Source: Lentisphaeria bacterium (lineage in GTDB: Bacteria > Verrucomicrobiota > Lentisphaeria > Victivallales > UBA1829). Taken from it: a DNA stretch of 26,963 nt. This document shows, one piece after another, positions 1-26,963 of this stretch. The position numbers and the translations under genes are program-made. The notes below the pieces were generated by a model that saw only the letters and a list, made by a program, of their open reading frames with translations, was not told the DNA's origin and ran no database searches. Where the stretch lies: positions 1 through 26,963 of the forward strand of contig JAGAPM010000108.1 in NCBI GenBank assembly GCA_017623265.1. The letters run 5' to 3'. The stretch's first letter is position 1. Each line of letters starts with the position of its first letter.

Positions 1-1
1 C

Positions 2-139
2 AGCTCGCTTGAACTTGCCGGAATCGGCGACTTCAACGGCGACGGCAAGGCAGATATCCTGTGGCAGGCAGCAGACGGCGGTCTCCACTGGGGCGAAGCT
101 CAAGCCGGCAAGCTGAACAATCTGACCACGATCGCCTGA
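2..139 (+). CDS. C-terminal end (5'-truncated by window) of an FG-GAP/VCBS-repeat secreted protein
   Basis: Hand translation from nt 2: SSLELAGIGDFNGDGKADILWQAADGGLHWGEAQAGKLNNLTTIA*, stop TGA 137-139. GDFNGDGKADILW is a canonical FG-GAP/VCBS Ca-binding repeat. Absent from the ORF track because it has no start in the window. Confidence 0.85.
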   Translation, partial: SSLELAGIGDFNGDGKADILWQAADGGLHWGEAQAGKLNNLTTIA

Positions 140-165
140 TCCAGGTCACAGTTTGATCCATAACT

Positions 166-197
166 CCCGTGTCTCCCCCACCCGGAGGAGGCACGGG
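166..197 (+). terminator. GC-rich hairpin downstream of the FG-GAP gene (possible terminator or mRNA stabiliser)
   Basis: CCCGTGTCT(166-174) pairs with AGGCACGGG(189-197) with one G-U, extendable inward. Only a weak U tract (CGTTTCCGGTGTTT) follows. Confidence 0.4.
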
Positions 198-315
198 CGT
201 TTCCGGTGTTTAAAGGATACAACCTGCCCTTGCATGTGTTTTTCCAACGCCGGACATTCCTGCCGGATCATCCGGGAAGAGTTCGGCAAGCCCCGGCAGC
301 AAATACGCCTGATTC

Positions 316-337
316 AATCAGCAACGGCTGATTTTTT
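316..337 (+). terminator. Rho-independent terminator
   Basis: AATCAGC-aacg-GCTGATT followed by TTTT, directly upstream of the promoter at 361. Confidence 0.6.
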
Positions 338-360
338 GTAAATAAAAAAACGATTCCCGT

Positions 361-388
361 TTGAAAATCACCGTTCCGCATATATATT
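361..388 (+). promoter_or_regulatory. Sigma70-type promoter of the glycan operon
   Basis: TTGAAA(361-366)-N16-TATATT(383-388), 43 nt before ATG 432. The same pattern recurs upstream of icd, ychF and the MATE gene. Confidence 0.55.
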
Positions 389-431
389 TTCAGCGATAAA
401 AAAATGAATACGATCGAGTAAATGTGATTTT

Positions 432-1637
432 ATGAGCGAAAGAATCGACAAGCTGACTTACCGGATCCGTCGCAAGTGGCGCGAACACAAGGAGAAAGAT
501 CCGAGCGGAAAAAGTTTCATCCGATACGTTTTCCGTTTTCTGTTTTACAAGATCCTGTTTTTTCCCCACCGGTTTTACAGCAAAGGCCTTGAGACCTGCA
601 GCCCGGATACGGTGAACATTGCAGTCTATCTCTCCGGCGGTCTCGGAGACTGCGTGGTGGGGATGCGTCTTCTGCAGCAGCTTTCCACACTTTATCCGGC
701 ATGCCGCTTCCATCTGTTCTATAAGACCCCGGCAGTGCTTTCCTGGGTGAGCGAAGCCGTTCCTGCAGTGGAAAGCGTGGAAAGCGCCGAACTTTATGAT
801 TACTTCAGCCGTCGGCTCGCCGATTGCGCCATACGTTTGAACACGTTTGTCAAATTCGATCTCACCCGGATCAATCTGCGCAAGATCAAACGGCTTGCCC
901 CCGGTTTTGCCGAGCGGATCAGTATCTCCCGGCAATGGGAAGGCATGAACCGTGTTTTTATCGATCATCATCCCACACTTGACGGGGCATACGCACGCAA
1001 CGCCGTTGCCCTCGGCTGGCAACGACAGGACGCCTTGAGCCGGCAGTTGGGGTTGCCCCCCTGCGCTCTCACACTCGCCCTGCCCTGCTCCGATACAAAA
1101 CGGGAAGAGGTCGCTGCCCGGTTCAAACGCTATGTCACCGTAAATACGGGCTTTGACCGTTTTTTCATCATGAGTACGGAAACGGCAACGAAATGTTATC
1201 CGGATGCGTATTGGTCCGGGCTGGTCCGTCTGCTCAAGGAAAATATGCCGGATCTGGGCGTGATCCAGGTCGGCAACGGCTGCAGCTACCACATTCCGGA
1301 AGCGGATCTGGATCTTTCGGGCAAGACCAGTCTTGCGGAATGTGCCGGACTTCTGAAGGGGAGTCTGCTGCATATTGATATTGAAGGCGGTCTGGTCCAT
1401 GTTTGTGCCAGCCTCGGCACCCGCTGTGCCGTTCTTTTCGGGCCGACTCCGCCCGCGTATTTCGGTTATCCGGATAACATCAATCTGCGGGACGAAAGCT
1501 GCAGTGAATGTTGGTGGGCAACCGAACGGTGGATGGAATGCTGTCCGAAAAATCATCCGGAGAATGTCTGCATGAAACGGCTGACCCCGGAACGGGTTTT
1601 TGCAGCGGTCCGGGCACATCTGCAGGAGCATCGGTAA
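432..1637 (+). CDS. Glycosyltransferase family 9 (heptosyltransferase-like) protein, 401 aa
   Basis: GGLGDCVV N-terminal motif; DLSGKTSLAECAGLL...HIDIEGGLVHVCASLGTRCAVLFGPT matches the GT9 C-terminal signature; C-terminal CSEC...C...CM Cys cluster typical of GT9. Confidence 0.85.
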   Translation: MSERIDKLTYRIRRKWREHKEKDPSGKSFIRYVFRFLFYKILFFPHRFYSKGLETCSPDTVNIAVYLSGGLGDCVVGMRLLQQLSTLYPACRFHLFYKTPAVLSWVSEAVPAVESVESAELYDYFSRRLADCAIRLNTFVKFDLTRINLRKIKRLAPGFAERISISRQWEGMNRVFIDHHPTLDGAYARNAVALGWQRQDALSRQLGLPPCALTLALPCSDTKREEVAARFKRYVTVNTGFDRFFIMSTETATKCYPDAYWSGLVRLLKENMPDLGVIQVGNGCSYHIPEADLDLSGKTSLAECAGLLKGSLLHIDIEGGLVHVCASLGTRCAVLFGPTPPAYFGYPDNINLRDESCSECWWATERWMECCPKNHPENVCMKRLTPERVFAAVRAHLQEHR

Positions 1638-1641
1638 GCGA

Positions 1642-2406
1642 ATGAAAAACTGGTTCAAAACGCAGGCGCTGTATCGTTCTCTTCTTGGCAAAGAGCTGAA
1701 AGCGAAATACAAAAACACCTTTCTCGGCTACGGCTGGAGCCTTCTGATGCCGCTGCTGCAGAGTGCCGTGTTTTTTGTGGTATTCAGCCTCTTTCTGCGC
1801 TTTCCGATCGAGAATTATTTTCTGTTTCTGACGATCGGGCTTGTGGTCTGGCAATTTTTCTCCAACAGCCTGACTCAAGGAGCGAATGTGCTTGTTGCCA
1901 ATGCAAATCTGATACGGAAGACCCCGGTTCCGCGGGAACTTTTTGTATCGGCAACGGTAGGTGCAGAACTGGTACATCTGCTGGTGACTCTGCCGGTGCT
2001 GCTTGTGTTGAGTCTTCTCTGCGACCGTCATCCGGGCTGGGAAACATTTTATGCGCTTCCTGCGGGGATTTTGAGTCTTGTTCTGTTCAGCCGGGGACTT
2101 GCGGGTATGGTTTCGATCCTGAATGCCTATTTCCGGGATCTGGAACGGATCCTGCAGATCCTTCTTCAGATCTGGTTTTATGTGACCCCGATTTTTTACC
2201 GTGCGGATCAGATTCCGGAAAGATTCCGTTTTCTGTTTCTTTTCAACCCGCTGTACTACCCGGTGGAGCTGTTCCGGTGCTGTTTTTATGAATCGGGACC
2301 GGAATGGAAAAAAGCGATTGCCGGCGTATTGTGCGGGTTGATCGTTTATCTTCTCGGCCGCTGTTTCTTCCGGCGCTTTGAACGGGATCTTGCGGAGGTG
2401 TTGTAA
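1642..2406 (+). CDS. wzm: ABC-2 polysaccharide export permease (Wzm/RfbA-like), 254 aa
   Basis: ELKAKYKNTFLGYGWSLLMPLL, NAYFRDLERILQ, FYVTPIFY and LNP-like (FNPLYY) motifs; about six hydrophobic segments. Start moved from 1600 to ATG 1642 (AGGAG at 1624-1628). Confidence 0.92.
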   Translation: MKNWFKTQALYRSLLGKELKAKYKNTFLGYGWSLLMPLLQSAVFFVVFSLFLRFPIENYFLFLTIGLVVWQFFSNSLTQGANVLVANANLIRKTPVPRELFVSATVGAELVHLLVTLPVLLVLSLLCDRHPGWETFYALPAGILSLVLFSRGLAGMVSILNAYFRDLERILQILLQIWFYVTPIFYRADQIPERFRFLFLFNPLYYPVELFRCCFYESGPEWKKAIAGVLCGLIVYLLGRCFFRRFERDLAEVL

Positions 2407-2407
2407 G

Positions 2408-3163
2408 ATGTCTGAACGAATTGCAGTTCTTCAGGTCAAAAACCTGCGCAAGGAATTCAAACGGGTCCGGTTGGATTACGGATTGAAAGATATCCTTCTT
2501 CACAGCATCAGCCACATCCGTCGCCTGCGTGAGCAGAAAAAGTTTATTGCCCTTGATAACATCAGTTTTGAGCTGTATCCGGGCGAAAGCATGGCGGTTC
2601 TCGGCAGAAACGGAGCGGGGAAAAGCACGCTTCTCTCGCTGCTTGCAGGGATCCTTTATCCGACCTCGGGTGAGATCATTTTGCGTGGCAGGACCGGTCT
2701 GATGCTGGAATTGGGTTCCGGTTTTGCTCACGATTTGAGCGGCAGAGAAAATATCATGCTGAACGGACTTCTTCTGGGAGCCGATCAAAAAGAACTGCAG
2801 CGGCGCATGGATGAGATCATTGATTTTTCAGGGATCGGCGATTTTATTGATGAGCCGCTCCGGACCTATTCGACCGGAATGCAAACACGGCTCGGTTTTG
2901 CCATTGCGGTCCATACCCGGCCGGATCTTCTGCTGATCGATGAAGTTCTTGCTGTAGGCGACAGCGAAGTCCGCCGGAAATGTCTTTCCAAGTTAAGCGA
3001 AATGAAACAGCAGGGGACCGCAGTTCTGCTTGTGACTCATGCGCTTGATGATGCTGAAAAATTCTGCGACCGTGCGATGTACATAGAGAACGGAGAAATC
3101 CGTTTTTCCGGACAGACAGCGGCAGTCATAACTGCGATTAAGGAAAATGCCTGTGAATACTGA
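2408..3163 (+). CDS. wzt: Polysaccharide export ABC ATPase (Wzt/RfbB-like), 251 aa, no C-terminal carbohydrate-binding domain
   Basis: Walker A GRNGAGKST, family signature PLRTYSTGMQTRLGFA, Walker B LLIDEVLAVGD, H-loop VTH. ATG 2408 follows the wzm stop by 1 nt. Confidence 0.92.
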   Translation: MSERIAVLQVKNLRKEFKRVRLDYGLKDILLHSISHIRRLREQKKFIALDNISFELYPGESMAVLGRNGAGKSTLLSLLAGILYPTSGEIILRGRTGLMLELGSGFAHDLSGRENIMLNGLLLGADQKELQRRMDEIIDFSGIGDFIDEPLRTYSTGMQTRLGFAIAVHTRPDLLLIDEVLAVGDSEVRRKCLSKLSEMKQQGTAVLLVTHALDDAEKFCDRAMYIENGEIRFSGQTAAVITAIKENACEY

Positions 3164-4253
3164 ACATAAAAAGACAGCCCTTCTTCACTACTGGCTGCAG
3201 CACATGCGCGGTGGTGAAATGGTGTTTGCCGAATTCTGCAAACGCTTTCCCGGGGCGGAAATTTTTACCCATACAGTGATAAAAGAAAATCTTTCCGATG
3301 CGATCACGGCTCATCCGATCCATGAGTCCCTGATTGCAAAAATGCCTTTCGGCAGAGAGTGCTGCCAGAGTTATCTGCCCCTGATGCCCTTTGCCCTGAA
3401 ACAATGGAATTTTGACGGCTACGATCTGCTCCTGAGCAGCGAATCCGGTCCGATCAAGGGGATCCGCAAACCGTCCGGCTGCCGGCATATCTGTTACTGT
3501 CATACCCCGATGCGGTATCTTTGGGACATGTATGATGAGTACTACGAGTCGGCATCACTGTTTACCCGGCTCGGCATGAGTCTGTTCAAAAAACGACTCC
3601 GGGATTATGACCGTCACTCGGCAGACTCGGTTGATACATTTCTGGCGAACTCACACTTTATTGCTGATCGGATCAAGCGGATCTATCAGCGGGAATCGAC
3701 AGTGCTTTATCCACCGGTGGATGCGGAATATTTCCAATCTGCGCCATCATCGGAGCGCACGCACTTTATCTATGTGGGAGCATTGGTGTGCTATAAACGA
3801 CCGGATCTTGCCGTAAAAGCCTTTGCAAAACATCCGGATCAGAAATTGATCATTGTGGGCAACGGCCCGATGAAACGGGAACTGCATAAACTTGCCACCC
3901 CGAATGTCACATTCATTCACAATGCCGATAAGGAGCAGATCCGTACTCTTTATGCCTCGGCAAAGGCATTGATCTTCCCGGGGATCGAAGACTTCGGGAT
4001 CGTTCCCGTGGAGGCACAGGCGGCGGGTTGTCCGGTTATCGCCATGAACAGGGGCGGGACATTGGAAACAGTGCTTGATCACAGGTCGGGTATTCTGATT
4101 GAAAAACAGGATGTGGAATCCATTCTGAACGGGATCGAAGAACTCTCCGGTCTGCATCTTCCGGAAACGGGAGTACGCGCGCATACGGCTCAATTTACGA
4201 CACAGGAATTTCATAAAAAACTGGATACTGTGCTGAATGACAACAGCCGGTAA
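3147..4253 (+). CDS. Glycosyltransferase family 4 (WbaZ-like putative mannosyltransferase), 368 aa
   Basis: ALLHYWL...GGE N-terminus, YCHTPMRYLWD, GT4 EX7E motif EDFGIVPVE(AQAAG), RGGTLETV. Overlaps wzt by 17 nt. Confidence 0.9.
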   Translation: MPVNTEHKKTALLHYWLQHMRGGEMVFAEFCKRFPGAEIFTHTVIKENLSDAITAHPIHESLIAKMPFGRECCQSYLPLMPFALKQWNFDGYDLLLSSESGPIKGIRKPSGCRHICYCHTPMRYLWDMYDEYYESASLFTRLGMSLFKKRLRDYDRHSADSVDTFLANSHFIADRIKRIYQRESTVLYPPVDAEYFQSAPSSERTHFIYVGALVCYKRPDLAVKAFAKHPDQKLIIVGNGPMKRELHKLATPNVTFIHNADKEQIRTLYASAKALIFPGIEDFGIVPVEAQAAGCPVIAMNRGGTLETVLDHRSGILIEKQDVESILNGIEELSGLHLPETGVRAHTAQFTTQEFHKKLDTVLNDNSR

Positions 4254-4302
4254 CCGCATTGTTTTTCTATTAGTATATTTAAAGATATTTTGCATTCCCC
4301 GT

Positions 4303-4330
4303 TTGACTTTCTGAAAAATCGGGTTAAATT
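4303..4330 (+). promoter_or_regulatory. Putative promoter of the T1SS operon
   Basis: TTGACT(4303-4308)-N16-TAAATT(4325-4330). Preceded by ATTCCCCGT, like ATTCCCGT before the -35 at 361. Confidence 0.45.
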
Positions 4331-4391
4331 TCAAGTGTCTGAATATTATTTGAAACAGACAGAAAATCCCAAAAAGAAGAAAGCGATTTTT

Positions 4392-6935
4392 ATGAGCGAA
4401 ATAAACCTTACGGGGCTGCAATGCTTGAAAGCTGTGTTCTCCCAGGTGCGACGGGGAGTCAATTTTTCTGCACTGCTGACTCAAAAAGTCATGCAGGATT
4501 ATCAGGCGGATGACGTAGCAGTGCTGCTCAAACTCAGTGCCGACCACGGCTTGCGCCCTGAACAGGCGGAAGGACTTGATGTCTTTCAGTCTTACAGCGG
4601 GCCTTTTCTGGCGAAACTTTCTGCAGGGAACTGGGTTCTTGTTGCAAACAGCAAACAGCTGATCAGTTCCGAAACGATCAGTCTTTACGACCCCAAAACC
4701 GGCAAAGAAAGTATGATTTCTGTCCGTGCAGAACAGTTCAAGGAGCTGTTTTCCGGCAAGAGCATCATTTTTCACAATCTGGCACAGATTGATGCAAAAA
4801 AACAGACGCGTCTGACATCTTTCATAGCCATTGCACAACATCACAACACCCGGATCGACATCCGGGAGATCATGCACGAATATGCGGTTGGCGAAGAAGA
4901 GGTCAAAGAACGTCATCTCCGTCACATTGCCGCGGATTATAAATTCAAGAGCAAAGAAGTCAAGCTGGGGTGGAAGAAGCTGGAGAAGGCCGGTACCGTT
5001 CTGCCCTGTATCGCTGTCAAACGCAACGGGAAGTATGCCGTTCTCTGCGGCATGCGTACCAATGACGGCAAACAGGAAGCGGTCCTGATGGATCCGGAAA
5101 AGGACCACTCCGCAGACAACCGGTTCATTTTCCTGACGGAAGAGCAGTACCGAGAAGAGTACACCGGCAAACTGATCCTTCTGAAAAAGATCTTCAGCCT
5201 GACGGATGAAGAACAGCCCTTCTCTCTGCGCTGGTTCATTCCGGAATTTGTCAAGAACAAAGGAATCTTCGGCAAGATAGCCCTGATGGTGCTGATGCTG
5301 ACGATCTTTTCTCTCATCATTCCGCTGTTCTTCCAGATCGTGGTGGATAAGGTTCTGGTGAATCAGGCGTACAATACCCTGAACGTGTTGGGGATCGGGA
5401 TCCTGATCGCCGTTCTGTTCAATACGGTTGTCAGCTTTGCCCGCAGTTACATGCTGCTTTTTGCCGCAAACAAGATCGATATTTCCACGGCGACCAAAAC
5501 ATTCGCCCGTTTGATGAAACTGCCGGTGGATTTCTTTGACCGGGTCCCCTCCGGGGTCCTGCTCAAGCACATGCAGCAGACCGAAAAGATCCGGGGCTTC
5601 CTTTCCGGCAATCTGTTCTTTACCATTCTGGATCTGTGTGCCCTGTGTATTTTTATTCCGTTCCTGCTGTTTTACAGCATACCGCTGACGCTGATCGTGA
5701 TCGGCTTCTCCACATTGATGGCGCTGGTGGTGGCATGTTTGATCAAACCCTTCCAGAAACGTCTGGATGAACTGTATCAGGCGGAAGGGAAACGGCAAAG
5801 TATGCTGGTGGAAACGATCCACGGGATCAAGACTGTGAAATCACTGGCACTGGAACCGGTGGAAAAGAAGATCTGGGATGATTCCACGGCGTATGCCATC
5901 AAATCCCACTTCCGGGTGGGTAAGATCTCCATGACCGCCCAGAGCTTGAGCCAAATGCTGGAAATGATGATGATGATCTGCGTGATCTGGGTCGGAACCC
6001 TTCTGGTCAGTGACGGTGTCATGACCAGTGGCGCCCTCATTGCGTTTCAGATACTCTCCAACCGTGTGACCGGACCTCTGGTAAAACTGGTGGGGCTGAT
6101 CCACGAATACCAGCAGATTGCGCTTTCCGTGCGGATGCTGGGCGTGGTGATGAATGCCCCCATGGAACCGGCAGGCGGCGGAGTGCGCAACCCGATCCGC
6201 GGTCAGATCGACTTTGAAAATGTTTCGTTCCGGTACCGCCAGGATCTGCCGTTTGTGGTCAGAGACTTCAATCTTTCCATCAAGCCCGGCATGACGATCG
6301 GCTTTGTGGGACGGTCCGGATCCGGTAAGACCACGGTCACCAAGCTGCTTCAGGCATTGTACCCGGTAACGCAGGGGTTGGTGAAGATCGACGGAATCGA
6401 TATCCGGGAACTGGATAAGACCCACCTGCGCCGGAACATCGGTGTCGTACTTCAGGAGAACTATTTCTTCAGCGGTACGGTCCGGGAAAATATCAGTCTG
6501 CCGAAACAGAACGCCAGTCTGGAAGAGATCATTTACGCCGCAAAACTTGCCGGTGCAGATGAATTTGTGCAGAAACTGCCCCGGGGTTATGATACCATGC
6601 TGGAAGAAAATGCAGCGAACCTTTCCGGCGGACAGAAACAGCGTCTTGCCATCGCCCGCGCCCTGCTGACCAATCCGCCGATCCTGATTTTTGACGAGGC
6701 GACCAGCGCTCTCGACCCGGAAAGCGAAGAGGTGATCCGGCGGAATCTGAAAGCGATCGCCAGCGGCAGAACCGTATTGATCGTATCCCACCGGTTGAGC
6801 ATTGTGAGCCACGCAGATAAGATCGTGGTAATCGATAAAGGCGAGGAATCCGCCTCCGGCACCCATAAGGAACTGCTGGCAAAAGACGGGATCTACAAAG
6901 AATTCTGGACCCAGCAGATGAGAGGAGAAGACTGA
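4392..6935 (+). CDS. Type I secretion ABC transporter (HlyB/peptidase-domain-containing family), 847 aa, with two tandem C39-like domains
   Basis: FSLRWF...IFSLIIPLFFQIVVDKVL TM entry; Walker A GRSGSGKTT; signature LSGGQKQRLAIARAL; Walker B DEATSALD. The N-terminal ~265 aa are two C39-like folds. Start moved from 4290 to ATG 4392. Confidence 0.92.
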   Translation: MSEINLTGLQCLKAVFSQVRRGVNFSALLTQKVMQDYQADDVAVLLKLSADHGLRPEQAEGLDVFQSYSGPFLAKLSAGNWVLVANSKQLISSETISLYDPKTGKESMISVRAEQFKELFSGKSIIFHNLAQIDAKKQTRLTSFIAIAQHHNTRIDIREIMHEYAVGEEEVKERHLRHIAADYKFKSKEVKLGWKKLEKAGTVLPCIAVKRNGKYAVLCGMRTNDGKQEAVLMDPEKDHSADNRFIFLTEEQYREEYTGKLILLKKIFSLTDEEQPFSLRWFIPEFVKNKGIFGKIALMVLMLTIFSLIIPLFFQIVVDKVLVNQAYNTLNVLGIGILIAVLFNTVVSFARSYMLLFAANKIDISTATKTFARLMKLPVDFFDRVPSGVLLKHMQQTEKIRGFLSGNLFFTILDLCALCIFIPFLLFYSIPLTLIVIGFSTLMALVVACLIKPFQKRLDELYQAEGKRQSMLVETIHGIKTVKSLALEPVEKKIWDDSTAYAIKSHFRVGKISMTAQSLSQMLEMMMMICVIWVGTLLVSDGVMTSGALIAFQILSNRVTGPLVKLVGLIHEYQQIALSVRMLGVVMNAPMEPAGGGVRNPIRGQIDFENVSFRYRQDLPFVVRDFNLSIKPGMTIGFVGRSGSGKTTVTKLLQALYPVTQGLVKIDGIDIRELDKTHLRRNIGVVLQENYFFSGTVRENISLPKQNASLEEIIYAAKLAGADEFVQKLPRGYDTMLEENAANLSGGQKQRLAIARALLTNPPILIFDEATSALDPESEEVIRRNLKAIASGRTVLIVSHRLSIVSHADKIVVIDKGEESASGTHKELLAKDGIYKEFWTQQMRGED

Positions 6936-6938
6936 TAT

Positions 6939-8501
6939 ATGAAACACGAACAGGAAATACCCGCAAAGATCGTGGAATTTCAGTCCGATGCTCTGGAACT
7001 GAAAGACCAGAAACTGCCGTTCATCATCCGCTGCTGTGTGTGGATCCCCTTCATTGTCCTCGCCTGCGCCATCGGATGGGCATGCTGGGCGGAAGTGGAT
7101 GTGGTGATCCAGGCAAACGGCAGACTTGTCACCGATAAACAGACGATCGTGATGAAACCGCTGGAACGCTCCGTGATCAAAAGCGTCCATGTAAAGATCG
7201 GCGATGTTGTCAAGAAGGATGAGATCCTCTTTACATTTGATCCGACTTTCAATCAGGCGGAAGCCGAACGGCTGAAAAATGAACAGATCATGCTCGGTGC
7301 GGAACTTGCCCGTCTGGACGCAGAAGCGGAAGGAAGGGAATATACAGCAAACGGCAATCAGCATGAACGGGAACAGCTGGCGATCTTCCAGCAGAACAAG
7401 CGCTTTTATGAAGCAAAAATGACCTATTACCGGAACGAGATCGATATGCTGACCGCCGAACTGGCACGTCTGGATGCGGAAGCACAGGACGGCGACTACA
7501 AGGATCAGAAGACCCGGCACGAACAGGAACAGTGGGCGATCTTCCGGCAGAATAAAAACTTCTACCTCGCCAAAATCGACTATTTCTCCGAAGCCAACAA
7601 GCGGATCGACGCCACGGTCAAGAGCCGTGAAGAAACGCTGAACAAACAGCAGGAACGGCTTGCCCAGTTCCAGAAACTGGAAAAAGAACAGTCCCGCCTG
7701 TTTGAATCCACCAGCACGGCACTGCGTGATCTGATCGAGATCACTGTTTCCCGAATGGAGATCGAAGCAAATATCGACATTCTGAAGAACGAACTGTTGG
7801 AACTGCCCCACCGGACCGCATCCCTCAAGGCGGAAGAGGAAGCCTTCATTCAGGAATGGCGGAAGGACATCTCGGAAAAACGGGTGGAAGTCCGCCGGAA
7901 ATTGACCACCATGGAAAACGAGGAAAAAGCGTTCGTTCAGGAATGGATGAAAGGGATCTCGGAAAAACGGGTGGATGTCCGCAGACGCCTGACCGCCGTG
8001 CTGAAAGACTTTGATAAAGTCAAACAGCTGTTGGAATATGTGGAACTGCGTTCGCCCTGCGATGCCGTAGTCCATGAGATCGCCACATTCTCTCCCGGAT
8101 CAGCAGTGCAGGAGGCAGAAGCACTCATCACGCTGGTCCCGCTGGATGGCGAAACGGAAATCGAGTGCGAGATCCGCCCGCAGGACATCGGCAAGGTTCA
8201 GGTCGGTTCCAATGCCCGAATCAAAATCTCCGCATACCCGTTCCAGAAACACGGAACGCTGTCCGGTCAGGTGCGTATGATTTCCGAAAATACTCATCAG
8301 AAGACGGAAGGTCCCATGACGACCACTTATTACCGCGGCAGAATGGGCGTAACCGGCGAACTGAAAAATATTCCGGAAGACTTCCGTCTCATCCCCGGCA
8401 TGGAGGTACAGTGTGAGATCAAATGCGACAAACGGCGTGTGATCGAATATGTACTCTATCCGTTGATCAAGGGGCTGGATGAAGCCATCCGCGAACCGTA
8501 A
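6939..8501 (+). CDS. HlyD-family type I secretion membrane fusion protein, 520 aa, with internally duplicated helical hairpin
   Basis: IVEFQSDALEL N-terminus, single TM segment, lipoyl halves (GDVVKKDEILF; LRSPCDAVV), IRPQDIGKVQVG, AYPFQKHGTLSG, PGM and EYVLYPL C-terminal motifs; SD GAGGAG upstream. Confidence 0.93.
   Translation: MKHEQEIPAKIVEFQSDALELKDQKLPFIIRCCVWIPFIVLACAIGWACWAEVDVVIQANGRLVTDKQTIVMKPLERSVIKSVHVKIGDVVKKDEILFTFDPTFNQAEAERLKNEQIMLGAELARLDAEAEGREYTANGNQHEREQLAIFQQNKRFYEAKMTYYRNEIDMLTAELARLDAEAQDGDYKDQKTRHEQEQWAIFRQNKNFYLAKIDYFSEANKRIDATVKSREETLNKQQERLAQFQKLEKEQSRLFESTSTALRDLIEITVSRMEIEANIDILKNELLELPHRTASLKAEEEAFIQEWRKDISEKRVEVRRKLTTMENEEKAFVQEWMKGISEKRVDVRRRLTAVLKDFDKVKQLLEYVELRSPCDAVVHEIATFSPGSAVQEAEALITLVPLDGETEIECEIRPQDIGKVQVGSNARIKISAYPFQKHGTLSGQVRMISENTHQKTEGPMTTTYYRGRMGVTGELKNIPEDFRLIPGMEVQCEIKCDKRRVIEYVLYPLIKGLDEAIREP
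7299..7610 (+). repeat. Tandem in-frame 156-nt (52-aa) duplication in the ascending arm of the HlyD hairpin
   Basis: AELARLDAEA...HEREQLAIFQQNKRFYEAK (from 7299) versus AELARLDAEA...HEQEQWAIFRQNKNFYLAK (from 7455): 26/52 aa identical by hand alignment. Confidence 0.9.
7833..8006 (+). repeat. Tandem in-frame 87-nt (29-aa) duplication in the descending arm of the HlyD hairpin
   Basis: EEEAFIQEWRKDISEKRVEVRRKLT versus EEKAFVQEWMKGISEKRVDVRRRLT: 19/29 aa identical, with a shared 20-nt exact match ATCTCGGAAAAACGGGTGGA. Confidence 0.92.
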
Positions 8502-8518
8502 CTTCCTCAAGAACTGAC

Positions 8519-8570
8519 ACATTTGTGCGGCTCCGCCATTGCGCAAACTTGCCTGCCGCACAAATGTTTT
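8519..8570 (+). terminator. Terminator-like inverted repeat after hlyD
   Basis: Perfect 13-bp stem ACATTTGTGCGGC(8519-8531)/GCCGCACAAATGT(8555-8567), 23-nt loop containing the palindrome TTGCGCAA, then TTT. Confidence 0.6.
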
Positions 8571-8613
8571 ACAAGCACACAAAACGGATAAAAAACGTTA
8601 AGGAGAGCAGTCC

Positions 8614-9150
8614 ATGAGCAAACGTATTGAGATCCCTGCAGAAAAATTCCGTACCGATATTTGTAAACTTTGGAGCAAGGACTGGCTGCTGCTGACCGCA
8701 GGCGACCGGGATGACTTCAACGCCATGACAGTGGGCTGGGGATCCATCGGCACCATGTGGGGAAAGCCTTTTGCCATGATCGTGGTCCGTCCCCAGCGGC
8801 ATACCATCGGGTATCTGGAAAGAGGAACCGACTTCACGCTGACGGCGTTTCCGGAAACCTTCCGCAGTGCCTTACAGTTCTGCGGCTCCAAGTCCGGACG
8901 GGATGTTCCGTGCAAGGCGGTGGCGGCAGGTCTGACGCCCATTGTCTCTGCTCAAGTCGCATCCCCCGGATACGAAGAAGCGGAACTGATTATTGAGTGT
9001 AAAAAATCCTTCAAGAGCAGCATGAAGGCAGAGCAGTTCCTGAACCCGGACGACATCAAAAACTGGTATCCGGCGGAAGATTTCCACGAGATCTATTTCG
9101 GTGAGATCGTGCGGATCTCCGGTACGGAAAAATATCTTGCCAAAGATTAA
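8614..9150 (+). CDS. Flavin reductase-like (flavoredoxin/DIM6-NTAB, FMN-binding split barrel) protein, 178 aa
   Basis: WLLLTAG...NAMTVGWG...VRPQRHT, FCGSKSGRD and H..YFGEI motifs; SD AAGGAG. Confidence 0.85.
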   Translation: MSKRIEIPAEKFRTDICKLWSKDWLLLTAGDRDDFNAMTVGWGSIGTMWGKPFAMIVVRPQRHTIGYLERGTDFTLTAFPETFRSALQFCGSKSGRDVPCKAVAAGLTPIVSAQVASPGYEEAELIIECKKSFKSSMKAEQFLNPDDIKNWYPAEDFHEIYFGEIVRISGTEKYLAKD

Positions 9151-10475
9151 GCGCCGGTCACTTCCCGGACGATCTCTTTGAAACAGTTTCCCCGCTCCCT
9201 GTAGTTTTTGAACTCATCCATACTTGCGGTGGCGGGGGAAAGCAACACCACATCGCCGGATACGGCTTCAACGCACATTTTCCGGGCGGCGGAGCGGAAA
9301 TCGCCACAGTCCTCCATATCGCAGCAGCCCGCCAGAGCGGCGGCAACTTTCTGCCGACATTCTCCGGCGAGAAAGATTTTTTTCACACTGGTGAGATAGG
9401 GAATCAACTCCTTGAAATCCATATCTTTATCCAATCCGCCGAGCAGCAGAAGAATATTCTTTTTCCCGTCGTTGCTCCGGAACATTTCCAATGCGGCATT
9501 AACAGCGTGGGGATTGGTGGCTTTTGAGTCATCCACATAGCGGATCCCGTTCTTTTCCAGAAAACATTCGGCACGATGGTGATCCGGCGCAAAGTTTTTG
9601 AGGGCGTCCAGAACAGGCTGACACACGAACATCTGTTCGCCTTTTGCAGCGGCGAGGATCGCCAGTGCCGCCATCATATTTTCTGCATTGTGTTTTCCTT
9701 TGAGAGCAGCAGAATTGAAGTCAAAGACCGGTTTTCCCCGCCAGCAGATCCAGTCATCTTTCAAGGTCAGATCGGCAGTCTGATCGTATGCGGAAAAGGT
9801 GATCACAGGGACATCGGTTTTCAGGAACATTTTCCGTTCCTGTACCAGATTGGAGTTGAGGACCACTGCTTTCCGTGCGGAGTTTGCCAGAACAAACTTG
9901 ACTTTTGCGTATTCCTCCATGGAACCGTGGCGGTCCACATGATCGCTCGCCAGATTCAGCACGGCAGCGACTTCCACTGGAAAGGATTCCGCCCGCTCCA
10001 GCTGGAAAGAACTGATCTCCACAATGAGACGGTCAACCGAGCCGTTCCGGTGGGCAATAACGCCATCGCTCAACCCGGCGCCGATGTTTCCGGCACTTTC
10101 CGCCGCCTCGCCCGCCGCCTGAAAAATGACCGTGGTCAGTTCGGTGGTGGTAGTCTTACCGTTTGTACCGGTGATGCCGATCAGGGGGCAATCTGTATTT
10201 TCTGCGGCGAACTCCAGTTCCCCGATGACCCGGTCCGATGCAGCTTTGATCTGTCTGAGCAGAGGATTTCCGGCACGGATCCCGGGGCTGAGGACAGCCG
10301 TTTGGAAATGGTAGGGCAGCGGCTCGGCAGCGTTCCATGGAGCGAGAGCATCCGGCAAATCCGGTTGTTCTTTTTCATCCAGCACGAGATATGATTTTTT
10401 CAAAAAGGCAGCGAGGCGTGCAGCGGCTTTTCCGCTGACACCATATCCGGCGATCAGTATTTCATAATTGTTCAT
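9147..10475 (-). CDS. murD: UDP-N-acetylmuramoyl-L-alanine:D-glutamate ligase
   Basis: GYGVSG Rossmann motif, SPGI, GITGTNGKTTT, GNIG, EISSFQLE, DDSKATN, LLSPATASMDEFKNYRERG. Start set at ATG 10475 (AGGAG upstream) rather than 10526. Confidence 0.96.
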   Translation of the reverse strand: MNNYEILIAGYGVSGKAAARLAAFLKKSYLVLDEKEQPDLPDALAPWNAAEPLPYHFQTAVLSPGIRAGNPLLRQIKAASDRVIGELEFAAENTDCPLIGITGTNGKTTTTELTTVIFQAAGEAAESAGNIGAGLSDGVIAHRNGSVDRLIVEISSFQLERAESFPVEVAAVLNLASDHVDRHGSMEEYAKVKFVLANSARKAVVLNSNLVQERKMFLKTDVPVITFSAYDQTADLTLKDDWICWRGKPVFDFNSAALKGKHNAENMMAALAILAAAKGEQMFVCQPVLDALKNFAPDHHRAECFLEKNGIRYVDDSKATNPHAVNAALEMFRSNDGKKNILLLLGGLDKDMDFKELIPYLTSVKKIFLAGECRQKVAAALAGCCDMEDCGDFRSAARKMCVEAVSGDVVLLSPATASMDEFKNYRERGNCFKEIVREVTGA

Positions 10476-10498
10476 CTCAAGATTCTCCTGTTTCGGGT

Positions 10499-10556
10499 AA
10501 AATACATTGCTTTTTGCAAAAATCAAAGTTGAAGAAATAAAAAAATGTGGTATATT
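10499..10556. promoter_or_regulatory. Back-to-back divergent promoters for murD and ychF
   Basis: Plus strand: TTGAAG(10529-34)-N16-TATATT(10551-56). Minus strand: TTGATT(10526-21)-N16-TATTTT(10504-10499). The two -35 boxes are 2 bp apart. Confidence 0.5.
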
Positions 10557-10599
10557 TTACGATGTTATAATTTTACACCATTTCAAGGAGAAAGAAAAC

Positions 10600-11700
10600 A
10601 TGGGTTTTGCTTGTGGCTTTGTGGGACTTCCCAATGTGGGGAAATCGACTCTTTTCAATGCACTTTCACATGGCGGAGCTGCTGCTGCCAATTTCCCGTT
10701 CTGCACCATTGAACCGAATACGGGCGTCGTTCCGGTACCGGATAAGCGGCTGGATGAACTGGCAAAACTGGAAAATTCCGCCAAGATCGTTCCGGCAACG
10801 ATGAAGTTTATCGACATTGCCGGTCTGGTGGAAGGGGCAAGTCAGGGACAGGGTCTCGGGAACCAATTTCTGGGGCATATCCGGGGCGTGGATGCCGTGG
10901 CACATGTGGTGCGCTTGTTTGCGGATTCGGACGTGGTTCATGTTTCCGGCAGCATTGATCCCTCCCGAGACCTGGAACTGATCCTGACAGAGCTGATGCT
11001 GGCTGATTTGGATTTTCTGCAGAATAAGCTGGAAAAATCCCGCAAACTGTTCCGTTCCGGCGATCCGGAATTGAAACTGGAACTGGAGATCACTCAATCT
11101 TTCATCAAGGATCTGGAAGACGGCAGAATGCCCGCCTGGAATCGGGAAGATCCGAAAGTCTGCGCGGTGGTCGCCTCCATGCAGATGCTCACAACCATGC
11201 CCGCATTCGTCTGCGCCAATACGGACGAAACCGCCTTCCGGAACTTCGGCAAGGACGAAGTCTCGAAGAAACTGATCGAAACAGCAGCAAAGCACGGCAT
11301 GGAAGTGGTTCCTGTCTGCGCGAAACTGGAAGAAGAACTGGGACAGCTGGATCCGGAGGAAGCGGCGGTATTTCTGGAAGATATCGGGGTGACAGAAAGC
11401 GGTCTGGAACGGGTGATCCATACGGGATACCGTCTGCTGGATTACATTACATTCTTCACAGCCGGCCCCACCGAAGCCCATGCCTGGACGATCACCCGGG
11501 GCATGACGGCACCGGAAGCGGCGGGCAAGATCCACACGGATATGCTGCGCGGTTTCATCCGGATGGAAGTGGTGTCTTACGACGATATTATCAAGTACGG
11601 CGGCTGGAACGAAGCAAAACTTGCCGGCAAACTGCGTATCGAAGGGAAAGAATATATTGTCCAGGACGGCGACAACGTGTTCGTCCGCTTCTCCGTCTGA
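10600..11700 (+). CDS. ychF: Redox-regulated ATPase YchF (Obg-like)
   Basis: GLPNVGKSTLFN, FPFCTIEPN, DIAGLV.GAS.G.GLGNQFL, ITFFTAG, GKIHTD, GKEYIVQDGD. Start set at ATG 10600 (AAGGAG upstream). Confidence 0.97.
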   Translation: MGFACGFVGLPNVGKSTLFNALSHGGAAAANFPFCTIEPNTGVVPVPDKRLDELAKLENSAKIVPATMKFIDIAGLVEGASQGQGLGNQFLGHIRGVDAVAHVVRLFADSDVVHVSGSIDPSRDLELILTELMLADLDFLQNKLEKSRKLFRSGDPELKLELEITQSFIKDLEDGRMPAWNREDPKVCAVVASMQMLTTMPAFVCANTDETAFRNFGKDEVSKKLIETAAKHGMEVVPVCAKLEEELGQLDPEEAAVFLEDIGVTESGLERVIHTGYRLLDYITFFTAGPTEAHAWTITRGMTAPEAAGKIHTDMLRGFIRMEVVSYDDIIKYGGWNEAKLAGKLRIEGKEYIVQDGDNVFVRFSV

Positions 11701-13282
11701 TCCGGGCAAAGGAAGCGGCACATTTCTGACCAGTGCGCGGAATCTTTCGATCTCCGTGTTCGGCAGCCGTATTCTTGGATTTCTGCGTGATATTTTTCTG
11801 AGTGCGTTTCTGGGGGGCGGTGCGTTGATGTCCGCCTGGGTCCAGGCGTCCGGCTGGGCAAATATGTTCCGGCAGATCCTTGGTGAAGGGGCACTCGGTC
11901 AGGCATTGGTTCCGATCCTCTCCCAGACCTTACAGCAGGAGGGCGGGGAACGGACCCGGCAGAAGTTCAGCACGTTGTTCATCTATCTGACGCTGCTGCT
12001 GGCATTTCTGACAATTCTCATCGCCCTGCCTCTGTTTCTGCTGGCAGACTATTTTACGAACCCGATCTGGCGGATCGCAGCGCTGCTGACTCCAATCCTG
12101 ATGCCCTACTCCATCTTCATCTGCAGTGTGGGCGTTATGACATCCTGCCTGAACATGAAGCGGGTCTATTTTCTGCCTTCTCTGACGGCGATCCTGCAGA
12201 ATCTCATCATCATCGGGGCGCTGTTCTTTCTGTGTCCGCTGTTCAACACAGGCTGGGGAAAAGTAAAGATACTCTCCTTTTCCGTTCTGTTTGCCGGAGT
12301 GATCGAATTTCTTTTCATGCTCTGGCTGCTGAAACGGGAAAATCTGATGCTGACCTTCTCCGGGACGGTCTGGAAGGATCTTGCCACGTTGAAAGAGATC
12401 TTCACCGTGGCACTGCCGGGGATCGTTGCTGCCGGTGTACATGTGATCAGCGCCCAGACCGACCGGCTGATCTCCGGAAACATTCCGCATTTTGCCGGAG
12501 AGATCGGGGAATATGCCACCAGTGCGTTGTATTACAGTGACCGTCTTGTGCTGCTGCCGGTAGGCGTGTTCGCTTTTTCCTACGGCACCGTGGCGCTGAC
12601 AGAGATGTCTCACGCACACGCTGAAAATGACCTGACCAAGTTCCGGAATACACTGGGGATCAGTATGCGGAATCTGATGTTCCTATCGATTCCCATCACG
12701 GTCTTTTTCTTTGCCTTCGGACGGGAGATCCTGCAAGTGCTTTTCATGCGGGGAAGATTCGATGCAACAGCACTGGAACAGACACTTTTTGCCCTGCAGT
12801 TCTATGTATTCGGCATTCCGGCATTTGCGGCACTGAAACTGATGACAGCCGCCTTTACCTCCCGGAAAGACATGAAAACGCCATTCTACACGGGGCTGAT
12901 CGCCATTGCGGTCAATATTGTACTGAACCTGCTTCTGATGATCCCCATGCGTCAGGGGGGAATCGCCCTTGCCACGGTGATCTCTGTTTTTCTGAACAAT
13001 ATTCTGCTGCTGCTCCTGTTGGAAAAACGGACAAAGATCGGGATCCCGGTCCGCTATGGTACGATCTTTCTGTTGAAAATGGCGACGGCATCGGTGCTGC
13101 CGTTAGCGGTATCGATTCCTGTCTGCCGGTATCTGCAGGGAATGATCGCCCATCCGTTTACCGGGGCTCTTTCCGGATTGGCTGCGGCGGGCATATTTTA
13201 CGGGATCTTTCTGCTGTTGCTGGCGAAAGTGCTGAAACTTTCCGAGGCACAGGCTGTTCTGAAGAAATTATTGAAACATTAA
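11657..13282 (+). CDS. murJ: Lipid II flippase MurJ (MviN); start codon uncertain
   Basis: SRILGFLRD, EGALGQALVP, LYYSDRLVLLPVGVF, LFMRGRF, FTSRKDMKTP; about 14 hydrophobic segments. No in-frame ATG before TM1. TTG 11657 (AAGGGA 9 nt upstream) was chosen tentatively. Confidence 0.88.
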   Translation: MSRTATTCSSASPSDPGKGSGTFLTSARNLSISVFGSRILGFLRDIFLSAFLGGGALMSAWVQASGWANMFRQILGEGALGQALVPILSQTLQQEGGERTRQKFSTLFIYLTLLLAFLTILIALPLFLLADYFTNPIWRIAALLTPILMPYSIFICSVGVMTSCLNMKRVYFLPSLTAILQNLIIIGALFFLCPLFNTGWGKVKILSFSVLFAGVIEFLFMLWLLKRENLMLTFSGTVWKDLATLKEIFTVALPGIVAAGVHVISAQTDRLISGNIPHFAGEIGEYATSALYYSDRLVLLPVGVFAFSYGTVALTEMSHAHAENDLTKFRNTLGISMRNLMFLSIPITVFFFAFGREILQVLFMRGRFDATALEQTLFALQFYVFGIPAFAALKLMTAAFTSRKDMKTPFYTGLIAIAVNIVLNLLLMIPMRQGGIALATVISVFLNNILLLLLLEKRTKIGIPVRYGTIFLLKMATASVLPLAVSIPVCRYLQGMIAHPFTGALSGLAAAGIFYGIFLLLLAKVLKLSEAQAVLKKLLKH

Positions 13283-13311
13283 AAAAATATCAGGAAAGGA
13301 GTCAGGAATTT

Positions 13312-13824
13312 ATGGAATTCTATGATGTTCTCCGTACGCGCAGAAGTATGCGCGGCTATAAACCGGATCCGGTTCCGGAATCGGCGCTGGATGCGATCAA
13401 AGAAGCGATCCGGCTTGCACCGAGCGGGTGCAATCTTCAGCCGTTCCGGTTCATTTTCATCAAAAACGAAGAATTGCGGAAAAAGATTGCGGCATATTAT
13501 CCCTTCGGCTGGCTGGATCAGCCGCCGGTCCTTATTGCGGCAGTGGGCAATGCCGATATGGCATGGCACCGGCTGGATGGGGCTCACGAATCGATCATTG
13601 AACTGGATATCGGAATCGCCATGGAACATGTTCAGTTGGCGGCGACTGCAGAGGGACTCAATTCCTGCTGGATCGGTGCCTTCCCCCGGAAAGAAGTCAA
13701 CGAACTGCTGAAGGTGGAAGCGCCGTGGAGCGTGGTCGCCCTCACCGCCCTTGGTTACGGTGCAAAAAATCCGGCAGCCCGTCCCAATAAAACCGATAAC
13801 GAACTTTTTGAGGATATAGATTGA
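13312..13824 (+). CDS. Nitroreductase family protein, 170 aa
   Basis: RRSMRGY, LAPSGCNLQPFRF, DIGIAMEHVQLAATAEGLNSCWIG, ALGY; SD AAAGGAG. Confidence 0.93.
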   Translation: MEFYDVLRTRRSMRGYKPDPVPESALDAIKEAIRLAPSGCNLQPFRFIFIKNEELRKKIAAYYPFGWLDQPPVLIAAVGNADMAWHRLDGAHESIIELDIGIAMEHVQLAATAEGLNSCWIGAFPRKEVNELLKVEAPWSVVALTALGYGAKNPAARPNKTDNELFEDID

Positions 13825-13825
13825 T

Positions 13826-14932
13826 ATGTTGGACTGGACATTTGAAAAAACAGGAAATCATGTTTTCTATACAGCCGAAACGGCATCTGCGATCTTCCGC
13901 ATGGACCAGCCCGATTACGGCAGTTTCACGTATGAAACGGCATCCGGCTTGAAGGCACAATCCCTGTTTGCGCAGTTCAGCGATTTTTCGGAATCGCTGG
14001 CACTGCACAACAGAAGAAAGCCCCACGTATCCGAAAACGGCGAAGAGCTTTCTCTGGATACGGAAAATCCCATTCCTTTTGGAGCGGAACCCAAAGTCAT
14101 CCGTTCATTCCGCTGCAGTGAAGGCGGCCTTGCAGTCACCACGACTCTCTCCATGCGCCACTCGTTCAAATTGCAGAGTATCTTTGCCGGCGGTCTGGAA
14201 TTTTCCGGAAAGATCAGCAAATTTGCGATTTCAGCTGTCCCGGAACAGGCGGGTGCGATCAGCTGTGATCTTGCATGGCAGTCGATCAGCGGGACAGCAG
14301 AAGGAACGGTTCTTTTTGATTCAACGGTTCCGCCTTTACGTGTTATCACGGCGGCGGCAGACGGATCCACGCTGACTTTCGAACTTGGGGAAGATATCTG
14401 GCGCTGGGTCCATGCCAAACGGATCTCCGGGATCAGCCGTTACACCGTTACATGGAAAGAGGATAAACTGGTCTTTGCGTGGCAGCTTTACACATTTACA
14501 CCAGAAAATGAAGAAACGCTCATGCCGGACGGCAGAGACTGGCGGCTGCATTACCGTCTGCTTGCCGGAGCGGCAATACCGGAAATGTTCAAGGCGGCAG
14601 ACTGCAAAGCGGTATTTGATCTCAACAAAGTGAAAGTACAGAGTTCCGCCCTGCTCTCTGACGGTTCAAAAACGCTCTGTTTTTCTGCGGCGCCTACACT
14701 CAACGCATTCAAAAAATGGATGCGTCAGCAATTTGCAGATGCACAGGAAGGAGATATTTTCGGTCTGAAAACCTGCGGAGATCATCTCTGTCTGACCGCC
14801 GCACACATGGACCGGGCAAAACTCAAAGAACTGCCTCACTGGGATGCACCCGCCATTGCAGAGGCGGTCCGCTGGGCAAACCGCCAACTGGCAAAATACG
14901 GTGCCCGTCTGGTACTGATTCAGGAATCATAA
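13826..14932 (+). CDS. Hypothetical protein, 368 aa; apparent shortened paralogue of the GH-like gene at 23665-25626
   Basis: Clean ORF abutting both neighbours; beta-rich N-terminal part. Hand-alignable blocks with the GH-like protein (see findings). Confidence 0.75.
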   Translation: MLDWTFEKTGNHVFYTAETASAIFRMDQPDYGSFTYETASGLKAQSLFAQFSDFSESLALHNRRKPHVSENGEELSLDTENPIPFGAEPKVIRSFRCSEGGLAVTTTLSMRHSFKLQSIFAGGLEFSGKISKFAISAVPEQAGAISCDLAWQSISGTAEGTVLFDSTVPPLRVITAAADGSTLTFELGEDIWRWVHAKRISGISRYTVTWKEDKLVFAWQLYTFTPENEETLMPDGRDWRLHYRLLAGAAIPEMFKAADCKAVFDLNKVKVQSSALLSDGSKTLCFSAAPTLNAFKKWMRQQFADAQEGDIFGLKTCGDHLCLTAAHMDRAKLKELPHWDAPAIAEAVRWANRQLAKYGARLVLIQES

Positions 14933-14944
14933 GGAGACCGGAAC

Positions 14945-15745
14945 ATGATCCATTATCTTTATCCGGGCGGAAAGAAACTCGCCCTGACATTCAGTTACGA
15001 TGATGGCGCCGAATCGGATCGCCGTCTCTCCGATCTGTTCAGCGAAAACGGCATGAAAGGCACATTCAACCTGTGCGGATCATGGCTGGACAAGAACGGC
15101 AGACTCCGCAGCGATGAGTTGAAAAGTCTGTTCATCGACCGGGGTCACGAAGTGGCTTGTCACGGTTTTGAACATCCCTTTGAAGAAAAACTGCCCCCGG
15201 CAGATGTGGTGGAAGATATCCGGAAGGACCGTCTGTTTCTGGAACAGGCGACCGGCGGAATGGTGCGTGGCTTTGCCTATCCTTTCGGCACATTCAATGA
15301 TGATGTGAAGCATGTTCTCCGCACCATGGGGATCTGCTATGCAAGAACAGTCCATGCAATCAATGATGTACGCCAAACACCGGAAGATTTTCTGGAATGG
15401 AACCCAACCTGTCACCACAACGGGGATATTACCGGTCACATGGAAGCCATGCTGCATGAATGCACCCCCTTCTGCGACCTGCTCTATATCTGGGGACACT
15501 CCACCGAATTCAACGGAGCGAAGAACTGGGACAAGATCGAAACCTTCTGCCGGACCTACGGCAATAACGATCAGATCTGGTACGCAACCAATCTGGAAAT
15601 CTTCGATTACCTTCAGGCATACCATCGGCTCATCTTCAGTATGGATAAAAAGAAGGTGCAGAACCCCGGCATGATCCCCGTCTGGCTGAAGGCAGAAGGG
15701 AATGTGTTCGAAGTCAACCCCGGCGCCACGGTGGAGATCGGCTGA
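14945..15745 (+). CDS. Polysaccharide deacetylase (CE4/NodB-like), 266 aa
   Basis: LTFSYDDG motif 1, HEVACHGFEH (HxxxH), FAYPFG, LYIWGHS; SD AAGGAG. Confidence 0.9.
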   Translation: MIHYLYPGGKKLALTFSYDDGAESDRRLSDLFSENGMKGTFNLCGSWLDKNGRLRSDELKSLFIDRGHEVACHGFEHPFEEKLPPADVVEDIRKDRLFLEQATGGMVRGFAYPFGTFNDDVKHVLRTMGICYARTVHAINDVRQTPEDFLEWNPTCHHNGDITGHMEAMLHECTPFCDLLYIWGHSTEFNGAKNWDKIETFCRTYGNNDQIWYATNLEIFDYLQAYHRLIFSMDKKKVQNPGMIPVWLKAEGNVFEVNPGATVEIG

Positions 15746-15747
15746 TC

Positions 15748-16212
15748 ATGCGGCTCCGGACGGCACAGCTTGCGGATGCGGAGGCGATCGCCGCCCTGTG
15801 GCGTGCGTCGATCCGCATCACTTGTGCCCCGGCGTACGGCTATGACGAAGCAGTGATCGGGCCGTGGGCGGAGAGCAAAACAGCGCAGACGGTGGCGGAA
15901 CTGATCGCATGCGAAGAGTTCTTTCTCGTTGCCGATGAGGGCGGCGTCATTGCCGGATTTCTCTGCGGCTCATTCTCGCTCAACACCTTCGCACTGTTTG
16001 TGGATCCAAGCCGGCAGCATAGCGGAGTCGGGACCCGTCTGTTCCGTTGTTATGAAAATCTTGCCCGGGTATCCGGTCAGCGTGAACTTTCATTTCACAG
16101 TTCCCTGAATGCGGTTCCGTTCTACGAGAAACAGGGGGCAGTTATTGCGGGCGAACCAGTCACAGAACCACGCCCCTGCATCCCCATGAGAAAGGTCATT
16201 ACACCCTTATGA
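15748..16212 (+). CDS. GNAT family N-acetyltransferase, 154 aa
   Basis: LFVDPSRQHSGVGTRL acetyl-CoA motif A; SSLNAVPFYEKQG motif B. Confidence 0.9.
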   Translation: MRLRTAQLADAEAIAALWRASIRITCAPAYGYDEAVIGPWAESKTAQTVAELIACEEFFLVADEGGVIAGFLCGSFSLNTFALFVDPSRQHSGVGTRLFRCYENLARVSGQRELSFHSSLNAVPFYEKQGAVIAGEPVTEPRPCIPMRKVITPL

Positions 16213-17441
16213 GTCAATACGATATTGTAGTCTGCGGCAGCGGTCCTGCCGGACTTTCTGCGGCATTGGCGGCGGCAGAATGCGGCAAAAAAGTACTGCT
16301 TGCCGAACGATTGAGCCGTCCTTCCGTAAAACTTCTTGCCAGCGGCGGCGGCAGATGCAACTTCAGCAACAATCTGCCGGAAGCGAAATTTATGGAATCT
16401 TTCGGACGGAACGGGCGCTTTATGACAGATGCCCTCCGGGTCGGCGGGCGGGAGTGGCTGTTGGATTTTCTTTCCACCCATAACGTCACACCCGTTCTGG
16501 AAGATGGGGTTCACTATTTTCCGGAAAGCGGCTGCGCATCGGACATCCGGGATGCCTTTCTGGATGAGTTCAAAGCGTTGGGCGGCGTGCTGAAAACGGA
16601 TTTGAAAATCACGGGCATCACCCTTGCAGAGGATGGTTCTGTTTCCGGAGTGGAAACGGAACACGGCGGCGGCAGCTGTTCCAAGCTGGTCCTGGCAGCG
16701 GGCGGGATGGCGATAAGTACCCTCGGCGGCACGTCTTCCGGGCTGGATCTGGCACGGCGGACGGGTCATACGATCGTCAAACCTCTGCCGGCGATGGCTC
16801 CGCTGCGGATCGAAGAAAAAATGAACCTTGCGGGAGTCTCCCTGCCGGCGGCATCCCTCTCCTTCGTTGCAGAACGGAAACGGGTGTCCGCCACGGGAGA
16901 ACTGGTCTTTACGCATGATGGTTTTTCCGGTCCGGCGGCATTGGATGTTTCAGCGGCGGCATATCGGGCATTTGAGCGTGAAGAATCATTAGAGATCGCA
17001 TTTTCACCGGTCGCAAAAATGGATGCCGCCAAGTGGAAACTGCAGTTGGAAGACGCCCGCGCCAGAGAACCAAAAAAGTTTCTGCGGACCAGCCTGGGGA
17101 AATTTCTGCCTCACTCGCTGGCGGACTGGCTGTGCAGTGAAATGGGGCTGCGGGAAGTGTTGAATGCCGCCCTTTCCAATGTGGTGATCGAGGAATTTTC
17201 CCGCTATCTGGCGGCAGTTCCGCTGCATATTTCCGCTCTCTGCCCCATGGACAAAGCCATGGCGATGTCCGGCGGTGTTTCCCTGAAGGAAGTAAATCCG
17301 AAGACGATGGAGAGCCGCCTGGTGCCGGGTCTGTATTTTGCCGGAGAGATCCTGGATCTTGCCGGTCCCTGCGGCGGCTATCACATCCAGTTTGCCATTG
17401 CCAGCGGCAGACTGGCGGGACTTTCTGCGGCGGAGTCTTGA
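16209..17441 (+). CDS. HI0933/YhiN/BaiN-family FAD/NAD(P)-dependent oxidoreductase, 410 aa
   Basis: GSGPAGLSAA, KLLASGGGRCNFSN, LAAGG, GELVFTHDGFSGPA, AMSGGVSLKEVNPKTMES, LYFAGEILDLAGPCGGY. Confidence 0.93.
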   Translation: MSQYDIVVCGSGPAGLSAALAAAECGKKVLLAERLSRPSVKLLASGGGRCNFSNNLPEAKFMESFGRNGRFMTDALRVGGREWLLDFLSTHNVTPVLEDGVHYFPESGCASDIRDAFLDEFKALGGVLKTDLKITGITLAEDGSVSGVETEHGGGSCSKLVLAAGGMAISTLGGTSSGLDLARRTGHTIVKPLPAMAPLRIEEKMNLAGVSLPAASLSFVAERKRVSATGELVFTHDGFSGPAALDVSAAAYRAFEREESLEIAFSPVAKMDAAKWKLQLEDARAREPKKFLRTSLGKFLPHSLADWLCSEMGLREVLNAALSNVVIEEFSRYLAAVPLHISALCPMDKAMAMSGGVSLKEVNPKTMESRLVPGLYFAGEILDLAGPCGGYHIQFAIASGRLAGLSAAES

Positions 17442-17465
17442 AAAAAGACATTTCTGCGCTATATT
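17438..17465 (+). promoter_or_regulatory. Promoter of icd
   Basis: TTGAAA(17438-43, overlapping the upstream stop codon)-N16-TATATT(17460-65). Confidence 0.6.
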
Positions 17466-17517
17466 ATACGGAACAAAAAAGCAATAACAAACATCAAAAT
17501 ACATACAGGAGCGAACA

Positions 17518-18771
17518 ATGGCTTACGACAAGATCAAAGTGCCTGCAAACGGCGAAAAGATCACCATGGGTGCAGACGGCAAACTGAACGTGCCGGATCA
17601 CCCGATCATCACTTACATCGAAGGCGACGGCACCGGTCCGGACATCACCAAAGCATCCATGATGATCTGGAACGCTGCAGTGGAAAAAGCGTACGGAGGC
17701 AAGCGCAAGATCGAGTGGATGGAAGTCTATGCCGGTGAAAAATCCAATGCGGTCTACGGCGAAGGCACCTGGCTGCCCCAGGAAACGATGGATGCGATCC
17801 GGGAATACGGGATCTCCATCAAGGGCCCTCTGACCACGCCCGTCGGCAAAGGTTTCCGCTCTCTGAATGTGACTCTGCGTCAGCAGCTGGATCTCTATGT
17901 GTGCCTGCGTCCGGTCCGTTACTTTACCGGCGTGCCCTCCCCGGTGAAACATCCGGAGAAAACTGACATGGTGGTGTTCCGGGAAAATACGGAAGACATC
18001 TATGCAGGGATCGAATGGAGTTCCGGCAGTCCGGAAGCACAGAAGGTCATTGACTTCCTGCAGAACGAAATGGGCGTGAGCAAGATCCGTTTTCCGGAAA
18101 CCAGCGCCATCGGGATCAAACCGGTCTCAAAAGAAGGCAGCGAACGGCTGGTTCGCGCTGCGATCGAATATGCCATTGCCAACAACCGCAAGAGCGTTAC
18201 CCTTGTCCATAAGGGTAATATTATGAAGTTTACGGAAGGCGGCTTCAAAGATTGGGGCTATGATCTGGCGAGACGGGAATTCGGCGACAAAGTTGCCGTG
18301 GCGGCAGACTGCGACTGGAAAGCACCGGAAGGCAAGATCCTCATCAAGGATTGTATCTGCGATGCGTTCCTGCAGCAGATCCTGACCCGTCCGGATGAAT
18401 ACGATGTGATCGCAACGATGAACCTGAACGGGGACTATGTTTCCGATGCACTCGCCGCTTGCGTGGGCGGGATCGGGATCGCTCCCGGCGCCAATATCAA
18501 CTACAAAACCGGTATGGCGATCTTTGAAGCGACCCACGGAACTGCACCCAAATATGCGGGCATGGATAAAGTCAACCCGTCCAGTCTTGCCCTCTCCGGC
18601 GAGATGCTGCTGCGTCACATCGGCTGGACCGAAGCGGCGGATCTGGTGGGTAAAGGTATCGAAGGAGCCATCACGAAAAAGCTGGTCACTTACGACTTTG
18701 CACGGTTGATGGAAGGCGCCACCGAACTTTCCTGCTCCGGCTTTGCCAAGGCGGTGGTCGATGCCATGTGA
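17518..18771 (+). CDS. icd: Isocitrate dehydrogenase (E. coli-like homodimeric NADP type), 417 aa
   Basis: [64 protein letters not shown]; SD AGGAG. Confidence 0.97.
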
Positions 18772-19177
18772 TCCGGAAAAGATCACATACCACATGGACC
18801 GGCTGCCCGATGAACAGCAAGTCACCGGGCTTTACCGGGAAACCGGGTGGATCACGGAGGGGATGGATGTTTCATTCGTCCCCGCCATGTTGAAAAATTC
18901 ATTTGCCATTGCCACCGCATACGAAGGGGACCGGCTGATCGGCATGATGCGCGCACTTTCCGATGGTGTGAGTGATGCTTATCTGCTGGATCTTGTGGTG
19001 GCAAAAGACTGCCGGAAAATGGGGATCGGCAAGAAGGTGCTGGATCTTCTGTGCAGTCATCTGAAGGAACTGGGGATCGACTGGATCGTATGGATCGGCG
19101 CCCCCGGAACCGAAAAATTTTATACAGCCAGTAACGCAGCGATCATGGAGGATTATATACCATACCGGCTGAACTGA
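18761..19177 (+). CDS. GNAT family N-acetyltransferase, about 138 aa
   Basis: [19 protein letters not shown]...RKMGIGK; start ATG 18761 overlaps the icd stop by 11 nt. Confidence 0.85.
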
Positions 19178-19198
19178 AAAAGGGGGAACAGCAAACTT

Positions 19199-20113
19199 AT
19201 GAAAAACGGATTTCAAGCGTCAAACTTCAAGCGGGTGGAAATTTCCGACAGCGGAAAGCTGATCCCGCGTCTCACGGCGTCCTGCGTCAACAGTTGTGAA
19301 TTTCCCTTCGGGAACCTTTATGTATGGGGTTATCCCTGCGGTACCAGCTGGCAGGAATATAAGGACCACCTCTACTTCTATCTGCCCTGCATGGATGAAC
19401 TTTATTTCATGGATACGGCAGAAAATCCCCCGCCGCCGGAGGAACTGATCGAGATTGCAAAAGCCATGCAGTCGAAGGGCAGAGAAGGCAGTTTCTTTCA
19501 GGTGCGTCAGGAATATATAGATCAGCATAAAGATGTTTTGGAACAATACTTTGTGATCGAACAGCTGCCGGAGGAAACGGCGGAATATATCTACTCCGTA
19601 CAGGCGCTTGTGGAATTGAAAGGGGAAAAGCTGCGGAAGAAACGGAACCTGATCAAACAGTTTGAACGGGACTATCCCAACACCCGGCTGGAAGATGTCA
19701 AACCCGGCAGAGTGCTGGAGGATTGTCTCGCACTCGCCGCCGAATGGCGTGCCGGTCAGGAAGATCCCGATACGGAAGAACTGATCATGGAGTCTGAAGC
19801 GCTTGCACACTTGAAAGACGGCTTTGATGAAATGCAGTTTGAGGGCGTGGCGGTGTACGATAACGACCGTCTCCTCGCCTTTGCCATCTATTGCCAGATC
19901 AATGGGGAGATGTTCACGGAGTCCTTTGAAAAAAGCCGGTTCAACTGCAAAGGCGCAGCACAGTTTGTGAATCACGCCATGGCAAAACGTCTGGCGGATC
20001 GCTGCCGTTACATCAACCGGGAACAGGATCTGGGCTCGGCAGGGTTGCGACAGGCAAAACTTTCCTACGATCCGATCCTGTTGCTGCGGAACTATTCCCT
20101 CACTCCCCGTTGA
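19199..20113 (+). CDS. DUF2156 / phosphatidylglycerol lysyltransferase C-terminal-like (aa-tRNA transferase fold) protein, 304 aa
   Basis: CEFPFGNLYVW, YIY...LVELKGEKLRKKRNLIKQF, FEKS, YINREQDLGSAGLRQAKLSYDP are characteristic of this family. Confidence 0.88.
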   Translation: MKNGFQASNFKRVEISDSGKLIPRLTASCVNSCEFPFGNLYVWGYPCGTSWQEYKDHLYFYLPCMDELYFMDTAENPPPPEELIEIAKAMQSKGREGSFFQVRQEYIDQHKDVLEQYFVIEQLPEETAEYIYSVQALVELKGEKLRKKRNLIKQFERDYPNTRLEDVKPGRVLEDCLALAAEWRAGQEDPDTEELIMESEALAHLKDGFDEMQFEGVAVYDNDRLLAFAIYCQINGEMFTESFEKSRFNCKGAAQFVNHAMAKRLADRCRYINREQDLGSAGLRQAKLSYDPILLLRNYSLTPR

Positions 20114-21092
20114 CCAGACGGGGCGCCGCGATCACAGCCACATCATCCGATCTCGAAACACCGCCGGAGATGCGGCGGAACAACTCTTCCAGCCCCAATT
20201 CTGCTCCGGTCTGCGCCCCCAGATCAATGGATGCCGGACGGGGGTAAAGTCCTGCCAGATATTCGGGTGTACGATTGCAGGAGATCACAGTCGGCAATGT
20301 TTTTCCGTTTTTGAGAAATACCCGGTATAAAAAGGCAGTCAACCGGTCTTCCGGCGAAAAGATTCCATCCGCTCCGGTCAGCTCCGGCAACGCCTTTTCC
20401 AATGCGTTTTCCAATGAAGAATCGTTGCATTCTTCCAATATTTCTCCTTGAGGCAGAATAAGTTCCACCGTCCGGCAATCCGCTTCCGGCATCCGGTTGA
20501 AATATTCAAAGCGGAACCCTTCCAGACGGGCGGGGAATCCGGGATTGCAGGAAAAAATATCAAGACAGACAGGGCGCCGTATCTGTTTTCCGATCAGGTA
20601 TCGGGCAGCGATCCTTCCGGCAAAATCGTTTCCCATCAGCACAGAAGGCTCGCCACCGCTTGTCCGGTAACTGTTCAGCCAGACATGAGGGATATGTTCC
20701 AGCACTTCCCCCACATTTCCGGGGTCGTGTCCCACCAGCAGCACTCCCGCAAGATCCCCATGAAAATGACGGGACTCCAGTTCCCGTGGCTGGATCTCCG
20801 GAGAAAGTAGCACAAGATCCCACTTCCGCGGCAGTTTTGATGCAATCACATGAAGTTTGTTCATCAACACCCGGGGATCCGATTCACTGCCCGGCAGCAG
20901 AAGAAGCCCGATCTTCCCCCCGGTCCGCGCCGCCGCACGGCTGCCCGGAGCATCCGGACCAAGCTGTTTCAATATCTTCAGAATCTTTTCCCGTTTTTCC
21001 GGCGCAACACTGCCGGTCCCACTCAAAACCCGGGAAACAGTCGCCGGGGAAACATTTGCCATTTCAGCGATAGTGCGAACAGTTTGTTTCAT
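20100..21092 (-). CDS. LacI-family transcriptional regulator, 330 aa
   Basis: TVRTIAEMANVSPATVSRVL HTH, hinge REKILKI, periplasmic-binding-protein-like effector domain (RLEGF, IFSPED, ASIDLG). Start set at ATG 21092 (AAGGAG). Confidence 0.92.
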   Translation of the reverse strand: MKQTVRTIAEMANVSPATVSRVLSGTGSVAPEKREKILKILKQLGPDAPGSRAAARTGGKIGLLLLPGSESDPRVLMNKLHVIASKLPRKWDLVLLSPEIQPRELESRHFHGDLAGVLLVGHDPGNVGEVLEHIPHVWLNSYRTSGGEPSVLMGNDFAGRIAARYLIGKQIRRPVCLDIFSCNPGFPARLEGFRFEYFNRMPEADCRTVELILPQGEILEECNDSSLENALEKALPELTGADGIFSPEDRLTAFLYRVFLKNGKTLPTVISCNRTPEYLAGLYPRPASIDLGAQTGAELGLEELFRRISGGVSRSDDVAVIAAPRLVNGE

Positions 21093-21117
21093 AGCTTTAT
21101 TCTCCTTCTCTACACTC

Positions 21118-21146
21118 AATATAGCAATGTTTCAGAAACATTTCAA
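21118..21146 (-). promoter_or_regulatory. lacI-like gene promoter overlapped by a palindromic operator
   Basis: Minus strand TTGAAA(21146-41)-N17-TATATT(21123-18). Perfect inverted repeat AATGTTTC-A-GAAACATT (21126-21142) fills the spacer and resembles LacI-type TGAAAC/GTTTCA half-sites. Confidence 0.65.
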
Positions 21147-21236
21147 GTCTTTGTTTCACAAAATTCAACAGAATTTCTGGAAAAAGCGGCAACGCAGCTG
21201 TAAAGTATGATCACAAATACAGAATTGGAGGCTGCA

Positions 21237-22094
21237 ATGAAAAAAGATATTCACTGGCACGGGATCATTGTCCCGGCTGTTACCCCGATGAAAGATCCTT
21301 ACACCGTGGATCTGACCGCCGTACAGAAACATTTTGATTACATGATCGCCGGCGGTGTAAACGGTATTTTTATCCTTGGAACAACCGGCGAGGGACCGGC
21401 GATCGGTCATGCGGAACAACGGAAATTCATCCGGGAATCCGTGAGAGCCGTGGCTGGGCGTGTACCGTTGCTGGTGGGGATCAGTGAGGCGTCCGGCACC
21501 GACACATTGGAAGTCGGGAAGTTCGCTTTGGAGGCAGGCGCAGACGGACTGGTTGCCGCCATTCCCTGTTATCTGCCGCCCTCGGATGATGATATTTACA
21601 GTTTTTACAAAACGCTGTCTGAGACCTTCCCCGGGAAAGTGTTCATCTACAATATGCCGGGGATGTGCAAAGTGAACCTGAAGCCGGAACTGGTGGTGGA
21701 ACTGCTGAAACTGGAGGGTATTGCCGGATACAAGGACAGCTCCGGCGTGATCGAAGACCTGAAGTATGTGGTGAAACGGACCGCAAAACCGTGCTTCGTG
21801 GGACCGGAACATCTGACCATGGATGCCATGAGCCTCGGCGCGGCAGGAGGCGTAAACGGCGGAGCCAACCTCTACCCGGAACTGTTTGCAAATCTTATAA
21901 AAGCAGTGGATAACAACGACATTTCTGCAAAAGATGCGGCACAGAATGAGATCATGTCCATCCAGAAGATCTACGGACCGGTCCCCAGCGCCAACAGCTG
22001 TATCTGCGGACTGAAATTGGAGCTGGCACGCAAGGGACTGATGCAGAATATCACCGCTTTCCCCCTGCAGCCGTTGAAAACCCCACTGTATTGA
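21237..22094 (+). CDS. DapA/NanA-superfamily class I aldolase (probably a sugar-acid aldolase/lyase, not DHDPS), 285 aa
   Basis: GIIVPAVTP, GTTGEG, YNMP, Schiff-base GYKDSSG, GGVNGGAN; start ATG 21237 with GGAGG. Confidence 0.9.
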   Translation: MKKDIHWHGIIVPAVTPMKDPYTVDLTAVQKHFDYMIAGGVNGIFILGTTGEGPAIGHAEQRKFIRESVRAVAGRVPLLVGISEASGTDTLEVGKFALEAGADGLVAAIPCYLPPSDDDIYSFYKTLSETFPGKVFIYNMPGMCKVNLKPELVVELLKLEGIAGYKDSSGVIEDLKYVVKRTAKPCFVGPEHLTMDAMSLGAAGGVNGGANLYPELFANLIKAVDNNDISAKDAAQNEIMSIQKIYGPVPSANSCICGLKLELARKGLMQNITAFPLQPLKTPLY

Positions 22095-22116
22095 TGATGT
22101 CGCATGGGCGCAGACC

Positions 22117-22157
22117 GCCGGTACAGCAGCAGCGCTGCTGTGCCGGCATCTTTTTTT
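22117..22157 (+). terminator. Rho-independent terminator of the aldolase gene
   Basis: 14-bp GC-rich stem GCCGGTACAGCAGC/GCTGCTGTGCCGGC followed by ATC-T7. Confidence 0.7.
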
Positions 22158-22195
22158 CAGCGGCGGCAGAGCGGGGCAAAGCCCGCCCGCCGCTG

Positions 22196-22232
22196 AAAAA
22201 AAGAAAGCCCCGCCACGGCGCGTGGCGGGGCT
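22196..22232 (-). terminator. Rho-independent terminator of the minus-strand GH-like/esterase operon
   Basis: 12-bp stem AGCCCCGCCACG/CGTGGCGGGGCT followed on the minus strand by TTC-T7. Confidence 0.75.
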
Positions 22233-22259
22233 GGTCTGCGCCCGTGGGGGCGTATCAGC

Positions 22260-23654
22260 TCAGAACGGGGCTGTTTTCGGTTCGTAGACTGTTTCATCTC
22301 CTCTACCGATGCCGCGGGTCAGGACGCTCCGTTTGAAGATGCGTCCATCTGCCGCCTTGGCGTACAGGGTATCGGGTGCATCGGGATCGAACCCGACATC
22401 CACGCACGGCACGTTGCCGGGCAGCGGCAGGATCGTATTATTTTCGCCCTGCTGGGATGTTGTCTGGATCCCGCATTCGGTAGCGGCGTACAGGCGATCG
22501 TACGCATCGATACAGATCCCCGGCGCACCGATGACGGCGGCATCGTCTTTCATATGCAGATGAGCGTGGGCATACATGGAATCCAAAGAGCCGTCCGGAC
22601 GGATGGCGAACGCATAGACAAAACGTCGTTCCGGGGTTGCGGCGTACAATCTCCATTTGTCACTGGACAAAGTCAGATCCGACACATTTCCGGGCAGTTC
22701 TGCCATCACCTTGCCATCCCGCAGGATCTGCCTGCCGCAAGCGGTGTAGGGACAGGGTGTTTTTTCCGGCATATCTCTGCACTCTGTCACTTCCCACGGT
22801 TTTTCAATGGAAACGATGTCCGCGATCCGGGGCGGATAGCCCATATTGCCCACGGGCACGGTCTGCCAGTCCTTCCAGAGAAAGCGCAGCGATTCCTCCT
22901 GAATGGTGTGATCGCCCGCACTGACGCCGTGTTTGCCATTCTGAAAAACGATAAACCGGTATTCATACCCGGCATATTTCATTGCAGAATCGGCAGACAG
23001 GGCTTCCAGATACCAGTTGCCGGAAGAGTTTTCCATGTCATCCGTCCCGACCGTCATGAAACAGCGGATAAGGCGGGGTTCATACTTGCGCATGAGGACC
23101 GTCATGGAGTCGCCGCCGCGGAAACTGGAGAAGGTGGGGCTGTTGATGAGACAGCGCCGGAAAAAGTCATTCCGTTCCCAGCAGGCGTTCCACGCACAGA
23201 TCCCGCCGGAACTGCATCCATTGATCTGGTGCATATCCGGAGACGGGTCAACCGTATAACCGGGGAGCAGCTCTGCCATGATGTCCGGCAGCAGTTCATC
23301 AATAAGCAGATCGGCATAGCCGCTGCCCAGCCCATCGTATTCCGGCGACCGGACGGTACGGTCAAAGCCGCCCTCCAGCGACGCCTTGAAAAAGGCAGCC
23401 GTCACCCCGATGTAGATCATGGGCGGGATGGTACCTTCTTTGCTGAGGCGTTCGATGATCGCCGGATCGGCTTCCCGGGGGCCATCCATGGTGAACAGAA
23501 CGGCACAGGGGGAGCCGGGCTTGACGGTTGTCGGCACATACACATCCACTTTCCGGTTGGTGCCGGATTTGACTTTTTCCGAATAATAGATGAATGTGAT
23601 CCATTCGCCGCCCAAGTCGTGTGGGTTGCGGACAATCTCTCTGATTCTGCTCAT
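22260..23654 (-). CDS. Alpha/beta-hydrolase (Fes/enterochelin-esterase-like) fused to a partial SMP-30/gluconolactonase propeller, 464 aa
   Basis: VYVP, FTMDG, RSPEYD, nucleophile elbow GCSSGGICA, candidate catalytic His in NGKHG. C-terminal LTLSSDKWRLYAA and GICIDAYDRLYAA resemble SMP-30 blades. SD AAGGAG. Confidence 0.85.
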   Translation of the reverse strand: MSRIREIVRNPHDLGGEWITFIYYSEKVKSGTNRKVDVYVPTTVKPGSPCAVLFTMDGPREADPAIIERLSKEGTIPPMIYIGVTAAFFKASLEGGFDRTVRSPEYDGLGSGYADLLIDELLPDIMAELLPGYTVDPSPDMHQINGCSSGGICAWNACWERNDFFRRCLINSPTFSSFRGGDSMTVLMRKYEPRLIRCFMTVGTDDMENSSGNWYLEALSADSAMKYAGYEYRFIVFQNGKHGVSAGDHTIQEESLRFLWKDWQTVPVGNMGYPPRIADIVSIEKPWEVTECRDMPEKTPCPYTACGRQILRDGKVMAELPGNVSDLTLSSDKWRLYAATPERRFVYAFAIRPDGSLDSMYAHAHLHMKDDAAVIGAPGICIDAYDRLYAATECGIQTTSQQGENNTILPLPGNVPCVDVGFDPDAPDTLYAKAADGRIFKRSVLTRGIGRGDETVYEPKTAPF

Positions 23655-23664
23655 ACAAAACTCC

Positions 23665-25626
23665 TTACAGTTCCACGGGGATGGTGATAAAGTCGAGGGC
23701 GGGGACCTCTGCCATTCCGCATAAGATCTTGCCGTTCATACGGATGGACCATTCGCCATCCTGCGTTTCTTCCGTCAGGTTGGCAAGAACGATCAAACCC
23801 TTATTGCCCTTCCAGTAAAGGGACATACCGACTTTATCGCTGTCCGTCCGGACAATACCTTCACCGGGAGCGGTATGATGTTCGTATTTCGTGAACTCCG
23901 CCAGATCTTTGGCGTGATCGTTGTAAAGATCGAACGTGGATTGGGGGCAACCAACATCCACGCACAGCGTGGCGTGATGCAGGAGCGTAACCAGCGCCAG
24001 TTTGCGGAGCTGCACCGGAGTTGCGCCGGGGAGCATGACGCAGATGGAACGGGGGGCAATATTCAGGAAGTGTACATGAGGCGTAAACATTTCCGGGAAG
24101 ATGTCGAAATATTCCGTCTCTTCGGTCAGGATCATATCGCCCATATTTTCCAGCGCCAGACTGGGGACGTTGGTCAGGTGGAGATAGAGTTTTCCCTTGT
24201 CCCCTGCGAGCGCGCGGCTCCATTCGATGAACTCCAGAAGTTTATCGTTGTCCCAGTGCCGTTTACCGTGGTTGTGTTCGGGGTTGATACATTCCAGCCC
24301 CATACACCAGTCAAAGTACAGCCCGTTGAATGCGTGGTTGTCCATCACGACCTGAATGGATTTTTTCCGGACCTTAAACCAGTCGCTTTCGAGACACATC
24401 TGAATCCCGAAAAGGCTGGTTCCGAAGAAGGTTTCCATACAGGCTTCCCCTTCCACGACCCGGCGGGTACTGGGGGGACCGAACTTTTCAAAATCCGGCG
24501 CCTCGGGATGATATTCCTTGACGGAGAAATAGGGGACCACCGTAATGCCGTTTTTATTGCAGTTTTAAATGACGGCATACATATTTTTCATCTCGTCTGC
24601 GGGGTACGGGGGATAGTCTGCATAACTCCAGAAGATGCCGTTTGCATAGAAGTCGCCGTCGTTGTGCAGACGCAGCATGCTGACTTTGTTCTTCTTGCAC
24701 GCTTTGAGGTCGGCGGCAGTGGGCCAGCGTTCTTCAAAGGGCTTACTGCTGCGGAGCAGCCCGCCCGCCAGATCCAGCGGCAGGATGTTCTTCTTGACAA
24801 AGGGCAGCGCCAGACGGTAGGTAAACGTGTACGTTCCTTTCTTGACAATGTTCCCGGCGCGGGGGGAATCCAGCGGCGCAAAGACCGCTTCATAACGCCA
24901 CGGATCACGGGCTTCGCAAACAGATCCCTGCGCCAGACCGGGGAAAGAATTTCCCAGATTGTCCCATGCGCCGAGATCGTCACCCATACTCATTTCCAAC
25001 GCTTCCAGTCCGTTCTTTAAGAAGGTAACGGAAAGGGGCAGATAGCGGGAGCGATACGCCGGCAGGTCACTGCGGCTCTTGCCGTGAACCAGATCGATCC
25101 ACCAGCAGGGATTCTGCAGTTCCACCGCCCACGAAGCCTGTGAACAGGGACGGACTGCCACCCGGTCCATATCATCCCGCACGCCCAGCGTACCGATCCG
25201 GATATGTCCCAGATCCATATCTTTGGTCAGCTTGACCTTGACCGTGTGGCTTGCTGCGCCGTCCGGGTGAAAGAGGACCGTATGTTTGACAGAAGCAGAA
25301 GGGAGTGCTTTGCCGTCTTTATCATAGAGTTTCGAGCTGTATTCCAGTTTTACAAATCCATCTTCAACTTCTTCACAGGCAAAGGAATCTGCTTTTCCAA
25401 ATGCAGTCTCAAAGTGATGATACTGACGCCACCCGCCCCGGACCCACGGACAAAGCGCTGTGGACTGTGCCTGAAGCAGGATATTGGTATTGGTGCCGTT
25501 CTTGACATAGGCGCCGGTCAGTTCACCGCCTTTTGCAGGATCGTGTTCCCAGCGGACAAATTTGTTTTCGATCACGGCAATGCCGTTTTTCTTCATCTTG
25601 ACGGTAAAAGGTGCTAATTCAGCCAT
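23665..25626 (-). pseudogene. Putative glycoside-hydrolase-like protein (beta-supersandwich plus TIM-barrel, family unassigned) interrupted by one in-frame TAA at 24565-24567
   Basis: ORFs 24565-25626 and 23665-24540 are in the same frame and joined by 8 sense codons: ...EMKNMYAVI*NCNKNGITVVPYFSVKEYH...; barrel motifs RLHNDG, PYFS, GLYFDW. SD GAAGGA before ATG 25626; none evident before GTG 24540. Confidence 0.75.
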
Positions 25627-25682
25627 AAAAATCGTTCCTTCAATTTCTGGAAATTTGGATTAATTTTTCAAGACGTATTGTT

Positions 25683-25740
25683 AATATGTAAGCATAAGAG
25701 CAAAAATCAAGGTGGAAAATCAAAAAAATGGCGGTATATT
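25683..25740. promoter_or_regulatory. Back-to-back divergent promoters for the GH-like gene and the MATE gene
   Basis: Plus strand: TGGAAA(25713-18)-N16-TATATT(25735-40). Minus strand: TTGATT(25710-05)-N16-CATATT(25688-83). The -35 boxes are 2 bp apart, as at murD/ychF. Confidence 0.5.
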
Positions 25741-25772
25741 ATAGACTTTCTTTCCGAAACGAAGGTGATTTT

Positions 25773-26963
25773 ATGATAAATGGAACAAAAAATCTGACCC
25801 GGGGCAGCATGACCGGGAATCTGCTTGTTTTTGCAGTGCCTTTTCTGCTGGCAAATCTGGTTCAGGCGATGTACAGTGCAGTAGACCTGTGGGTGGTCGG
25901 AAAATTCGGCGGCGGCAAGATCGGTGTGGCAGCAGTCTCCAACGGTGGCGAAGTCATGCACCTGGTCATGTCCTTCATCATGGGGCTGACAACCGGTGCA
26001 ACGGTCCTGATCGGGCGCTATTTCGGTGCCGGAGACAAACGCAATACCTGCCGGAGCATCGGGATGGTGATGAGTTTCTCCCTGCTGATGAGTGTTTTTG
26101 TGACGGCGGGGCTGGTGTTGCTGGCGCCGCTTCTTGTTTCGGCATTACATGTTCCGGATGAAGCGGTAAAAGAAACGATCCAGTATATTTCCATCTGCTC
26201 CTGGGGTGTGGTGTTTATCATCGGCTACAACGCTCTGGCAGCGATCTTCCGTGGATTCGGCAACAGCGTGGCGCCTCTGATTTTTGTGGGTGTGGCATGT
26301 TTCTGCAATATTGTGGGTGATGTGCTGCTGGTGGCGAAATGGGATATGGGCGTCCGGGGGGCGGCGTATGCCACGGTCATCTCACAGGCGTTGAGTATGT
26401 TTCTGGCACTGGCATTCCTCTGGAAAGGGAAATTCGGGTTCAAATTTGCATTGCCAAACTTCCGGATCAACTGGGGTCTGGTATGGCAATATCTCAAAAT
26501 CGGGATCCCCATTGGTCTGCAGAGCATCCTGATCGGACTCTCCTTCCTCTTTATCGTTTCGATCGTCAACGCCATGGGCGGCGCCGATTCCGCCCCCGCC
26601 GCCGGATACGGGATCGTCAACCGGATCAACGGCTTCGCCATGCTTCCGGCAATGTCCTTCGCCATGGCGCTCTCCGCCCTGACAGCGCAGAACATGGGTG
26701 CAAACAAACCGGTTCGCGCCATCAAAACACTTTGGCTTGCAATCGGTTATACCTGGACGGCAGGATTGATCTTTTTCTCCCTGCTCCAGTTCTTTCCGGA
26801 ACAGATGGTGGGGCTGTTCATCGATCAAAACAGCGCCGGTGCCGATGACGTGATCCGGAACGGTGTTCTCTACGCAAGAAGTTTCAGCATCGACTACATC
26901 CTCGTTCCGATCGTATTCTGTACCAACGGTTTCTTCAACGGATGCGGCAGATCTTTCTTCTCC
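25773..26963 (+). CDS. MATE family efflux transporter (3'-truncated by window end)
   Basis: Hand translation: MINGTKNLTRGSMTGNLLVFAVPFLLANLVQAMYSAVDLWVVGKF...RYFGAGD...FRGFGNS..PL...NIVGD...GAAYATVISQ...AQNMGA. Open for 397 codons to the window edge and so missing from the ORF track. SD AAGGTG. Confidence 0.93.
   Translation, partial: MINGTKNLTRGSMTGNLLVFAVPFLLANLVQAMYSAVDLWVVGKFGGGKIGVAAVSNGGEVMHLVMSFIMGLTTGATVLIGRYFGAGDKRNTCRSIGMVMSFSLLMSVFVTAGLVLLAPLLVSALHVPDEAVKETIQYISICSWGVVFIIGYNALAAIFRGFGNSVAPLIFVGVACFCNIVGDVLLVAKWDMGVRGAAYATVISQALSMFLALAFLWKGKFGFKFALPNFRINWGLVWQYLKIGIPIGLQSILIGLSFLFIVSIVNAMGGADSAPAAGYGIVNRINGFAMLPAMSFAMALSALTAQNMGANKPVRAIKTLWLAIGYTWTAGLIFFSLLQFFPEQMVGLFIDQNSAGADDVIRNGVLYARSFSIDYILVPIVFCTNGFFNGCGRSFFS

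Follow-up and report, generated by a model that had tools for sequence, protein, structure and literature searches.

The window, a 26,963-nt stretch of an animal-gut Lentisphaeria genome that was assembled from a metagenome, carries on its forward strand an HlyB-type ABC transporter gene of 847 aa (4392..6935, counted from the ATG at 4392, with the frame open from a TTG at 4290) and, starting 3 nt past its stop, a 520-aa open reading frame (6939..8501, forward strand) that profile, Pfam and fold matches identify as an HlyD-family periplasmic adaptor, or membrane fusion protein, of type I secretion. The transporter, its partner, matches Pfam ABC_membrane, ABC_tran and Peptidase_C39 (the last at aa 180-300) and is ordered as two N-terminal C39-like domains, a transmembrane domain and an ATPase; the first C39-like region (aa 35-175) was recognised by atlas features (0.94) and weak self-similarity. 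The transporter scored 648.8 bits over aa 177-877 against TIGR01846, which is under the cut-off of 725.55, yet this remains its best-scoring family.

The adaptor scored 267.1 bits against NCBIfam TIGR01843 (curated cut-off 208.65), the family of E. coli HlyD (PDB 5C21/5C22; HlyB-HlyD complex 8DCK/7SGR), and the match is split into three stretches because the duplications described below interrupt the profile. Its Pfam domains (Biotin_lipoyl_2, HlyD_D23 and HlyD_3), predicted secondary structure and fold matches give a lipoyl domain that a long alpha-helical hairpin interrupts and that a beta-barrel follows, with the membrane-proximal domain absent. A single N-terminal transmembrane helix (aa 28-50; 7020..7088, forward strand) coincides with a hydrophobic stretch and an AlphaFold2 helix, and the ~27 low-confidence residues that precede it in the model form a short cytoplasmic N-terminus. 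The same parts, namely the N-terminal tail, one transmembrane helix, lipoyl domain, three-helix hairpin and beta-barrel without a membrane-proximal domain, make up E. coli HlyD, which likewise adjoins an HlyB-type ABC gene; chain C of 8DCK gave a sequence match of E 6.7e-24, and the fold match to HlyD was Z 13.6. The best fold match was Aquifex aeolicus EmrA (PDB 4TKO; Z 16.9), also devoid of the membrane-proximal domain, and the type I secretion adaptor LipC of Serratia marcescens (PDB 5NEN) reached Z 14.5; LipC is of standard single-tier length, its coiled-coil domain being similar in length to those of HlyD, EmrA and SiiD (bioRxiv 10.1101/2020.01.25.919720). The strict RLT tip motif of HlyD was not found in the adaptor, and a relaxed regular expression for the RLS/RLT motif that binds TolC (RxxxLxxxxxxS/T; PMC3391258) gave no match in residues 225-282, where the predicted tip is residue 258. 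Since the motif is reported to be non-universal in the adaptor family (PMC4446572), it does not define membership; the family-invariant residues Q237, E239 and R240 are kept in helix alpha2.

Two tandem duplications on either side of the hairpin tip

A BLOSUM62 self-diagonal scan of the adaptor with a 25-aa window returned two outliers, at offset 29 (score 102) and offset 52 (score 83), both far above all 100 shuffled controls (mean maximum 29.9, SD 3.4; top 41). They correspond to two tandem duplications that flank the hairpin tip, one per arm. On the ascending arm, unit A (aa 121-172; 7299..7454, forward strand) runs from the end of alpha1 through a 9-residue loop into the next helix, of which it takes in the first 32 residues, and unit A' (aa 173-224; 7455..7610, forward strand) runs from the end of the resulting extra helix (residues 141-182) through a 10-residue loop into the start of alpha2. 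On the descending arm, units B (aa 298-326; 7830..7916, forward strand) and B' (aa 327-355; 7917..8003, forward strand) both lie inside alpha3. A and A' are identical at 26/52 amino acids and 95/156 nucleotides (61% in DNA), and B and B' at 19/29 amino acids and 62/87 nucleotides (71% in DNA), the longest exact match being 20 nt. The earlier note on this DNA had described two separate duplications of 52 and 29 aa, and every one of its numbers was reproduced; the 439 aa that it arrived at by removing one copy of each (520-52-29) is the length of a natural syntenic orthologue, P0008.

Between orthologues, dN/dS was 0.03-0.08 for A, 0.03-0.31 for A', 0.02-0.16 for B and 0-0.28 for B'; for the four units taken together it was 0.02-0.36 at dS 0.2-2.3, similar to the remaining helical domain. 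All four units are therefore under purifying selection, and the duplications are fixed.

The assembly from which the window derives is a fragmented metagenome-assembled genome (354 contigs, 72.8% complete), which might favour the view that the repeat is an artefact of assembly or annotation, with a segment falsely repeated or a frame wrongly read. Against this, the copies have diverged to the DNA identities given above, the reading frame is open and the encoded protein is under selection, and the 520-aa architecture recurs in a same-genus reference genome (G003; 94% identity) and in about 96 cluster members on dozens of contigs. Contigs from other studies cross all or most of the gene without a gap, among them a 16.8-kb contig that covers it entirely, and joints skipping a unit were absent from the contigs of four runs from four studies, a comparison that bears on prevailing rather than minor variants, as contigs drop rare ones. 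Independent assemblies thus refute the artefact, to which we give next to no credence, and the view of the earlier note that divergence between the copies made it unlikely held.

Predicted structure of the lengthened hairpin

In the AlphaFold2 monomer prediction of the 520-aa form, for which only 7/120 alignment rows cover A' and/or B', the helical domain was modelled at pLDDT 92-94. Ascending helix alpha1 (aa 103-131; 7245..7331, forward strand) exits the lipoyl domain and is followed, after a loop, by the extra helix and, after a second loop, by alpha2 (aa 193-257; 7515..7709, forward strand), which runs up to the tip; descending helix alpha3 (aa 259-366; 7713..8036, forward strand) is unbroken over 108 residues. 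By DSSP helix residue counts, from which all hairpin lengths were derived, alpha3 is 29 residues longer than in the base form (79 residues), a gain of ~43 Å, and the hairpin is predicted to measure ~160 Å compared with ~120 Å in the base form. The hydrophobic period of the whole of alpha3 is 3.575; this value was used because the 3.625 obtained for B+B' is a harmonic of the 29-residue repeat and hence partly circular.

We also predicted the structure of a 468-aa orthologue that carries B' and lacks A'. Here pLDDT fell below 50 at residues 275-305 and the helix was absent at 276-293, a region that is exactly B'. The predicted bulging of B' in this A'-less variant shows that A' and B' depend on each other: the ascending arm gains 52 aa (a net rise of about 28-29 helical residues) and the descending arm 29 aa, and it takes both units for the two arms to be modelled confidently as helix. 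The continuous 108-residue helix with both units, taken together with the bulge of B' without A', supports in silico that A' and B' jointly make up a single added tier that keeps the arms in register. The proposal of the earlier note, in which A is a helix-linker-helix unit and B a single helix, together adding one tier and ~4 nm, is thereby supported at the level of prediction.

The bulge could also be taken as a sign that the extra segments project as loops or pack into a side bundle, which might for instance dock another periplasmic component, and leave the hairpin unextended; that the ascending arm of the family already contains a loop and a helix overlap would fit such an arrangement. However, the descending arm of the 520-aa form is modelled as one high-confidence helix without a break, the new ascending helix has pLDDT above 90, and model residues 100-367 superpose on extended, straight antiparallel two-helix hairpins, namely those of chemoreceptor 3g67 (213/213 residues aligned) and the Smc coiled coil 5xg2 (230 aligned), and we consider looping out very improbable.

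Overall, we consider it likely that the gene encodes the membrane fusion protein of a type I secretion system whose hairpin has become one tier longer through two separate in-frame tandem duplications. The system would consist of the HlyB-like ABC transporter, the HlyD-like adaptor and, from a gene elsewhere, a TolC-like outer-membrane factor. B' would give the descending helix its additional 29 residues (about 43 Å) and, since these amount to about 8 helical turns, would keep the helix face. A' would give the ascending arm 52 residues as a copy of the native splice from the end of alpha1 through the loop to the start of alpha2, creating a new 42-residue helix plus a loop; judging from helix lengths, each ascending splice would overlap its neighbouring helices by about 14 residues, so that the net rise of A' would be about 28-29 residues and match B'. 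The units are thus unequal (52 and 29 aa) because the ascending one copies a helix-loop-helix splice, which it would have to do for the arms to stay in register. By analogy with HlyD and MacA, six copies may then assemble into a hexameric, correspondingly longer periplasmic tube, the unchanged tip docking on the outer-membrane factor; the extra reach in the cell and any adaptive reason for the lengthening are likewise inferred.

Compared with E. coli HlyD, the adaptor has an extra ascending helix-loop unit and 29 more descending-helix residues, and the helical domain between the lipoyl anchor prolines comprises 270 aa here and roughly 206 aa in HlyD (approximate, from a HMMER alignment). The HlyD structure of Kim et al. 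2016 reportedly has a length of 115 Å and three helices. The hairpin of EmrA, with helices of 84 and 80 residues and a length of 127 Å, has been termed 'exceptionally long' (PMC4158417), but it is a simple coiled coil of two helices, each with 11 heptads, in an adaptor that serves an MFS pump, whereas the hairpin described here is predicted to reach ~160 Å and has two splice loops in its ascending arm. Periplasmic adaptor hairpins are known to become longer or shorter as heptads are inserted into or deleted from both helices (Symmons et al. 2015, PMC4446572). The matched change on both arms conforms to this rule, so lengthening of this sort is already known in principle and is not a new kind of system; in contrast to the rule, the period here is 29 residues, which is not a multiple of 7, and ancestral and mismatched states both survive in close relatives. 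A full-text search of the adaptor literature on tandem duplication and on hairpin length yielded only general statements (e.g. PMC4446572). The present case indicates that a three-helix hairpin of the HlyD type can gain a whole tier through two compensating tandem duplications.

Natural length series and the surrounding envelope components

A machine that spans both membranes of a bacterium has to match the width of the periplasm, and only the outlines are known of how such lengths are set and evolve. Within one gene neighbourhood of closely related gut bacteria, syntenic orthologues of the adaptor form a clean natural series: a 439-aa form without either extra copy, a 468-aa form with B' only and therefore with unmatched arms, and the 520-aa form with both. 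The 439-aa orthologue P0008 shares the neighbourhood, with a flavin reductase downstream, is ~85% identical in aligned columns and occurs in similar samples, so that a need for longer reach is not obvious. It belongs to a set of base-length Lentisphaerae/Victivallales adaptors (437-445 aa; among them P0008, P0012 and P0075) that are orthologous or near-orthologous to the 520-aa protein, lack A' and B' and have helical domains of 189-193 aa, the length found in 238/262 relatives (91%) and to be compared with 270-271 aa in the 520-aa form.

The phylogeny places the 439-aa form as sister to every form with a duplication, and the 468-aa forms are nested beside a 520-aa form (support 100/100), with whose gene, on the neighbouring branch, the 468-aa gene shares 97.2% DNA identity. 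The 468-aa form thus arose secondarily, when unequal recombination inside the repeat removed A', with the crossover at codons ~121-128. Gene conversion between A and A' was detected in locus L003, and the copy number of the units is still changing through recombination. The 468-aa gene persists intact on two contigs, which means that arm register is not strictly required for survival of the gene. Three-tier forms were not found among 569 homologues, 150 family representatives and the cluster members, and no other recognisable tandem repeat was present in the helical domain of the 150 representatives. Other long members of the family owe their length to N-terminal cytoplasmic extensions.

These features could suggest that the hairpin did lengthen but that the change is functionally neutral or tolerated: a repetitive coiled coil would have given rise to both units through slippage or unequal crossing-over, the second would have been kept only as a repair of the packing defect caused by the first, and the assembled machine would absorb the extra 4 nm by bending or by interpenetrating more deeply with the outer-membrane factor. 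Continuing recombination (including the conversion at L003) and the fact that close relatives function with 439 aa are consistent with this, as are two results from other envelope components, set out below, that is, unchanged outer-membrane factors and two other adaptors of unchanged length in the same genome. On the other hand, over dS of about 0.5-1 purifying selection has constrained both extra units as strongly as the remainder of the hairpin. In addition, the 520-aa form has been sampled far more often than the other forms of the clade (~96 cluster members compared with 3 and 2), and a second adaptor of the lineage likewise acquired matched segments on its two arms. We regard neutrality as unlikely.

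The earlier note had also pointed to a domain duplication in the ABC partner as a companion of the adaptor lengthening, and to a wider periplasm or longer channel as what the added reach would suit. The first of these did not hold: the extra C39-like domain characterises the Lentisphaerae family as a whole (orthologues of the partner measure 847-851 aa), and base-length adaptors adjoin an equivalent partner of 850-851 aa with two C39-like domains, so that it is not linked to the adaptor duplication. As for the outer-membrane factor, no OEP match was present in the window's own assembly, which is incomplete as stated above, and the same-genus genome G003 (97% complete) has two OEP-family (TolC-like) genes, the candidate partners, in neither of which a compensating insertion or deletion, shorter or longer, was seen.

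Among the other adaptors of the same lineage, a MacA-like protein carries an additional 21 aa on each arm, that is, three heptads per arm, a textbook case of the heptad rule (PMC4446572), while two others in the same genome are unchanged in length; for an RND-type adaptor of 384 aa no clear orthologue was found among the examined G004 and G002 loci (<=36% identity). With outer-membrane factors unchanged and one other adaptor lengthened but two not, the evidence for a wider-periplasm or longer-channel purpose is mixed. The lineage formed by the window's genome (G000) and G003 lengthened two different envelope-spanning adaptors on both arms, the type I secretion adaptor by about 29 residues per arm and the MacA-like one by 21, and same-genus relatives lengthened neither. 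This may conceivably mean that the distance bridged, or the meeting point with the outer-membrane factor relative to the cell wall, changed in this species, a reading we put forward as doubtful. If it were true, the tier number of adaptors could be read from genomes as a ruler for the envelope dimensions of uncultured bacteria, and the 439/468/520-aa series would be a natural experiment on length-matching of trans-envelope machines. The three forms in any case offer ready-made constructs for probing the length tolerance of type I secretion, a route also used in protein production.

The adaptor gene and its duplications

Both duplications lie within a single HlyD-family adaptor gene (6939-8501, forward strand; 520 aa), which starts 3 nt after the stop codon of an HlyB-type ABC transporter gene (4392-6935, forward strand; 847 aa). 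The adaptor scored 267 bits against NCBIfam TIGR01843 ('HlyD family type I secretion periplasmic adaptor subunit'; cut-off 208.65) and matched Pfam HlyD_3 and HlyD_D23, and its predicted fold matched those of EmrA (Z 16.9), LipC (Z 14.5) and E. coli HlyD (Z 13.6). A self-diagonal scan of the protein gave scores of 102 at offset 29 and 83 at offset 52, both far above chance (maxima of 100 shuffles averaged 29.9, highest 41). The ascending arm of the hairpin contains units A (aa 121-172) and A' (aa 173-224), identical at 26 of 52 residues and 61% of nucleotides, and the descending arm contains units B (aa 298-326) and B' (aa 327-355), identical at 19 of 29 residues and 71% of nucleotides, their longest exact match being 20 nt. 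The scan and exact comparison of the units reproduced all duplication figures of the earlier note.

An assembly artefact, previously considered unlikely, was ruled out, since the copies are too diverged for assembler collapse or false repetition. The same-genus genome G003 (97% complete) has a 520-aa adaptor gene 94% identical to that of the window; the 520-aa form fills two 90%-identity clusters (49 and 47 member sequences) from dozens of contigs, some members being named generically at NCBI ('HlyD family ... adaptor'); and a 16.8-kb contig from another study covers the gene without gaps and differs from it by 22 substitutions. The window DNA occurs in 10 metagenome studies of animal gut or faeces (20 runs), and its genome, G000, is itself metagenome-assembled (2.0 Mb, 72.8% complete). 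All source-named adaptor homologues are from Lentisphaerae/Victivallales.

Two conserved prolines anchor the hairpin in the lipoyl domain, and its length was taken as the number of residues between them. The helical domain so defined spans 189-193 residues in 238 of 262 aligned relatives of at least 400 aa; the largest outside the clade of the window's adaptor has 216, and within the clade it reaches 218 with B' only and 270-271 with both units. Other long family members (516-617 aa) owe their length to N-terminal cytoplasmic extensions and not to the hairpin, and a recognisable tandem repeat within the helical domain was absent from all 150 family representatives. Published comparisons give similar lengths for the coiled-coil domains of HlyD, LipC, EmrA and SiiD (bioRxiv 10.1101/2020.01.25.919720), and EmrA's hairpin of 127 Å (helices of 84 and 80 residues) has been described as exceptionally long (PMC4158417).

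Length classes and descent

The closest homologues come in three lengths, and the differences correspond exactly to the repeat units: 439 aa with neither A' nor B' (P0008 and two cluster mates), 468 aa with B' and without A' (P0006, P0007), and 520-521 aa with both (the window, P0003, P0004, P0005 and G003). The first is a natural counterpart of the 439 aa that the earlier note had calculated by removing A' and B'. All three forms share an upstream ABC gene and downstream genes for a flavin reductase, a Mur ligase and YchF. The proposed search for orthologues of one, two and three tiers returned base and two-tier forms, together with the B'-only form; neither a three-tier nor an A'-only form was seen among the closest homologues, the 150 family representatives and the cluster members.

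In a maximum-likelihood adaptor tree from which the repeat columns were left out, the 439-aa form is sister to every duplicated form (support 86/95) and both 468-aa forms are nested beside the 520-aa P0005 (support 100/100), to whose gene the 468-aa gene is 97.2% and the window 84.5% identical in DNA. This nesting and these identities argue that the A duplication is older than the split of the window lineage from the P0005 lineage, and that the 468-aa form is a secondary loss of one unit. Informative sites place the crossover of this loss at codons ~121-128, in the 5' part of the repeat. In the P0005 gene, A and A' (L003:3143-3454) have 74% nucleotide identity overall with near-identity in the first ~90 nt, a stretch that is clearly diverged in the window. 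Such homogenisation points to conversion of one copy by the other, and with a crossover in the same stretch it is the hallmark of direct repeats that recombined unequally after gene conversion. The clade as a whole is separated from other Lentisphaerae adaptors by a very long stem (0.91 changes per site), and the adaptor of the same-genus genome G004 is on a different branch, so the locus may have been replaced, or may be fast-evolving, within the genus.

Among the window, G003 and L003 (synonymous divergence about 0.5-1), dN/dS was 0.03-0.08 for A, 0.03-0.31 for A' (the top value inflated by gene conversion in L003), 0.02-0.16 for B, 0-0.28 for B' and 0.03-0.25 for the remaining helical domain. 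The extra tier has long been maintained as protein; that the extension is tolerated rather than useful seems to us unlikely.

Predicted geometry of the hairpin

The AlphaFold2 model of the 520-aa adaptor (120-row alignment; mean pLDDT 84.7, 92-94 throughout the helical domain) consists of helix 103-131, loop 132-140, helix 141-182, loop 183-192, helix 193-257, a one-residue tip break and helix 259-366. The descending arm is one unbroken 108-residue helix, which at 1.5 Å per residue (EmrA calibration) would measure about 160 Å; without B' it would have 79 residues and measure about 120 Å, near the 115 Å of the HlyD hairpin. The predicted helices agree with the earlier proposal that A' and B' together add a tier of ~4 nm with the arms in register. 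Over residues 100-367 the model fits straight two-helix hairpins (chemoreceptor 3g67, 213/213 residues; Smc coiled-coil fragments), so the modelled helical domain is extended rather than folded back.

The ascending helices exceed the descending one by 28 residues (136 against 108), and by 15 in the base form (94 against 79); these counts suggest that some 14 residues of overlap with the neighbouring helices go with each helix-loop-helix splice. A' reproduces one whole splice (42-residue helix and 10-residue loop), and its net rise would be about 28-29 residues, the length of B', which would be why 52 aa pair with 29 aa. Hydrophobicity along the descending helix repeats every 3.575 residues, so that 29 residues make about 8 turns and nearly keep the helix face. 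The 468-aa orthologue, folded likewise, has a base-length hairpin (helix 141-205, tip, helix 210-275), and its B' (residues 275-305) has pLDDT 33-48 and is non-helical at 276-293. A' and B' are equally thinly covered by the alignment in both predictions, so the contrast in B' reflects the presence or absence of its partner unit, and B' is predicted to join the longer hairpin only when A' is present. What sets this lengthened hairpin apart is its three-helix architecture of HlyD type, its unequal units, a 29-residue period that is no multiple of 7, and the persistence of ancestral-like and mismatched states in near relatives, with recombination visibly altering copy number.

Envelope partners and gene neighbourhood

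The hairpin tip and the family-invariant residues there are unchanged. The strict RLS/RLT motif of HlyD (PMC3391258) is absent from the adaptor; this motif is reported not to be universal (PMC4446572). A genuine change in the gap that the adaptor has to span strikes us as quite improbable. Against a simple 'wider periplasm' reading weigh the absence of core indels from either OEP-family (TolC-like) gene of G003 relative to relatives with base-length adaptors, the 439-aa orthologue, and two further adaptors (505 and 475 aa) that align colinearly in G003 and the congeneric G004. In its favour counts a second, MacA-like adaptor, followed by a MacB-like ATPase, in G003 (G003:C15, L039:657-2198, forward strand) and G000 (G000:C194, L043:983-2524, forward strand), which has gained 21 residues per arm, three tandem heptads each, over its counterparts in the same-genus genomes G004, G002 and G001; G000 and G003 are one lineage, and the co-occurring lengthened adaptors therefore count once.

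The MacA-like gene of G000 is split by one in-frame TAA (L043:1679-1681) where G003 has GAA (Glu), and another single in-frame TAA had been noticed in a GH-like gene of the window (24541-24580); sequencing error, pseudogenes at strain level or a systematic cause may lie behind them. One OEP-family outer-membrane lipoprotein of G003 (L030, G003:C9:183500-187500) has an Ala/Pro/Lys-rich low-complexity C-terminal tail, whose length differs between same-genus genomes (L030-L032: ~60 aa in G003, ~80 in G002, ~140 in G004).

The ABC partner had also been credited with a domain duplication. A second, N-terminal C39-like domain does exist (window 4392-4910; aa 35-175 of the ORF from 4290; atlas feature score 0.94), with no Pfam or NCBIfam match and a self-alignment score of 52 against a shuffle mean of 27 (SD 5; one shuffle at 54). 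However, ABC transporters beside base-length adaptors have the same length, 850-851 aa (orthologues overall 847-851 aa, with the same extra domain), so tandem C39-like domains are an older feature shared across these Lentisphaerae systems and have no connection with the duplicated hairpin. The analysis identified no cargo gene. Directly upstream on the same strand (432-4253) are genes for a GT9 glycosyltransferase, an ABC-2 permease/ATPase pair (Wzm/Wzt-like) and a GT4 glycosyltransferase, and in a relative's locus, L028, the equivalent position is taken by genes for GT2 and methyltransferase; the secretion genes thus regularly adjoin glycan-export genes.

What the first reader, a model, noticed from the sequence alone, without database searches (positions are those of the whole stretch)
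22103..22246. Near-perfect 144-nt four-way-junction element embedding two back-to-back terminators
It fills almost the whole 165-nt gap between convergent genes: outer P1 14 bp, P2 14 bp, P3 17 bp perfect (plus a 5-bp cap), P4 12 bp perfect, with junction linkers of only 0, 2, 2 and 0 nt. P2+U7 and P4+U7 explain termination on each strand, but not the 14-bp terminal inverted repeat or the GC core of P3. The P3 layout (T7-stem-A7) is the reverse of an ordinary bidirectional terminator. The only two imperfections in P1 and P2 (22105/22244 and 22122/22142) are both G-U on the plus strand, hinting at selection on an RNA. Inference: a MITE/REP-like non-autonomous element, a DNA cruciform, or an undescribed structured RNA motif.
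Basis: partly seen in the sequence, partly recalled or inferred. Interest (0 to 1): 0.7.

Follow-up and report, generated by a model that had tools for sequence, protein, structure and literature searches.

The report
Self-closing four-way terminator palindrome family
The 144-base four-armed fold between two converging genes is real and is one of about 40 copies per genome of an undescribed palindromic gene-end element, found only in one genus of gut Lentisphaerae, that houses two face-to-face transcription terminators and keeps its shape while its sequence drifts.

Summary
Window 22103-22246 folds on either strand into a near-perfect four-way junction (RNA -125 kcal/mol, z -12.9). It fills the gap between a DHDPS-family gene and an esterase gene.

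It is not unique. A structure-only scan found 34 such elements in this 2-Mb, 73%-complete Lentisphaerae MAG, and about 41 in a near-complete congener. None were found in 11 other genera of the family or in 77 other genera of the phylum.

- **Location:** copies sit 6-35 nt from stop codons, and 63% lie between convergent genes.
- **Sequence:** copies share architecture but little sequence. Of 63 modelled pairs, 62 covary, and 96.8% of cells are paired.
- **Strand symmetry:** G-U pairs are about 1% with no strand bias, so the stems are Watson-Crick palindromes on both strands.
- **Mobility:** there are no near-identical copies, target duplications, REP tags or linked transposase. Most copies are syntenic between species.

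Best reading: a lineage-specific composite terminator and insulator module that evolves in place. It resembles REP/BIME elements in lifestyle but is not a member of that family.

This scan has noted the same kind of element before, in another gut Lentisphaerae genome. It has also noted similar four-way repeats in Verrucomicrobiota.

The parts
21207..22094 (+). Upstream convergent gene, dihydrodipicolinate-synthase family (295 aa). Its stop codon lies 8 nt before the element.
   Evidence: ORF list; Pfam PF00701, E 5.9e-45; self-trained gene caller.
22103..22116 (.). P1 5' arm, the outer closing stem, with core GGGCGCAGACC. It pairs with 22233-22246.
   Evidence: Folds. All 14 P1 pairs covary across the family.
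22117..22147 (+). P2: a 14-bp GC-rich hairpin with a 3-nt loop. It is the terminator hairpin for the plus-strand gene.
   Evidence: Fold; terminator scan.
22151..22157 (+). T7 tract. It is the U-tract of the P2 terminator and also the outer 5' part of the P3 stem.
   Evidence: Sequence; terminator scan. These are the most conserved columns of the family, with U-A in 38-42 of 42 rows.
22149..22204 (.). P3: the central hairpin. T7/A7 pair around a GC core (CAGCGGCGG..CCGCCGCTG), followed by an internal loop and a 5-bp cap. It acts as a spacer or clamp between the two terminators.
   Evidence: Fold; 17 of 18 pairs covary.
22196..22202 (-). A7 tract, which reads as the U-tract of the minus-strand terminator (P4 read on the minus strand).
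   Evidence: Sequence; terminator scan.
22206..22232 (-). P4: a 12-bp perfect hairpin. It is the terminator hairpin for the minus-strand esterase gene.
   Evidence: Folds; terminator scan.
22233..22246 (.). P1 3' arm.
   Evidence: Folds.
22260..23654 (-). Downstream convergent gene, a putative esterase (464 aa). Its stop codon lies 13 nt after the element.
   Evidence: ORF list; Pfam PF00756; gene caller.

Best explanation
The element is one copy of a genus-restricted family of composite palindromic gene-end modules, with about 40 copies per genome. Each module is an outer stem (P1, 9-28 bp, often continuing imperfectly almost to the stop codons) that closes three abutting hairpins. In about half of the copies, including this one, the two lateral hairpins are face-to-face intrinsic terminators. 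P2 plus U7 ends the plus-strand gene. P4, read on the other strand, plus U7 ends the minus-strand gene. The two U tracts pair with each other around a GC core to form P3. In the other copies an ordinary A-tract-stem-T-tract bidirectional terminator sits inside one of the three hairpins.

Shown here: the fold, the family, its position at gene 3' ends and its strong preference for convergent junctions, very strong covariation, equal fit to both strands, Watson-Crick-only stems, conservation at the same sites between species, and the absence of transposition hallmarks.

Inferred: each converging polymerase terminates at its own proximal terminator. P1 and P3 are extra dyad symmetries that work identically from either side. 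They could fold read-through RNA of either strand into one very stable junction that blocks 3' exonucleases or marks the RNA for duplex-specific cleavage. Alternatively they could act as DNA. Either way the effect would be to insulate the two convergent transcription units. The flawless stems are kept by selection, by hairpin-templated (quasipalindrome) correction, or by both.
For: Fold and significance.

Family size: 34 elements in G000 by a structure-only scan and about 41 in G003. A model built from this single element hits all 20 fetched copies on both strands at 32-70 bits.

Covariation: 96.8% of cells are paired against 54.7% in shuffles. 62 of 63 pairs change on both sides. The score is 0.774 against 0.07-0.11 for slid partners.

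Gene context: 17 of 27 elements with both neighbours called lie between convergent genes, against 15% of all adjacent gene pairs (Fisher p 8e-9). Only 1 lies in a divergent gap. The distance to the stop codon is mostly 6-35 nt.

Terminator content: both lateral hairpins with T tracts are called terminator-like. Non-canonical copies carry A7-stem-T7 terminators inside P2, P3 or P4.

Both-strand symmetry: G-U is 8 sense against 8 antisense in 911 terminator-hairpin pairs, and 3 in 545 P1 pairs.

Evolution in place: 18 of 39 G003 elements tested have the element at the same site in G000. Between these species, stem nucleotides changed 6.5%, loops 43% and coding flanks about 12%, with 19 compensatory double changes.

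Distribution: found only in genus g1, in 4 of its 5 genomes, out of 12 genera of the family and 78 genera of the phylum sample.

Distinct from ordinary terminators: about 180 lone intergenic terminators exist. Their upstream flanks are AT-rich and only 3% carry the P1-arm motif, against 30% inside elements.
Against: No transcript ends were measured, because the RNA-library data available are contigs and cannot show ends.

If the proximal terminators are efficient, the two P1 arms are rarely on one RNA, so an RNA role for P1 depends on read-through that has not been shown.

Ordinary terminators are plentiful in the same genome, so the extra helices are not needed for termination as such.

Partial sequence similarity between some copies (75-86% over 34-103 nt), restriction to one genus, and different sites in the more distant congeners G002 and G004 would also fit an old burst of a mobile element.

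The covariation may owe something to neutral hairpin-templated correction rather than to selection. Also, the alignment behind the counts was fitted to the structure.
Confidence: 0.55

Rival explanations
1. A REP/REPIN- or MITE-like selfish mobile palindrome. It spread in the ancestor of the genus, tends to land at or replace terminators, and is now mostly immobile. Its terminators are incidental or only tolerated.
For: The family is multi-copy and genus-restricted. P1 acts as a terminal inverted repeat with a loosely shared core, GGCGCRG(N)CC. Some copies are detectably similar. Elements in G002 and G004 lie at junctions that are not syntenic with G000. At one site the element is replaced by other DNA, and at another only P1+P2 is present. 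Contigs often break at elements. A Y1 (IS200/RAYT-superfamily) transposase exists in the genus.
Against: No target-site duplications were found. 22 of 34 copies have no BLAST hit to any other copy, and the best hit is 86% over 43 nt. There are no GTAG/CGTC tags. The Y1 transposase loci carry no family element. No donor copy of the P3+P4 module exists anywhere in the genus. Most sites are conserved between species that differ by about 12% in coding DNA. A truly REP-like 46-nt hairpin in G002 shows what recent mobility looks like: more than 35 near-identical copies.
Confidence: 0.2
2. A DNA-level four-way (cruciform-like) structure that a junction- or hairpin-binding protein recognises by shape. 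Candidate partners are a topoisomerase, a nucleoid protein or a recombinase. It would serve as a supercoil-handling or recombination/integration site at convergent junctions.
For: The stems are Watson-Crick on both strands with no G-U bias. P1 covaries as strongly as the terminator hairpins, although efficient termination would keep its arms on separate RNAs. The DNA-parameter fold is the same junction, z -13.3. In G003 foreign DNA is joined inside the element, with a 20-nt direct repeat (the P1 arm plus the start of P2) at both junctions, as at an attachment site.
Against: Positive supercoiling between converging polymerases disfavours cruciform extrusion (established knowledge, not tested here). 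No integrase or other recognisable protein was found in the 4 kb beside the G003 junction. Only one such junction was seen. SbcD, part of the hairpin-cleaving nuclease, is present in all five genomes of the genus.
Confidence: 0.15
3. A strand-specific structured non-coding or cis-regulatory RNA motif.
For: The predicted RNA fold is very stable and the covariation is abundant.
Against: The model scores both strands about equally for every copy. G-U pairs are rare and unbiased. Internal terminators would cut the RNA before the fold is complete. Loops and junction residues are the fastest-evolving parts, with 43% changed. There is no Rfam match. Distribution is limited to one genus.
Confidence: 0.05

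Closest known systems
REP / BIME elements of Enterobacteria and Pseudomonas (GTAG- and CGTC-tagged REPs; PMC3733652). [quoted passage not shown]
   Same: Both are extragenic, GC-rich, palindromic and multi-copy. Both lie downstream of genes and preferentially between convergent or co-directional genes. A plausible role in termination and 3'-end protection is shared, and both are lineage-specific.
   Different: REPs are 20-40 bp single hairpins with a conserved consensus and an unpaired GTAG or CGTC tag, and they are linked to RAYT transposases. Here the unit is a 110-170 nt four-way junction, its sequence is not conserved between copies, it has no tag, and no RAYT is linked.
Bidirectional and clustered intrinsic terminators (A-tract-hairpin-U-tract terminators at convergent genes; the multi-hairpin classes of terminator catalogues, from my own knowledge).
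   Same: Both have GC hairpins followed by U tracts a few nucleotides after the stop codons, serving both converging genes.
   Different: Two separate hairpins face each other and their U tracts pair (T7-stem-A7, the reverse of the usual layout). The whole is closed by a covarying outer stem, which no terminator model requires.
Correia/NEMIS elements of Neisseria and ERIC/IRU elements of enterobacteria (from my own knowledge; ERIC is mentioned in PMC3733652).
   Same: These are 100-170 nt intergenic inverted-repeat elements that are co-transcribed with neighbouring genes, fold in the mRNA and can carry terminator activity.
   Different: Those fold as one long hairpin, have conserved sequence and, for Correia elements, a TA target duplication. 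Here there are four helices, diverged sequence and no duplication.
Integron attC sites (from my own knowledge).
   Same: Both are recognisable by a conserved fold rather than by sequence, sit at gene 3' ends, and are palindromes that vary in length.
   Different: attC is a single imperfect hairpin with conserved R/L boxes and extrahelical bases, occurs in arrays beside an integrase and acts on one strand only. None of that is seen here.

Membership tests
REP/BIME (RAYT-associated repetitive extragenic palindromes) | Unit is a 20-40 bp single palindromic hairpin with a family consensus sequence | tested here: not met
   Units are 110-289 nt (median 138) four-way junctions. 22 of 34 copies have no BLAST-detectable similarity to any other copy.
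REP/BIME (RAYT-associated repetitive extragenic palindromes) | Unpaired GTAG or CGTC tag at one end (PMC3733652) | tested here: not met
   The flanks of all 34 copies were listed and no recurring GTAG or CGTC appears next to P1.
REP/BIME (RAYT-associated repetitive extragenic palindromes) | Cognate RAYT (Y1 transposase) gene flanked by the repeats | tested here: not met
   PF01797 is full-length only in G004, truncated in G003 and not found in G000. Model R2 finds no family element beside these genes: at most 26 bits, in DNA of 41% GC. No matching inverted repeats were found.
REP/BIME (RAYT-associated repetitive extragenic palindromes) | Extragenic, downstream of genes, enriched between convergent and co-directional genes | tested here: met
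   17 convergent, 9 tandem and 1 divergent out of 27. Convergent gaps are enriched about 10-fold, p 8e-9.
MITE (miniature inverted-repeat transposable element) | Terminal inverted repeats | tested here: met
   P1 is 9-28 bp in every copy. However, the tips are the least conserved part and the arms covary, which is unlike transposase-binding ends.
MITE (miniature inverted-repeat transposable element) | Target-site duplication flanking the element | tested here: not met
   0 of 34 copies have a direct repeat of 4 nt or more at the junctions. Two have 2-3 nt, which is chance level.
MITE (miniature inverted-repeat transposable element) | Near-identical copies and clean occupied/empty sites between close relatives | tested here: not met
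   The best pairwise similarity is 86% over 43 nt. Of 39 G003 sites tested, none is a clean empty site in G000. One is replaced by other DNA and one lacks only P3+P4.
MITE (miniature inverted-repeat transposable element) | A related autonomous insertion sequence with the same ends | tested here: inconclusive
   Only Y1 transposases were searched. Other transposase families were not screened.
Intrinsic (Rho-independent) terminator | GC-rich hairpin immediately followed by a U tract, downstream of a stop codon | tested here: met
   P2+T7 on the plus strand and P4+T7 on the minus strand were called by the consensus scan. They begin 23 nt (P2) and 28 nt (P4) after the stop codons.
Intrinsic (Rho-independent) terminator | Transcript 3' ends at the U tract | not testable with these tools
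   Only assembled contigs of RNA libraries were available, and these cannot show ends.
Any Rfam 15 RNA family | Score at or above the family's gathering threshold | tested here: not met
   The best hit is 25 bits against a gathering score of 63, to a microRNA model. There were 0 hits at gathering score for 19 other copies.
Integron attC site | Single imperfect hairpin with R/L boxes, in cassette arrays next to an integron integrase | tested here: not met
   The fold has four helices, the copies are dispersed singly at convergent junctions, and there are no arrays. An integrase was not specifically searched for.

The most novel reading that the evidence does not exclude
The family is a shape-defined DNA element. 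A perfect four-way junction is maintained on both strands independently of sequence, by hairpin-templated correction and/or a junction-binding protein. It marks convergent gene boundaries and is used as a structure-specific recombination or integration site, as tRNA genes and attC sites are. The 20-nt direct repeat that flanks foreign DNA inside the orthologous element of the sister species would be the first trace of this.
Probability: 0.12. Interest if true: 0.8.

Novelty: new variant of a known kind. Interest (0 to 1): 0.6.

Why it matters
If the reading holds, this genus has built a standard, symmetrical end-piece for convergent genes. Two terminators are clamped by two further helices, and the pairing has been kept through heavy sequence turnover. 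This is a natural design for insulating head-on transcription units and would be directly testable as a synthetic-biology part.

It also gives a clean case of strong covariation that does not indicate a strand-specific RNA. That matters for anyone who uses covariation to discover RNA genes.

There are practical consequences as well. The elements break short-read assemblies, since many contigs start or end in them, and they generate spurious ORFs.

Together with similar four-way repeats that this scan has noted in Verrucomicrobiota, the family suggests that branched palindromic repeats are a recurrent, undescribed feature of PVC-group genomes.

Tried and rejected
1. A loose IUPAC pattern (P1 core, T6, A6) scanned over genome contigs returned 120 loci, almost all chance matches. 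Only one (L126, the sister species) held a true element.
2. A MAFFT alignment of 20 copies could not keep the stems in register. It was replaced by an Infernal alignment seeded from this element and its ortholog.
3. RAYT link: Y1 transposase loci have no family element nearby. The Rfam scan of those loci found only a tRNA.
4. Origin by inverted duplication around P3: P2 and P4 of one element are no more alike than those of different elements, 0.479 against 0.489.
5. Copy-paste origin of the P3+P4 module that distinguishes G003 from G000 at one site: no donor was found in G000 or in any of four congeners. Outgroups have a different gene order there, so the direction of change is unresolved.
6. 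Loss of the hairpin nuclease SbcCD as the reason palindromes flourish: sbcD is present in all five genomes of the genus.
7. P1 arm as a sequence signal of all terminators: lone terminators lack it.
8. RNA evidence: three metatranscriptome runs hold parts of the locus, but only as contigs. Two contigs overlap inside the P3 palindrome, none shows an end, and depth per contig cannot rank regions. Nothing can be concluded about termination.
9. The four ORFs next to the G003 junction have no Pfam or PHROG family.
10. The lone GGGCGCAGACC at 20208-20218 lies inside a coding region and is at chance level.

Full report
**1. The observation**

Window 22103-22246 lies in the 165-nt gap between two converging genes. 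One is a dihydrodipicolinate-synthase-family gene (21207-22094, +). The other is a putative esterase gene (22260-23654, -).

- P1, 14 bp.
- P2, 14 bp with a 3-nt loop.
- P3, 18 bp (T7/A7 plus a GC core), followed by an internal loop and a 5-bp cap.
- P4, 12 bp.
- Linkers of 0/1/1/0 nt.

The RNA energy is -125 kcal/mol (z -12.9; no shuffle of 200 is as good). The minus strand folds the same way (-114.9, z -11.5), and so does single-stranded DNA (-78.5, z -13.3). A consensus scan calls P2+T7 a terminator on the plus strand and P4+T7 a terminator on the minus strand. Rfam 15 has no match.

**2. It is a family**

BLAST of the element against its own genome found only partial hits of 77-83%. G000 is a 2.0-Mb MAG of 354 contigs, 73% complete. 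Two of those partial hits (contigs C143 and C191) had the same four-helix layout with different stem sequences.

I then ran a structure-only scan: a 9-mer inverted repeat 90-300 nt apart, folded, with an outer stem closing exactly three hairpins, at -0.55 kcal/nt or better. It gave 34 elements in G000. Their median energy density is -0.80 kcal/nt. The same scan gave 0 hits in 1 Mb of genome-composition random sequence. In 0.4 Mb of 65%-GC random sequence it gave nothing better than -0.64 kcal/nt.

Over 59 elements from four genomes the medians are: length 138 nt, P1 15 bp, P2 12 bp, P3 20 bp, P4 13 bp, linkers 0/1/1/0 nt.

Seventeen of the 34 G000 elements have the canonical layout: P2, T5-8, P3 core, A5-8, P4. 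The other 17 keep the P1 core and three hairpins. Most of them carry an ordinary A-tract-stem-T-tract terminator inside P2, P3 or P4.

**3. Covariation and symmetry**

A covariance model built from this element and its ortholog alone hit all 20 fetched copies, plus one from the sister species. It hit them on both strands, at 32-70 bits.

On the resulting alignment:
- 96.8% of cells are paired, against 54.7% in shuffles.
- 62 of 63 pairs show changes on both sides.
- The covariation score is 0.774, against 0.07-0.11 when partners are slid by 1-3 columns.
- P1 covaries as fully as the terminator hairpins.

One caution applies: this alignment was fitted to the structure.

G-U pairs are very rare and unbiased. 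In 36 canonical elements the terminator hairpins have 8 G-U in the sense orientation and 8 in the antisense orientation, among 911 pairs. P1 has 3 among 545 pairs. The stems are therefore Watson-Crick palindromes on both strands. In the ortholog, the P1 T.G of the window is a plain C-G pair.

**4. Where the copies lie**

I called genes with a self-trained codon model. Of the 27 elements with both neighbours called, 17 lie between convergent genes, 9 between tandem genes and 1 between divergent genes. Convergent pairs are 15% of all adjacent pairs, so the enrichment is about 10-fold (Fisher p 8e-9). Seventeen of the 83 convergent gaps of 100 nt or more hold an element. The element usually starts 6-35 nt from a stop codon.

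The genome also has about 180 ordinary intergenic terminators outside elements. Their upstream flanks are AT-rich and only 3% carry the P1-arm motif, against 30% inside elements. The four-way modules are therefore a distinct class, not the default terminator of this genome.

**5. Organism and distribution**

The flanking DHDPS protein is 92% identical to one in 'Lentisphaerae bacterium isolate SIG77', which is G003, a member of the same genus. DNA runs that hold the locus come from pig, goat and other animal gut samples.

The broader model R2 matched only in genus g1, where it matched 4 of the 5 genomes:
- G000.
- G003, about 41 elements.
- G004, about 13 elements.
- G002, about 8 elements.
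- G001, none (84% complete).

It found none in 55 genomes of 11 other genera of the family, nor in 77 other genera of the phylum sample. Only a limited number of candidates per genome is scored in these searches, so this means 'not found in those searched'.

**6. Mobile or resident?**

None of the classical mobility hallmarks were met.
- No target-site duplications and no GTAG/CGTC tags were found.
- 22 of 34 copies have no detectable similarity to any other copy. The best similarity is 86% over 43 nt.
- A Y1 transposase exists in the genus, but no family element lies beside it.

By contrast, a different 46-nt hairpin in G002 occurs in more than 35 near-identical copies. That is what recent mobility looks like.

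Between G003 and G000, whose coding flanks differ by about 12%, 18 of the 39 G003 elements tested sit at the same site in G000. Most of the rest fall at G000 contig ends. In 14 orthologous pairs:
- Stem nucleotides changed 6.5% and unpaired nucleotides 43%.
- 19 pairs changed on both sides to another Watson-Crick pair. Five double changes broke the pair.
- Single changes were 13 to G.T, 13 to A.C and 16 to other mismatches.

At deeper divergence the sites differ. Seven elements from G002 and G004 have flanks that map to G000 contigs without elements. The orthologs of the window's two genes in G001, G002 and G004 have no element within the 1.5 kb of flanking DNA fetched.

Two sites show turnover. 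At one, G003 has an element where G000 has a plain terminator plus unrelated DNA. At the other, G000 has a single perfect hairpin equal to P1+P2, while G003 has the full junction. The 87-88 nt difference is exactly P3+P4. That module has no donor copy anywhere in the genus. Outgroups have a different gene order there, so the direction of the change is unknown.

**7. Reading**

*Shown:* this is a genus-specific, abundant, structurally constrained, two-fold-symmetric palindromic module at gene 3' ends, with terminator signals built in. Its copies are long-term residents.

*Inferred:* the lateral hairpins terminate the two converging genes. P1 and P3, which are under the same pairing constraint, act identically from either side. 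They may do so on read-through RNA, as a stable cap or a duplex-specific cleavage target. Alternatively they may act as DNA. In either case they would insulate the two units.

The perfection of the stems may owe something to hairpin-templated correction during replication. I reached this idea independently, and earlier notes of this scan raise it too.

I put 0.55 on this reading. The alternatives are:
- 0.20 on an old, now mostly immobile REP/MITE-like selfish element.
- 0.15 on a shape-recognised DNA site.
- 0.05 on a strand-specific RNA.

**8. Comparison with what is known**

In lifestyle the closest family is REP/BIME. Those elements are extragenic and sit between convergent or tandem genes. 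PMC3733652 lists transcription termination and mRNA stabilisation among their hypothesised roles, and a recent preprint reports a dual terminator/stabiliser action for one model REP (bioRxiv 10.64898/2026.03.23.713779). This family nevertheless fails every structural and genetic criterion of REP membership that I could test.

It also extends the idea of bidirectional terminators, with a reversed T7-stem-A7 core and a closing stem that no terminator model requires. Three literature searches found no description of such elements.

This scan has noted the same kind of module in another gut Lentisphaerae genome. It has also noted shorter four-way palindromic repeats in Puniceicoccales and in a gut Clostridia genome. 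Those are unchecked notes. My model did not detect relatives outside the genus.

Noticed in passing
L017 2306-2325 (G003 contig C7) and L010 2472-2491, minus strand (G003 contig C25): In the sister species the DHDPS gene is followed by only the first 20 nt of the element (CACGGGCGCAGACCGCCGGT: the P1 arm plus the start of P2), then by unrelated AT-rich DNA. The intact element, beginning with the same 20 nt, sits on another contig next to the esterase gene and after a different gene. A 20-nt direct repeat at both junctions looks like the core of an attachment site for an island integrated into the element. The four ORFs beside the junction have no Pfam or PHROG family.
   Followed up: partly
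G000 contig C281 about 2290-2355, against L208 1201-1348 (G003:C25:282352-282499): At the same site with 93%-identical flanks, G000 has one perfect long hairpin (P1 and P2 stacked) and G003 has the full four-way element. The 87-88 nt difference is exactly P3+P4. The direction of the change is unresolved, and no donor copy exists.
   Followed up: yes
G002, many contigs (for example C53:37519-37564, C74:676-721): More than 35 near-identical copies of a 46-nt hairpin each score 29 bits to Rfam Acido-Lenti-1 (RF01687, gathering score 37). This is a separate, apparently recently mobile REP-like family. It has few copies in G000 and G003 and none in G004.
   Followed up: no
L202 810-1286, minus strand (G004:C26), and L203 (G003:C1): G004 has a full-length IS200-type Y1 transposase (158 aa, 140 bits to PF01797) and G003 has a truncated one beside a tRNA gene. 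The surrounding DNA is 41% GC with its own small hairpins and is unrelated to the four-way family.
   Followed up: partly
G000 contigs C18, C72, C186, C191, C238, C312, C330 and others (first 50-250 nt): Many contigs of this MAG start or end inside or next to a four-way element. Several G003 elements map to pairs of G000 contig ends. The elements evidently break short-read assembly.
   Followed up: partly
L045 5605-5792 (Saprospiraceae MAG JAEUUP010000165.1): An unrelated 188-nt structure: a 21-bp AT-rich closing stem around a small hairpin, a perfect hairpin of about 32 bp, and another small hairpin. It was found by chance among the pattern hits.
   Followed up: no
L017 2560-2666 (end of G003 contig C7): A run of more than 25 AGCA repeats ends the contig just beyond the junction described above.
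   Followed up: no
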